A stretch of 35,284 nt of DNA from a virus (taxonomy: Duplodnaviria > Caudoviricetes): the IMG/VR virus record IMGVR_UViG_3300027892_003173, positions 1 through 35,284 of that record, one strand, 5' to 3'. The notes beneath the pieces were generated by a model. The model was not told the origin of the DNA and ran no database searches. It saw only the letters and a program-made list of their open reading frames with translations. A program made the translations under genes and the position numbers. Below are positions 1-35,284 of the stretch, one piece after another. Numbering within the stretch: position 1 is the stretch's first letter; every line of letters begins with the position of its first letter.

Positions 1-1080
1 CTCCCAATCGCACCTAGCGGGGCCACTCCAATCGGAACGGAGACCACCGAAGCCGACGGTCACACGCTCTACCGCACGACCTACATCCAAGTTACCAACC
101 CCGTCCTCCCGCCAGAGGCTACGTATCAGTTGAATAACAAGTTGGTGCTGACCACGTATCGCCAAATAAATCTAGCCCCATCAAGTCCTTCGGGAGTAGC
201 GGCTAAAATTTCTTCGAGGGTAGACGAGGGACAGGGCTACAAAATTTATTCCGACACCTACGCCAGCGGAGAGGGCGAAATAAACGACGCCGAAATCAGG
301 TATAAGTTTAACAACACCCTTACCGTCACCACCAAGCGTGCGTTGAACATAGCCCCTACCGCTCCGTCTGGCACTAACCTTTCGCTAATATCCACCGATA
401 CTGACGCTGGCAACGGCTACGTCTTATACACCTACACTTGGGTCAGTGGGAATGGATTTATTGACGACAAAACCGACAACAGGTCGGACGGCAGCGTCCT
501 ATACACCGTAACTTCTCTGAACGAGGCGGCGGGTGGATCGCCCCCAAGTGGTAGCACCCTGATAAATCAAGATGTAGAACAGGGAGAGGGTTACCGAATC
601 TTTACGAGGCAGTTCTACAGTAAGCCCCCCGGCTACAGCGTGCCCATCAACGTAACCGTCAAAAAACCGGGCGTCCAATATGGAGGCGAAGAGGGAATTG
701 AGCCGAATAGGCTCCCACAAGTTGTGTCGATTTCAGCTACCGCGGTCGTCACATTCGTAGACACGGTTCCATCGCTAGACCCAGTTACCCCCATAAACTC
801 GGGAGTTATGGTCTACGAGTTTGCAGAATACAGCGACGGAAAGAGCCCCGCGTATCTATACGATTCAACTTACTTCCCTGACTACTATAGGCCGACTTTT
901 GGAGTATCTCAAAATAATACTCCATATAAAGGTCGAGATGCTACTAAATTTAAAATAACTTTTTACGGCATGAACGACCAACAGGGACAAACTCTTACTT
1001 TATCTTCTGAAGCCGAAGTATACTTTAGGTCAGGGTCGTATACCGTATACAAAGTAACTAAAGTCACAGGCGTCCTATGA
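1..1080 (+). CDS. 5'-truncated virion structural protein with ~60-aa internal repeats
   Basis: Frame 1 is open from base 1 (LPIAPSGATPIGTETTEADGHTLYRTTY...), so the TTG at 130 is not the true start. Thr/Ser/Gly/Tyr-rich, with the repeat P-x-x-P-S-G...G-x-G-Y-x-(I/L)-Y four times. Stop overlaps the next ATG (ATGA). Confidence 0.7.
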   Translation, partial: LPIAPSGATPIGTETTEADGHTLYRTTYIQVTNPVLPPEATYQLNNKLVLTTYRQINLAPSSPSGVAAKISSRVDEGQGYKIYSDTYASGEGEINDAEIRYKFNNTLTVTTKRALNIAPTAPSGTNLSLISTDTDAGNGYVLYTYTWVSGNGFIDDKTDNRSDGSVLYTVTSLNEAAGGSPPSGSTLINQDVEQGEGYRIFTRQFYSKPPGYSVPINVTVKKPGVQYGGEEGIEPNRLPQVVSISATAVVTFVDTVPSLDPVTPINSGVMVYEFAEYSDGKSPAYLYDSTYFPDYYRPTFGVSQNNTPYKGRDATKFKITFYGMNDQQGQTLTLSSEAEVYFRSGSYTVYKVTKVTGVL

Positions 1081-1682
1081 GTGAAATTACCGCTCCGGGA
1101 AATCCTAATCCCACTCTTAAGTTATTGCCCCAATCCGAGTTTACTCCGTGGCTTCAGACCACTCGCTGGGAGGAGGAAGTAGCCCCTGCCACAGGCTGCA
1201 AACTCAGCCTTACCAAGATAATGCCCGAGGGCTACGGGGGAGTTGACGGACCCACAAAGGGATGGGTCACTTGGGGCGTTGTCGGTAACACGGTCGTGAA
1301 CAACATTACGGACTCGTTCACTCTTTCAGCGGGGTTAAAAGTTTGGGTGAGGGTGACGACGAACGGCACCCTGCCTTTTCGCGTGCTAACTGCCACCATC
1401 GGCACGGGGACGGGTAGCGTCCCCGACGACAGCGGAGGCAGTGCAACCGACCCACCTAGCACCATCTACTACCTCCTCGGACAGGTCTTGGGTGCAGGAA
1501 CCGTTGAGAGTCCGTTCACCGTATCTTCAACCGGATGCGGAAGCCTTCGCGTGTCTCTGACTGCGTATGGCTACATCTGTGTGCTAGCCAGTTCAGGAAA
1601 CCCGAGTGCCACCCCTCCAGAGCCAGCCACTCCCGGTGGCGTTAAGACATCGTATGTGATGCGTTGGGACCGCACATCGTAG
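1077..1682 (+). CDS. putative virion/tail protein
   Basis: 201 aa, T/G/S/V-rich, coupled to the upstream gene, inside the structural block. Confidence 0.55.
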   Translation: MSEITAPGNPNPTLKLLPQSEFTPWLQTTRWEEEVAPATGCKLSLTKIMPEGYGGVDGPTKGWVTWGVVGNTVVNNITDSFTLSAGLKVWVRVTTNGTLPFRVLTATIGTGTGSVPDDSGGSATDPPSTIYYLLGQVLGAGTVESPFTVSSTGCGSLRVSLTAYGYICVLASSGNPSATPPEPATPGGVKTSYVMRWDRTS

Positions 1683-1691
1683 TTTATTACC

Positions 1692-4097
1692 ATGCCCGCT
1701 GTCCCGTTCACCCATACGCTTAGGTCGCTGGCCAACTGGGTCGGCCCAGTCAACGCTGGCAGCGGATGCCTGTCTTGTATCGCTGCGTCCGTGCGCGGGA
1801 AGGTGCTTCCCCCAAACGTCGTTGGGGGAGGAGGAGTGGGAGGAGGAATCTCTATTGAGTGTAGCTATGTAAGCGTGCAGGGTGCAAGCCTTATAGGGTT
1901 TGTCGATCCTGACGGCGACCCTTGCACTTACTTCTTAGAGCGCACCGTTCGCACGGAAAGTGCCCACACCAATAACTGCGTTACTGGTGATTATTTTGGC
2001 AGCGACTCGGGGTTCGCGCAAGTAACACAGCAACATAACCCCCAGACAGGGGAGATACAGTATAGCGGCAGCAGTGCCTACAACGCTAATTATACTATCT
2101 GCGGCGGGCTTTCTGGGTATACGGTAGACTGCACTTCTAACCTGTCTCCGGGGGCTTCGCAAGACAGGTGGACGGGCACATACCATTATGTAAGTTACGA
2201 CGCGAACGGTGTTATAGATTACGAGTATTCAGAGCCTACTATCGGACCCTGTCCTTTTGTTGGCGGTGGGGTTGTGCAAACAATCACCTACGCCACCCCA
2301 GACACCATAGAGGACGCCATCGGAAGAGCCCCGAATGCAACGACCGGAACCGCGTCTGGATCTTGCTGCGCTTCCACGGGGGCGATAAACTGTTCAAGCA
2401 TTGGGCCATCCACTTCGGTAACGCTTAAAATAACAGGCACAGGCACCCCCAACACTACTCAAGATTTCACGATTGTCTTTGCTACCAACTGTAACGCCGA
2501 AGAAGGGCAAGTCGCGCCGCCGACCAGTTACAGCACCTCGGAAGTTACACTGAGTTACGGCGAGAATGGAGAAGCACCCGAGCAAAGTTTAGATATGACA
2601 GCGGGTGCGAATTGCTCAACCTGTATAGCGTGTATCATCAGTAACGACTCTGCGCCATCCGTGCCCCCTGACCCAACTGATGCGACACAGTGGGGAGCGG
2701 ACGAGGAAGCGCAGTTCCCACCCGCGTGGAACGAGGGATACTACCCAAATCAGTTTCTTGCTGACGCCCGATACGAAGGTTGGTCTGACATTCCTACCGC
2801 AATGACGGGCCTCATCGCCCACCCCAACGTGGGTCGTTTTCGATTGGCGGTCTCAGACACGTATTATCCGGGCCAAGCCTATGCCTTTTCTTGGGACGTA
2901 GTGACTCGATCCTTAGGCTACGGCATTAAGCGTAGCCAAACCGAGTGTGGAACCACCCAGACTACCAGCACCCGCACCTACACGCTGGAAGAACCACTTA
3001 CGGCCCTTGAAGATTCAATCGGAAGTATTACACCGACCGACGGCTCGTGGGATGACCTCGACTCCGCCGTAGTCTCGGTGCCGCCCGCGCCGAGTGGCAC
3101 GGGCAACTCGGCGACAGGGGGGTTTTTCGCCGCAGGCCCGTCGCGCCGCTCAAAGGTGCGCTTCGCCGTCCTCGTGCCCGGCTTCTTCACGTTTAAGATT
3201 CGCAGGGTTGACGTAGATACATCCGACCCAAACGCAACTCCCATTAGCAGTTCCTTCACTTTCTCAACTTCGGGCACCCTCGGAGATGATGGCACCAACT
3301 CCACGAGTGAAGTTTATTTTCAACCGCTACTTGTGGAAGGCCGGGAGACTTACCTTTTTATCACCTCGGTGCAGGATTCGCTCGGGAACTTTGTTTCCGA
3401 TTGGCTGGCTTTTGCCAAGGTGCGCGACGGATACACCGGATTCTTTCGCCGCTTTGACGATCCCGATCCGCCCGTTACGCCGCTCTTTTACAAGCGGATG
3501 AAGTTTACACAAACAACCACGATCACAGCGACAGCGGGGGGCGAGGACTGCGACCCACCACCTGATCCGCCTGATCCGCCTGATCCGCCAGACCCAAACG
3601 CCGAGGAAAATCCATGCGCCACTGGGACTGGAACTGGAACTGGTGGCGAAGATGAACCTCCTCCCCTCCTGTCTTTCACCCAGACTCAAGTGTGGGTGCT
3701 GGAGCGGGGGTCTGGGTGGAAATTGCTGAGTTCGACTGGCTCCGGCGGCGGAGCTTCGTGGTCGAACGAAGTCACGCATTTCGATCCTCCCGATATGCTC
3801 AACTTCTACCCTTACCCAGACCTAGCCGACGACGACTGGACCGTGTCTGCAACTTCAGCGTCAAAGACCGATACTAGCGAAAGTGCTTCCGCTTTGAGAG
3901 CTGAGTTTGCGCGGGTGTTCCCTACCCCTAACGGTTACTTCGGTGGTAAGGTGCAAAGCATCAGCCGCTCGACCAGTTCAGACACGCTAAAAACGTATGG
4001 TGACGAAGACTACCGCGTGACTTCCACCATCGTTTTTGTAGAACCAGCAGAAGGAACCGCAATTCAACTCGCTACACCTTATGTCCGAGCAGGCTAA
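1692..4097 (+). CDS. Cys-rich, acidic, low-complexity putative tail/receptor-binding protein
   Basis: 801 aa with many Cys clusters (CLSC, SCC, CSTCIAC), PPD and TG repeats, T/S/G-rich. Start context ttaccATG. Confidence 0.55.
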   Translation: MPAVPFTHTLRSLANWVGPVNAGSGCLSCIAASVRGKVLPPNVVGGGGVGGGISIECSYVSVQGASLIGFVDPDGDPCTYFLERTVRTESAHTNNCVTGDYFGSDSGFAQVTQQHNPQTGEIQYSGSSAYNANYTICGGLSGYTVDCTSNLSPGASQDRWTGTYHYVSYDANGVIDYEYSEPTIGPCPFVGGGVVQTITYATPDTIEDAIGRAPNATTGTASGSCCASTGAINCSSIGPSTSVTLKITGTGTPNTTQDFTIVFATNCNAEEGQVAPPTSYSTSEVTLSYGENGEAPEQSLDMTAGANCSTCIACIISNDSAPSVPPDPTDATQWGADEEAQFPPAWNEGYYPNQFLADARYEGWSDIPTAMTGLIAHPNVGRFRLAVSDTYYPGQAYAFSWDVVTRSLGYGIKRSQTECGTTQTTSTRTYTLEEPLTALEDSIGSITPTDGSWDDLDSAVVSVPPAPSGTGNSATGGFFAAGPSRRSKVRFAVLVPGFFTFKIRRVDVDTSDPNATPISSSFTFSTSGTLGDDGTNSTSEVYFQPLLVEGRETYLFITSVQDSLGNFVSDWLAFAKVRDGYTGFFRRFDDPDPPVTPLFYKRMKFTQTTTITATAGGEDCDPPPDPPDPPDPPDPNAEENPCATGTGTGTGGEDEPPPLLSFTQTQVWVLERGSGWKLLSSTGSGGGASWSNEVTHFDPPDMLNFYPYPDLADDDWTVSATSASKTDTSESASALRAEFARVFPTPNGYFGGKVQSISRSTSSDTLKTYGDEDYRVTSTIVFVEPAEGTAIQLATPYVRAG
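3561..3644 (+). repeat. coding microrepeats (PPD)n and (TG)n
   Basis: cctgatccg x3 at 3561-3587; actgg(g/a/t) x4 at 3621-3644. Confidence 0.9.
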
Positions 4098-4365
4098 TGT
4101 ATTCAAACGAATGGAGGCACTGACTGCCCGAAAGCGAACGGCTAATAAAAGCCCGAGCCCGGAGATCGTGTCCGTCGCGCCCATGCGCGGCCTTGGAGAC
4201 TTAGTCGCCAGTGTAGCCCAACCGATTGCCCGAGCCATAGACAAGGTGGCTGGAACGCAAGTTGCGTCTTGCGGTGGGTGTAAGGCGAGACAGGCTGCAC
4301 TTAACCGAGCCCTGCCGTTTGCAATCGCCTCCCAAGACCCATCCGTAGAATCTCAAAAACAATGA
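4081..4365 (+). CDS. small GLGD...CGGC...R...LN phage protein
   Basis: 94 aa containing RGLGDLVASVAQPIARAID...SCGGCKARQAALN; overlaps both neighbours. Confidence 0.65.
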   Translation: MSEQANVFKRMEALTARKRTANKSPSPEIVSVAPMRGLGDLVASVAQPIARAIDKVAGTQVASCGGCKARQAALNRALPFAIASQDPSVESQKQ

Positions 4366-5315
4366 GTATCCGAGTCGGCGACATCAAGGCCTCCATCCAA
4401 ACGCTCCTCGGAGCGTGCGACGACGTGGCCATCTACGAGCGCCTCACCGAAGCGGTGGAGGTGCTGGCAAATAAGTCCAACTTCGATCCGCTCCTCGGCA
4501 CCGTCGACCTCGTCACGACCGCGTCACGCTACGTCACGCTGCCCAACGACGTCGAGACCCCGCTGGCACTCAACATCGGCGGCCGTCCGACCTTTGCCCG
4601 AGACCGCTGGGCGTCCTACCACCTGAACGGGCGTGGGGACACCACAAATCAGGACGTGACGTGGGCCTACGACGACAAGGGCGACCACCCCACCTTCCGT
4701 GACCTCGACGGCCCCGCCCGACTCGTGGTCCAATACGACCTCATCGCTGACGCCACGGTTTCCTTCCGCGTCAACGGCATCGACCAGAACGACGAGAAGG
4801 TGTATTCCATCGTCACGGGCAACCCTCAGGAGGGCCTGCTCTACCTGCCGACGGCTTCGGCCGTAAACCCAGTGACGGGCCAGATTTTTAAGCGCATCAC
4901 CTCGGTGCAGAAGGGCGAGTCCGACGGCTACCTGACGCTCTGGGCCTTCCCGACCGACGGGATTTCCGCCGTGTATGCGGTTGGCCGATACGAGCCGTTT
5001 GACCTCGTCCCCAAATACCGCCGACTAATCCTTTCGCGTTCGGCCGACTGGGTCCGACTCGAATACCGCAAGAAAACCTTCAAGGTGCGCTCCGACGAGG
5101 ACCTCCTGCCCCTCCACAGCCGCATGGCCGTGCGCCTCATGTGCAAGGCTCTTAAGAAATACGACGAGGACAATTTCGACGACGGCCTGAAATACGAACA
5201 GAAGGCCATCCAGTTCCTAGTCGAGGAGCAAATCTCGCGTTCACCTCCCGCGTCGCCGAGCCTCCAGATCAACACCCTTAACGCCGTGGTCGATCCCTCC
5301 GACCGTATGGACTAA
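4362..5315 (+). CDS. virion structural protein, possibly head-tail adaptor/tail tubular protein
   Basis: 317 aa, strong GC3 bias, helical termini around a beta-rich core, directly before ejection-protein-like genes. Function inferred from position. Confidence 0.5.
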   Translation: MSIRVGDIKASIQTLLGACDDVAIYERLTEAVEVLANKSNFDPLLGTVDLVTTASRYVTLPNDVETPLALNIGGRPTFARDRWASYHLNGRGDTTNQDVTWAYDDKGDHPTFRDLDGPARLVVQYDLIADATVSFRVNGIDQNDEKVYSIVTGNPQEGLLYLPTASAVNPVTGQIFKRITSVQKGESDGYLTLWAFPTDGISAVYAVGRYEPFDLVPKYRRLILSRSADWVRLEYRKKTFKVRSDEDLLPLHSRMAVRLMCKALKKYDEDNFDDGLKYEQKAIQFLVEEQISRSPPASPSLQINTLNAVVDPSDRMD

Positions 5316-5321
5316 TTTACC

Positions 5322-6869
5322 ATGCCCTTTCAAGACTTTCAGCTCGACGTCCCCACCACTCCCTTTGGCGCAAACCTACGGGCCTCCGTCGTTTCACGTG
5401 GCCGTAAGCCCAGCGAGTTTGCTGACGAACAGGAGGCCAGCAATTTTGTGCGGCTGTCTGCCCTCACTGAGAAGGGCGTAGCGGAGGGCCTCGCTCCCGA
5501 GGACATTGCGATGCAGGCCCAGCAGCTTGGCATCCCAACGGGGCCGCTGGCTGGCGAGACGGTTTCACCTGCCTACGACCCGACCGTCCCCGCCTATGCC
5601 CGTGGCTACGCCGAGTCGTTCAAGGCCCGCGAAGCTGACGCCGCCCGACGTGCGATTCCTGCCGGAGCCGCAGGTGGATGGGCCAGCAACTTGGTGAACG
5701 CCGCCGAGGCTGCACAGGCCGCCGAAGCGCAGGCGATGCAGGCCCCTGCCCCGCTCGCCAACGCAACGGTCGGACAGGCCCCTGAGGCCCCTGAGGTCGG
5801 CGTTCAAGTCGCGTCCGACGCCCCCGGCGAATACACCCCTCCGCCCCCCAACCTCAAACAGTTCGGCATAGTGGCAGACCCGATCTACGCCAGCGCGACT
5901 AGCGGCGAGCCACGCCGTGAGGTGGCACAACGGCGAAAAGTTGAGATCGTGAGCCAGAAAACCCTCGAACAAATGCGTCGGAGTGGCTCTAGGATGATAT
6001 CCGAAATCAAGGCACTTCAAATCGCGCGGGAAGCCGAGTTTGAGGCCGCCGAAGAGGTAGGATACAAGGTCAATCGGAACAATTTAGGGCAGGGCATAGA
6101 CATAGACTTAAACACCCCAATCAAGAAGGGCGTGCGTCCTGTAATGTCCCCCGACGGCGATCAGTATGAGATTGACGTGCACGAAGACCCAGCGGGCCGA
6201 ATCATCCGCACGGTTGGTTCTCGGCTGACGGTTCCGGGGCCAGCGACACGGGCGCAACGTGAGGTGGACAAGTTGGCAGCGAAGGAAGTGCAGGACTATA
6301 CCGCTAATCGGCGTCCCGGCATGGAGGGCAACATTCGCAGCCTTGAACAGGCGCGCGCTATGCTCGAAGAGTCGAGCAAGGGGGGATCGTATGCGTCAGG
6401 ACCGATTGTTGGCCCAATGGCCGACATACCAGTGATCGGACGTGCTATGTTTAGAACCAACAAAAACATCAAGGCAAGGATAGAGCAGGCGGGCATCGCG
6501 GGAATGCGCGCGGCGCTCGGCTCTGCGTTCACCGCGCAAGAGAATAAAGACTTCCTAGCCCGTAATTTTGACGACTACGCCACCGAAGATGAGAATCTCA
6601 TCCGCCTAGATAACCTCAAGCAAGTCTTGCTGGAAGTTAAGGCGGCCAAGGACTCCCAAGCCGAGTGGTTCCTCAAGAATGGAACCATGAAGGGCTATAA
6701 GGGGCCCGTCCCCCCGTCGAGCGCCGACGAGATATACAGCGCGCGAGACGCCAAGGCTAAGGAAATGGGAGTAAAACCCATCACGGGCAAGGCTCCGGCT
6801 ACTGAAGGGAGCACCGACATGGACCTGAAATCAGTCCAAGATTTCCTGAACGCTCCGACCTCGCGGTGA
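5322..6869 (+). CDS. putative internal virion / DNA ejection protein
   Basis: 515 aa, Ala/Pro/Gln-rich N-half; helical C-terminus (SGPIVG...MRAALGSAFTAQENKDFLARN...ENLIRL) resembles podovirus DNA-transfer proteins. Confidence 0.55.
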   Translation: MPFQDFQLDVPTTPFGANLRASVVSRGRKPSEFADEQEASNFVRLSALTEKGVAEGLAPEDIAMQAQQLGIPTGPLAGETVSPAYDPTVPAYARGYAESFKAREADAARRAIPAGAAGGWASNLVNAAEAAQAAEAQAMQAPAPLANATVGQAPEAPEVGVQVASDAPGEYTPPPPNLKQFGIVADPIYASATSGEPRREVAQRRKVEIVSQKTLEQMRRSGSRMISEIKALQIAREAEFEAAEEVGYKVNRNNLGQGIDIDLNTPIKKGVRPVMSPDGDQYEIDVHEDPAGRIIRTVGSRLTVPGPATRAQREVDKLAAKEVQDYTANRRPGMEGNIRSLEQARAMLEESSKGGSYASGPIVGPMADIPVIGRAMFRTNKNIKARIEQAGIAGMRAALGSAFTAQENKDFLARNFDDYATEDENLIRLDNLKQVLLEVKAAKDSQAEWFLKNGTMKGYKGPVPPSSADEIYSARDAKAKEMGVKPITGKAPATEGSTDMDLKSVQDFLNAPTSR

Positions 6870-6890
6870 CCGCCGTAGAATCAAGAGAGC

Positions 6891-9800
6891 ATGGCTCTCG
6901 AAAACACTCCGTCACCAGAACAAGATTCACGGCTTAAAGAGATAGAGAGCTGGTCCTCTTCGAGCATTCCGCAGCTTAAGGCCCTGTATCAGGGGCACAA
7001 GGCGGGCGGAACCCTTACGCCCGAGCGCGGCGCAGCCATCGCGGCGGTAACGGCGAAAAAAGTGAACGAGCTGAAAAGCCAGCTCACGTCCATAGATTCC
7101 ACTACGGCGCTCGCCAACGAGGCCGCTAAAATGAAGGTGGACGGAAACGTAGACGACGACACCCTTCGCGCCGCAGGGATCGACAAGCACTTCGACAAGC
7201 TGGCCAAGGCCAACTACAATGCTTCACGTCTTGGAGCCGTTGGCGATGTGGCGGGAGACGTCGCAATGGGCCTCGGGAAAGAAGTCCTATCCCTGACTCC
7301 CTATGCCCCCCTTGCCCGAGCTGTAACGGGCGACGACACGCTACTTAATTCCACCATCGTTGTCCCTTTTGTTAAGGGGGTAAGCGGAGCAGTTGCGGAC
7401 TCCGTGGCCGCGCCCTTTTCTGAGGACGCTAGGAAGCGTGTCGTGGCTTCTGCTGAGGCAGGGGCTAGAGGTAGTGCAAACCTAATTTCTCAGGCCTTTA
7501 CGCGTGGAATGTATGAGGACGCCGCCAAACGGGGCGACTTCGGTCCGCTGCTTTTCGCCGAGATGGCTCGATACGAGGACTACCAGAAGGCTGTTGCTGG
7601 ACGTGGGGCACTAGCTGAATTTTCTGGGCAGTCCAGTGACTTGTCACCCAAGGATCGGGCCCGCGTAGAAGTGCAGTCGATGGCGTATGACCCGCTTAAC
7701 GTCATACCGGGTGCCGCAGCGGCCAAGGTTGGAACACTTGCGGGCGGAGCAGCCCGAAATGCAGCCCTCGTGGCGGCACGAGGGGCTTCTGCGGTGCCTG
7801 CGGCCGCAGGCCTACTCCAAAAAGCCGCTGTGGTCGGAGAAAAGGTTGCAGGTGGGGTCGCAAAGGCCCTCGACACCACGCCTAAGTCCGTCGGGCTGGC
7901 GCGACCCCTTGAGACGCTAGAGCAGGCCGCTGCCGCAGCCTCCGCCAAGCCTTCCGTCGGCGTGTTCACCGCCCCGCAAGCCCTCGGTGAGCGCTTGGTT
8001 ACGGTCGGCAAGGGCATGGTCGACAGGGCTACGGCGGCCCGCAACGCTTCTGGCGCTACGAGCATGTCAGGTTCGGCCATCGCCATCGGCGCGGCTATGG
8101 CTGGTGCCGACCTTGGCACCTCCTTAACGGCAGGCCTTGCCACCTCTATGTTTAGCAAGGCAGCTAAACGTCGTCTTGGGGTTGCCGCAGTCGGTAAGGC
8201 CACCGAACTAACGGGCAACCTCCTTATCGGGACCAAGGCCAGCCAAGCGGCATTCCGAATGCTCGACGACTACCGTCTAGCCAAGTCTGCGCTCGTAAGC
8301 GCGGGCGTGGGTGCCACAGCCAGTTTGCCGTTCGCACTCCTTTCTAACGACCCAGAGGAGCAGGCTCAAATTGTTGCTACGGGTGGAACGCTCGGCGGCC
8401 TTTTTGGCGTCGCTAACACTGGAAAGGCCCTTTTGAACGGGGTGGCGCTTAAGGCTGCGGGCTTAACCCCGGGCGCAAAGGCCGAACCCCGTGGCATAGC
8501 CTCCAAGCCCTACGGGCTCTTTCCCGAGGCAGACGCTTTGCACTCCAAGGCGGACACCATGCTGTCCAACGCGGGTGCCGACTACGTCGATTCCATGCGG
8601 ACCCTCCTCGGGGACCGCGCCGAGTATTACGCCGCCTCATCGCCTGAAGACGCGGCAAGACTCGCAGCCTCGATGGGCTACAAGGTCGACGGCAACGCCC
8701 AAGGCTTCTTCTTTGTGCGTCCCTCCGACGGTAAGCGGGTTGCCGTCGCGATTGTCGGCTCAGAATCTAGCGGCCACGAGGCTACGCACGCCCTGCTCTC
8801 GGCACTGAAGGCCGACGAGAACGTCGCGCCCTTTATTGCTGAGGCCTATGCGGCGGCAAATTTAGCGCTCGGGGCCACTGACGCGCCTGCATTTACGACA
8901 ACCAAGCGCGAGTATGAGACCTTGGCGGGCCGCACCATCGAACAAATCATCGGATCGAACGATCCCGTAAAGGTTCGCGATTACCTTGTAAATGAAGTGC
9001 TGGCCGAGCACGGATCGGTGCTGTTGGCTGGGCTTCCCGCTGGTAAACTCGGTGGAGACGCCACGGTCACGCAAAAACTAGCGCAGGGGTTCCTCAAGAC
9101 CGCTGAGAACTTTGGCGGCCGTAACGTCATGTCAGGCGACCGCACCATAGGCACGTCGCGCACCCTGCGCTACAACCCTCAGTTTAATGTGCTTGACGCG
9201 CTGAAGAACGTCATGTCGGCGGTAAAGCTGGAGAACAGTCCAGATGTCGCCTACCTCGTTGACGAGGCCAAGAAGACTGTTCGGAACGAACCTGACGATC
9301 TCCGTTCAGAGGGCATCCTCAATCCGATTCCGCGCGATCTGTATTCGGACGCCAACTACGATCCCAACGCGCCCACGCTCGCCAAGACCGAGGGCAATGT
9401 GCCCTTTGGTGACGTAGACAATCCCCTTTCAGGTTACGACGCAGGCGCTCCAAGCGGCCGCGTAATCTTCCCGCGCCAAGAAGCTGCGCCAGAAGTAACG
9501 CCGCTGGCGGACGCCGTAGTGACGCCAGAAGTGGCACCGACTCCCGAGGTAGCGCCGTTGGCGGACGCCGCAGTCGCACCAGAGGTGGCTCCGACCGCTG
9601 AAACGGCCCCGCTGGCCCAACCTACCCCGCCTCCAGAGGCAAACGTAGTGACCGCCACCGACGGCACAATTCTGGGCACTAACGCCAAGCAAGTCGGCCC
9701 GATCCGCGCGTCACGCGACGGCAAGAATTTTGCCGAAGTCGAATACACGGGCCCTGACGGCACCCCAGCCCGTTCCTACGTCCCAGAGGAGAACTTTAGA

Positions 9801-12800
9801 CGCGGAGACAACACCCAAGCCCCGTTCACGGGAGAGGTGATTGCCCCCGGCACGGTTCCTCAGATCAGGTCCACTCCCGAAGCCCGAGCCGCACTCGCTG
9901 GAGTTGGCTCGGCTCCCCGCACGTCCAACACGACGTCCGAAGAGGTTCGTTCGGTCGTGGAAAAGCAGGCCGCAGTGCCATACAGCGAACGCAAAGTGTT
10001 CCGCGCCGACTACGACTCAGCCGTGAAGCCGTCAGAGGGTGACCCAACCCGAGACGTGCGCGCCGAACAACTGGCAAACGCTTCCAAGCTCGACGCCCTC
10101 GGCCTCACCAACCCGCTACGGGCTTCAGCCGACAAGGCCTTCATTCCGACGACCGCAGGAAAATCAAAGAACGCCTTTTTTGCCTACAACCTCGACAAGG
10201 TGGCCGCAAATCTCGACCGCATCGCCGTCTGGGGTTCGGAGAATCCAAAGTATTTCCAGAGCCTTAAGACGGGTTACGACAGCCCCACCTCGCCAAAAAT
10301 CCTTGCGGACCTAAACACCTACCAAAAGAATCAGGCCAATGGCTACGCCGGAGATGGCCGCAAGTTGGCCACGGTCACCGTGGATAAAGGCGGCGCGGGT
10401 CCGATCCCCGTCAACCCTAACTACACGCCGACGATCCTTCCAAAAGAGCAGGCGCAGTTCCTGAACCTCCTGATGGGAACCTACGGCAAGGGACGGTCTG
10501 CAACCAAGAGTTTCCCCGACGTGTTCTCGACCCGACTTGCCGAGGCAATGGGCGTGGGCGTGCATTTAGCTGAGGGCGAGACTGCCACGGGCAAGCCTTC
10601 GCTCACCGTTGAGGCGAACGCGATGGCCAAGAAACTCGAGGAATTGGGCTTTGATCCTCGGGACCTTGAAACCGCGTTCGAGAACCTGCGCTACGACCGA
10701 TTCCTCACGACCCCCGAGGAAATTAAAGGTGCAACGCTGGCACCTGCCTACGAGCAGGTGGTTCAGGCTGGCCTTATGCCCGCGCATAGCCCCGAAGGCG
10801 CACAATACACCGACTCTGTGCTCGCTAAGCTCAGGGCCGTCACGAGCGAGGGCAGCGACGGCGACACCTTCAATCAGGACGGCACACAATACACTGGCGG
10901 CGGCCTCGTGGTGCCTCTAGTGTCACGGAATTTTGACCGCAACGCCATCAAGATTGACGACATTCAGGCCTTCAAGGACGCGAACGCGGACAAGATGTCG
11001 CCTGCGGTGAAGGTGGGAGTCTACAAGTTCCCCAACTCCGAGGACATGAGCGTCGACCTGAACATTGTCGTCGACCCCAAGAACGAGGCGCTGGCCCGTC
11101 GTGTAGGGGCCGAGCTTGGACAGGAGAGTCTCTTCGATCTTGGCAGCTTTGACAACGTCAAGACGGGGGCGTCGGGCAAGAACACCCTCCCGCTCAATCC
11201 TGAGCAGTTCAAGCGCCTTGGCGACGCCCTGTCAAAGGGCGAGTATCCGCAGGACGTCATCAACGAAGCCTACGCGCAGAACCCCGAAATCGCGAAGGCC
11301 ATCAAGGCCGAGACGGCGGTAAAGCCTGCGGCCTTCATGCCCGCTGGAAAAGTAGATTCTCCCGAGTTTAAGAATTGGTTCGGGGACTTTAACGACCCCA
11401 ACGCGTTCTCTTCGCGACAAAAGGCTCCTGTCTCAGTGGCAGTAGAGCGAGTAGACGGAAAACTACAGCCTAAAAAGTTAGTTCACGCCACTCGATTTGG
11501 TTTTTCAAAGTTTGAGGTCGGGCGAGACACCGTAAACTCTAGTGTGTTTGGCGACGAAACTACCCAGCGCCACGCCATATTCCTTGCGGATTCGCCTGAA
11601 CTCTCAAATCAATACGTCACCTCAGCGAGAGGCAAGGTTTCTGAAGGGGCTCGAACGCTTCCTGTTTACGCCAGCTTAAAATCCCCCCTCGACCTTACTA
11701 AATCCTTCGACGCTTACGCGCTCGGAGAAGAGATTGGAGTATCAGGACGTTGGATACAAAACATCGGTGAAACGTGGCAGTTATTTGACGGTGAGAATGG
11801 AAAGGCGTTTGTAGAAGGCGCAAAGCAGGCTGGATACGACGGGGTGATCTTCAGTGAAACTGGTCCAGACAGACTAAACGACTACGAGGTATACGCGGTT
11901 TTTTCTCCTGAACAGGTTAAGTCTGCGATCTCGCCGACATTCGACCCCGCCAACCCTGCGGCCTTCATGCCCGCAGGCAAAGCCGACGTGCAGTTTCAGC
12001 GTGACATCCCGCTGAAGGGCTCAATGAAGGGCGTGCTCGACCTTGTTCACTTCTCTTCAAAGGCGCTTACCGAGGTCGACCCCAACCAGTCCTTCGGGAA
12101 GGGTGCGGCGACCGCAGCCGATAGACAGGGCATGAACAAGACGTTCTTCTACACCAAGGGAACGGCGTATGAGGGCCCTATCGCGGGCCGCAGCAACGTC
12201 TACACCGCACAAGTGGACGGAAAGTCGATCTACAACTACAACACGGACCCGCTGGACGTTCGCTCGATTGTCAACCGCGAAAAGCGTGACCAAGCCATCA
12301 TCGACGCAGGCTTCAAGGGCTACTACGTAGAGACAGAGGGCTTCGACGCGGTCGCGATGTTTGACAAGGTGAAGGTCAATGCAGCGCTTCGTCAGGACGT
12401 GATGTCGAAGGGCCAAATGAAGGCGCTCGGTTTTGAGCCGCAAGTGCGCCAGAGCGAAGCCGACCAGATTAGGTCTGAGATTGTGAAATCTCCTGAATAT
12501 AAAAAAGAAGCTGCGCGCATTGCGAAGCAGGTGGGATCGTCAACCAACGGCGCGTATTTTGACACCCTGTTGCAATGGGTCGACTCCAAGGTTGACGAAC
12601 GTATCGGCGGTTCTGGTTCGCCCACGCTTTCCGAAAATGCAATCGGAGGGCGTCCATTTTCTCCTGAAATTCGCGATCTTTTACAGCGCCGTAAAAACGG
12701 AGAAAAAATTTCTCAGGCCCAATTCGACGAAGCGGTTAATGCTACGTTTCCATCGACTTTGGTGCCTATCCCAACTTTTGAGTCACTTCCCACTCGAAGA

Positions 12801-14762
12801 GAGATCGACAACGCAATCGACAAGGGACAGAGGGAATCGCGCATAGACGTAAGCACGCTTGAAGCGGGCGATAAAGTTACGTTGCGGCAAGACGTCCCTT
12901 CGTGGACTAGGAAGGGCGTTGGAGTTGTGACCGTTCAAACACCCCTCGGAAAAGGATACGAAGCCAGCGCGGCTATTCTTAATCCCGTGTTTAAGACTAA
13001 CGAAAAGGCGTCTTTAAAAATAGCAATGGGAGACGCAAAAGGACCGCACATCGCTATATCGGGCGAGTGGGACGCCAATCAAGCCGTGCCAGACAATCTG
13101 GGAAGCTGGACGCAGGTTGGATACAACCCAGATCGCCATTCGTTTTACTACGAACGCGGCACGAACAAAGAGGTCGTGAGTGGAGATCGGGCATTTCAGG
13201 TTGGAAACACAGTGTTCGTAGAGAACCCTGTGTATGGCAAAGGCTCGAGTTCAGAGTTGCGCTATATGCCCGCTGAAAAAGCGGACGGCCCTCTCAGTGA
13301 CGCAACGGTGGGTATGGCAATGGACGCGCCTGAAGGTGCTCGCATTATTTCGGAAGGGGGCGATTCCGACACCCTCCCTCTTTTCCAGCGAGTTGACGCC
13401 AAAGGAAATCCAATGTTCGAGCCCTTAAGCCGGACTGAAAAACTCAACGGCGACGAAGCGCTGCCAAAAGTGGTGAAGCAGGACTACGATTTCTTGGAGT
13501 CTCCAAGCCTCCGGGACTATTCGGGGCAAGGACCTGAAGACGCTTCTGTTCCCGACTTTGATTCTCTCCCCTACAAACTTACGAAGGGAGAAAAAGAAGC
13601 CCTTTCTGCCGCCGTAAAATCTGGCGCAATCGACGACGCCAAACGTCGTCTGGCGGCTAAAATTAGGAAGTCGATGGAGAACCCAGAAATTGCCGCTGGC
13701 AAAGGGTGGTATGGTCGCATGAGGCAAAAGTTGCTGGCTGCTTTAGGTGAGGATGGCCGTGAGCTATTCTCCCAGTTGCTCGGGGCTACCAGTGCGCGCA
13801 CGCCCGTGGACGAAAATTTCATGCAGGCCTTCGACGCCTACGAAGGGGTTGGAGAAGGTCGGTATTCCGATATAATCCAAAAATACTTGAAGCTCAGAGA
13901 AGCCTCTCAGGTAAAAAACAAGGCGCAAAAACTTAAGAGCCTTCAGGCATACGTTGAAAAGACGGGGGCAGAGTCGGTGGTTCGTGGTGACGTGATTGAA
14001 TTGGAGAAGAAGATTACTAAGCTCGGTGGGAAGAATCGGCTCGCCCTCCGTAAGAAAATAAACGCCTTGAAGGCGGTGCTAGACCTTCCTAAGGAAGAGC
14101 GCACCGCAGGGCAGTGGATGGCCCTCGAAATTATGGGCTCTCGGCTTACTCCGATGCGTTCAAATGGAAAACGCTTCAACGCCAATTCACTGCCCGTCCT
14201 AAAGGTGTTGGCTGGAGTATGGCTCGCGGACGCAAAGGCCCCGAAGACTCCGAATTTCGCGGGGAACCTCACTGGGCGCACGCTTCAAGCCACCATCGAC
14301 GTATGGGCGGCCCGAGCCGTTCGAGACCTGCTCTATTCGGGCTCAGGAAAGCCTTGGAGAATTCAACCTAAGGCCGAGGGAGCGGTGAGTAACGTGGACT
14401 TCGCGGTGGGACAAGAGATTTTCAAGCGTGCAGCCAAAGAGCTTGGAATGGCCCCAGACGACTTGCAGGCGATTGCGTGGTTCGACGAAAAAAACACGTG
14501 GCAACAACGTGGCTGGTCTGAGAGCACCGCAGGCAACGCTAAGTCTAGCTTCGATGGGATTTTCGACATTTTCTTCCCTGCGGGAGAGAAACCGAGAGGT
14601 TTTGAAGAAGCTGTGAAGCTCGTAATGGCCGAAAGAGAAGCACGTAAAGCCGCTGGGGAGCTTGAACTCCCCCCGCAAGAGGGTGATAATACCCCTCTCG
14701 CCGACGAAGATATTGACTTAAATTCCGACGAACTCCCCCTATCCAATGCCCGAACAAAATAA
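6891..14762 (+). CDS. giant polyvalent internal virion protein: membrane-like N-terminus, zincin metallopeptidase, multiple effector domains
   Basis: 2623 aa. Gly/Ala-rich hydrophobic helices (~8060-8450). HEATH at 8775-8789 plus EVLAE at 8994. ART-PolyVal-type domain (SPEFKNWFG..LVHAT..IFLA..LPVYASLKSPL..AGYDGVI..EVYAVFSPEQVKSA) at 11337-11966. C-terminal GWY..KTPNF..NLTG..TIDVW..LQAIAW domain. Confidence 0.85.
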   Translation: MALENTPSPEQDSRLKEIESWSSSSIPQLKALYQGHKAGGTLTPERGAAIAAVTAKKVNELKSQLTSIDSTTALANEAAKMKVDGNVDDDTLRAAGIDKHFDKLAKANYNASRLGAVGDVAGDVAMGLGKEVLSLTPYAPLARAVTGDDTLLNSTIVVPFVKGVSGAVADSVAAPFSEDARKRVVASAEAGARGSANLISQAFTRGMYEDAAKRGDFGPLLFAEMARYEDYQKAVAGRGALAEFSGQSSDLSPKDRARVEVQSMAYDPLNVIPGAAAAKVGTLAGGAARNAALVAARGASAVPAAAGLLQKAAVVGEKVAGGVAKALDTTPKSVGLARPLETLEQAAAAASAKPSVGVFTAPQALGERLVTVGKGMVDRATAARNASGATSMSGSAIAIGAAMAGADLGTSLTAGLATSMFSKAAKRRLGVAAVGKATELTGNLLIGTKASQAAFRMLDDYRLAKSALVSAGVGATASLPFALLSNDPEEQAQIVATGGTLGGLFGVANTGKALLNGVALKAAGLTPGAKAEPRGIASKPYGLFPEADALHSKADTMLSNAGADYVDSMRTLLGDRAEYYAASSPEDAARLAASMGYKVDGNAQGFFFVRPSDGKRVAVAIVGSESSGHEATHALLSALKADENVAPFIAEAYAAANLALGATDAPAFTTTKREYETLAGRTIEQIIGSNDPVKVRDYLVNEVLAEHGSVLLAGLPAGKLGGDATVTQKLAQGFLKTAENFGGRNVMSGDRTIGTSRTLRYNPQFNVLDALKNVMSAVKLENSPDVAYLVDEAKKTVRNEPDDLRSEGILNPIPRDLYSDANYDPNAPTLAKTEGNVPFGDVDNPLSGYDAGAPSGRVIFPRQEAAPEVTPLADAVVTPEVAPTPEVAPLADAAVAPEVAPTAETAPLAQPTPPPEANVVTATDGTILGTNAKQVGPIRASRDGKNFAEVEYTGPDGTPARSYVPEENFRRGDNTQAPFTGEVIAPGTVPQIRSTPEARAALAGVGSAPRTSNTTSEEVRSVVEKQAAVPYSERKVFRADYDSAVKPSEGDPTRDVRAEQLANASKLDALGLTNPLRASADKAFIPTTAGKSKNAFFAYNLDKVAANLDRIAVWGSENPKYFQSLKTGYDSPTSPKILADLNTYQKNQANGYAGDGRKLATVTVDKGGAGPIPVNPNYTPTILPKEQAQFLNLLMGTYGKGRSATKSFPDVFSTRLAEAMGVGVHLAEGETATGKPSLTVEANAMAKKLEELGFDPRDLETAFENLRYDRFLTTPEEIKGATLAPAYEQVVQAGLMPAHSPEGAQYTDSVLAKLRAVTSEGSDGDTFNQDGTQYTGGGLVVPLVSRNFDRNAIKIDDIQAFKDANADKMSPAVKVGVYKFPNSEDMSVDLNIVVDPKNEALARRVGAELGQESLFDLGSFDNVKTGASGKNTLPLNPEQFKRLGDALSKGEYPQDVINEAYAQNPEIAKAIKAETAVKPAAFMPAGKVDSPEFKNWFGDFNDPNAFSSRQKAPVSVAVERVDGKLQPKKLVHATRFGFSKFEVGRDTVNSSVFGDETTQRHAIFLADSPELSNQYVTSARGKVSEGARTLPVYASLKSPLDLTKSFDAYALGEEIGVSGRWIQNIGETWQLFDGENGKAFVEGAKQAGYDGVIFSETGPDRLNDYEVYAVFSPEQVKSAISPTFDPANPAAFMPAGKADVQFQRDIPLKGSMKGVLDLVHFSSKALTEVDPNQSFGKGAATAADRQGMNKTFFYTKGTAYEGPIAGRSNVYTAQVDGKSIYNYNTDPLDVRSIVNREKRDQAIIDAGFKGYYVETEGFDAVAMFDKVKVNAALRQDVMSKGQMKALGFEPQVRQSEADQIRSEIVKSPEYKKEAARIAKQVGSSTNGAYFDTLLQWVDSKVDERIGGSGSPTLSENAIGGRPFSPEIRDLLQRRKNGEKISQAQFDEAVNATFPSTLVPIPTFESLPTRREIDNAIDKGQRESRIDVSTLEAGDKVTLRQDVPSWTRKGVGVVTVQTPLGKGYEASAAILNPVFKTNEKASLKIAMGDAKGPHIAISGEWDANQAVPDNLGSWTQVGYNPDRHSFYYERGTNKEVVSGDRAFQVGNTVFVENPVYGKGSSSELRYMPAEKADGPLSDATVGMAMDAPEGARIISEGGDSDTLPLFQRVDAKGNPMFEPLSRTEKLNGDEALPKVVKQDYDFLESPSLRDYSGQGPEDASVPDFDSLPYKLTKGEKEALSAAVKSGAIDDAKRRLAAKIRKSMENPEIAAGKGWYGRMRQKLLAALGEDGRELFSQLLGATSARTPVDENFMQAFDAYEGVGEGRYSDIIQKYLKLREASQVKNKAQKLKSLQAYVEKTGAESVVRGDVIELEKKITKLGGKNRLALRKKINALKAVLDLPKEERTAGQWMALEIMGSRLTPMRSNGKRFNANSLPVLKVLAGVWLADAKAPKTPNFAGNLTGRTLQATIDVWAARAVRDLLYSGSGKPWRIQPKAEGAVSNVDFAVGQEIFKRAAKELGMAPDDLQAIAWFDEKNTWQQRGWSESTAGNAKSSFDGIFDIFFPAGEKPRGFEEAVKLVMAEREARKAAGELELPPQEGDNTPLADEDIDLNSDELPLSNARTK
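9486..9617 (+). repeat. degenerate APEV(A/T)P linker repeats in the giant protein
   Basis: APEVTPLADAVVTPEVAPTPEVAPLADAAVAPEVAPTAETAPLA. Confidence 0.8.
11325..11974 (+). repeat. exact 20-bp direct repeat cctgcggccttcatgcccgc flanking the ART domain
   Basis: Copies at 11325-11344 and 11955-11974, 630 bp (210 codons) apart; both encode PAAFMPA. Confidence 0.95.
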
Positions 14763-14940
14763 AGTCTCAGACGAGAGTGCGTATCTGGCCCTCATGCGAA
14801 ATCTTGGGGGAGACTCCCCCGACGGTGAAGAAGATGCTGAATTCCTAGAAGCTTTTGATTCGGTAGATGATCTCGTCAACTTGCTCGACGGCAAGACTGG
14901 CCCTCTATCCAAAGCTACCCTCCGTAGAATCAGTAAGTGA
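14746..14940 (+). CDS. small acidic hypothetical protein
   Basis: 64 aa, overlaps both neighbours in operon fashion. Confidence 0.55.
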   Translation: MPEQNKVSDESAYLALMRNLGGDSPDGEEDAEFLEAFDSVDDLVNLLDGKTGPLSKATLRRISK

Positions 14941-15545
14941 TGCCCTCTCCAGAAGTCCCTCCCCTTGCGGATGCCACCGTGTCCACGGCCGAAGCCCCTA
15001 TGGCGTCCCCAAGGCCCCTGATGGGTGCATCCCGTGCGGCCCTGCCGTCCCCCATCTCCGACGTTGCGGCGGGCCGCATGGCTGGCGTGACCTCACCTGC
15101 GTTCGACCCCCAGAACGTCCCGCCCATGATGTCGCAGCTCCTGAAGATCGGCATCCCCGGGCTTGAGGAGGCGGGCGTCAGTCTGTTTGAGACCGCAAAA
15201 TCGGAAACAGTTTTTTATAACCCCACAAAAGTGGACGAGGAGACTCTCCGTCAGGCCGACCAGAACGGCACACTCTACGAGATCGCGCCGCCCATCGGAA
15301 CTGCGGCCCCTGCTGGACAGGGCCAAGCTGCGGCACCGATGGCCCCCGCGATGCCCGCGCAGGGCTCTCCCCTCGCTGGAGCCTCCGTGCAGCAGTCCTC
15401 AAGCTTTAAAGCCCCTCCCGCCTCCGTGCAGGGCCAGCTCTCAACCGCTCGGACCAACAACATTGTGCGTCCCGCAGGCGGCCGCCCCATGAGCCCCGTT
15501 TCAGCCAACCCAATCACCCAGCGCCTAGGCGCTCGAACCGTTTAA
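14940..15545 (+). CDS. Pro/Ala-rich hypothetical virion-module protein
   Basis: ~201 aa; ATG at 14940 overlaps the upstream TGA (GTG at 14937 also possible). Confidence 0.65.
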   Translation: MPSPEVPPLADATVSTAEAPMASPRPLMGASRAALPSPISDVAAGRMAGVTSPAFDPQNVPPMMSQLLKIGIPGLEEAGVSLFETAKSETVFYNPTKVDEETLRQADQNGTLYEIAPPIGTAAPAGQGQAAAPMAPAMPAQGSPLAGASVQQSSSFKAPPASVQGQLSTARTNNIVRPAGGRPMSPVSANPITQRLGARTV

Positions 15546-15549
15546 TACG

Positions 15550-16962
15550 ATGGCCACCTCCGACCAAAAAATTGCCGCCATGAGAAAGCGAGGGGTGTCC
15601 GAAGCGGACATAGCCAGAGTCGTGGCGGCAGACGAGAAAGCTGCGGCCGAAGACGCCCGCACAGGTGCAAACCCAAATCAAGCCACTGCGGCCGCCGTGA
15701 CGAGCGGATTTAAGACGGCACAAGCTACCCCGCCCGCACAAGCTACCCCGCCCGCGCAAGCCGCACAACCCGTAAGTGCTACCTTTCCTGCACAAGCTTC
15801 ACAGCCCGCACAAGCTACCCCTCCTGCACAAGCTACCCCTCCTGCACAAGCTACCCCTCCTGCACAAGCTACCCCGCCCGCACAAGCTACCCCGCCCGCA
15901 CAAGCTACCCCCGCTGCAAAAGTTGCAGAAGCTCCACGCAACATCTACGCAAACGTCAACGGTGGAGCCCCCTTAAATTCTGGCGCAACGCGCGAGGATA
16001 ACGTCCAACGAGCTAAGGATGCAAAAGCACTGCCACAGATTGCAGCGATCTACAACGCCGCCAGCGCCATCGAGACTGGCAGCGCCCCGAATCAGGTGAT
16101 CAGAATGGTCATGGACCCTCAGACGGGCGCTATCACGCGCCAAGTGACCGACAGCCGCACGGGTAAACCCTATCAGGCTCAGCTCACTCCCGCCGAAATC
16201 GCAGGTGGGTCGTATGCGGGCGCGGGCTCTGCGCTCCCCAGTGGATACGCTGGCATGGCGCGAAAAGGTGGTGGATACACCACTATAGCTCCCGACGGAA
16301 CCAGCAAAACGTATAAGTCAGAGGCCGAGGGTTTAGCTGGGGCTACGGCACAAGCTGCCCTAGCTGCACAAGTTGCCCCCGCCACACTAGCCGCTAATTC
16401 GGTTCCGACTACGCCACCTCCGACTACGCCGCCCGTTGCAGCCGTTACGCCGCCTACGCCGCCTACGCCGCCTACGCCGCCCGTTGCAGCCGTTACGCCG
16501 CCCGTCAAAACAGTAGACCCAGCTCCAAACTCAAAATATCTTCGCCTCGCCAACGCAGTGGTAAATCCATTGGGCGGTATAATCGAAACGATGAACGAGC
16601 TTAACGTAAAGCCTGCTCAATCTGCTAACCTACCCGCGACTGACGAGTATTCTAATCTATTAAACGCTTTGACCGAAAGAAATAAGCAACAGGCTGCCGT
16701 TGATGCTGGCAACGCTACTCCAGATCAGGTAGAACTTCTCAAAAGCAACAACGCTAAAGTAGACGAGCTTAAAGAAAGGCTATTGAAAACTATAAACACG
16801 GCAGGGTCCTCTACTACTCCGTCTACGGCTACGACCGCTGAAGGTGTGATGAGCCCTAAAGCCTACCGAGCCGCCCGCGAAAAGCTCGGCCTCTCGCAGC
16901 AAGGACAAGCCAACCGCGAGAAAGTAACGCTTGAGGAAATTAAAAAGCGCGAGGCTAAGTAG
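15550..16962 (+). CDS. low-complexity Pro/Ala/Thr repeat protein, last gene of the + strand block
   Basis: 470 aa with QATPPA and PPT/PVAAVT repeats and a coiled-coil-like C-terminus. Confidence 0.7.
   Translation: MATSDQKIAAMRKRGVSEADIARVVAADEKAAAEDARTGANPNQATAAAVTSGFKTAQATPPAQATPPAQAAQPVSATFPAQASQPAQATPPAQATPPAQATPPAQATPPAQATPPAQATPAAKVAEAPRNIYANVNGGAPLNSGATREDNVQRAKDAKALPQIAAIYNAASAIETGSAPNQVIRMVMDPQTGAITRQVTDSRTGKPYQAQLTPAEIAGGSYAGAGSALPSGYAGMARKGGGYTTIAPDGTSKTYKSEAEGLAGATAQAALAAQVAPATLAANSVPTTPPPTTPPVAAVTPPTPPTPPTPPVAAVTPPVKTVDPAPNSKYLRLANAVVNPLGGIIETMNELNVKPAQSANLPATDEYSNLLNALTERNKQQAAVDAGNATPDQVELLKSNNAKVDELKERLLKTINTAGSSTTPSTATTAEGVMSPKAYRAAREKLGLSQQGQANREKVTLEEIKKREAK
15721..15918 (+). 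repeat. 18-bp coding tandem repeat, 11 in-phase units (QATPPA)
   Basis: caagctacccc(g/t)cc(c/t)gca: 2 near-perfect units, 3 degenerate, then 6 near-perfect. Confidence 0.95.
16405..16505 (+). repeat. tacgccgcc / gttgcagccgtt coding repeats
   Basis: Encodes PTTPPPTTPPVAAVTPPTPPTPPTPPVAAVTPPV. Confidence 0.9.
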
Positions 16963-17620
16963 CCTCGGTCTTCTTAGTGGCCTTCTTCCGCTTGGGCACC
17001 CCGTCAAAGTGGGGTGTCTGAGTGAGGAGGTTAAAGGTCTCAAACCCCTCCTCGATTAGGCGGTCGAAAGCCCTCATCGCCGCTTCAGGCGTCCTGCCTG
17101 CGGCCATGAGTGGGTGCATCCCCGCCTGCTGCAAGCACGCAACCCAGCCCTTGTTCGACCGTAGCTGGCCGACCTCGGCCTGAAGTCGACGAAAGGGGCG
17201 GCGCGCTTCACGGGTGAGCACCTCCTGAAAGCGGGTCGAGGCCATGAGGTAGTCTGTGTGTGCCATCTCCGACTCGGAGCGGCGCACCGTCCATCGGCCC
17301 GCGTCGTTGAGGATGTTGTCGAGCTGGTGGAGGGCCTGAACCACGGTGTCAGACGCCTTCTTCTGCACCTCGACGTCGTTGTCGGTGCCGTCCACGGGGT
17401 CGTTATCTTCCACAGTAAAGGCACCCACCTCCTCGACGACGCGCAGCAGGCAGCTCACCTGACTCACCGTCTGTTCGGTCGCAGACGGCACGTCAAACTT
17501 CAGTAACGGGCTTGAAGACGGCGAGCCGTCGGGCTGCGGGATGTTGGAGTTCGAGTGGATGATTTTCACTTTGAAGTTTTCTTGGCTGCGCGCTCGGCGT
17601 TTGTTTTTACGGAGTGACAC
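16955..17620 (-). CDS. hypothetical protein with HicB-like C-terminal motif
   Basis: Long GC3-biased ORF containing WVA...AAGRTPEAAMRAFDRL; start uncertain; stop overlaps the convergent + strand gene. Confidence 0.55.
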   Translation of the reverse strand: MSLRKNKRRARSQENFKVKIIHSNSNIPQPDGSPSSSPLLKFDVPSATEQTVSQVSCLLRVVEEVGAFTVEDNDPVDGTDNDVEVQKKASDTVVQALHQLDNILNDAGRWTVRRSESEMAHTDYLMASTRFQEVLTREARRPFRRLQAEVGQLRSNKGWVACLQQAGMHPLMAAGRTPEAAMRAFDRLIEEGFETFNLLTQTPHFDGVPKRKKATKKTEAT

Positions 17621-17955
17621 CCGAGGTGCAGTATCTGGTATGCGGATACGTCCTCGGGAAGGTATCGGGTAAGGAACGGGCCGATGTCGCCCTCCTTTAG
17701 CAGGCTACCGCAGGGAATGATGTGATCAATTTCGACCTCCTCACGGGGGAACCACTCGCCGCAGGCCGCACACTTAAACTCCCACTTCAGGAGCGGGCGG
17801 GCCTTGTTCTCAGACGGGCGGCGGGAGGCCATTAGGGCCTGCTTTTTTGGCTCCCAGTTGTGGCGGAACAGACGACGAAGGTGGGAGCGTATGGCCCCCC
17901 AATACTTTGCCTCGGTCCATGTCCCGAGGTTGCGTGTCTTGGCTGGTTTTGGCAT
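17566..17955 (-). CDS. HNH endonuclease
   Basis: FKCAACG...EIDHIIPCG...YQILHLGCHSVKT. Confidence 0.85.
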   Translation of the reverse strand: MPKPAKTRNLGTWTEAKYWGAIRSHLRRLFRHNWEPKKQALMASRRPSENKARPLLKWEFKCAACGEWFPREEVEIDHIIPCGSLLKEGDIGPFLTRYLPEDVSAYQILHLGCHSVKTNAERAAKKTSK

Positions 17956-18704
17956 TAGCAGTCGAGGTAGCAGCGAAGCTTGAGCATGGCCTTCTTTAGT
18001 CGGCGCTGTATTGTGTCTACGGATACGCCCTCCCGTTTCGCCATCTCAACTTCGGACAGGCTGAGGTCAAATCTCCACCGAATAAGCCTCCGGTTCAGTG
18101 GGCTCAGTTTTTCCCGCGCGGTCTTCAGGCGAGAAAGCATCTCGGTCTTTTCGGACACGTGGCTCTCTTCGTGGGGGGAGTCGTGAAAGTCTGGGTCGAA
18201 CGCGCACGTGTTGCCTCGGGTGGGCAATTCACGGAGCACTGCTAGGCCCGCCAAAGTTAGGCCGAGGGCAACGGCAATCTCGTCGTCCTGCACCCCGTCC
18301 CGCTCTAGGCGCTTCATCGCGCAGAAGTCATCGACCACGCCCTCGGGCACACGAACGGTGTGCTGTTGCAGGCGCAGGAGGCGGAGTCTTTTGCTGATCC
18401 AGAACGACGCAAAGTAGGAGAACCGACGGCCCCTCGCCACGTCGAAGCGGTCAATCGCTTCCACGAGGCCAAGATTTGCAGCCGAAATGGCGTCGTCCTC
18501 CGAGCACCCCGGTCGTTGGCGCACAGAATCTGGCGTTGAGCCCATGCTCTTACGAGCCATGTCAAGCGCCCAGTGGAGGTAAGCGTTGACGATTTCGGTC
18601 TTGTCCTGCGAGACGACGTAGCGGGCGAATATCTCCCTCTCCTCCTCGATGGATATTTTCCGAGGGGGCGGGAGGATCGTGTGGGTGTAGTAGGTGCGGG
18701 TCAC
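17955..18704 (-). CDS. phage-encoded sigma-70-family RNA polymerase sigma factor
   Basis: Region 1.2-like ISIEEEREIF; region 2 DDAISAANLGLVEAIDRFDVARGRRFSYFASFWI; region 4 LSPLNRRLIRWRF..LSEVEMAKREGVSVDTIQRRLKKAMLKLR. Confidence 0.88.
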   Translation of the reverse strand: MTRTYYTHTILPPPRKISIEEEREIFARYVVSQDKTEIVNAYLHWALDMARKSMGSTPDSVRQRPGCSEDDAISAANLGLVEAIDRFDVARGRRFSYFASFWISKRLRLLRLQQHTVRVPEGVVDDFCAMKRLERDGVQDDEIAVALGLTLAGLAVLRELPTRGNTCAFDPDFHDSPHEESHVSEKTEMLSRLKTAREKLSPLNRRLIRWRFDLSLSEVEMAKREGVSVDTIQRRLKKAMLKLRCYLDC

Positions 18705-18741
18705 AGGCGTGGGAACATGTTGAAAGTTTGCACCCGTATTT

Positions 18742-20904
18742 TCAACACCTGTTCTTTGGGTTTGAGATTGTCCACACGCGGCCCGACTTTTCGTCGCAGG
18801 TGATGGGCCAGCCCTTCCCCTTCAGGGCGGCCAGATTGCGGCCCACAACGTCGGCGGTGAGGCTGCGAAGGGCGGCTCTGGAGGCCTCTTCTGAGCTGAG
18901 CAGCTTAAGGAACTGGTAGGCGGTGCCCGACCACGACTTCTCGGTGGGATGATCGTGGAACCACGTCTCTGCCCAGTCCTGCATGACCTCAGAGAATCCG
19001 TTCGAGCGGCTGGAGTGCTGCGCCTCGCGGAACAGCGAAGGCTCGTGGTAGGCCCGCACGCCGTAGCGGTGGTCGGGCGAGATGACCTCTGCTGGCGGCT
19101 CCCAGTCGAGGAGCCAGCGGGCGAAGTAGGGCAGCTCTCGGACGAGGATGTTCTCCACCTCTCGGCGGGGCGGGAACGTGATCTTACGCTCACGGGCGCA
19201 ACGGAGGAGGGTGTGCTTCTCCTGCGCCGAAATCTCCATGTCGGGGATCATGCGGAGGGACTCTGGGTCGTCGTTCATGGTCACCACTACGCGCCCGAGC
19301 CACTGCACCTGTGCGGCGACGCGGAACTTTGCCGAGAACTCAAAGGTTTGATTCGAGACCAGCTTCTTGAGCATCGACGAAAAGTAGGCGTGTGTGCGGG
19401 CGTCGATTGTGGACGACGAGTCGTCAATCGTCATCAGCGGGGTCTCGAAGAGGTGGGAATTGAAGTTGGTGTCACCCGTGAGGTAGGCCTGTGCGTCGGC
19501 CGACCCGCCCATGAGCTTGGACAGGATGTTCTGGCTAAACAGTGTCTTGCCCACGCCCGCGCCGCCGACGAGGAACAGTGTCTGTCCACGGTCGAGGTCT
19601 CGGTTGTAGGCCGACCCGTAGAAGCGCTTCATCCACGCAAGGAGGTAGTCCTTCTGCGGATACACGGGGTCGAGGAGTGCGTCGAAGTATGCGGACAGCC
19701 AAGGGAACTTACCTCCCGAGCCCCAGACCGTCTTCTCTTCGGACGGAGGGAACACGCGCCCGACGTGGGTGTTCAGTGCCTTCTTACCGCCGCCGAGCTC
19801 GATGATCTCTCGGCCACAGTAGACGAACGGTGCGGCCCCGTCGATGGGCTGCCACGTGCGGATGAAGTCGAGGGCCTTGTCGGCGGCGGACGGGCCTGCG
19901 CGACGTTCGCTGTCGAGTCCACGGTTGATTGCGATGTGCTCGCGGATGTCTTCCTTGGCGAAGGGACGCCACACGCCTGTCCCGTCCTTCATCCAGTATT
20001 TTTGTCCGTCGTGGTAGATGCCTGCGACGGCTGCACCCATCTGCTTGTGCTCGTGCTCCTTCACGAACTCCGCACCGAGGAGGTCGGACCAAGACCAGAA
20101 CGGCTTGGCGGCGTGGCCGGAGAACGTGTAAATTCCGGTCGGCTTGACGACCGCAGACTTGGGTGACGTGGACTCGCTGACCCAGAACGTGGGGCCCTGA
20201 GAGTCGAGGGTGAAGTCGGCGGGCCAGTTCATCTGGGGCCACTTCTTCTTTAGGGCCTCAAAAACGACGGGGAGGGGCAGCTCGACGCCCTCGGCCTTGA
20301 ACTTCCACTTCTTGACCACCTCGACGATCCAGCCCTGCACGAGGTCGGCAGGGAGGCGGTGGCTGGACACCTCGCCCCACTCGCCTGAGTTGGTGTAGTA
20401 ACGGCCGGGGTCGAGGTAGGCGGGCTCGTCCAGCCCCACGCACATGTCGCGGTGCCGCAGGGCGGTCATGGCGAACTTTAGGAGGGCCACGGCAACCTCA
20501 CGCGAGGGCACCGTGACGGGCTCCTGAAATAGCCACAGAAATCGGGCGTTCCCAGAGAGCGTTTTTTCGTAGTAGGTTGGCGGGTGGGCCCCGCACCGCG
20601 CGACGCCTGCACCGAGCTCAGCTTCGGTCAGGGCGGCGTCGTAGTCGCCCACGAGGCCGTGCAGGCGAAACGGCGGATTCCCGTCGGTGTCCTCCTTGCG
20701 GTTTCCGACGGTGATGCGGGCGTTCTCGTTGAGGCCCTCCCAGAGCGAATACACCTGCCACTCGGTAGAGGGGTCATTGATCCACTTGGATCGGGCGGGT
20801 TTACCCGCCTTCCCCTTCACATTCTCGGGTGGAGAGAGGGAGAACGTCCAAGGGACGCATGGGGAGGTCGAGGAGGAGACGAGATTGGACAGGCTGCGCG
20901 GCAT
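18742..20904 (-). CDS. primase-helicase (primase-like N-terminus, DUF5906-type P-loop NTPase)
   Basis: LVGDYD and TLSGNARFLWLF in the N-terminus; Walker A GGAGVGKT, Walker B LMTIDD, motif C VVTMND. Confidence 0.85.
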   Translation of the reverse strand: MPRSLSNLVSSSTSPCVPWTFSLSPPENVKGKAGKPARSKWINDPSTEWQVYSLWEGLNENARITVGNRKEDTDGNPPFRLHGLVGDYDAALTEAELGAGVARCGAHPPTYYEKTLSGNARFLWLFQEPVTVPSREVAVALLKFAMTALRHRDMCVGLDEPAYLDPGRYYTNSGEWGEVSSHRLPADLVQGWIVEVVKKWKFKAEGVELPLPVVFEALKKKWPQMNWPADFTLDSQGPTFWVSESTSPKSAVVKPTGIYTFSGHAAKPFWSWSDLLGAEFVKEHEHKQMGAAVAGIYHDGQKYWMKDGTGVWRPFAKEDIREHIAINRGLDSERRAGPSAADKALDFIRTWQPIDGAAPFVYCGREIIELGGGKKALNTHVGRVFPPSEEKTVWGSGGKFPWLSAYFDALLDPVYPQKDYLLAWMKRFYGSAYNRDLDRGQTLFLVGGAGVGKTLFSQNILSKLMGGSADAQAYLTGDTNFNSHLFETPLMTIDDSSSTIDARTHAYFSSMLKKLVSNQTFEFSAKFRVAAQVQWLGRVVVTMNDDPESLRMIPDMEISAQEKHTLLRCARERKITFPPRREVENILVRELPYFARWLLDWEPPAEVISPDHRYGVRAYHEPSLFREAQHSSRSNGFSEVMQDWAETWFHDHPTEKSWSGTAYQFLKLLSSEEASRAALRSLTADVVGRNLAALKGKGWPITCDEKSGRVWTISNPKNRC

Positions 20905-21030
20905 GAATAGTTTGGTTTATCGGGTTTTGAAAGGAATTCAACCACTGTTGGTAAGCAACGGTGAGTCGGTGAGACCTCCCGACGGCCCGAGAGCGGGCAC
21001 GGGGGAGGGAAGAGGCCCAGTCGGACCCCG

Positions 21031-21312
21031 TTATTGTGCGCTCACGCATTCGTAAACAAGTGTAAGGACGTTTGACGCTACCGCCCAGCGCAGCATCGCG
21101 CTCTCTGCGGACTCGTTCGGACTAAGCTCTAAAGCGTGCAGGGGGCCGCCGCCCTTCACGCGGAAAATTACGACACGGGAGAACAGTCTCGAGGTGTAGG
21201 GAATTTCGGCCCAATCGTATTGCTCAAGCCAGCGCATTTCGGCGGACTTTGGCCAGCGTTGGGAAGTAAAGGCCTCAGAAAGGCTGGGGAGAATAGGTGT
21301 TTCGGTGCTCAT
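21031..21312 (-). CDS. hypothetical protein (93 aa)
   Basis: ATG at 21312 (MSTETP) lies just after the small upstream gene. Confidence 0.55.
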   Translation of the reverse strand: MSTETPILPSLSEAFTSQRWPKSAEMRWLEQYDWAEIPYTSRLFSRVVIFRVKGGGPLHALELSPNESAESAMLRWAVASNVLTLVYECVSAQ

Positions 21313-21346
21313 AGTGATTAAAAGTCGGGTTAAAGGTGAGTGAAGT

Positions 21347-21472
21347 TCACGCTTGCAGTTCTTTCTCAATCTTTCGGAGGCGGAACTTCAACTTCTTGAG
21401 GGCCTCGGCCTCGATTTGCATGACGCGTTGTTTGGTCACGCCTAAAATTTTGGCTACAGCTTCGTAGGTCAT
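21347..21472 (-). CDS. 41-aa stand-alone sigma-70 region-4 HTH protein (not in the ORF track)
   Basis: MTYEAVAKILGVTKQRVMQIEAEALKKLKFRLRKIEKELQA; ATG overlaps the upstream TGA. Confidence 0.75.
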   Translation of the reverse strand: MTYEAVAKILGVTKQRVMQIEAEALKKLKFRLRKIEKELQA

Positions 21473-21948
21473 CAGAAACGCCCTCCAGTGTCGGGGACTG
21501 TCTGGGGGCAGGCGGTCGAGCGGTGCGACCGTTCAGACCACGCGGCGTTGGACCGACCGCTGTGTGTCGGCGCGCAGGCGAGGCGCACCTCGGGAAATTT
21601 GACACGTATCTTTCGCAAGGCGCTCTCCTCAATCTGACGTATCCGTTCGTGCGATACGCCGCACGCCTGCGCGACCACGTCGCGGCTGACCCCTCCCCTG
21701 ACGTCGTTAAGGGCCACGAGGGCCTCAATGACTTTGCAGCCCCAGATAAAGTTATCCTCGCTGCCGCCGTGGTAGTTTGACGCCCGCCTTGGCACCCCTG
21801 CGGCTATGAGGGCGTTACGGGCGGCGGTTATAGACAGGCCGTGTTTCTTCCCTGCGGCGGTCATGGACATGGTCTTGCAGTCTTCGATAAGCTGAAGCCT
21901 GATCTCGGGTGAGATTGGGCGTCTTGATTTTGATCTGTGTGTTTTCAT
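21472..21948 (-). CDS. double-HTH DNA-binding protein with sigma region-4-like domain
   Basis: MSMTAAGKKHGLSITAARNAL and VSRDVVAQACGVSHERIRQIEESALRKIR; ATG at 21948 follows the upstream TAA by 2 nt. Confidence 0.78.
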   Translation of the reverse strand: MKTHRSKSRRPISPEIRLQLIEDCKTMSMTAAGKKHGLSITAARNALIAAGVPRRASNYHGGSEDNFIWGCKVIEALVALNDVRGGVSRDVVAQACGVSHERIRQIEESALRKIRVKFPEVRLACAPTHSGRSNAAWSERSHRSTACPQTVPDTGGRF

Positions 21949-21950
21949 GT

Positions 21951-22118
21951 TTAGGCGAAAAGTGAAGCGATGTAGCTGAGGGTCGCGATGGCCCAAATAA
22001 GGGCGGCAACTGCAACCGACTTTGGGGTTTTCTTTTTAGAAAGTTCTTGGAGGTAGCCCGCAAGCTTTTTTTTCTTGGCGACGTCCGCCCTTGGGCGTTT
22101 GTGATACGGTTTAGACAT
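21951..22118 (-). CDS. 55-aa basic protein with C-terminal transmembrane segment (not in the ORF track)
   Basis: MSKPYHKRPRADVAKKKKLAGYLQELSKKKTPKSVAVAALIWAIATLSYIASLFA; tiles the gap with 1-2 nt spacing. Confidence 0.65.
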   Translation of the reverse strand: MSKPYHKRPRADVAKKKKLAGYLQELSKKKTPKSVAVAALIWAIATLSYIASLFA

Positions 22119-22119
22119 G

Positions 22120-22236
22120 TTAGCGTTTTAGGTGGCGTTCACAGAACGTGACGCAGAATTGTAAGAACATCGGGGTGAGAACTCGTCCGAGGGTCCATCC
22201 GACGGCGGCGAGGAATGCTAGTTTTAGTGTTATCAT
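22120..22236 (-). CDS. 38-aa hydrophobic peptide (not in the ORF track)
   Basis: MITLKLAFLAAVGWTLGRVLTPMFLQFCVTFCERHLKR; C/A-rich leader; TTGACG at 22286-22281 upstream. Confidence 0.55.
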   Translation of the reverse strand: MITLKLAFLAAVGWTLGRVLTPMFLQFCVTFCERHLKR

Positions 22237-22289
22237 AATGGTGTTGGGCTTGGAGGAGGAAAGACTGCGAGACTGCACGCCGTCAATGA

Positions 22290-24212
22290 CTATTTTTTGT
22301 AGAACGAAGAAAGTTCTCCCTCGGCTCCCACAGGGAGATCAGGTGCCCACGTCGGCGGCACTGTAATTTCCCTGACGATGGGGTCCACAGACGTCCACGT
22401 GTCGGGCACCTCCCAAATGCCTTCGTCGTGCGCCGTGAAGATGAGTTGCGTCTCGGTCGACAGGGTGTCCTCTACGCGCAGTAGTCCTATTCCGAATACA
22501 TCTCGGGCGAAGGCCTGAATGATGTTCTCGAGTAGAATGCTGCCCCACAGGCGGCAGCGGGACCCCTCGACCTCGGCGGAAATGACCCAGCGTTCGTAGG
22601 TCTCACCCGTCTTCTTGTTGACGAATTTGCGCCGCTCTCGGCGCACGTTTTCATAGCGCAGTGAACGTCCAGACGGCAGCTCGAACGACAGGTCGCGCCC
22701 GACTGATGCGCTTAGCTGCTCGTCTAAGAACTCCCACATCGCCGTGATGAAGGTCGCGGACAGGCGGTAGTCGGCCACCTGCTTGCGGGCGTTGGCACCG
22801 TAAACATCCTCGCGCACCGGATGTGGCCCCCCGTCGGGGTCGGGAATCACGACGTAGGCCACACCCTTGTCGTCGGTGTAGAGGGTCTTGTCGGCGGAGA
22901 GTTCGAGTGCGATGGCCTCGTCGTCTACGCAGAGGTCTAGGCCCGCCATGATCATGGCGACGGTGATAAATTTCTCCCAGCCGCAGCCGTATCCAAGTCC
23001 CAATACACGTGCCTTGGCCAGCCCGTATTTCTTCTTGTCCTCGACCTTGAGGCTGCCGCCCGTCCAGCCCATCGTTTTTCGAGCGTGGGCCTCGTAGATG
23101 GCGAAACCTTCGCGCACCATCTTCATCTGCTCCTGATCGTTCGTCAGGTGCATCGTGCAGCGGGGCTCGATCTGCGAGAGGTCGACGATGGCAAACTTCT
23201 TGTTTGGTCGAGCCACCAGCAGGGACCGGAAGTCCACGCCGTAGAGCGGGTCCTTCGCGAGGTTTTGGAAATTGAACCCGTTGGTGCCGGACCACCGCCC
23301 CGTGTGCGCCCCGAAGTAGCGCAGGGACGTCTGCACGGTGCCGTCGGGGCGAGTGCGGTCACGGAGAGTCTGCAAGGCTGCGAGACCCTTCTTCGCCTTG
23401 CGGATGCGGCCTAGGGCCAGAATCCACTCGACGGTGCCCGAGTAGGTTTCATACCACTCCTCTGAGCCCTCGGGGTCGTGCTTTTTCACGGGCATGCCGG
23501 GGATGCCGTCCATGCGGCACTGTTCGGCGATGCCAATCGGGGACGCGGGCTTGTAGCCCCGAACAACCCACGGGAGCTTGTCCGTCGACTCGATCACGAT
23601 CTTCTGGAGCGTGACGATGCCCGCCTCGAGCTTGGGGAGATCAACAAGCACCCCATGCCGCGCCGAGGTGCGCGTGAGCCTCGACAGGCGACGCTCGAAC
23701 TCGGGCCACTTGGATTCGTATTTATCCCAGAGTTGCCACGCTAGGACGGCGTCCTCGGCCGCGTAGTCATACATGGCCTTCTGCTCGTCAATCGAGAAGT
23801 CTCGCGGCCAGTGCTTGCCCTTGGCTGCGGCACGGACCGTCTTGGAGACCGACTGGCCGAGCAGCTTGGCGGAGGCCGACGCGAGGTCGCCTGCACCGCA
23901 CAAAAACTGAGACATGTCGAGGACGCAGTCCCAGTCTTCGAGGCGCGCCACGTGGGGCCAGAGGCCGCGCTCGGTGCCGTTGAGGTAGATTTCTTGGTCG
24001 AAGCTGGCGTTGGCCGAGACGAGCTTCGCGCCCTTTAAGGAGTCCCAGTTAAAGTCCTGCGGAGGGCCAGCCCAGCGTTCGGCCCCGTCGAAGACGGACA
24101 CGAAGTAGCAGTATGCCTCCGGCTGGCGGGCATAGAACGACGGCCCTGTCTTCTTAACGGAGATGACGTCGTCGTAATACGTCTCGGTGTCGAATCCGAT
24201 GACGCGGCTCAT
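22290..24212 (-). CDS. polA: family A DNA polymerase with 3'-5' exonuclease domain
   Basis: ExoI FDTETY; HTGRWSG..NFQNL; motif A VDLSQIEPR; motif B AKARVLGLGYG; ENIIQAFARD; motif C TAHDEG. Confidence 0.95.
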   Translation of the reverse strand: MSRVIGFDTETYYDDVISVKKTGPSFYARQPEAYCYFVSVFDGAERWAGPPQDFNWDSLKGAKLVSANASFDQEIYLNGTERGLWPHVARLEDWDCVLDMSQFLCGAGDLASASAKLLGQSVSKTVRAAAKGKHWPRDFSIDEQKAMYDYAAEDAVLAWQLWDKYESKWPEFERRLSRLTRTSARHGVLVDLPKLEAGIVTLQKIVIESTDKLPWVVRGYKPASPIGIAEQCRMDGIPGMPVKKHDPEGSEEWYETYSGTVEWILALGRIRKAKKGLAALQTLRDRTRPDGTVQTSLRYFGAHTGRWSGTNGFNFQNLAKDPLYGVDFRSLLVARPNKKFAIVDLSQIEPRCTMHLTNDQEQMKMVREGFAIYEAHARKTMGWTGGSLKVEDKKKYGLAKARVLGLGYGCGWEKFITVAMIMAGLDLCVDDEAIALELSADKTLYTDDKGVAYVVIPDPDGGPHPVREDVYGANARKQVADYRLSATFITAMWEFLDEQLSASVGRDLSFELPSGRSLRYENVRRERRKFVNKKTGETYERWVISAEVEGSRCRLWGSILLENIIQAFARDVFGIGLLRVEDTLSTETQLIFTAHDEGIWEVPDTWTSVDPIVREITVPPTWAPDLPVGAEGELSSFYKK

Positions 24213-24391
24213 TTTTTACCTTTCGGAGCTCGGAACCGCTTCTCGAAGCAGGTGAACTCGATCACCTCGGAGGCGCGGAACCCTGCAAAAAAGAGTGCTG
24301 CGATTTTATTTGCGTAAAGAGTTTTTCCGTCGGGGAGTCCCCAGAATGTGAGGCTCGTGGTGGCCTTGGGTGGCAGGTCTTTAATTTTCAT
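24209..24391 (-). CDS. hypothetical protein (60 aa)
   Basis: ATG at 24391 (MKIKDLP); ATGA overlap with the polymerase start. Confidence 0.55.
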   Translation of the reverse strand: MKIKDLPPKATTSLTFWGLPDGKTLYANKIAALFFAGFRASEVIEFTCFEKRFRAPKGKK

Positions 24392-24557
24392 TTTTAGTGT
24401 TGATTTTTGAGAGTTCGTTACGCTGGTCGAGCAGGGCGTCCACCTTGCGGCGCGCGTGGGCACGCTCGACCATAGTTTTGGCCTTCGCAAGCACCGCGCC
24501 ATCGACCTTCAGCATGATGTCGATGTCCTCGACGTTGTCGGGGAGGTTGGCATTCAC
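24381..24557 (-). CDS. hypothetical 58-aa helical protein (not in the ORF track)
   Basis: GTG overlapping the upstream TGA; (M)NANLPDNVEDIDIMLKVDGAVLAKAKTMVERAHARRKVDALLDQRNELSKINTKNEN; strong GC3 bias. Confidence 0.6.
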   Translation of the reverse strand: MNANLPDNVEDIDIMLKVDGAVLAKAKTMVERAHARRKVDALLDQRNELSKINTKNEN

Positions 24558-24874
24558 AGCGCGGCCTCCCGTAGTGCGGGCAGCAACTTATCGTGCTCGA
24601 ATTCAGCGAGCTTCTGCCCCGCGTTTAAGAACGAGATGCTGGCTTTGAAATCGGCCTCGGATAGGCGTTCCATTTCGTCGACCCGACGGCCAAACTCGAT
24701 GAGCTGGCCCGCGACTGAAATGAGCGGGTAGGTCGCCTGCATGCAGAACTCGTTGAAGTGCCGCCGCGACTGGCGGTGGTTGCGAGCCGCTTGTCGGGAC
24801 TTATATTCTGCGGCGAGCTGTTCCTGAATGAGAGTGCGGTGACTCTCGAATGTTGCTTGTAGTTTTGGATTCAT
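24554..24874 (-). CDS. hypothetical protein (106 aa)
   Basis: ATG at 24874 (MNPKLQ) after a short AT-rich gap. Confidence 0.6.
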   Translation of the reverse strand: MNPKLQATFESHRTLIQEQLAAEYKSRQAARNHRQSRRHFNEFCMQATYPLISVAGQLIEFGRRVDEMERLSEADFKASISFLNAGQKLAEFEHDKLLPALREAAL

Positions 24875-24894
24875 AAGGAAAATAGTTGTAGGGC

Positions 24895-25518
24895 CTAGCA
24901 GTCTGGCGTCATTGCGGTGTCCTGCGCGTTGACCCTGCTGGTCTCCGCATGCCACGTCTCAGGGCCCATCACGGTGTAGTCTAGCGGCACGTTGGGCTTA
25001 ACCCAAGAGTCATCCTGCCAGAGTATGCGATTGTTCGGCTGGGCGGCGATCTGACCTGAGCCGTCGTTGAGCGTCAAAACATGGTAGCACTTGTGCTCCG
25101 ATGGGAAATTGGAGTAGCCGTTGTCGGTGTGGTCGAGGGTGAACCAGTAGGTGCCAGAAACGAGCAAGCCGTCGCGCTGCCGATACTGGCACGACATATC
25201 GCGGAGGTATTCGTAGCGGGTGACAGAAAAATCCCACCCGTGGCAGTCCCACATCTGTAGCTCGTTGAGGGCGTGGCAGGGCGCGCCGACCTCGGGTAGC
25301 TCGTGTCGGAGCATGTGCAACGGTATACGGGCCCACTGCGCCCCCGACTCGCAGAGGATTGAAAAGTGCAGAGCTCGGGATGGGATTGACGTGACCCCGA
25401 ATATCACCGCCTTCTCAAACGTCCCCGCTTCGGAGGGGTTTAGTGTTCGCAGAATGGAGCGGTCGACGTAGCCGTAAAGGTGTTGCGGGACTGAGGCGTT
25501 GTGACAGTGGTGGTTCAT
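24895..25518 (-). CDS. conserved phage protein of unknown function (LQxWDC / EHK / AQPNNR type)
   Basis: FGVTSIPSRALHF..GAQWARIP..LQMWDC..GTYWFTLD..SEHKCYH..AAQPNNRILW, a motif set I recall from hypothetical proteins of aquatic phages. Confidence 0.7.
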   Translation of the reverse strand: MNHHCHNASVPQHLYGYVDRSILRTLNPSEAGTFEKAVIFGVTSIPSRALHFSILCESGAQWARIPLHMLRHELPEVGAPCHALNELQMWDCHGWDFSVTRYEYLRDMSCQYRQRDGLLVSGTYWFTLDHTDNGYSNFPSEHKCYHVLTLNDGSGQIAAQPNNRILWQDDSWVKPNVPLDYTVMGPETWHAETSRVNAQDTAMTPDC

Positions 25519-25560
25519 AGTTTTATTAGTTTTATAGGTTTTGCGTTTTGCGTTTTGCTA

Positions 25561-25796
25561 CGCGCTCAAGGTGGGAAAGAACAAAATTGTGCCGTTTCGG
25601 ACGATTACCACTGCAACGGCGAGCAGTGAGAAATGCCTTGTGCCCACCGAGAAATCGCACGGGTTTGAGAATAAAACAGGAGGGTCTCAAACGCTGCGAG
25701 GGGCACTAAGGAGGGCATCGTCCGCGAGCCCGCACCTCGGTGAAATTGTGGGCGACCCTCCTATGCTAAGAGGGCCGCCAATCTAAAGAACGCGGG
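25561..25796 (-). ncRNA. candidate ~235-nt multi-stem structured RNA
   Basis: At least 7 complementary segment pairs in a non-coding gap. Three stems are perfect only with G-U pairs on the minus strand. TTGACA lies immediately upstream. Confidence 0.7.
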
Positions 25797-25825
25797 AGAT
25801 AAAGGCTCCCAACACTGTCTGTCAA
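25797..25825 (-). promoter_or_regulatory. putative promoter, TTGACA-N17-TTATCT
   Basis: Perfect -35 hexamer at 25825-25820 just after the upstream stop; the -10 is non-canonical. Confidence 0.5.
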
Positions 25826-25832
25826 CTAACGT

Positions 25833-26624
25833 TTAGACGGGTATCTGGCTGGTCAGCGCCAACACCTCGGGAGTGGTGGCCTCAAGTATTTTCAGGGTCG
25901 GGGCAAAGATGTTGCCTGACTTGGTGGCTTTATCGAGGGACTTAATCTCGATGAATCGCGCAGGATAGCCCGAGCGCAGGGACCCAGACGACCGTTCGTT
26001 GAACAGGGTGACGTAGATCGCGTCGTAGCTCGTCGACTTCACCGTGAGCACGGCGGGGGCATACAGCTTGCCGCCAGCTTCGTATCCGAAGTAGGCGTCG
26101 TCGACTCCCTCGGGCTTTTCGATCAGGAACACGCCAGTGACCATAGGCATGAACCAGAGGGGTCCGTTGGCACCAATGGCGGGGTTCTCTCGCGACTCAC
26201 GCCAGAGGTGAGTGCCGTTGTGGGCGCGGACGTCCGCGAGGCTGTCGAGTGTGAGGCCCTGAGGGGACCCGTATTTGACCTTCTCGGAGAAGCGCTTTGG
26301 ACGGAATCCGAGGCACACAACCTTGAGGGTCTTGCCGAGGTTTACGGCCTGCTTGTAGACGAAGTTGCCGGGGCCAAAGGCGAGCAGATCGCCGCCGGAC
26401 GTGCGCTGGACTAGGTTCAGGCGGGGCAGGCGGATGTCTGACACGTCCACCTCGTCGTCCTCAGGGGGACGGGCAGCGGGCGGGCTGTATTGCGGTTGCA
26501 GGGCCACGGCTTGCGACGGAGCTTCGGCTGCGGGTGCTGAGACGGACGGGACGTCAATCACGGCGGCGTTTGAGGGGCTCGGGCGAGCGAATGAGACTTT
26601 CTTAACTGTATTTTCAGAGGACAT
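25833..26624 (-). CDS. putative single-stranded DNA-binding protein
   Basis: ATG at 26624 (MSSEN) after an A/C-rich leader; DIRLPRLNLVQRTS...GPGNF motif; position between exonuclease and polymerase. Confidence 0.55.
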   Translation of the reverse strand: MSSENTVKKVSFARPSPSNAAVIDVPSVSAPAAEAPSQAVALQPQYSPPAARPPEDDEVDVSDIRLPRLNLVQRTSGGDLLAFGPGNFVYKQAVNLGKTLKVVCLGFRPKRFSEKVKYGSPQGLTLDSLADVRAHNGTHLWRESRENPAIGANGPLWFMPMVTGVFLIEKPEGVDDAYFGYEAGGKLYAPAVLTVKSTSYDAIYVTLFNERSSGSLRSGYPARFIEIKSLDKATKSGNIFAPTLKILEATTPEVLALTSQIPV

Positions 26625-26680
26625 AGGCTTGTTGGTTTTTGGTTTTGTATTAGCCGAGTGGATACTCAGCGAAAGGGAAA

Positions 26681-27934
26681 TTATACGTCGAGGGTGAGTG
26701 TTTTCTTTTTGATTTCCTGAAGGAACGAGAATCCCGAGGACAGGCTGACCGCGCCGACTTCGTCGAGGTCTTCGAGGAAGGCCCTGACGGCCCCAGCACC
26801 ATGACCCTTTTCGGCCCGCTCTTTCAAGAGTGATTCTAGCTTCGTGATCGGAACATTCGTGCAAGAATACCAGTCAGAGACAGTTAGGCCGTGTTTTTGT
26901 GCGGTCTCAAATGCGAGGGCGGGGTCGACCACTGTGCGTTCCTTGCGTGTAGTTAGCTTGTAGCCGTGTGCCGATAGCTCCTCGAGCCACTCGCTGTCGC
27001 CGAGTTTCTGCTCGGTCATGGCGAGCTCGTTCACGCGCTTCTTGGCCGCCTTGCAGAACAACTCGAGCACGTTCGCGACGCGGTAGAGGTGTGACGCCTG
27101 CTCGGGTGTCTTAACCTCGGCCAGCTCGATGTGGGGCACCGAGAGCGTAAGGGGCTCGAACTTGGAGACGGTGGGGGCGAGGAGCTTTCCGACGGCAGGG
27201 CACACGGCGAAATTGGCGCACCACTGGCACAGGCCAGTTTTAGGTGTGGGCGGGACGGACGCACTGTTGAGCCCCTCCTTCTGAGCCAGTAGTTTTCTGG
27301 CCACTACATGGCGTATCCGCATTTCCATACCCAAAAGCATCTCTCGGGTGAAGGTGTGGGTGTATTTGGCCTCGGGTGAATCCTTCTCGATGTAGGGGTG
27401 GTAAAACTGGACGTGGACCTCGACAATGTCTGGGAACTTCTGCATCAGCGCCGCCGAATAGGCGATGCCCTGAAGGTTTTCCTTTGTCGGAGTGACGGGG
27501 ATTTTCCCGAACTTCGCGTCCACAATCGCGCCGACGGAAAGGCCGTCCTCGGACACGGCCACGAGTGCGAGGTCTGGGTAGCCTCCGGTGATCCCGTTCC
27601 ACGGGTTGCCGCGCTCGTCGATGACCACGTCGTCGCCGACGGAGAGGTATTGCTCGCGAATCTGCTCGACGGTGCGGGCTCCGGCCTCACGCATGGCGGC
27701 CTGCCAGCCGTCCTCCTGCTCAACGTAGCGTCTCACGGCCTCCTCCTGCTCGGCGTTGCCGTTCAGGATCGAATAGTCACGGGTCTCCGCCGCCTTGTGC
27801 TGGAGGACCCCAGCCTGTGAGGCTGCGGAGTCGTTGTTCTGGTTGGCGAAGTGGGGGCACGCCTCGGAGTTCTGGAGGCTGCTGGGGGAGTGCGGATGGT
27901 GGCCGCGCGTTTGGGTATCGAGTTCGGTGGTCAT
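26681..27934 (-). CDS. Cas4-like PD-(D/E)xK exonuclease (DUF2800-type)
   Basis: HSPSS....CP; GGYPDLALV..IVDAKFG; ENLQGIAY; CQWCANFAVCP Fe-S-type cysteines. Confidence 0.88.
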   Translation of the reverse strand: MTTELDTQTRGHHPHSPSSLQNSEACPHFANQNNDSAASQAGVLQHKAAETRDYSILNGNAEQEEAVRRYVEQEDGWQAAMREAGARTVEQIREQYLSVGDDVVIDERGNPWNGITGGYPDLALVAVSEDGLSVGAIVDAKFGKIPVTPTKENLQGIAYSAALMQKFPDIVEVHVQFYHPYIEKDSPEAKYTHTFTREMLLGMEMRIRHVVARKLLAQKEGLNSASVPPTPKTGLCQWCANFAVCPAVGKLLAPTVSKFEPLTLSVPHIELAEVKTPEQASHLYRVANVLELFCKAAKKRVNELAMTEQKLGDSEWLEELSAHGYKLTTRKERTVVDPALAFETAQKHGLTVSDWYSCTNVPITKLESLLKERAEKGHGAGAVRAFLEDLDEVGAVSLSSGFSFLQEIKKKTLTLDV

Positions 27935-27938
27935 AAAA

Positions 27939-28019
27939 TTAGTCGAGCAGCACGAGCACGAGTATCAGGGTCGACGGGATGAGGCAGGCGATAAGTGCGA
28001 TGAGGTCGTTGTTGGGCAT
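27939..28019 (-). CDS. 26-aa single-helix hydrophobic peptide (not in the ORF track)
   Basis: MPNNDLIALIACLIPSTLILVLVLLD; C/A-rich leader ending ctaccATG; fills the gap. Confidence 0.5.
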   Translation of the reverse strand: MPNNDLIALIACLIPSTLILVLVLLD

Positions 28020-28052
28020 GGTAGGGTTGTGGCTATAGTTTTGGCGGTAAAA

Positions 28053-28316
28053 TTACTGCTTTACGTGTAGAAATTTTGGCCGTGGAGTTGGGCGGCCGTC
28101 GACGGTCTGCCACTCGCCGCCGACGCGGTTGAGTGGGAGCCACTGAACGTATCGGTTGGAGTAGGTGATGAGGACGCCGTCCTCCTCACGAACGCGAACC
28201 TCGCGGGTGACGGGCTCCCATTGCCAGTTTTTTCGCCAGCTATAAAAGCCGGGGGCAGTGGGGTCGATTGTGACCCAGTTGACGTCGACGTCTAAAGAAT
28301 GTGATTTGATGGACAT
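28053..28316 (-). CDS. small Trp-rich hypothetical protein
   Basis: 87 aa with W...PTAPGFYSWR motif. Confidence 0.65.
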   Translation of the reverse strand: MSIKSHSLDVDVNWVTIDPTAPGFYSWRKNWQWEPVTREVRVREEDGVLITYSNRYVQWLPLNRVGGEWQTVDGRPTPRPKFLHVKQ

Positions 28317-28322
28317 GAGCCG

Positions 28323-28376
28323 ACTCTGGACGAGGGGCCGAACGATGTCGATAAAAATCTTTCAGTTATTTTTAAG
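28323..28376 (-). promoter_or_regulatory. diverged copy of the TAAAAATAA...TCGAC promoter repeat
   Basis: Minus strand reads cttaaaaataactgaaagatttttaTCGACAtcgttcggcccctcgtcCAGAGT, then ATG 6 nt later. Confidence 0.55.
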
Positions 28377-29088
28377 CCGCCGGAAATAGCCGTTCGAGAT
28401 CGGCCTTGTGCTCGGCTATTCCACCCCACGACCAGTGCTGCTTGACGACTAAAGGCGGGAGCGGCTGCGAGTCTGTGTCCACCCACTTGAACTGGTTGCG
28501 GTGGTATTTGTAGGCGAAGGCACCGAGGAGATTAAACTCCGACACCTGTCTGCCCTCGATGGTGTCGACCCAACGCTGCCACTCGTGTCCGTGCCGTGCA
28601 GCTAGGTGGATGCGGAGCTTGGCGTAGAGCGAAATTGGATACACCAACGGTAAGCGGCGCATATACTCGTGCGTGACGGGAAAACCGAGGTGTTTTTCCG
28701 TCGGGGCACGCCAAATTTCAGCCTCTCGCGGTAGGTCGTCGTAGGGTGTCCGAAGCATGATGGGCTTTCCTTCGGAAAAAACGTGGTCGAGTGAGTCGAC
28801 GAGGGCCGTGTCAGAGTCCAGATGGATCACGTGCGTGGCGTCGGGGACCACGGTGGCGACGTTGTCTGCCCAGAGCTTGCAGAGCTGCTGGTCGACGTAT
28901 CCGTCGGCGTGTCGGGTCGCGCAGAATCGGAAGTGCAGGTTGTCGCGGACGGGGGCCTCGAAGCCTGAGAAGTTGGGCGCGGTTACGACTGTGGGGATGT
29001 GCGGCGCATGGACTGCGAGCGAACGCAGGCAGTAGGTGAGCCACTCAAAGTCTTTTTCGTAGGTGCGGATGAAAATTACGGGTGTCAT
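28372..29088 (-). CDS. GT-A-fold glycosyltransferase-like protein (DUF6492-type)
   Basis: IFIRTYEKDFEWL..CLRSL; GYVDQQLCKL; DxD motif HLDSD; SEFNLLGAF. Confidence 0.75.
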   Translation of the reverse strand: MTPVIFIRTYEKDFEWLTYCLRSLAVHAPHIPTVVTAPNFSGFEAPVRDNLHFRFCATRHADGYVDQQLCKLWADNVATVVPDATHVIHLDSDTALVDSLDHVFSEGKPIMLRTPYDDLPREAEIWRAPTEKHLGFPVTHEYMRRLPLVYPISLYAKLRIHLAARHGHEWQRWVDTIEGRQVSEFNLLGAFAYKYHRNQFKWVDTDSQPLPPLVVKQHWSWGGIAEHKADLERLFPAA

Positions 29089-29121
29089 GGATAGTTAGCG
29101 TGTCGAAGGCGGGATCGAAAT

Positions 29122-30240
29122 TCAACCCTTCAAATACTTCACGTCGTATCCGAGGGATTGATACGTAGATACCCGTGCGCGGGCCTGTGCAAATGCAAAC
29201 ACCGCGCCCCGATCTAGGTAGTCGTGAACGATGCCGAACTCCTTCTCCCCGTGTGGACGCATCACACGGCCCGCCCTCTGTTCGAGCTTACCCGCCGAAC
29301 GTCCGCCAGCCATCAGGATTAGGGACGACGCACGTGGCACGTCCAAGCCCTCGTCGGCGAGCTGGGTCGACACCGCAACCTTCAGGTCCCCGCACCTGAA
29401 CGCCGCAATCGCCTCGGCCCGCTTTTTCTTGGAGAGCTTTGAGGTCAACACGATTGATCCCTCAATCTGCTGCGATAGCTGCTCCCCGTGCTCGATGGAG
29501 TTGACCAGCACCAGCACGGAGTGTCCCGCCGCTACGTCGTCCTTGGCGGTCTGGACCGCGTGCTGGTTTCGTGCCTCAGAGCCGTGTATCTGTTCCTGCG
29601 TAATGCGCCAACGGATACGTTTCTCAAGCTCGTGTCGCGGGACGAAGCGAAACTTTGCAACGGCCTTCTTCAGCTCCTCGGCGGTGCGGGTGTTTATCTC
29701 GAGGTCGAACTGGCCCTGAGCGTCGAGGTCGTGCATGAAGACCACACCCGAGAGGACGCTGCCCGCCCGCTCCACCTCTGCGCGCGGCACGGTGTGTCGG
29801 TGTTCAGGCCCGCCGAAAATGCGGCCGAAGATCGCGTCCCGCTCGGCGTCACCGGAGTCCGGCGTGGCGGTGAAGCCCCAGAGCACGCCCTTCGCCTGTG
29901 CAGCCAGTCGGGCCCATGACGTGGCAGGGGTGTGGTGGCACTCGTCCACGATGATGATGTCCCTGTCCGACACGTCGGGCTGGCCCGCCACACAGGCCAC
30001 GAGGAAGTCGACGCCGTCTGCGCCGTTTGTGCGCGCAATCGCGGCTATGCCCTGATCCACCTGCTCGACGGTGTTGGCCAGCCACGCGACCCGTGTATTC
30101 GGAACGCAGATACGCGACAGGGCCTGAGCTGCGATTGCGGTTTTTCCACTGCCAGCGGGTGCGACTATGAGTGCGCGGGTCCTGATTGGTTTGGTGAGGA
30201 AATCAATCGCTGCGGTCTGGTAGGGTCGCGCTTCAAACAT
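29122..30240 (-). CDS. superfamily 2 DExH helicase
   Basis: Q motif RPYQ, APAGSGKT, DECHH, TATP, EGLDVP, QRAGRVMR; probable start ATG 30240. Confidence 0.93.
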   Translation of the reverse strand: MFEARPYQTAAIDFLTKPIRTRALIVAPAGSGKTAIAAQALSRICVPNTRVAWLANTVEQVDQGIAAIARTNGADGVDFLVACVAGQPDVSDRDIIIVDECHHTPATSWARLAAQAKGVLWGFTATPDSGDAERDAIFGRIFGGPEHRHTVPRAEVERAGSVLSGVVFMHDLDAQGQFDLEINTRTAEELKKAVAKFRFVPRHELEKRIRWRITQEQIHGSEARNQHAVQTAKDDVAAGHSVLVLVNSIEHGEQLSQQIEGSIVLTSKLSKKKRAEAIAAFRCGDLKVAVSTQLADEGLDVPRASSLILMAGGRSAGKLEQRAGRVMRPHGEKEFGIVHDYLDRGAVFAFAQARARVSTYQSLGYDVKYLKG

Positions 30241-30267
30241 AGGAATTAAGAATTTTAAGTGGGTCGA

Positions 30268-30307
30268 AAAAAACAGCTTGACCCTTGGCAATCTCTTTTT
30301 CAACCTC
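30268..30307 (+). promoter_or_regulatory. putative promoter at the divergence point, A-tract + TTGACC-N17-CAACCT
   Basis: Lies in the AT-rich 90-bp gap between the divergent helicase and early genes. Confidence 0.45.
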
Positions 30308-30330
30308 GCCGTCGCTTAACCGCATTAACC

Positions 30331-31035
30331 ATGAACAAAAACTACATCATCTGGGCCGACTCACGCGGTCTTCCCACCAAGACACACGCCAGCTACCAGC
30401 TGGCCCTATCTGAGGCCACCCGCCTCGCGAAAAAACACCCCGAGGTCGCCTTCGGCATCTACGGGCTCGTCGGCAGTGCTGTCGGCCACACTGCCGTCGA
30501 CTTCACTCCGGTGCCTGAAAAGGCCGCCCCTGAGCCAAAGAACAAGCCTGAGGGGGTCGACCTGACCCTGCTTGGCATCGGATCGACTGTGCGCCTGCGA
30601 GACGGCCGTATAAAGGCCCTCGTGGACCGCTACGTGGCCCCATCTCTGGGCGCGCAGATATTCGTTTTCGGCGACGTTGAGCTGTATGACCACGGCACGG
30701 TGGGTCACGTCTACACCTACGCCAACGGCAGGTTTTATCTGACAGGCGAGTCTGCGGATGACGTTGTCGAAATCGTCGCCGAGAAAAAAGACGGGCAGGC
30801 CGAAAAAGTTGACCTGTCCAAAATCGAACAGGGGCAGACGTTGCGTCGGCGCGACGGCGGCGTGGTCTATTTCACGGGGTTTAAGATCGGTGGATTCTGG
30901 GAGTGTCGCGCGTCGTGCTGGCCAGCCGACAAGTCGCGTTACAGTTGGGTGGACGTAGACGGCAGTGCGGACCCTACGGGCCGTAGCGTCGCCGCCGACA
31001 TCGTCGAGATCGTCCGCGCGGAGGACGCCGAGTGA
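30331..31035 (+). CDS. early hypothetical protein with two tandem ~65-aa domains
   Basis: N-terminal PTKTHASYQLALSEATRLAKKHP domain; repeats VDLTLLGIGSTVRLRDG...ADDVVEIV and VDLSKIEQGQTLRRRDG...AADIVEIV. Confidence 0.75.
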   Translation: MNKNYIIWADSRGLPTKTHASYQLALSEATRLAKKHPEVAFGIYGLVGSAVGHTAVDFTPVPEKAAPEPKNKPEGVDLTLLGIGSTVRLRDGRIKALVDRYVAPSLGAQIFVFGDVELYDHGTVGHVYTYANGRFYLTGESADDVVEIVAEKKDGQAEKVDLSKIEQGQTLRRRDGGVVYFTGFKIGGFWECRASCWPADKSRYSWVDVDGSADPTGRSVAADIVEIVRAEDAE

Positions 31036-31460
31036 GCGCACCCCTCGAACTCGGGACGGCGGATCACCCCGCCACCAGCCTCCGAAAGTTTTTTCAGAAC
31101 CCGAACGTCCAGCGGAAATTTCGCGAGATGATGTCCACCGACCTTGAGCTGGAAAAGGCTCCTGTAAATCGCCGCCGCCGTGGCCTCGACAAGACCGCAT
31201 CGGACGAGATCAATGCCGCGCTCGCGGGAGGGGCCAACGCCTGCGACGTCGCGATCCTGTTCGGCCACCCGCTCGATCTTGTGATCGACCGCACGCGACG
31301 GCTGGTGTCGTATGGTAAATCTGAATACGCGTCGTTCAAGACCCCAAAAGAGGGCCACCGAAACTACGCGAAAAAGAGGCTTGACGCGCTCAAACTCGCT
31401 GGCAAGGTCGCCCCTACGTTCGAGCTCCCGCCGGAGTTTTTCGGACGACTAAAAAACTAA
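31032..31460 (+). CDS. hypothetical, possibly DNA-binding, protein
   Basis: 142 aa, GTGA overlap with the upstream gene; weak HTH-like ANACDVAILFGHPLDLV. Confidence 0.6.
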   Translation: MSAPLELGTADHPATSLRKFFQNPNVQRKFREMMSTDLELEKAPVNRRRRGLDKTASDEINAALAGGANACDVAILFGHPLDLVIDRTRRLVSYGKSEYASFKTPKEGHRNYAKKRLDALKLAGKVAPTFELPPEFFGRLKN

Positions 31461-31473
31461 ACCCAACCTAAAA

Positions 31474-31845
31474 ATGAACGCTACAGAACACCGCAAAGCC
31501 CTCGACGCCCTCCTCGTCCTGCCCGCCTCCCCTACGAAGGTCTCTGGGCTCGTCCAGATTGGTCGTCTCGACCCTACCACGCCCGCCGTATCCGACACTG
31601 CCGCCGACGCCCGCGCCGCCCTCTTTGAGGGCTTCGCCGAGGTTGAGGTGGACGGCTTCGGGTCAGTAAAGACCCTGCGCTCGACCGTCGGCGGGGTGGC
31701 GGTGTTCTGCACCTACGCCAGCCGCGTCGTCGACGGTAACCCGCCCAAGTGGAGGGGCATCGCGACCTCCCGCGTGCGGTCGTCCGCCGCCTCGGCCCAC
31801 CTCTGGGCTGTATGCGATCTCCTCGACGACGCCAAGGTGCTCTAA
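31474..31845 (+). CDS. hypothetical protein
   Basis: 123 aa; leader acccaacctaaaaATG. Confidence 0.65.
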   Translation: MNATEHRKALDALLVLPASPTKVSGLVQIGRLDPTTPAVSDTAADARAALFEGFAEVEVDGFGSVKTLRSTVGGVAVFCTYASRVVDGNPPKWRGIATSRVRSSAASAHLWAVCDLLDDAKVL

Positions 31846-31855
31846 AAATTTTCCT

Positions 31856-32242
31856 ATGAAAACTCGATCCAAAATACTACCTATGCATTCCATATTGCCA
31901 TTCCGAGCCGTCCTCGACGCGCTCGTCTCACTGCTCGATGGCTTCCGCGCCACGGGCTCCAAGACCTCCCGCGACGAGGCCTGCAACAACCCATCTGGAC
32001 GCACCGCGCGGTTTGTTTCGGGGCAACTGGTCGACTGCACCGCAGGGCCCTACCACCGCTTCACCCAAGGGAGAATCCTACAGGTCATCGACCACATCCC
32101 CGTCAATGGCGGCCACTGTGGCCACAACTCGGGGCACTCCGCCCACTACGTGATCGACCTGCGCGCCGCTCAGCCTGCCAGCACGTGCGCCTTCGAGACC
32201 CTCGTGACCCGCTACGACTGGGAGCTGTCGGCCTCTAACTAA
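31856..32242 (+). CDS. hypothetical protein (SH3-like C-terminus possible)
   Basis: 128 aa; start uncertain. Confidence 0.55.
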   Translation: MKTRSKILPMHSILPFRAVLDALVSLLDGFRATGSKTSRDEACNNPSGRTARFVSGQLVDCTAGPYHRFTQGRILQVIDHIPVNGGHCGHNSGHSAHYVIDLRAAQPASTCAFETLVTRYDWELSASN

Positions 32243-32243
32243 C

Positions 32244-32387
32244 ATGGACGCCAACACTACCCAATGGGCCGTCTGGGAGCACCTCCCGACTGGCCGACAC
32301 CTGCACGTCTTCGACGACGAGTTCCTCGCGCAACGCTTCGCCGTGTCGCGATCCACTATGTATTCAAAATTTACTTACCCAGCATGA
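32244..32387 (+). CDS. 47-aa hypothetical protein (not in the ORF track)
   Basis: MDANTTQWAVWEHLPTGRHLHVFDDEFLAQRFAVSRSTMYSKFTYPA; starts 1 nt after the upstream stop and ends in an ATGA overlap. Confidence 0.6.
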   Translation: MDANTTQWAVWEHLPTGRHLHVFDDEFLAQRFAVSRSTMYSKFTYPA

Positions 32388-32647
32388 ACCTACGTGAATT
32401 CCCGTTCTCGGCCACCGCCGTCCTGCCCCGCGAGGACGGGGACATCGAGGTTGTAGTGGACTTCGACTACACGCATGACAGCGGCGTCGAGGGCTCGGCT
32501 GCACTCGGGCCCGTCACCGAGATCATGCTCGGGCCCGTCACGTCCACCCGAGGCAACAAGCGTATTGAGGCCTTGGATACTTGGGAACTGGACGTCTTGG
32601 AGACGGCGTGCTTGGAGTCTTTGGAGGACTGCGCGTGGTGTGCCTAA
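32384..32647 (+). CDS. acidic hypothetical protein (87 aa)
   Basis: ATG 32384 (MNLREF) is coupled to the upstream small ORF. Confidence 0.6.
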   Translation: MNLREFPFSATAVLPREDGDIEVVVDFDYTHDSGVEGSAALGPVTEIMLGPVTSTRGNKRIEALDTWELDVLETACLESLEDCAWCA

Positions 32648-32751
32648 AAATAATTGAAGAAATATCTCGACGTGCGTTTCGGCGTCTGATTGTCTCCATT
32701 CATCGGGGCAACTACTGACCCGAGTAACACCAACACCCACACACGAAAATG
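32643..32751 (+). promoter_or_regulatory. promoter/leader cassette copy 1
   Basis: cctaaaaataatt...TCGAC...tctgattgt, hairpin 32703-32723 (loop ACTAC), C/A-rich leader, acacgaaaATG. Confidence 0.8.
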
Positions 32752-32988
32752 AACGCCATCGCTACCATCGCCAAGAATGAACTCGCCGTCCAAGCGACCG
32801 ACTCGTTCGGTCTTAAATACCTCACCCTCGACCTGCCTGAAGGTTGGGACACCCTTAAGAATTTGACCAACAAGGTTCTCAAGTATAACGGCCAAACCTA
32901 CACCTACCGTAGTTGGAATTCCGACCGCAACGAGGCATTCTTTTACCTCGACAACAACGTCGTAACCGTCTCTCCCCGCTCACACTAA
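32749..32988 (+). CDS. early hypothetical protein (79 aa)
   Basis: First gene after cassette 1. Confidence 0.75.
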   Translation: MNAIATIAKNELAVQATDSFGLKYLTLDLPEGWDTLKNLTNKVLKYNGQTYTYRSWNSDRNEAFFYLDNNVVTVSPRSH

Positions 32989-33012
32989 CTTCAGCCATAC
33001 CACTACACGAAA

Positions 33013-33552
33013 ATGAAAATCAAAATCGCCGCCACTAACCTATCCGCAATCGCAGCCGCCCTGTCCGCCTCGTGCGGACGAGCCACCAGCCACACCGCCA
33101 GCGCGTCCGACGTCCTTACGGCGGCTAGTCAGGCTGAGGCTCAACTAAATGCCCTCTGCCTCTCCAAAAGCCTCCGCGTTGGGGCCACGGCCATTTACCA
33201 ATCTGGCGGCACTGTCGCCAATGCCTACAAATACGCCCGCACCGTGAGCCGCGTGACGCTGGCCCGTGGTGCCTCAGATTGGTTTGTGACCGCTATTTGC
33301 ACCGCCGACGTTTTTCCGTCCGCCCACGGTGGCGTCTACCTCACCCTGACTGCCGAGCAGGACGCCGCCGTGGTCGCCAAGGTGCGCGCCTCCTACTCAC
33401 GGCCCGTCGGGCTGCCGTCCACGCTGGCCGCCGAGGTCAAGGCCTTGGCCGAGCTGTGCTTCGACGCCGAAACGGTCGCGCACCTGAAGGGATACGAACG
33501 TGAAATTCTCCCGCTCACCGACGCGGTGCGGGCACTGGCCGCAAAGGTTTAA
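33013..33552 (+). CDS. early hypothetical protein (179 aa)
   Basis: acacgaaaATG start; followed by a terminator. Confidence 0.75.
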   Translation: MKIKIAATNLSAIAAALSASCGRATSHTASASDVLTAASQAEAQLNALCLSKSLRVGATAIYQSGGTVANAYKYARTVSRVTLARGASDWFVTAICTADVFPSAHGGVYLTLTAEQDAAVVAKVRASYSRPVGLPSTLAAEVKALAELCFDAETVAHLKGYEREILPLTDAVRALAAKV

Positions 33553-33560
33553 TCCACCTC

Positions 33561-33589
33561 AGCCGCCCTCTACTCGGGGGCGGCTTTTT
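33561..33589 (+). terminator. Rho-independent terminator
   Basis: agccgccctc-tactc-gggggcggct then tttt, 8 nt after the stop. Confidence 0.85.
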
Positions 33590-33629
33590 AGTGGCCGAGC
33601 CGTATTGAAATTACGGATACAAAACAGGC

Positions 33630-33739
33630 CCTAAAAATAATTTGAGAATTATGTCGACACGCGTTCCGGCATCTGATTGTATCTGTCTATCGAGGCAACT
33701 ACTGCCTCGACCAACCCAAACCCAACACACACGAACATG
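33630..33739 (+). promoter_or_regulatory. promoter/leader cassette copy 2
   Basis: Same layout as copy 1; perfect hairpin tcgaggca-actac-tgcctcga at 33690-33710, same 60-nt offset. Confidence 0.8.
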
Positions 33740-33970
33740 ATCACTACCATCAAAAACAAAATCGGCACCACCGTGATCCGCGACTATCGCGGACACCTGA
33801 TTGAGTCCTACAACAACAGCCAACTCGGCGACGGTCCGCGCGGATATTCGTATCTCGTCTACCGAGACCGAGCCGCCTACGACGCCGGAGAAGGCGCGCT
33901 CAATGCGGCCATCACATGCCTCGACCACCTCTGGGAGGCCAAGGAGTTTGTCGACAAACTCTGTAAGTAA
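33737..33970 (+). CDS. early hypothetical protein (77 aa)
   Basis: ATG 33737 (MITTIK) after acacgaac. Confidence 0.7.
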   Translation: MITTIKNKIGTTVIRDYRGHLIESYNNSQLGDGPRGYSYLVYRDRAAYDAGEGALNAAITCLDHLWEAKEFVDKLCK

Positions 33971-34050
33971 AAATACTGTTGACGCCACGCCTTGGAGTCT
34001 GTGAGACTTCGAGGCGTGGCACCTCCGCCACTTTTAACCCATACACGAAA

Positions 34051-34245
34051 ATGAACTCGATTAAACCCATACGACGCCTCACCAAAGGCGAGCTTCAGGC
34101 CCGCCTACGCGCCATCCACTCGAAAATCGCCCTGCGGGCCAGCTCCTGCCTCTACCGCGAGGCTGATCTGATCTTGGTCCTCTTAGCCGAGATCGAAGAG
34201 GAAGAGAACCTCGTTGTTGACGCCTTTAACCCCGACGGAAACTAA
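34051..34245 (+). CDS. early hypothetical protein (64 aa)
   Basis: acacgaaaATG start; A-tract + TTGACG at 33979 upstream. Confidence 0.65.
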   Translation: MNSIKPIRRLTKGELQARLRAIHSKIALRASSCLYREADLILVLLAEIEEEENLVVDAFNPDGN

Positions 34246-34246
34246 A

Positions 34247-34549
34247 ATGAACGCCACCCGCACTCCCTACGCCCCCGAAACCGCTCAGGGCAACATCTGG
34301 CTCCGCCCTGACGCGCGGTTCCACTATCACGCCACGCCACGCTTGTCGTCGGAGGCCCGCCAGCAGGCGACCCACCTGAATCGCGAACCCTCGATCTGCC
34401 GCTCGCGCGGTGGCCTCGTGGTCCACTCGGCGACCCTCCGGTCGACCGTGTTTATCGCCGACACCCGTGAGGCCGACAAGTTCGCCGCGCGCTTCGCCTC
34501 GGCGACCTCGCTGGCCCAGAAAAATCGTCTGGTCGACTCACTGTTTTGA
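34247..34549 (+). CDS. early hypothetical protein (100 aa)
   Basis: ATG 1 nt after the upstream TAA. Confidence 0.65.
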   Translation: MNATRTPYAPETAQGNIWLRPDARFHYHATPRLSSEARQQATHLNREPSICRSRGGLVVHSATLRSTVFIADTREADKFAARFASATSLAQKNRLVDSLF

Positions 34550-34552
34550 CCT

Positions 34553-35248
34553 ATGCAAACCGAACCCCACTCCTACCGCGTGCAGCCTGTGACCCGCATG
34601 GACTGCGCGCCGTTTATCCTCGGGATACATTACGCCCGCCGCTGGCCTAGCCTGAGCCACGCCTACGGCCTCTACCGAGACGAAGAGTTGGTCGGGGTGG
34701 TCACCTACGGGACGCCCCCAAGCTCGACCCTCCGCGTGGGCATTGCGGGGGCGGACATGGCCCCGCATGTGCTGGAGCTGAACCGACTTTGCCTGCGTGA
34801 CAATTTAAAGAACGAGGCCAGTCGTCTGGTCGGGGCGAGCCTGAGGCAACTGCCCAAGGGCCGGATCATCGTTTCGTTCGCCGACACCGAGCAGGCTCAC
34901 AAGGGCATCGTGTATCAGGCGTGCTCCTTCACGTATCACGGACTCTCAGCGAAGCGCACCGACTGGAAAATTAAGGGTCGTGAGCACCTGCACGGGCAGA
35001 CCGTGTCGGACGAGTTCCGAGGGCAGGAGAACAGGGCGGCACTCATGCGCGCGAAATACGGCGATGACTTCTTTCTCGCACCCCGTCCACGCAAGCACCG
35101 ATACATCTACCTGACGGGCTCCTCGAAGTGGCGGCGCGAGGCGTATGCAAAAATCAAATACGCAAGAGAGCCGTTCCCAAAGTCTGCACCAACCGAAATC
35201 GTTAGTATTCACAATCTGGATACTCCCAGAGGTCTGGATGCCACCTAA
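34553..35248 (+). CDS. mom: Mom-like GNAT-fold DNA modification enzyme
   Basis: IHYARRWPS..YGL..LVGVVTYGTP..VLELNRL..KNEASRLVG.SLR.L..VSFADTEQAHKGIVYQACSFTYHG, the motif order of phage Mu Mom homologues. Confidence 0.82.
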   Translation: MQTEPHSYRVQPVTRMDCAPFILGIHYARRWPSLSHAYGLYRDEELVGVVTYGTPPSSTLRVGIAGADMAPHVLELNRLCLRDNLKNEASRLVGASLRQLPKGRIIVSFADTEQAHKGIVYQACSFTYHGLSAKRTDWKIKGREHLHGQTVSDEFRGQENRAALMRAKYGDDFFLAPRPRKHRYIYLTGSSKWRREAYAKIKYAREPFPKSAPTEIVSIHNLDTPRGLDAT

Positions 35249-35284
35249 AAATAATTTGAGAATTATCTCGACGCGTGCTCCGGC
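35244..35284 (+). promoter_or_regulatory. promoter/leader cassette copy 3 (cut by the window end)
   Basis: 37 of 41 nt identical to copy 2. Confidence 0.8.

Follow-up and report, generated by a model that had tools for sequence, protein, structure and literature searches.

Does the short motif that recurs in a giant phage protein mark the places where this protein would be cut into separate effectors by its own metallopeptidase? The question comes from a sequence-only reading of a 35,284-nucleotide stretch of tailed-virus DNA (the window, i.e., the whole stretch analysed), which had reported four M-P-A motifs at M1296, M1483, M1693 and M2126 in the product of one gene Table 1; these positions were reproduced here. 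In 2017, Iyer, Burroughs, Anand, de Souza and Aravind described phage-type polyvalent proteins with a zincin-like metallopeptidase (MPTase) and proposed their autoproteolytic release (PMC5512222); self-cutting of polyvalent proteins has been an open proposal since then. Judged by its domain content, the window protein is a polyvalent protein of this phage type: it carries several unrelated domains that vary among relatives, including the hallmark MPTase (HExxH...E) and an ART-PolyVal domain (PF18760 above the cut-off).

Genomic Setting

The window corresponds to a linear virus record whose completeness is about 49%. It has genes for DNA polymerase A, a helicase, a sigma factor and Mom, and none that was recognised as a head gene. 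It encodes a Mom-like DNA-modifying protein at 34553-35248, a sigma-70-type factor at 17955-18704 and a protein with a ferredoxin-labelled PHROG match at 24895-25518. The presumed gene starts of the window are devoid of Shine-Dalgarno pairing, and their leaders are A+T-rich and unstructured. The best holders of the window are freshwater metagenomes: at least half of its words were found in 8 of the 24 runs listed, four of these eight being possibly its own source, and its share in the sole RNA run was 0.22.

The gene of the giant protein is positioned after tail-like genes; its neighbours gave no significant family match, and the record carries phage replication genes. Among the 23 other window proteins that were checked, 19 have 2 to 18 cysteines, the exceptions being the products of genes 5322, 14940 and 15550 and of the cut-off first ORF, which are cysteine-free like the giant protein; no cysteine is found in 75 of the 79 family members either. 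Since the giant protein resembles its neighbours 5322, 14940 and 15550 in this respect, follows tail-like genes and has precedents among polyvalent proteins, we infer that it is packaged and that, together with these cysteine-free neighbours, it forms an ejection-protein set. Its N-terminal region (6891..8450), which gave no match in the family search, would then be the membrane-crossing or ejection part. The product of gene 15550 (15550-16962) has 470 aa with tandem QATPPA repeats. A second motif, P-L-[AS]-[DN]-A-x-V, is present in five copies in three cysteine-free neighbouring proteins: at 5751 (gene 5322, residue 144), at 14961 (gene 14940, residue 8) and at 9501, 9555 and 13290 in the giant protein (residues 871, 889 and 2134). 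More than one copy was obtained in 0 of 2,000 shuffles, for a pattern that was picked post hoc, and a less strict version of it is over-represented in the final 60 aa of family members (nine matches in 7 of 79 proteins, shuffle maximum 6). This motif is a possible packaging or ejection signal.

Table 1. Position of the features of the giant protein gene in the window.
Feature	Position	Strand	Residues	Remarks
Polyvalent protein gene	6891..14762	+		ORF, 2623 aa, about 279 kDa, no cysteine
N-terminal Ala/Gly-rich region	6891..8450	+		weakly hydrophobic helices at residues 150-169, 291-309, 466-485
Zincin-like metallopeptidase domain	8451..9260	+	521-790	H629-E630-x-x-H633, Y675, E702-x-x-A-E706; from conservation and model
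Family-defining core domain	9957..10772	+	about 1023-1294	no clear fold look-alike; its end reads G-[FLY]-[ML]-P in almost every relative
Tag 1	10773..10784	+		L-M-P-A (AGLMPAH, M1296, nt 10776); extra modules inserted here in relatives and population contigs
Cargo module 1	10776..11333	+	1308-1456 (domain)	in 8 of 79 proteins
Tag 2	11334..11345	+		F-M-P-A (AAFMPAGK, M1483, nt 11337)
Cargo module 2, ART-PolyVal ADP-ribosyltransferase	11466..11933	+	1526-1681	PF18760, Pfam E 1e-12
Tag 3	11964..11975	+		F-M-P-A (AAFMPAGK, M1693, nt 11967)
Cargo module 3a	12036..12374	+	1716-1828	in 45 of 79 family proteins
Cargo module 3b	12777..13241	+	1963-2117	PF25735 match weak, below cut-off
Tag 4	13263..13274	+		Y-M-P-A (LRYMPAEK, M2126, nt 13266)
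Cargo module 4	13266..14762	+	2448-2530 (DUF7178)	unrelated modules take its place in close relatives

Core Domain and Cargo Modules

The family consists of 78 relatives that share the core domain (79 proteins with that of the window), with core identities down to 29%. The homologue query (P0005, residues 925-1216) included the motif at the core end, so that conservation at this place is partly selected, the counts of internal motifs being unaffected. No longer homologue was found among 2,706 candidates. A fold search gave no clear look-alike of the core domain. Twenty of the 79 proteins start with Met-Pro.

The cargo that follows the core is diverse. Module 1 matched nothing in Pfam or PHROG and gave a single weak NCBIfam row far below the cut-off; it was also tried as DUF3293 but did not join that profile. 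Module 2 is lost in frame or swapped out in population variants. Module 4 had no sequence match in PDB; its T-I-D-V-W segment may resemble those of helix-hairpin-helix DNA glycosylases. The DUF7178 module (13608-14600 in the window) is the commonest cargo type, found in 46 of 79 proteins.

A Three-Residue Tag with Lineage Dialects

The four motifs, hereafter called tags, contain all Met-Pro dipeptides of the window protein (n = 4) and have the DNA core ATGCCCGC in common, with which gene 1692 also starts, as had been claimed. Three or more copies of [FYL]MPA were obtained in 0 of 20,000 shuffles. Taken alone, the pattern of the window protein is only suggestive, because some equally rare tripeptide reaches four copies in 179 of 1,000 shuffles and because an exact 20-bp DNA repeat is common to tags 2 and 3, which cannot count as independent. 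In the 23 other window proteins examined, the tag is present just once, as F-M-P in a minus-strand gene.

At the core end, the 79 proteins carry F-M-P (n = 58), F-L-P (n = 13), L-M-P (n = 5, the clade of the window), Y-M-P (n = 1) or F-M-L (n = 1), one being unresolved. In the F-M-P group, the part that follows the core contains 210 [FY]MP compared to 5.0 expected and 27 [FY]LP compared to 22.0 expected, and no [FY]MP is present in the 49,040 residues that precede the core. Conversely, the F-L-P group contains 52 [FY]LP downstream of the core (4.1 expected) and only three [FY]MP. When the groups are reduced to 49 representatives, one for each cluster at 70% identity, these enrichments become 138 versus 3.4 and 37 versus 2.8, respectively. 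The remaining dialects behave similarly: P0063 has [FY]-M-L at its core end and at three internal sites (0.11 expected), and enrichment of [LM]MP is confined to the clade of the window (7 versus 0.77). The core-end dialect agrees with the internal majority in 62 of the 65 decidable rows and disagrees in three, another 10 being undecided. Across the proteins compared, these counts show lineages changing their tag dialect at nearly all joints together. Internal tags number at least two in 66 of the 79 proteins and are absent from three. Their flanks vary freely while three positions are conserved; the code has three residues, the trailing Ala of the motif initially described not being conserved family-wide (61 of 210). 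In 7 of 75 proteins (P0003, P0052, P0054, P0071, P0049 and others), only 33-44 aa separate the last tag from the C-terminus; a cut there would free a short basic or Pro-rich tail.

Tags Coincide with Module Borders

Even with tags masked, 268 of the 280 tags lie within 15 aa of the end of a BLAST alignment (45% under the shift null, maximum 52%), and a tag is no more than 10 aa away from 27% of the 4,684 alignment ends (null 6%). None of the 161 domain matches obtained with six profiles contains a tag. In the five closest relatives, modules are inserted or replaced at x-M-P, and splitting the family proteins at their tags yields 349 modules that form 84 clusters. The suggested recurrence of the motif at every boundary between varying cargoes holds at the module borders of distant relatives but fails at one border of the window protein: the joint around residues 1903-1925, between two separable domains (modules 3a and 3b), has only R-P-F-S-P, whereas module 3b is preceded by its own tag in four of its six carriers. 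With this exception, a conserved motif stands at the domain borders, as in polyproteins.

Natural populations point the same way. In seven of eight lake runs, contig joints and loose ends cluster at tags (clusters at 10774-10783, 11331-11341, 11979-11996 and 13266-13277 over the eight runs); some loose ends lie off the tags, notably at 12589-12597, which is a real module border that is tagless in the window protein. Deletions of the ART module are in frame in several lake runs and retain one whole tag. Alignments and lake contigs together show, at the level of sequence, that cargo is exchanged at tagged joints. Overall, we consider it very probable that the tag is a border signal selected at the protein level.

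Predicted Peptidase Domain

The zincin site described previously (HEATH 629-633, EVLAE from 702) is present and conserved: over 77 rows, H629 is found in 77, E630 in 74, H633 in 77, E702 in 76 and E706 in 73. The domain was modelled with a pLDDT of 85; a single-sequence fold reached only 38, and the fold search on it was uninformative. The former model has strands at 57-62, 85-89 and 96-101, HExxH on helix 106-121 and E702 on helix 172-192 (model numbering). This predicted layout is of the gluzincin type, with the HExxH helix after a three-stranded sheet and the Glu ligand on a later helix. Six of the top eight fold matches are lethal-factor/PPEP-type folds, PPEP-2, PPEP-3 and the catalytic fold of anthrax lethal factor being the closest solved ones; docking-type domains are also among the matches. 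Y675, also conserved, is not taken here as the counterpart of the catalytic Tyr known from lethal factor or PPEP.

One sub-lineage (P0062, P0068, P0077) has HDxxH in place of HExxH and keeps its F-L-P joints, with nine tags in the three proteins. F-L-P occupies two or more distinct positions on the trees. Co-evolution of peptidase and tag could not be demonstrated on these trees, where three independent pairs cannot reach significance. A parallel G628P change in two F-L-P groups, seen on the peptidase tree, was rejected since the core tree unites these groups.

What the Tags May Be For

Similar proteins are known from phages. Those described in PMC5512222 are, like the window protein, giant phage chains that join an HExxH...E metallopeptidase to ART-PolyVal and variable domains; unlike them, the window family is characterised by a core domain of its own and by a defined tag that switches between lineages. 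In the passages of that paper that were compared, no junction motif is found, and "linker" does not occur in its main text, while its supplementary alignments could show such motifs. It reports that DdrB of P1 is proteolytically processed; P1 DdrB and DarA, both subject to proteolytic processing, are virion-borne polyvalent proteins for which the relevant passages give neither cut sites nor protease. Further virion precedents are found in PMC9503650 and in gp47 of phi24B, a virion-borne polyvalent protein with a metallopeptidase domain, for which the authors of a preprint suggest a peptidoglycan-degrading role. By contrast, the virion RNA polymerase of coliphage N4 is giant, ejected and endowed with an HExxH subdomain (PMC13434306) but is packaged unprocessed (PMC5512222) and bears an RNA polymerase, and the protease site of ArdC is dispensable, according to PMC7213743. 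PPEPs cut with Pro at P1' (PMC10413326); their substrates have Pro at both P1 and P1', whereas the tag has Met or Leu before Pro. In the literature covered, subscription journals being largely outside its scope, no junction motif or cut site of a polyvalent protein was found.

The reading that we favour, by a modest measure, is that the tags are sites where the zincin-like protease of the protein itself would cut. Thanks to fusion, all the cargo would be packaged and ejected in one event, and cutting would probably occur after packaging or injection: the peptidase would refold with zinc in the host, then cut beside proline, freeing the cargo enzymes. By analogy with Pro-Pro endopeptidases, Met|Pro would be the favoured scissile bond, giving pieces of 134, 20, 23, 47 and 54 kDa, the last four with an N-terminal Pro; ADP-ribosylation of a host target would be the task of the ART piece. 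Our confidence is tempered by (i) peptidase-tag co-evolution that is not demonstrable, (ii) the tags of the HDxxH relatives, (iii) the uncut N4 polymerase and (iv) the dispensable site of ArdC.

Several of these points would suit a tag that is never cut, e.g., a protein-level mark for pausing, docking or unfolding that the ejection channel, a chaperone or a binder of zincin fold would read, so that modules pass and refold singly. Such a handle accounts equally well for border placement and concerted change, and would agree with the HDxxH relatives, the intact N4 polymerase, the docking-type fold matches and the last tags close to C-termini. However, a pure binder would have no need for the catalytic Glu and zinc ligands that persist in 73-77 of the 77 rows, and polyprotein cut sites usually look like this, with one short tag per border; we regard this handle as fairly unlikely.

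Cutting by another enzyme, either a phage head-maturation protease encoded outside the window or a host protease, is unlikely. The incompleteness of the record, with no head genes recognised, leaves room for the former, and both the HDxxH relatives and the undemonstrated co-evolution would fit either. Nevertheless, head proteases usually act on several virion substrates, whereas only one of the 23 other window proteins carries the tag, and dialects that follow phage lineages are hard to explain by a host protease.

Similarly, we attach little probability to a joint that acts only in DNA, homogenised by short-homology exchange and with no reading at the protein level. It would explain that all four window copies have ATGCCCGC, that tags 2 and 3 have 20 bp in common and that population joints are located at tags. 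However, the common DNA core described initially, which stands for these four copies, breaks down in population contigs, where the Pro codon is also CCT or CCA; furthermore, ATG-CCC is the favoured pair elsewhere in the genome (four of six other Met-Pro). Therefore, the common octamer needs no DNA-level cause. This codon test rests on short ends of close relatives because DNA of distant relatives was not found: scans of viral contigs and genomes confirmed none, tblastn against GenBank phages gave none, and a metagenome scan retrieved just two loci, both with 100% identity, of which one is the contig of the window itself. It should also be emphasized that three positions are held while the flanking residues are free, and that the breakpoints of the ART deletions are some 20 bp out of register with the repeat, a whole tag nevertheless being kept. 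Short homology at tags may nonetheless ease module swaps.

Lastly, the alternatives that the sequence-only reading had offered, start codons inside the gene or relics of the starts of fused genes, are very improbable and largely refuted: Met-Pro does begin window genes 1692, 5322, 14940, 17955 and 20904, the stretch after M2126 resembles the start of gene 14940 and a Shine-Dalgarno-like run lies at M1296 (-6.1 kcal/mol), though far from the ATG, but 13 relatives have Leu instead of Met, the residue preceding Met is conserved although a start does not need it, and the tag Mets (upstream A+T 0.40, folding -13.1) are like ordinary internal Mets (0.40, -10.5) and differ from 20 presumed gene starts (0.61, -5.3).

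Overall, this work reveals a real, family-wide border code in an already known protein class and makes an open question testable: the family offers candidates for both the cut sites and the enzyme, together with predicted sizes of the fragments and natural dialects (F-M-P, F-L-P, F-M-L and L-M-P). Tag-based splitting also provides, with its 84 clusters, a list of candidate anti-defence and takeover enzymes, and a protease that recognises a short stretch next to proline could serve as a reagent. Whether a large family of tailed phages would inject a polyprotein in the style of RNA viruses, with a protease of lethal-factor/PPEP fold, a three-residue code with lineage dialects and plug-in effectors freed early in infection, is in our opinion evenly balanced; if this is true, any tag-flanked domain becomes an effector released in the host within the first minutes.
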